Virus record (IMG/VR): IMGVR_UViG_3300027917_002728
Origin: a virus
Reading direction: 5' to 3' (one strand)
DNA length: 11,811 nt
In this document: positions 1 through 11,811 of the stretch, piece after piece
Layout of the letters: each line of letters begins with the position of its first letter
How positions within the stretch are numbered: position 1 is the first letter of the stretch
Program-made: the position numbers and the translations under genes
The notes under the pieces: generated by a model
The model's input: the letters and a program-made list of their open reading frames with translations, nothing else
Database searches by the model: none
What the model was told of the DNA's origin: nothing

Positions 1-14
1 GGCGACGGCAGTGG

Positions 15-46
15 GTCCATGTTTATGGGTGTCCATGTTTATGGGT
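15..46. repeat. Perfect 16-bp tandem duplication (GTCCATGTTTATGGGT x2) at the 3' end of the sulfatase-like gene. The second copy contains that gene's stop codon.
   Basis: Read directly: 15..30 and 31..46 are identical. The unit contains the short inverted repeat CCAT..ATGG. Confidence 0.6.
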
Positions 47-809
47 TCAGAGAGTCCGCCTCGAACCCATGTTGACTGAGGTACTGGATAATCCGCTCGC
101 GGATATCTTCATCTGCCGGCAGTTGTTCAGAGTCACACGCGGAGGCGTAATCGGGAAAAGCGCCAGACTTCCACTGGTTCTCCTGCACATTGAGCTGGTA
201 CCATCCCTGGCATAAGACCGCCTGGACGGTTTTGATCTGGTAGAACGGTGCGGCGACTTTTTTGGGTGACCCGGCGATGATGCTATAGATCACGCGACTT
301 TCGGACAAATCATTGCCAATCAACGATATGCCATCCATCCAGTCCGGTTTGGGGAGACCCATGTAGTCCAGCAGTGTGGGCGAAATATCCACATTCGCCG
401 TGTTGTGATTGAGCTCCTGCGCAAATTCCCCATCAGGGAAGTACATGATAAGCGGGATCTGGACATTGGTCCTGTATCTCAGCCCATGGTCACTGTAGAT
501 GATCAATATCGTATTGTTGAGCATCCCTTTTTCTCCGAGATAATTGTAGATCTGTTCCACGTAACCATCAAAACTGGCGATCGCATCATCGTAAAAATCC
601 TCATCCCAGGGATTGTATTTCATATCGCCTTGCGAATAAACCTGCTCCTCGAACGAAAATTTCCCCTGGATGTTGTCAACCAGGTTCACTGCGGAGCAAT
701 CCTCGTCGGAGGAAGCAGCAGACCCGTTGTACCTTGGGTGGTATGACCAGAACCGCCGCAACTCGTCAATGAATCTCTGTTTAAGAGCTTCGGTCAGCCT
801 GAAGTACAT
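39..809 (-). CDS. Sulfatase / alkaline-phosphatase-superfamily protein, C-terminal half only (256 aa). The N-terminal catalytic half with the nucleophile motif is absent.
   Basis: Motifs typical of the sulfatase / phosphoethanolamine-transferase C-terminal region, recalled from memory: NTILIIYSDHG, QIPLIMYFPDG, VDISPTLLDYMGL. No CxPxR/SxPxR nucleophile region is present. ATG at 809 has a strong SD (AGGAGGG) 4 nt upstream. Confidence 0.6.
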   Translation of the reverse strand: MYFRLTEALKQRFIDELRRFWSYHPRYNGSAASSDEDCSAVNLVDNIQGKFSFEEQVYSQGDMKYNPWDEDFYDDAIASFDGYVEQIYNYLGEKGMLNNTILIIYSDHGLRYRTNVQIPLIMYFPDGEFAQELNHNTANVDISPTLLDYMGLPKPDWMDGISLIGNDLSESRVIYSIIAGSPKKVAAPFYQIKTVQAVLCQGWYQLNVQENQWKSGAFPDYASACDSEQLPADEDIRERIIQYLSQHGFEADSLNP

Positions 810-813
810 TTTC

Positions 814-841
814 CCTCCTACCGACTATCCTCGATAGGAGG
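814..841 (-). promoter_or_regulatory. Inverted repeat in the 5' leader of the sulfatase-like gene. The 5' arm CCUCCUA can pair with the SD UAGGAGG, giving a potential SD-sequestering hairpin.
   Basis: On the plus strand, cctccta (814..820) and taggagg (835..841) are exact reverse complements with a 14-nt spacer. An alternative inner hairpin CTATC/GATAG lies at 825..837. The SD is 4 nt from the ATG. Confidence 0.3.
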
Positions 842-937
842 ATTAGGGTCAGGTCCGAACTCACAACAGGTGGGTCGGTCAGCTGCAAAGAGGATGGTCA
901 GAGACACTGCAACCAAGACCAGGACCCACCGTTTCAC

Positions 938-1138
938 CTAGCTCTCCAACACCCCTGTGATGACCGTAGTCGTCTCCGGGCCGGGGATCAACTGGCTGAC
1001 ACCCCCCTCTGGGTCCAAGATACGTTCGACAGGTCTTTCCTGGGAAATGTGCATTCTGTCGAACTGGAACACCACAGGATCCAGCTCGAATCCGTCCGGG
1101 TGAGGCTCCAGATATTCAATAGTGACCTTGACCTTCAT
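938..1138 (-). CDS. Hypothetical small protein (66 aa; MKVKVTIEYLEPHPDGFELDPVVFQFDRM...), translationally coupled (ATGA) to the upstream gene.
   Basis: ATG 1138..1136 overlaps the stop of the 95-aa gene as ATGA (plus strand tcat at 1135..1138). A GAGGA/GGAGGG SD-like sequence lies upstream. The longer track ORF (938..1210) lacks this coupling. Confidence 0.4.
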   Translation of the reverse strand: MKVKVTIEYLEPHPDGFELDPVVFQFDRMHISQERPVERILDPEGGVSQLIPGPETTTVITGVLES

Positions 1139-1422
1139 TCCTCTTGATCCCTCCGAAACACCACATTTTCGAGGAGATGGGACCCGTCTTTGAAGGCCCC
1201 GACTTTCCACGACTCGAACCTCATGCCTTTCTCATCCCCCACCTTGAGATCCCAAGAGGTTGTGTCAACAGTCCTCACGGGGCCATCGGGGAGTGGAAGA
1301 CGGGAGCCGTCAAGAATAACTCGACTAGCCTTGATCTCAAAGCGTCCTGGATACGACTGTATCCCACATACATCTGCTACCCCGATCACCACACCATCCA
1401 AACGGATTGCTTCTCCCCTCAT
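1135..1422 (-). CDS. Hypothetical 95-aa protein, ATGA-coupled to the stop of the actin-like gene.
   Basis: Plus strand tcat at 1419..1422 gives an ATGA overlap with the stop of the actin-like CDS. CAGGAG/GAGGA SD upstream. No recognisable family. Confidence 0.4.
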   Translation of the reverse strand: MRGEAIRLDGVVIGVADVCGIQSYPGRFEIKASRVILDGSRLPLPDGPVRTVDTTSWDLKVGDEKGMRFESWKVGAFKDGSHLLENVVFRRDQEE

Positions 1423-3518
1423 TCCTCGTACTCCTGCACGGCTTGCACCAGCATCCCGTAGGCCACCGCGTTCAGCGGCTCCCCTGCTTGCCGGATCTCA
1501 GACACCTCGATGGGGAACCGCTTCTTGGCAAAGACTTTCTCGAACAGGCCCATGAAGCCACCAGCCAGACTGGTCCCCCCAGAGACGACTAAGGGGATGG
1601 GCTTAGGCAATGCAAACTGGCCCTGGATGGCCTTGAACCGCTTGGCCACCTCATCTAGAACATAGTCGATCAGGGCCCGGTAATAGAGAACAACAGCTTC
1701 TTGCTCGCGATCCTCGGGTTTGGCCAGATCGATGCCCTGCTCCTTGATCGCGCAGATCCGTGCCTGGGTAGACCCGACCGACATGGCGGCACCTTTGTCG
1801 ATCCAGTCGCCTGAATTGTGTACTACCATCCCAACGGATGCGAAGGATCGGTGTGAAGAGTCTACCACGAGGTCATAGACATCACCTTTGTACGGGACTT
1901 CCTCCACCCCGCCAACGCGGAACAAACCAAAATCGGGAAGGCCCCCCAACATCTGCTCCACACAATTACCCTCCACGGAGAATAGGGTTTCCAACATGGC
2001 CTTGTGAACGTGCCCGCCAACCCGAACCGTGTACGAATCCTTGGTCCCCACGATCAGTACGCCATTAGGGTTAACCCCTCCTGTCCTCGGGGGCCTTTTC
2101 AAGATGGTGTGATGCACCCCCAGCCGAACCAGCAAATGGTGCGCCAACACCACAACAGGCAGCGACGTGTTATACAAAGCATACTGCTTGCGCCCTTCAT
2201 ATCCGTCACTGTCCAGCAACCCCTCCAAAATCCCCACGGCCATCGTGTTGCTGATTTTGTCCAGACCCAAAGGGAATACTTTGGTGCCCTCTGAGTCGTA
2301 AAAACGCTCCCGCATGTGCTGAGCCACCGATGTCATGTGGAGCTTCACACGTGTCACGTTCTCAGCAGGGTCGTCCACCACTTGAGGGGTTCGACCGAAC
2401 AGGGTGGTCAGGACAGAGCAATACTTGTCCACCAACTGACCGTCTTTGCGGTTGAAAGCCAACTGAACAAAACGGGGGTCTTCCGCATGAGGGCCACAAG
2501 AACCGTCCCCCAAGAACACCCCGAAGAAACGTCCCAGATTTCGGGCCCCAGCCACCGTGATGTTCTTCCCGTTTGCACGACCGAAATAGTAAGAGGAATT
2601 TGAACTCCTAGCAGGCTTGACTACGGGAGTTCCTACTACGTCCCCCTTCTGAAGGTCGGCAGCTTCTTTCCAAGACCAACTCAGACCCTGTTTGACAAGA
2701 ACACGATGATCTGAAGTCACCCGCTGAGGGAAAGCAGGCAGGCCCTCAAGAGAGACTTTGACCAGTGAGTTTCGGGGGCCATTGTTTACCACCTCGGCTA
2801 CGGAGACCAAGTCCCCGTGTGCTCCGATCACCTTATCCCCGGCTTTGATCTCCCGCACCGTACGTGGGCCTTGATCAGTACACACAAGGAAATCATCTGC
2901 CAGACAACGGGCCACACTGAAGCTCAAGCCCTCGATGGTGTTGATGGCAAGAGCTACGTTTGTCATTCCCGACCCAAAGCTCATCGACACCCCGGAAAAA
3001 TCCTCTTTGGCACACTCCGAGAAGATGATCGCCATGCCCTCATTTGAGGGGTAGGGGTCATAGCCGCACTCCTCCACGATGCGCTCGAACACTCCTCGGT
3101 GATAGATGACATCTCTGTCGGGCTGATCAATAGGCTGTGCCGGAACTGAAAAGTAGCACACCTCATTCTCCACCCTTGGCTCCCCCAGCACCTCCTTGAC
3201 TAGTAGCCCAAGGACATCGAGGGAGTCCGCTTCCTGGGGAGAGATGAGGCCCGCAGACAAGGGACGACGTGCTTCCCGGCCGAAAACATTTGCGATCTCC
3301 AGGGCAGCATCTCCCAAGACCAGAACTTCATCCTCTCTTTCCACGAAGCTCGTCTTTGCCAGCAAAAGACGCTTCCGGGCCGTGATCGGGAAATCCAGGA
3401 ACACGTCCCGCATTCGTTTGGTTTCCACTCCCTTGGAGGTCCTGCGAGCGGAGACCAGATTCATTGTTCCGATATCAAGCCCAACCCCTTTAGGGGCACT
3501 CGGTGTTCCCTTGGCCAT
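1419..3518 (-). CDS. Actin-fold (ASKHA) ATPase, MreB/ParM/Hsp70-like. The 699-aa precursor is interrupted by an intein. The mature extein would be about 335 aa.
   Basis: Phosphate-1 motif GVGLDIGTMNLVSA at the N-terminus. Phosphate-2-like SFGSGMTNVALAI. C-terminal adenosine/phosphate motif PLVVSGGTSLAGGFMGLFEKVF. Extein length is MreB-like. ATG at 3518 with AAGGA SD 5 nt upstream. Confidence 0.8.
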   Translation of the reverse strand: MAKGTPSAPKGVGLDIGTMNLVSARRTSKGVETKRMRDVFLDFPITARKRLLLAKTSFVEREDEVLVLGDAALEIANVFGREARRPLSAGLISPQEADSLDVLGLLVKEVLGEPRVENEVCYFSVPAQPIDQPDRDVIYHRGVFERIVEECGYDPYPSNEGMAIIFSECAKEDFSGVSMSFGSGMTNVALAINTIEGLSFSVARCLADDFLVCTDQGPRTVREIKAGDKVIGAHGDLVSVAEVVNNGPRNSLVKVSLEGLPAFPQRVTSDHRVLVKQGLSWSWKEAADLQKGDVVGTPVVKPARSSNSSYYFGRANGKNITVAGARNLGRFFGVFLGDGSCGPHAEDPRFVQLAFNRKDGQLVDKYCSVLTTLFGRTPQVVDDPAENVTRVKLHMTSVAQHMRERFYDSEGTKVFPLGLDKISNTMAVGILEGLLDSDGYEGRKQYALYNTSLPVVVLAHHLLVRLGVHHTILKRPPRTGGVNPNGVLIVGTKDSYTVRVGGHVHKAMLETLFSVEGNCVEQMLGGLPDFGLFRVGGVEEVPYKGDVYDLVVDSSHRSFASVGMVVHNSGDWIDKGAAMSVGSTQARICAIKEQGIDLAKPEDREQEAVVLYYRALIDYVLDEVAKRFKAIQGQFALPKPIPLVVSGGTSLAGGFMGLFEKVFAKKRFPIEVSEIRQAGEPLNAVAYGMLVQAVQEYEE
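1815..2906 (-). mobile_element. Intein (364 aa) with a LAGLIDADG homing-endonuclease domain, inserted in the actin-like ATPase after ...GLSFSVAR and before SGDWIDKG.
   Basis: N-terminal splice block CLADDFLVCTDQG...IKAGDKV (Cys1). Block B TSDHRVLV. Two LAGLIDADG motifs (GRFFGVFLGDGSC and VGILEGLLDSDGYEG). Block F VYDLVVDSSHRSF. Terminal VVHN followed by Ser +1. Codons checked on the sequence: tgt at 2906..2904, aat at 1817..1815, tca (Ser) at 1814..1812. Confidence 0.75.
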
Positions 3519-3519
3519 G

Positions 3520-4098
3520 TTAGTCCTTCTTTCTCTTTGACTTCCGTGTCTTCGAACGACCCTTCAGGGCTTTGGCAGCCTCGTCGATCCCACTGGAGTC
3601 GGACTCTTGAGACTTCACCATGACCCGGGCCTTGGAATCCTTGACAATTCCCTTGGGGACGAAGACAGGTTCTGGTGGGGCTGAAGCCACCTCCGCTACA
3701 GGCTGAGGAGAAACAGCTCTGGAAGACTGCAAAACAGGGCTCAGAGCCAACACCACCCTTTCGACGATCTCATCTGTGTCGATCTGAACTACTGGGGCCG
3801 GGACCGTAACAGAAACAGGTGGCATGCTCCCACCACCACCTCGGGTCGATCTCGGAAACACCCGTGCAGGCGGCTTACTAGGAGAGACTTTCAGGTTGGG
3901 CAACGGCTTGGCTGGTTTCTCCTGGTACCGCTCCACCTCGCGGACAAACACACCCCGGACCCGTCTGGCTCGTTTCAGGTCCTCCGACTCCCTCGCTTGT
4001 ACGGCTGGGATGTGTGCCACCTCCCCCTTGGACAACTCCAAGCCTAGGTCTTGCAGCCTCAAGAAGGTGCACAAACAAGTGATCTCAGCTTCCTTCAT
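3520..4098 (-). CDS. Hypothetical 192-aa protein with a structured N-terminal region, a Pro/Val/Ser-rich low-complexity linker, and a strongly basic C-terminal tail (KGRSKTRKSKRKKD).
   Basis: ATG at 4098 overlaps the upstream stop as ATGA (tcat at 4095..4098). Its TAA stop lies 1 nt before the actin-like ATG. No family recognised. The composition suggests a disordered linker with a nucleic-acid-binding or partner-binding tail. Confidence 0.5.
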   Translation of the reverse strand: MKEAEITCLCTFLRLQDLGLELSKGEVAHIPAVQARESEDLKRARRVRGVFVREVERYQEKPAKPLPNLKVSPSKPPARVFPRSTRGGGGSMPPVSVTVPAPVVQIDTDEIVERVVLALSPVLQSSRAVSPQPVAEVASAPPEPVFVPKGIVKDSKARVMVKSQESDSSGIDEAAKALKGRSKTRKSKRKKD

Positions 4099-4742
4099 TT
4101 GGTTGGGTCTCCCTGAGAGAGCTGCTCCAGGACCTCTTCCATCAGGATGTCTGCACAGGCTTGCCTGCCTTTTTTGATCGCTCTCTGCATGAAAGTGAAC
4201 TTCGCGATACCTGGGTGAATCCAGGCATCCTGGGTCTTCAATGGAGCCGTTCGGAAGATCACTGTACCCGACTTGGTCTTGATTGGGACAACAAGAGGCA
4301 GCCTTCTTCCCAACTCAATGGCCCCGCCTCTTTTCCTGGCCCCCCGGGAGCGTTTCCTCCTTCTCATCCCCAAGCGTTTCTCTGCCGGAGTTAGATGGAA
4401 GTTACCGTCGTAGGTGCTCTTGTACTCCTGGCTGAGCCAGGGCATCCTACGCATGGGGATATCCCCCGTCGTCAGCTCGCGGAGGCCATAGAAAGAGGAC
4501 GTGATCTCAAGGGTGCTTTTCCCTCGGACATGGTAAGAGAAAGAATCCCAAAGAGAGGGCCCCTTCATTGGGTCCTTCCCGGACCAACCCCGCTTGGCGA
4601 AGTCCTTTTTTGCCTCTTTGACGATTATGGAAACAAGGCACTCCCCGAGCTTCAGCAAGGTCTCGTGGGACACCACTATGCCTTGGGCCAGCTCCGACCA
4701 GGGCCTGCCATAGACCTTTCTGACCCTGACCTTGGCCTTCAC
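4095..4742 (-). CDS. Hypothetical 215-aa basic protein with an internal RRRKRSRGARKRGG stretch.
   Basis: GTG start at 4742 lies immediately after the TGA of the HicB-like gene and has a GGAGG SD 5 nt upstream. No family recognised. Confidence 0.5.
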   Translation of the reverse strand: MKAKVRVRKVYGRPWSELAQGIVVSHETLLKLGECLVSIIVKEAKKDFAKRGWSGKDPMKGPSLWDSFSYHVRGKSTLEITSSFYGLRELTTGDIPMRRMPWLSQEYKSTYDGNFHLTPAEKRLGMRRRKRSRGARKRGGAIELGRRLPLVVPIKTKSGTVIFRTAPLKTQDAWIHPGIAKFTFMQRAIKKGRQACADILMEEVLEQLSQGDPTK

Positions 4743-5039
4743 TCAGGCCTCCGTGGTGAAATGCGTCCCGTCGCTGAACAGAAGGTAAGGACCATCCACC
4801 GTAAGCGTCAGGGTCTCGTTCTCTGAGGTCTCTCCCAGATCAGGAACTGGAAGGTGGTCGAAAGGATCCCCTTCTAGGCCCATCTCCCGGTGTACAACCA
4901 CATGCCCAGCTAGGAGATGCTTGAGGTTGTATGCCAGGTCCTCCGGGTTATCGGCTTGTGCAACCAGGTCGATCTCTACAGGGCAGGCCAGCCATTTTCC
5001 TTCCTCCTGCCACCGCACAATGTGGAACTCCCAGCTCAT
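4743..5039 (-). CDS. HicB-like (UPF0150 / RNase H-like fold) small protein, 98 aa from ATG 5039. An alternative GTG start at 5078 gives 111 aa.
   Basis: N-terminus MSWEFHIVRWQEEGKWLACPVEIDLVAQADNPEDLAYNLKHLL matches the HicB-family pattern as I recall it (YxxxxEEDGxYxAxxPELPGCxSxGxTxEEALxNxxEAI). ATG 5039 lies 1 nt after the TAG of the upstream gene. GTG 5078 has an AAGGA SD. No HicA-like partner gene is visible. Confidence 0.4.
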   Translation of the reverse strand: MSWEFHIVRWQEEGKWLACPVEIDLVAQADNPEDLAYNLKHLLAGHVVVHREMGLEGDPFDHLPVPDLGETSENETLTLTVDGPYLLFSDGTHFTTEA

Positions 5040-5040
5040 A

Positions 5041-6453
5041 CTACCACGTGATGTTCTCCCAGACGGCAGTTCGACCACGTTGGTCCTTGTCGTCTGGTGT
5101 GTTGTCCTTCTCCGTGATCATGGGAGCCACCTCCCTGGGTCCTTCGGGGTAAGGAGGATCCCCAGTCCATGGGTGGATGGTGTCCGGGAAATCTCCATCG
5201 ATAGGCATGGAGGGGGCTTGTACGAAAGCGTATCTGGTCTCGGGGTACGTGTAATCCACCACCCCGTCAATGGGAACCTTGTACCGGATGTCCCCTTGAT
5301 CGAGATAGGCGATATTGAAGTGCTGCTGAAGCAGGTTACCTCTGTTCGAGGGCCTTCTGACAGGGCCCACAGAGTAACGCTCGTTGGTTTGCTTTACCAG
5401 GAAGTCCCGCTGGGTCACGGTAGGTGAAGGACCCATGAACACTTCATAGGAGTGCTCCATCTTGCGGCCGGTCACCTTCTGGCTTATCCGTCGTTCGGCA
5501 TCGTCTGGAGCAACGATGATGTCGAAGGGGCCCTCGTAGCCACCGCAGAAACCGGTCCCGAAGCAGGTGCAACACCTGGCCGAAGGCTGCTTGCTGAACT
5601 CCCGTGTCTTGCTCTCTATCATGCACGGGCAGGGGACTCCTGACTGACGACGGATGAAAAGCTTCACCCGCTCCCCGCCTTGTTGGAGGATCCAATGGTT
5701 CCGACGGATGGCCTCCCGCCAGATGTAGTCCAGGCGCTCTACTTCAATGACTGAGTGGGGCTGACAGTAGGATAGGTCCGTCTCTCGGAGTCCGCTGGGT
5801 GTGTCAGAGTCCAACACCACCGTCGTCAGCCGATACCATATTTTGGCGTCTAGCCCGGACCGGACACGATTACCCTCCCCCCTGTAGCTCACCTGGACCA
5901 CAGAGGACTCGGTAGGGAGGACAGCGCTCTCACACTTCTCGGTGCCCACATTGATGGTGGACTGGTTTATGAGGGTGATCTCACCAGTCCTCCCAAACAC
6001 CGACTCTACAGGCACCTCAACCCCATCGATGGTGACTGTGACATCGGAAGGGGAATTGGCATAGGTCACTGAATCGAAAGGTGCCCCGTCAATGGCCTTT
6101 ACAATCGGGTTCTGGGTCCGAAACACCCAACGACGATCGTTGGGGGCATCGCCTTTCGAGATCCAAGAAGTGGCCCAGTCAATGGTTTCCCCTGACACCG
6201 CCAGGCTGGTTGTCTGGTCCCGGTAGAACCCGCCCCCCACTGGGATTTCATTGATGCGGCTGAAGGGACCCCGGTCGGATACATCTGATCTCCAGATGTT
6301 GACCCCCACCACCGTGAAACTTGTGTTCCTGGCCAGCAGAGAGGGATCATCCCATCTGAGGTCGAGAACCCCTATCGTGAACGGACTCAGCACCTCCACG
6401 TTCTGCGGAGGTGCTGGTTGGTCAGCAGGACCAGCTGCCCACCCGGTCGTCAT
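5041..6453 (-). CDS. Hypothetical 470-aa protein with an Ig/FN3-like N-terminus and a central Cys cluster (CPCMIESKTREFSKQPSARCCTCFGTGFCGG), probably metal-binding. It may be a structural or adhesion-type protein.
   Basis: N-terminus PPQNVEVLSPFTIGVLDLRWDDPS is FN3-like. Seven Cys fall within about 30 residues. ATG 6453 directly follows the TAG of the upstream gene (plus strand catcta at 6451..6456). Confidence 0.55.
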   Translation of the reverse strand: MTTGWAAGPADQPAPPQNVEVLSPFTIGVLDLRWDDPSLLARNTSFTVVGVNIWRSDVSDRGPFSRINEIPVGGGFYRDQTTSLAVSGETIDWATSWISKGDAPNDRRWVFRTQNPIVKAIDGAPFDSVTYANSPSDVTVTIDGVEVPVESVFGRTGEITLINQSTINVGTEKCESAVLPTESSVVQVSYRGEGNRVRSGLDAKIWYRLTTVVLDSDTPSGLRETDLSYCQPHSVIEVERLDYIWREAIRRNHWILQQGGERVKLFIRRQSGVPCPCMIESKTREFSKQPSARCCTCFGTGFCGGYEGPFDIIVAPDDAERRISQKVTGRKMEHSYEVFMGPSPTVTQRDFLVKQTNERYSVGPVRRPSNRGNLLQQHFNIAYLDQGDIRYKVPIDGVVDYTYPETRYAFVQAPSMPIDGDFPDTIHPWTGDPPYPEGPREVAPMITEKDNTPDDKDQRGRTAVWENITW

Positions 6454-6828
6454 CTAGCCTGTGCCCCCCTCCATTACCCCCGTGATGAACATCTTCCCCT
6501 CAGGGGTGATGGACCATTGCTGGTTTTCATCTGGGTCAATCCCGAAGCGCCGAGCGGCATTCTCCATGACCTTCTGGGCCTTCTCGTCGACATCGCTCAG
6601 CATTCCCATGAGACGTGCCTTGCGCACCTCCAACTGACCCACCTCAAGTACGATCCTTTGAGACGATTTCCGAAGTGAGTCCAAGAGCTGCATCTCCGAG
6701 GGTTCCAGAACACCAATTGGTTCCGGTGTTTGGGCCTTGGTCGTTGACTCTTCCTGGGGCTCGGTCTCAACGGTTTCTGGTGTGGTACTCATTAGTCTCC
6801 CTTGTGGAAAGTTAGGGTAGCTCCACAC
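6454..6828 (-). CDS. Hypothetical acidic small protein. It is 124 aa from the GTG start at 6828, or 113 aa from the internal ATG at 6792.
   Basis: GTG at 6828 overlaps the upstream TAG by 1 nt. ATG 6792 has a GGGAGA SD 4 nt upstream. No family recognised. Confidence 0.45.
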   Translation of the reverse strand: MWSYPNFPQGRLMSTTPETVETEPQEESTTKAQTPEPIGVLEPSEMQLLDSLRKSSQRIVLEVGQLEVRKARLMGMLSDVDEKAQKVMENAARRFGIDPDENQQWSITPEGKMFITGVMEGGTG

Positions 6829-7067
6829 TACCCCACATCCTCCTCCACCTCAGACTCCTGCTGCAAAAGTTCTCCTCGTTGGCGCAGCTTCACCAAGAAG
6901 TTAATCAGGTGGGTACCCACCTTCTTCCTCAAGGTCAGTCGCGTTGGCGGAGAGATCATCTTCGGCAGCTTGGTGAAGGACCAGAAAACGGTACCATCGT
7001 CTGTGGTGTACTCGTACACCCGCTTACCAAACTGAGACCCCTCTTTCTTCTGTGGGCTTTGGCTCAC
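6828..7067 (-). CDS. Hypothetical 79-aa protein (MSQSPQKKEGSQFGKRVYEYTTDDGTVFWSF...). It is the first gene of the minus-strand operon.
   Basis: GTG start at 7067 has a strong SD (GAGGAGGG) 6 nt upstream, verified on the sequence. No family recognised. Confidence 0.4.
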   Translation of the reverse strand: MSQSPQKKEGSQFGKRVYEYTTDDGTVFWSFTKLPKMISPPTRLTLRKKVGTHLINFLVKLRQRGELLQQESEVEEDVG

Positions 7068-7188
7068 TTCGGGCCCTCCTCTCTACTCACGTCAGCCTAT
7101 AGGACAAGTAGGGGGATCGTTTTCTGAAGAACTGGGGTATAGAAGGCACAGTAACCAAACCGTCCCCAGAAGGGGGCTGGAGACAACA
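7068..7188. promoter_or_regulatory. Divergent intergenic promoter region between the minus-strand operon and the MVP gene.
   Basis: 121 bp between the GTG at 7067 and the ATG at 7189. Two TATAG motifs lie in opposite orientation (cctatagg 7095..7102, ggtatagaa 7136..7144). SD GGAG at 7179..7182 sits 6 nt before the MVP ATG. Exact -35/-10 or TATA/BRE assignment cannot be made by eye. Confidence 0.3.

Positions 7189-11811: not shown

Follow-up and report, generated by a model that had tools for sequence, protein, structure and literature searches.

To our knowledge, phage cytoskeletons are known mainly from tubulins (PhuZ and TubZ) and from one prophage actin, AlpC. PhuZ, a cytoskeletal polymer that very large phages encode, is found in the nucleus-forming jumbo phages (Chimalliviridae), where it organises infected cells and also delivers capsids. 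In the ParMRC system the C-terminus of ParR docks on ParM, and the adaptor that ties MamK to its cargo, MamJ, is acidic, repetitive and disordered. AlpC, from the Corynebacterium glutamicum prophage CGP3, is an actin-like ATPase whose gene is co-transcribed with a directly upstream adaptor gene; the adaptor, AlpA, binds 24 alpS repeats within the promoter of its own gene, and replication requires AlpAC, which are early genes (PMC4446434). Volactin (VolA, HVO_2015) of Haloferax volcanii, the founding member of its family, forms dynamic filaments in vivo that are unstable in the manner of ParM (PMC10869688).

We analysed an actin-like ATPase and its neighbours in an 11,811-nucleotide stretch of viral DNA, IMG/VR record IMGVR_UViG_3300027917_002728 (hereafter the window), which carries the following features:

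641-809, minus strand: first 56 codons (5' end) of a p391-family gene, cut by a foreign join at 640/641
938-1138, minus strand: p66, 66 aa, accessory
1135-1422, minus strand: p95, 95 aa, accessory
1419-3518, minus strand: ATPase precursor of the volactin family, 699 aa (Pfam and ORF)
1422-1814, minus strand: ATPase C-extein, with the stop codon at 1419-1421
1815-2906, minus strand: class-1 intein, 364 aa, with LAGLIDADG homing-endonuclease domain (residues 205-568 of the ATPase ORF)
2907-3518, minus strand: ATPase N-extein
3520-4098, minus strand: p192, 192 aa (family HMM and alignments)
3523-3678, minus strand: p192 C-terminal motif and Lys/Arg tail
3679-3924, minus strand: p192 Pro-rich linker, predicted to be disordered
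3925-4098, minus strand: p192 N-domain, residues 1-58, predicted to be folded
4095-4742, minus strand: p215, fold not assigned (tblastn)
5041-6453, minus strand: p470, with a Cys-rich motif CxC...CxxC (71 of 91 related loci)

The region comes from the genome of a huge (jumbo or mega) bacteriophage. Searching with the ATPase by tblastn matched uncultured phages of 485 kb (66% identity) and 595 kb (30%); a relative is encoded on 269 IMG/VR viral contigs, the largest of them 485 kb, and relatives make up more than 2000 protein clusters. Neighbouring genes include those for a dCMP deaminase and a DUF7768 protein, besides a PHROG tail sheath match (E=2e-26). The window matches its source contig over 641-11811 alone. 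The p391 fragment at its edge (56 aa) is 36-61% identical to p391 N-termini in 75 loci, and the source contig encodes, in sequence, an intact 407-aa p391-family protein, a Zn_ribbon_8 protein and a 1850-aa sheath-like protein; no annotation was obtained for p391. Across the 91 related loci compared (with identifiers such as L005, L008 and L013), the ATPase and the genes preceding it usually have p391, a Zn-ribbon gene and a giant gene for the tail sheath (~1800 aa) as neighbours; in one subclade (L052, L054, L056, L058, L059, L064 and L070) they are not next to the sheath. The element that carries the ATPase is mobile, a huge phage, and the locus is not a housekeeping mreBCD one. An earlier, sequence-only reading of this DNA had likened the setting to that of partition systems; the module instead sits within a block of virion genes beside the tail sheath gene, not in a replication or partition locus.

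The ATPase is a genuine actin-fold protein with an intein, as the sequence-only reading had described at the correct coordinates, and it belongs to the volactin family. In the unspliced ORF the match to Volactin (PF25216) is split into two stretches (Pfam, E=4e-68). The spliced extein has 335 aa, of which residues 12-329 align to positions 3-321 of the 321-position profile (Pfam, E=8.6e-75; 252.6 bits against a gathering cut-off of 35), and no other Pfam family, ParM, MreB_Mbl, Actin and FtsA included, matched it at E<=1. The extein matches neither the MreB nor the ParM model, and its neighbours are phage genes. The best 120 of 2171 ATPase homologs are intein-free proteins of ~336 aa with 67-83% identity. 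An AlphaFold2 (AF2) model of one of them (P0001, an 83% identical proxy for the window extein; pLDDT 91.3, pTM 0.88) predicts a two-lobed actin/MreB-like fold, for which the closest Foldseek matches were polymerising actins, namely MamK (TM 0.73-0.75), MreB, BeeR and eukaryotic actin, each at probability 1.00; the best 50 PDB fold matches of this model contained no ParM, Hsp70 or sugar kinase. By sequence profile, MamK was also the top match among PDB chains (E=3.5e-4), with FtsA second (9e-4).

The nucleotide-binding motifs set the phage proteins apart. The phosphate 1 motif ‘GLDIGTMN’ and the adenosine motif ‘SGGTS’ are invariant in phage-clade ATPases, and the Glu of ‘SNEAMA’ is conserved. 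The phosphate-2 motif, ‘LSFGSGMT’, has an invariant Ser at the position of the Asp that is kept in MamK (‘VDIGAGT’), H. volcanii volactin (‘VDFGAGT’), MreB, actin and ParM. Because of this substitution, hydrolysis and dynamics may differ in the phage ATPase, or it may not form a classic cytomotive filament at all.

By its sequence, the insert in the ATPase is a class-1 LAGLIDADG intein, with the expected residues, blocks, endonuclease domain and insertion into a conserved motif. It begins with Cys1 (C205) in ‘CLADDF’ and ends in ‘VVHN’ with Ser at +1; block B (TxxH) reads ‘TSDH’, and the LAGLIDADG-type motifs read ‘FLGDGS’ and ‘LLDSDG’. Pfam returned LAGLIDADG_3 (E=1.4e-5, above cut-off), Intein_splicing (E=1.3e-8; 35.2 bits, just under the 35.8 cut-off) and Hint_2. 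The intein interrupts the ATPase core between ‘SVAR’ and ‘(G->S)GDWID’, a site that reads ‘SVARGGDWID’ without interruption in homologs, and deleting the insert in silico restored the full-length Volactin match. One relative (L008) has an intein at the identical site with 55% identity, and other family members have inteins at three further sites (profile positions ~180, 183 and 186). With four insertion sites in total, the stretch of the ATPase core from phosphate 2 to GGD is an intein hot-spot.

The partner of this ATPase lies upstream. In the window, the p192 stop codon and the ATPase ATG are separated by 1 nt, and in ~80 loci the p192 gene ends less than 100 nt from the ATPase start. The p192 family HMM matched 89 of the 91 loci, both misses being contig edges, so that p192 is an essentially invariant partner of the phage-clade ATPase (89/89 loci with the upstream region present); the p192 motif also occurs upstream of a 47%-identical ATPase (L102, E=1.4e-5). 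The sequence-only reading had described a preceding 192-aa protein with a Pro-rich linker and a basic tail, and both are borne out: the 77-residue linker contains 14 Pro, and the protein ends in ‘...KALKGRSKTRKSKRKKD’. The C-terminal motif of the family, ‘PxF(I/V)PxxIV...(V/L)DxAAxAL(K/R)’, is followed by the Lys/Arg tail (median 7 K+R in the last 20 residues). Relatives keep the three-part architecture and the C-terminal motif, with a variable linker and total lengths of 181-294 aa (alignments A1, A3 and A7). In the AF2 model, residues 1-58 are predicted with pLDDT ~95 to form four beta-strands, two short helices and a fifth strand, and the remainder is disordered apart from a low-confidence C-terminal helix (residues 171-187). 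Foldseek gave no significant fold match for the N-domain (best E=0.41), and no DNA-binding or ribbon-helix-helix match.

Two further genes complete the cassette. The p215 gene was found by tblastn in 82 of the 91 loci, each time directly upstream of p192, and in the window the two overlap by ATGA at 4098-4095; p215 drew no annotation from Pfam, PHROG or PDB. p470 is possibly a virion protein, judged from weak matches to PHROG 1004 ‘virion structural protein’ in 4 of 35 members (best E=4e-4); 14 of the 35 match the unannotated PHROG 2806. The p470-p215-p192-ATPase cassette is inherited together across the phage lineage, and one 297-kb contig has all of it twice, as divergent copies. The ATPase is the most conserved gene across the 91 related loci, with a median identity of 66% (p470 53%, p215 39%, p192 32%), and its identity exceeds that of both p470 and p215 in all 68 of 68 loci.

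Downstream of the ATPase the picture is different. The sequence-only reading correctly noted that the ATPase is coupled by ATGA to p95 (1422-1419) and p95 to p66 (1138-1135), and Shine-Dalgarno-like GAGGA/AAGGA motifs precede the starts of all three genes; p66 starts at the ATG at 1138 (66 aa), where its homologs also start, and is not the 90-aa GTG ORF. Its proposal that these small proteins are the adaptors of the ATPase does not survive comparison. Homologs of p66 occur in seven of the 91 other loci (eight counting the window), always right behind the ATPase, and a p95 homolog in one (L005; two counting the window). There the order is swapped and the genes are fused as a p66::p95 ORF with p95 as the C-terminal half; because of this fusion, p66 probably works with p95. 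Neither has a Pfam or PHROG match. Across relatives, the slot that separates the ATPase from p391 can be as short as 6 nt or as long as 8.4 kb, and in several it is a gap of 6-24 nt with no genes at all. We conclude that p95 and p66 do not belong to the core of the system but are strain-specific accessories that occupy a hypervariable insertion slot.

We suggest that the cassette encodes a phage actin filament with p192 as its disordered adaptor, working late together with the virion genes, and with p95 and p66 as accessories; this seems to us somewhat likelier to be right than wrong. Protein splicing would yield the 335-aa extein, which would bind nucleotide and polymerise as actin-like filaments in the infected cell. 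p192, by its adjacency and co-conservation, may be a dedicated adaptor or regulator of the ATPase: the conserved C-terminal peptide and helix would be its docking point on the filament, the Lys/Arg tail would attach it to a polyanion, be it DNA, RNA or an anionic membrane, and the small folded N-domain would hold a cargo across the flexible Pro-rich linker. The filament would organise or transport virion components or packaged DNA, most likely late, as judged from gene position: the cassette runs in the same direction as the virion genes and is closely packed among them. Such a late, virion-linked filament would thus be the actin counterpart of the PhuZ tubulin spindle. More tentatively, and at somewhat less than even chances, a huge-phage lineage with hundreds of metagenomic genomes (200-500 kb) may bear an actin cytoskeleton of its own, evolved independently of PhuZ. 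In it, a filament of volactin type, naturally altered from Asp to Ser at phosphate 2, would be steered by the disordered adaptor p192 together with p215 and p470, and would organise virion assembly or transport in the infected cell.

The filament might instead place phage DNA or a replication compartment, with p192 binding DNA by its polybasic tail. Huge phages are known to arrange DNA with a cytoskeleton (PhuZ), the conserved Lys/Arg tail would bind nucleic acid, and the placing of the adaptor gene right before the actin gene, with co-transcription, recalls alpA-alpC in CGP3 (PMC4446434). We nevertheless consider this DNA-positioning role unlikely: the window and 20.6 kb of the source contig contain no centromere-like arrays of iterated repeats such as alpS or parC (repeat search and TRF), the overlap of p192 with p215 leaves no intergenic space in front of p192, the beta-rich N-domain lacks a DNA-binding fold match, and the cassette keeps company with structural genes rather than early or replication genes. 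The missing repeats weigh equally on the likeness to ParMRC or Alp7AR that the sequence-only reading had drawn, in which p95 and p66 would be adaptors of a module perhaps moving some other product of the locus, for which the vault-like particle is a candidate. The tight ATGA coupling, the constant place of p66 behind the ATPase and the p66::p95 fusion speak for that model, but both genes are rare and the whole slot is empty in some relatives, the ATPase has no ParM Pfam match, and p192 is no ribbon-helix-helix adaptor. As for the cargo, a vault-like (MVP-like) gene is absent from 91 of 91 related loci, and among the GenBank huge phages searched, complete genomes included, those positive for MVP were negative for the ATPase and vice versa; the neighbouring vault-like gene is unlinked to the ATPase. 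For the lineage as a whole this model is already contradicted, and we give it almost no weight. What stands of the uncharacterised filament system proposed earlier is an actin-fold ATPase with p192 as its essentially invariant partner; its segregation features do not.

Two further readings give the ATPase other roles. It could be non-filamentous and use ATP to chaperone or assemble the very large tail and virion proteins encoded next to it, with p192 as co-factor. Consistent with this, most loci have the ~1800-aa tail sheath gene close by, L013 and L081 have a GroES-like gene (Cpn10, E=2e-7) directly behind the ATPase, and Ser replaces the phosphate-2 Asp. That GroES-like gene is confined to 2 of the 91 loci, though, Hsp70 and sugar kinases are missing from the best 50 fold matches, the protein has no substrate-binding domain and, at 335 aa, is the size of MreB or MamK, and the founding member of the family is filamentous, which together make an assembly ATPase quite improbable. 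Less probable still is a host-takeover factor that co-assembles with or competes against host MreB, FtsA or a volactin homolog, remodelling cell shape or blocking division over the long infection cycle of a huge phage. Volactin does control cell shape in H. volcanii and cellular homologs exist, among them two tandem copies in an Omnitrophota MAG (34-35% identity), but ~30-35% identity to cellular homologs is too low for obvious co-polymerisation, and the phage ATPases come with an invariant partner of their own, p192, to which the upstream ORF of a cellular locus (L001) bears a non-significant resemblance (E=0.16).

The locus thus presents a candidate actin-fold polymer whose gene is better conserved than any of its neighbours throughout a very large and uncultured lineage of huge phages, always with one unannotated partner. 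If the ATPase polymerises, it would be a second, independent case of prokaryotic viruses building a cytoskeleton, a natural phosphate-2 variant for the study of actin dynamics, and, with p192, a compact pair of actin and adaptor from which synthetic positioning systems could be built. The ATPase is also useful as a marker of this phage clade.

The comparison with described systems places the locus among them as follows. The adaptor-upstream order of AlpC/AlpA is matched by p192 and the ATPase, with their 1-nt gap and adjacency in about 80 of 89 loci, a likeness of gene order; AlpA has alpS repeats and a promoter, whereas p192 has neither repeats nor a promoter region and its context is virion genes. 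ParMRC and Alp7AR likewise join an actin-fold ATPase to a small partner with a conserved C-terminal tail, but their partner lies downstream and is a ribbon-helix-helix adaptor with a centromere array on a plasmid, where p192 lies upstream, has a predicted beta-rich N-domain and no array, and belongs to a phage. MamK (5ljv, 5jyg) is the closest solved structure at only ~18% identity; it has the phosphate-2 Asp, and the phage ATPase has no magnetosome context, although MamJ resembles, by analogy, the idea of a disordered p192 linker. PhuZ has a tubulin/FtsZ fold rather than an actin fold, has no p192-like partner and comes from another phage lineage, and the MreB rod-shape system has MreB_Mbl and mreC/mreD neighbours on a chromosome, in contrast to a phage ATPase with no MreB_Mbl match and phage neighbours. 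Volactin shares with the phage ATPase the full-length Pfam family PF25216, the size, the MreB/MamK-like fold and the ‘GGTS’ adenosine motif. It is a chromosomal archaeal cell-shape factor with ‘GVDFGAGT’ (Asp) at phosphate 2, whereas the phage protein is a huge-bacteriophage gene product with Ser at that position and a more canonical phosphate 1; the phage ATPase has an intein and the dedicated p192, a kind of partner not described for volactin. We found no publication describing this phage ATPase/p192 system.

Nine genes, p79 to p66, follow one another without interruption on the minus strand of the window (neighbour genes are named by protein length in amino acids).

Genes of the minus-strand run
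6828-7067, minus strand, p79
6454-6828, minus strand, p124
5041-6453, minus strand, p470
4743-5078, minus strand, p111
4095-4742, minus strand, p215
3520-4098, minus strand, p192
1419-3518, minus strand, 699-aa ORF, precursor of the actin-like ATPase
1135-1422, minus strand, p95
938-1138, minus strand, p66

The gene junctions in the sequence-only reading proved exact: start and stop codons overlap as ATGA at three of them (p215/p192, 699-aa ORF/p95 and p95/p66), the ATG of the 699-aa ORF follows the p192 stop after one intervening base, and there is zero intergenic space upstream of p192. The gene p111 is a strain-specific insertion between p470 and p215, sharing 38 nt with the end of p470; none of 91 related loci has a counterpart, yet the gene calls of the source contig include it. 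A possible 39-aa ORF (818-937, minus strand, GTG start, 'VKRWVLVLVAVSLTILFAADRPTCC...') lies in the gap between p66 and the conserved gene p391, has a hydrophobic, signal-like or transmembrane-like N-terminus, and is unique to this phage and uncalled in the source contig.

The 699-aa product is an intein-split actin-fold ATPase, as had been proposed from the sequence alone. Two stretches of it match the Pfam family Volactin, and between them lie Intein_splicing, LAGLIDADG_3 and Hint_2 domains; the intein comprises residues 205-568 (window 1815-2906), running from Cys1 to a terminal His-Asn, with a Ser nucleophile at +1. With the intein removed, the 335-aa extein gave a full-length match to the Volactin model (E=8.6e-75) and none to any other Pfam family at E<=1, excluding MreB_Mbl, ParM, Actin and FtsA; membership of the ParM, MreB or Alp families is thus ruled out. 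Inteins enter the ATPase family (P0121-P0270) at no fewer than four points between phosphate-2 and the GGD motif (at least profile positions ~180, 183, 186 and 205), and one relative (L008) carries an intein 55% identical to that of the window at the same site.

Homologs of the extein are abundant: 2171 were found in the protein collection, the best 120 of which are without an intein, ~336 aa long, 67-83% identical and in many cases from 100-400 kb contigs, and among 1.84 billion cluster representatives, searched exhaustively, 1056 clusters matched at E<=1e-3. The confident AlphaFold2 model of an 83%-identical homolog, P0001 (pLDDT 91.3, pTM 0.88), most closely resembled solved structures of polymerising actins, namely MamK (TM 0.73-0.75), MreB, BeeR and eukaryotic actin; FtsA and actin-related proteins came next, and the best matches were at 12-19% identity; neither Hsp70 nor sugar kinases were among its 50 best structure matches. 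Searched with the sequence profile, solved structures yielded MamK as best match (E=3.5e-4) and FtsA as the sole other (E=9e-4), indicating a family without a close solved structure.

The evidence points to a huge-phage lineage as the origin of the locus. A tblastn search of GenBank phages with the extein reached two huge phages, both uncultured: LR745208.1 (485 kb), at 66% identity, and LR756511.1 (595 kb), at 30%. A profile scan of IMG/VR found 269 viral contigs with an ATPase relative, the largest of 485 kb. Among prokaryotes, a scan of one genome per species, whose exact peptide patterns limit its sensitivity, gave as sole match a 35%-identical tandem paralog pair in an Omnitrophota MAG. 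These two Volactin-family paralogs (JADGCU010000029.1, locus L001, 6505-7476 and 8001-8960; 34-35% identical to the extein) adjoin a response-regulator-like gene, and the second, read as an ORF of 501 aa, is extended at its N-terminus by ~170 aa; with this pair the family has a cellular counterpart beyond the archaea. Phage-typical neighbours of the ATPase locus include dCMP deaminase, DUF7768 and DUF6939, and both relatives and the source contig encode a protein of ~1800 aa that matches the PHROG 'tail sheath' family over its C-terminal 350 residues (E=2e-26). In the window, the dCMP/cytidine deaminase domain (10767-11456, minus strand) is stretched over residues 10-182 against a 102-position Pfam profile, implying a large insertion within the deaminase fold.

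The window corresponds to ENA contig k141_3179728 (58.5 kb) over 641-11811 only, at 99.95% identity, and positions 1-640, up to the 640/641 junction, are unrelated to it. The 256-aa 'sulfatase' ORF at 39-809 (minus strand), in which the first 56 codons of p391 are joined in frame to a foreign sulfatase C-terminal part, is therefore an in-frame chimera, most likely from assembly, and is ruled out as part of the module. The foreign stretch also contains a perfect 16-nt tandem duplication (GTCCATGTTTATGGGT x2) at 15-46.

We set 91 related phage loci in one orientation by their ATPase gene and looked in each for the window proteins, with a family HMM in the case of p192.

Occurrence of gene families in the related loci
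p192 (family HMM), 89/91 loci
p215, 82/91 loci
p391, 75/91 loci
tail sheath, 73/91 loci
p470, 71/91 loci
Zn-ribbon protein, 66/91 loci
p66, 7/91 loci
p95, 1/91 loci

The presence of p192 is essentially invariant: in both loci that gave no match the ATPase lies at the contig edge and the upstream region is absent, and in ~80 loci p192 ends less than 100 nt from the ATPase. Within the p470-p215-p192-ATPase cassette, conservation is highest in the ATPase, with a median identity of 66% (p470, 53%; p215, 39%; p192, 32%); in each of the 68 loci where ATPase, p470 and p215 all occur, the ATPase has a higher identity than either of the other two. One 297-kb contig, IMGVR_UViG_3300025141_000016, bears two divergent copies of the cassette (L059 and L061) with zero nucleotide similarity and ATPases 82% identical, which suggests that the four genes form one unit; the two copies reflect either a true duplication or a chimeric assembly. 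In one subclade the cassette lies apart from p391 and the sheath gene. Compared member by member with PDB profiles, PHROGs and Pfam, p215, p470 and p391 gave weak 'virion structural protein' hints for p470 only.

Across family alignments of 9, 47 and 25 members, p192 keeps one architecture. The first ~60 residues form a domain; next comes a linker rich in Pro (median Pro content 11%), which differs so widely in length and sequence that the whole protein measures 181-294 aa; it is followed by the conserved block 'PxF(I/V)PxxIV ... (V/L)D(E/D)AAxAL(K/R)' near the C-terminus and finally by a tail of Lys and Arg, the median K+R count of the last 20 residues being 7. AlphaFold2, supplied with an alignment of 24 database homologs, predicted a small beta-rich domain at residues 1-58 (pLDDT ~95), a disordered linker and a low-confidence helix at 171-187. 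As modelled, the N-domain is neither a ribbon-helix-helix nor an HTH, and nothing in the PDB matched it significantly (best E=0.41); a single-sequence homolog search with p192 returned the query alone. The C-terminal motif is recognisable upstream of a 47%-identical ATPase (L102, E=1.4e-5). Small ORFs also abut the ATPase of more distant family members, where similarity to p192 is not significant, and those upstream of the ATPase in L104, L001, L010 and L103 could accordingly not be accepted as mini-p192s. Two of them (L104:433-678 and L001:6185-6487) have the pattern 'HLA(D/E)IPTKxIK...(D/E)xxAxxL', like the p192 C-terminal motif (E=0.16-0.26, not significant), and this might mark a family-wide actin-binding peptide. 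Long N-terminal extensions, found in 30 of 150 ATPase family representatives, were considered as fused p192-like partners and had no significant similarity to p192.

Between the ATPase and p391 lies a hypervariable insertion slot, which ranges from 6 nt to 8.4 kb (median 589 nt) and holds unrelated genes in different phages, with no family in more than nine loci. The genes p95 and p66, which occupy it in the window, are accessory, non-core components. In one locus (L005) their order is reversed and both are fused in one 175-aa ORF, which suggests that the two act together, yet as an optional unit. Elsewhere the slot holds a GroES/Cpn10 gene directly after the ATPase (L013:11057-11395 and L081:10027-10362; Pfam E=2e-7, PHROG co-chaperonin); a GroES-like identity for p95 is not supported, as p95 had no Pfam or PHROG match and did not cluster with the slot Cpn10 proteins by BLAST.

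The sequence-only reading had suggested that the locus may be a positioning or segregation module, citing ParMRC and Alp7AR, possibly one that moves another product of the locus; as a model, this makes p95 and p66 the adaptors. Several observations tell against it: no sequence test places the ATPase with ParM or Alp, the partner that is conserved is p192, which lies upstream and is without a ParR-type fold, p95 and p66 are optional, and neither find_repeats nor TRF revealed centromere-like repeats in the window or in 20.6 kb of the source contig. We consider this model very improbable. Promoter-like and terminator-like sites were at chance level in our scans. A vault-like cargo fares no better, as the vault gene occurs in none of the 91 related loci, and vault-positive GenBank genomes are without the ATPase and ATPase-positive genomes without the vault gene; the link between the two genes is ruled out. 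The vault-like gene itself (7189-9867, plus strand) encodes 892 aa with an MVP_shoulder domain (Major Vault Protein shoulder, E=2e-23), Vault_3 repeats and a long C-terminal coiled coil; its homologs in other huge phages, 36-66% identical, are in LR756500.1 (462 kb) and LR756501.1/LR756503.1 (735 kb) and on six IMG/VR contigs, among them one of 318 kb. The recurrence of a vault-shell-like protein in huge phages seems to merit a study of its own.

On balance we lean towards a reading in which the extein forms a filament and p192 is its adaptor, probably acting late with virion genes. The spliced extein would polymerise, and p192 would dock on the polymer by the conserved peptide or helix at its C-terminus. 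The analogy here is to two well-established cases, ParR-type adaptors with their C-terminal tails and the MamJ/MamK pair. The basic tail of p192 may bind a polyanion, while its N-domain may hold cargo. Tight packing with the sheath gene and the probable virion gene p470 suggests that the system would act late, in virion assembly or transport; that it is instead a takeover factor acting on the host cytoskeleton is decidedly improbable. AlpAC-like positioning of DNA, with p192 as DNA adaptor, we regard as unlikely. The founding family member, volactin of H. volcanii, forms dynamic filaments with ParM-like instability (PMC10869688), and an assembly ATPase working without filaments is quite unlikely as an account of the phage protein.

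Actins encoded by phages or prophages are already known, for example AlpC (PMC4446434), and the ATPase protein family already has a Pfam model. The original huge-phage survey mentioned tubulin homologs alone, and in the open-access PMC and bioRxiv literature we found no description of volactin-family actins in huge phages, of the p192 partner or of the cassette. Of interest are the breadth of the family across hundreds of huge-phage contigs, its extreme conservation, its invariant partner p192, and an unusual substitution in a catalytic motif. The phage clade conserves the phosphate-1 motif 'GLDIGTMN', the Glu of 'NEAMA' and the adenosine motif 'SGGTS'. In phosphate-2, however, where volactin, MamK, MreB, actin and ParM have Asp, the phage clade has an invariant Ser: its motif is 'LSFGSGMT' ('MSFGSGMT' in the window, ~2970-2990, minus strand), in contrast to 'VDFGAGT' in volactin and 'VDIGAGT' in MamK.

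Follow-up and report, generated by a model that had tools for sequence, protein, structure and literature searches.

In Haloferax volcanii, volactin assembles into dynamic filaments whose instability resembles that of ParM (Schiller et al. 2024, PMC10869688). ATP-dependent filament formation has been shown for the H. volcanii protein only, and the paper describing it is silent on phage homologs and on inteins (PMC10869688). Inteins are known to cluster in the P-loop/ATPase domains of NTPases such as DnaB, MCM and RFC (Novikova et al. 2016, PMC4760082), and the hosts listed in that census include neither actin nor MreB, Hsp70 or any cytoskeletal protein. A literature search for inteins in actin-like, MreB, ParM or huge/jumbo phage cytoskeletal proteins gave only uses as purification tags and unrelated mentions.

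Here we analyzed a stretch of viral DNA of 11,811 nucleotides (IMG/VR record IMGVR_UViG_3300027917_002728), referred to as the window. We propose, with a probability of roughly 0.85, that a class-1 intein with a LAGLIDADG homing endonuclease interrupts a volactin-family ATPase on what is likely a huge-phage fragment, and that this intein splices and homes. The exact same protein is on record in the ENA contig ERZ27279932 k141_3179728 (58.5 kb). In Pfam, the precursor matched Volactin in two stretches, together with Intein_splicing and LAGLIDADG_3. The features of the gene are listed below, with site c denoting the insertion point of the window intein and of those relatives that share it.

1419..3518, minus strand: precursor gene, a 699-aa volactin-like actin-fold ATPase split by the intein; continuous open reading frame
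2907..3518, minus strand: N-extein, aa 1-204, ending in ...FSVAR; Volactin profile positions 3-196
3465..3482, minus strand: phosphate-1 motif GLDIGT; D15, G17 and T18 invariant in 55 aligned sequences
2958..2981, minus strand: phosphate-2 motif SFGSGMTN; S180, G182, G184 and N187 invariant in the alignment
1815..2906, minus strand: intein of 364 aa, Cys1 to Asn364, recognized by Pfam and, from its AlphaFold model, by Foldseek; absent from homologs named below
2868..2906, minus strand: block A CLADDFLVCTDQG (starting CLADDF) with the Cys1 nucleophile; C1 and L2 invariant in nine site-c inteins
2694..2723, minus strand: block B RVTSDHRVLV (T64-S-D-H67); T64, D66 and H67 invariant among site-c inteins
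2499..2537, minus strand: LAGLIDADG motif 1 LGRFFGVFLGDGS with catalytic Asp134 (LGDG); helix 118-132 in the model
2199..2243, minus strand: LAGLIDADG motif 2 MAVGILEGLLDSDGY with catalytic Asp234 (DSDG); helix 220-234 in the model
1836..1883, minus strand: block F DVYDLVVDSSHRSF / DVYDLVVDSSHRSFAS; V343 and Asp345 invariant, the usual His being Arg352
1812..1832, minus strand: block G GMVVHN and the Ser+1 nucleophile; H363 and N364 invariant
1419..1814, minus strand: C-extein, aa 569-699 plus stop, starting SGDWIDKG...; Volactin profile positions 197-321
1557..1589, minus strand: adenosine motif VVSGGTSLAGG; S646, G647, G648, T649 and S650 at least 90% conserved

The predicted 335-aa spliced product matched the Pfam family Volactin (PF25216) in one stretch with 252.6 bits, covering positions 3-321 of 321 (gathering threshold, 35 bits). 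This threshold makes the spliced extein a member of the family over its full length, like H. volcanii volactin; unlike the latter, it is phage-borne. In the AlphaFold model of the full precursor, the N-extein part (pLDDT about 80-93) matched MamK (5ljv), MreB (4czk/1jcf), actin and crenactin by Foldseek. This fold match is limited to the N-extein of about 200 residues because the intein breaks the full-precursor model. Pfam gave no MreB_Mbl (PF06723) or ParM match for the extein at E<=0.01, and a sequence search of the extein against the PDB returned no real match. When the family was compared with E. coli MreB by hhalign, using an approximate MreB sequence, only the segment from phosphate-2 to GGD aligned, with a weak E-value of 0.03. 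The likeness to MreB is thus one of fold only. A preliminary description of this DNA had called the host an MreB/ParM-like cytoskeletal ATPase; the actin fold holds, while the family is Volactin in a phage context, not MreB or ParM.

Most likely, the window is a piece of the genome of a huge phage. It shows synteny with a 485-kb record annotated as "uncultured phage"; IMG/VR contigs that reach 485 kb and an MVP-like neighbor that occurs only in phage records of 462-735 kb add to this context. A megablast comparison of the whole window with phage genomes gave no match. The host gene belongs to an uncharacterized actin-like family of mostly huge phages.

The preliminary description had placed the intein at 1815-2906, which proved exact: the codons of Cys205 and Asn568 of the precursor lie at 2904..2906 and 1815..1817, respectively, these coordinates thus delimit precisely 364 residues, and the residue following the intein (+1) is Ser569. 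Cys1, the TxxH of block B, two LAGLIDADG motifs, the terminal HN and Ser+1, all named in that description, are present in the sequence. Pfam matches for both Intein_splicing (38.0 bits, cut-off 35.8) and LAGLIDADG_3 (27.9 bits, cut-off 22.5; intein residues 224-290) exceeded their thresholds. On alignment of inteins that are only about 34-58% identical, C1, T64, D66, H67, D345, H363, N364 and the SDG of motif 2 (S233, D234, G235) were invariant. In motif 1, G133 and G135 were invariant and D134 was kept in eight of the nine site-c inteins. Within the endonuclease domain, N246, T247, S248, R261, P273, R274, G277 and N279 were invariant among inteins of 34-53% identity. Such invariance at low identity, with D134 in eight of nine, indicates purifying selection on both activities, and we infer splicing and endonuclease activity from this conservation. 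The one catalytic block position that departed from expectation is the block-F His, which is Arg352 in the window. The intein blocks and the Pfam and Foldseek matches are far beyond chance; what interrupts the actin-fold ATPase is a class-1 intein of canonical type whose LAGLIDADG endonuclease has two motifs.

The full-precursor model had low confidence in the intein region, which was unusable because the alignment there is shallow; the intein was therefore modeled separately (pLDDT 83.4, pTM 0.85). The best Foldseek match of this model was the TliVMA intein (7qsu, E-value 8e-20, TM 0.70), with further matches to PI-SceI, PhoVMA, PI-PfuI and PI-TkoII; across full-length solved inteins, TM ranged from 0.55 to 0.70 and E-values from 8e-20 to 1e-10. 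I-DmoI and I-Tsp061I were matched as well. The secondary structure of the model fits a two-motif LAGLIDADG endonuclease (two alpha-beta-beta-alpha-beta-beta-alpha repeats), and the HINT fold is supported by the model, by Foldseek and by the Intein_splicing match. Like TliVMA and PhoVMA (7qsu, 7qst), PI-SceI (1vde, 1lws), PI-PfuI (1dq3) and PI-TkoII (2cw7), the window intein has a HINT N-lobe, a LAGLIDADG domain and a HINT C-lobe, in that order, as well as Cys1, the block B TxxH and the terminal HN. It differs from them in sequence (only 10-17% identity), in having Ser+1 and Arg for the block-F His, and in its host, an actin-fold ATPase and not a V-ATPase, polymerase or RNR. In a sequence search against the PDB, the sole match of the intein was to the Pho RadA intein (18 bits), whose block B aligns with that of the window.

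The nearest inteins found outside the actin-like family reside in IMP dehydrogenases (P0273-P0278). They align with up to 98% of the intein at identities of about 22-25% and have the same block pattern with LGDG/DSDG motifs; in contrast to the window intein, they occupy a loop of an unrelated enzyme (between GPG and SICTTR, the intein running from C to HN) on cellular-looking contigs. A word-indexed search with the intein alone had returned a single weak match, but the reading of an "orphan" intein was rejected as a sensitivity artefact in light of the exhaustive phmmer search described below.

The insertion point lies 17 residues past SFGSGMTN, between a beta-strand and a helix that opens with the invariant GDW-D (G570, D571, W572 and D574 in the extein alignment), in agreement with the earlier placement just after phosphate-2 in the conserved core. 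In the full-precursor model, this helix (569-581) starts at the intein junction. Intein-free relatives, which the preliminary description had suggested looking for, do exist: the segment is absent and the gene uninterrupted in LR745208.1 (L001, syntenic with the window), L002, L089, L090 and P0001-P0120. The closest of these, L089 and L090, are 84% identical, and the break falls exactly between R and G/S-GDW. A metagenome scan found neither a near-identical intein-free allele nor a near-identical second copy, the best intein-free relative being the 84% identical one. The GC3 of the intein (0.61) is within the range of the neighboring genes and thus gives no compositional sign of recent arrival.

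An exhaustive phmmer search yielded 1597 hits, and inteins were counted in the best 150 cluster representatives. Inteins were present in 44 of these 150, at no fewer than six insertion points within extein residues 180-205 (the phosphate-2 loop and the GGDWID motif). In relatives, sites a, a2, b and b2 fall in the phosphate-2 motif. Two unrelated intein lineages occur in the family, one with a LAGLIDADG and one with an HNH endonuclease, and mini-inteins of 141 aa are also found (P0131). The host is unusual, as had been stated, with respect to the literature, but not with respect to sequence data, where the family is repeatedly intein-bearing at several neighboring sites. The window element is a canonical intein whose host family is new, and the Volactin-like phage gene family is, on these counts, a previously unreported intein hotspot. 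It resembles the P-loop/ATPase clusters (PMC4760082) in that several insertion points lie in the nucleotide-binding segment that is conserved best, and in that one host domain harbors intein lineages independent of each other, whereas the fold here is actin/ASKHA and not P-loop.

Site c itself (between R and C/S-GDW) is also occupied in P0122-P0133, P0272/L004, L005, L006 and L088. These inteins sit at the exact point of the window intein, likewise measure 361-388 aa and keep its invariant residues; over their full length, identity is 34-58%. They differ in that their exteins are 28-72% identical, the window gene order being found in L006 only. In distant hosts, intein identity exceeded extein identity (42 vs. 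30%, 43 vs. 31%, 40 vs. 31%, 39 vs. 32% and 36 vs. 28%). Additionally, the distribution is patchy, with the syntenic L006 bearing an intein and closer exteins being intein-free. Together, these observations point to homing.

Most site-c inteins combine Cys+1 with the semi-conserved block-F His (H-S-F), while the window and P0272, its closest intein relative, combine Ser+1 with Arg. The His is found in 35 of 43 related inteins; the eight other relatives that also lack it keep everything else. Ser+1 occurs in the window, P0272, P0181 and P0149; most relatives have Cys at that position. We considered a strict covariation of the block-F His with Cys+1 and rejected it, as exceptions occur both ways. 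The block-F His is not universally required in inteins. Its replacement by Arg could slow C-terminal cleavage.

We propose the following course of events. After translation, the HINT domain would form from an N-lobe (approximately residues 1-95) and a C-lobe (approximately residues 325-364). Cys1 would undergo an N-S acyl shift aided by T64 and H67 of block B, and the resulting thioester would be attacked by the Ser+1 hydroxyl to give a branched ester. Cyclization of Asn364, aided by His363 and the block F Asp345, would then release the intein, and an O-N shift would ligate Arg204 to Ser569. The product would be the 335-aa ATPase reading ...FSVAR-SGDWID..., with the restored strand-helix junction adjoining the phosphate-2 loop. 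The endonuclease, in which both catalytic Asp residues are present, would cut intein-less alleles near ...GCCCGT followed directly by nnnGGCGACTGGAT... during co-infection; the candidate intein-less target sequence is ATCGAGGGCTTGAGCTTCAGTGTGGCCCGT joined to TCAGGCGACTGGATCGACAAAGGTGCCGCC. In the course of repair, the intein would be copied into the cut allele, and the Gly codon usual at +1 would be co-converted to Ser or Cys. Related inteins would home in the family at site c and, more distantly, at site a inside the phosphate-2 loop.

The lack of a near-identical empty-site allele or second copy in the metagenome scan, and an intein composition matching that of the neighboring genes, would also fit an intein that splices but whose endonuclease is defunct, that is, a vertically inherited passenger late in the homing cycle and not now mobile. 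Such decay does occur in this lineage, since the site-c intein of P0132 lost the motif-1 Asp (LGNG). We consider this rather unlikely for the window, where D134 and D234 are both intact, the set from N246 to N279 is invariant among divergent inteins, and the full 364 aa are kept even though mini-inteins exist in the family. Very unlikely, in our view, is a decayed remnant that no longer splices, which would leave the actin-like gene dead or its product with a permanent 40-kDa insert. The block-F Arg could be read in this way, and about 40 residues, the adenosine motif among them, are missing from P0272, suggestive of host-gene decay in that copy. However, the window retains an intact reading frame of 699 codons, Cys1, T64/H67, D345, H363, N364 and Ser+1 as well as all nucleotide-binding motifs of the extein, and the eight relatives without the block-F His are otherwise complete.

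Finally, weak Hint_2 matches below the Pfam cut-off, and the frequent occurrence in huge phages of group I introns that carry endonuclease genes (PMC12363816), could be taken to indicate another Hint-domain insertion (bacterial intein-like or pretoxin-HINT) or a free-standing homing-endonuclease gene in an intron. This we regard as scarcely credible: the frame runs unbroken and free of stops across both junctions, the terminal HN and +1 Ser are present, Intein_splicing scored above its gathering threshold, and, just as in PI-SceI and TliVMA, the endonuclease is nested between two HINT lobes.

A further reading starts from the phosphate-2/GGDWID segment of this widespread, uncharacterized actin-like protein of huge phages as a hotspot for several intein lineages, equivalent on the actin fold to the P-loop hotspots. 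It adds, as speculation that we think improbable, that splicing there is conditional in at least some phages and gates assembly of a phage cytoskeleton during infection. As the insertion splits the nucleotide-binding cleft, the precursor would be unable to bind ATP or polymerize, and an inactive precursor is what could make the intein a post-translational timer or stress sensor. If this were true, Ser+1 together with the block-F His-to-Arg replacement in the window and P0272 would represent a slowed or tunable variant.

In practical terms, actin-like genes that bear an intein will be split or given a wrong length by gene callers and in homology searches, and the set is a source of new orthogonal inteins whose extein contexts are defined. 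That inteins gather in the nucleotide-binding loops of ATPases was a rule known for P-loop proteins; it now extends to the actin/ASKHA fold. The sites marked by inteins are the most constrained ones in genes indispensable to their carriers, and the finding of two endonuclease lineages and of at least six points of insertion in a span of 25 residues argues that this actin-like protein matters to huge phages. The repeated presence of inteins in one phage actin-like family further argues that huge phages exchange DNA by co-infection.

The longest minus-strand ORF of the window encodes the 699-aa precursor of an actin-like protein. The precursor reads ...GLSFSVAR/CLADDF...GMVVHN/SGDWIDKG... (slashes mark the two junctions), and ORF translation gives these positions:

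1419..3518 (-), precursor ORF
2904..2906 (-), codon of Cys205, intein residue 1
1815..1817 (-), codon of Asn568, last intein residue

The interval 1815..2906 therefore bounds a 364-aa insert exactly, with Ser+1 next, as the preliminary description had stated for an element with Cys1, terminal HN and Ser+1; the splicing blocks and two LAGLIDADG motifs that it listed were all located in the window. Against Pfam, the precursor matched Volactin (PF25216) as two stretches and also matched Intein_splicing and LAGLIDADG_3. By itself, the insert scored 38.0 bits for Intein_splicing (cut-off 35.8) and 27.9 bits for LAGLIDADG_3 (cut-off 22.5), and the conceptually spliced 335-aa product gave a single Volactin match (profile positions 3-321 of 321, 252.6 bits).

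Modelled by AlphaFold (pLDDT 83.4, pTM 0.85), the intein has N- and C-lobes rich in beta structure; between them are two alpha/beta repeats, each headed by a LAGLIDADG helix. Foldseek matched it to the TliVMA intein (E 8e-20, TM 0.70), further to PI-SceI, the PhoVMA intein, PI-PfuI and PI-TkoII, and then to free-standing I-DmoI. In an alignment of nine same-site inteins (34-53% identical to that of the window), C1, T64, D66 and H67 of block B, V343 and D345 of block F, H363 and N364 of block G, the SDG of LAGLIDADG motif 2 and a set of endonuclease-domain residues were invariant, and the motif-1 Asp was retained in 8/9. A notable departure is the block-F His (H-S-F), which is Arg in the window intein and in its relative P0272; among 43 distinct related inteins this position is His in 35 and another residue in 8. 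We conclude that the window carries an intein with a predicted homing endonuclease, for which we infer splicing and cleavage; as the element is canonical, its mechanism would be the textbook one. A site-a intein elsewhere (IMG/VR locus L104, 1934..4084) ends in ...LVIKN/C rather than HN, the penultimate His being missing.

The host had been described as an actin-family, MreB/ParM-like ATPase. The actin fold was borne out, with N-extein structure matches to MamK, MreB, actin and crenactin (Foldseek, E 1e-7 to 1e-6), but a Pfam search returned no match to the MreB or ParM family. Given the Volactin match as well, we assign the host to the Volactin family; it has the actin fold but belongs to neither the MreB nor the ParM family. 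The precursor model is confident for the extein (pLDDT about 80-93) and puts strand 195-202 on one side of the intein and the N-terminal end of helix 569-581 on the other. The insertion is 17 residues past the phosphate-2 motif SFGSGMTN, in agreement with the proposed position just after this motif. A weak profile alignment to the E. coli MreB sequence pairs SFGSGMTN with DIGGGTTE and VAR/GGDWID with VRI/GGDRFD. The equivalent G-G/A-G segment in actin and Hsp70 structures lines the nucleotide cleft.

A word-indexed search with the intein alone gave almost no match and made it appear a near-orphan, which exhaustive phmmer overturned by recovering many relatives. With the precursor as query against 1.84 billion representatives, phmmer returned 1597 matches, many of the best 150 being 680-800 aa long. 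Insertion points, mapped onto extein coordinates, fell at six or more sites, among them:

site a, S180/C181, within the phosphate-2 loop
site a2, G182/S183
site b, M185/C186
site b2, N187/C188
site b3, V188/C189
site c, R204/[CS]205, the site of the window

HMM searches detected inteins in 44 of the best 150 representatives, 34 from the a/c lineage and 10 from the b lineage; as a prevalence this fraction is too high, because the query held an intein and intein divergence splits clusters. IMG/VR viral loci with site-a or site-a2 LAGLIDADG inteins (n=19), HNH inteins at b sites (n=7) and site-c inteins (n=2, L005 and L006) suggest roughly one locus in ten. Pfam assigns LAGLIDADG_3 to the a/c inteins and HNH_3 to the b inteins, which form two unrelated lineages. 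The window intein has full-length homologs in the site-a inteins (22-33% identity, E 1e-21 to 1e-46). P0131 is a mini-intein of 141 aa, and P0181 lies at site c yet is nearest to site-a inteins, which suggests a switch of insertion site. Site-a and site-b intein profiles also found IMG/VR loci L112-L165 and L170-L245; 51/70 and 73/80 loci, respectively, lie outside volactin-like genes, so both lineages have relatives in other phage genes. Among family representatives, P0137 is a tandem actin-actin duplication, and some (among P0137, P0150, P0154, P0159 and P0184) have N- or C-terminal extensions of 130-800 aa.

Intein-free alleles, whose presence in related genomes had been one suggested check, were found in phage genomes, IMG/VR and metagenomes. 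By tblastn, two phage genomes carry uninterrupted homologs, LR745208.1 (485 kb, 66% identity), where the two halves of the window protein adjoin directly, and LR756511.1 (595 kb, 30% identity). Searching the indexed database with the spliced extein gave 2171 relatives. At 67-83% identity and on contigs of no more than 402 kb, the top 120 measure 319-362 aa each and therefore hold no intein. IMG/VR has 274 loci with a gene for a relative, on contigs as long as 485 kb; the best 80 are uninterrupted, as are the nearest metagenome relatives found (84% identity). At the junction, intein-free alleles have R-[G/S/A/C]-G-D-W-I-D, in which G, D, W and D never vary; the position matching +1 holds Gly in 99/123, Ser in 16/123, Ala in 7/123 and Cys in 1/123.

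In distant hosts, identity to the window is higher for the inteins than for the exteins.

Identity to the window in distant hosts (intein; extein)
P0123: 42%; 30%
P0124: 43%; 31%
P0130: 40%; 31%
P0126: 39%; 32%
P0133: 36%; 28%

The syntenic locus L006 (extein 72%) has the intein (55% identity, Cys+1), whereas exteins closer to the window (83-84%) are intein-free. This patchy distribution fits homing with gain and loss, and does not prove current mobility of the window's own copy. A metagenome scan found no near-identical empty site, and no compositional anomaly of the intein was seen. Outside the actin-like family, the nearest inteins are in IMP dehydrogenase (~23% identity). P0272 (L004 1987..3963), the closest intein relative, shows 58% identity, the same insertion site and Ser+1. 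Its host gene, which may be decaying, is missing ~40 residues, among them the adenosine motif VVSGGTS; the gene neighbourhood is unlike that of the window and phage-like (RusA, Amidase_2, sigma-70 r4).

The surroundings in the window are:

3520..6828 (-), block encoding p124, p470, p215 and p192 (L001 6097..8462; L006 292..3005)
7189..9867 (+), 892-aa protein, Pfam MVP_shoulder (83 bits) and Vault_3
10280..10813 (-), DUF7768 protein, linked by PHROGs to nucleoside 2-deoxyribosyltransferase
10767..11456 (-), dCMP deaminase

The order p124, p470, p215, p192, actin-like gene is shared by the window, LR745208.1 (L001) and L006, and LR745208.1 also retains the next gene. The four upstream proteins match nothing in Pfam or PHROGs and are possible partners of the actin-like gene product. 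From its domains, the 892-aa protein resembles major vault protein, and its phage-database homologs occur only in uncultured huge phages (LR756500.1, 462 kb; LR756501.1 and LR756503.1, 735 kb; 36-39% identity, full length). The Pfam match of the dCMP deaminase spans residues 10-182 on a 102-position profile, hence a ~75-aa insertion within the domain, in which Pfam found no intein signature. This gene overlaps the DUF7768 gene by 47 nt; their predicted functions suggest a nucleotide-modification or salvage pair.

The literature searched for inteins in actin-like, MreB, ParM or huge/jumbo-phage cytoskeletal proteins yielded only purification-tag uses or unrelated mentions. Volactin is a filament-forming archaeal actin homolog, and the paper describing it does not mention phages or inteins (PMC10869688). 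In a broad intein census, hosts do not include actin, MreB, Hsp70 or cytoskeletal proteins, and inteins cluster in P-loop ATPase motifs (Novikova et al. 2016, PMC4760082). The view that an actin-like host is unusual thus stands for the literature, but not for the sequence data, where inteins recur in the family. The reading of a canonical intein in an actin-family ATPase is supported and refined to a phage Volactin-family host; new are the host family and the insertion sites, the intein itself being canonical. The actin-like family is a recurrent intein target, an intein hotspot, and represents an actin-fold analogue of the P-loop rule.
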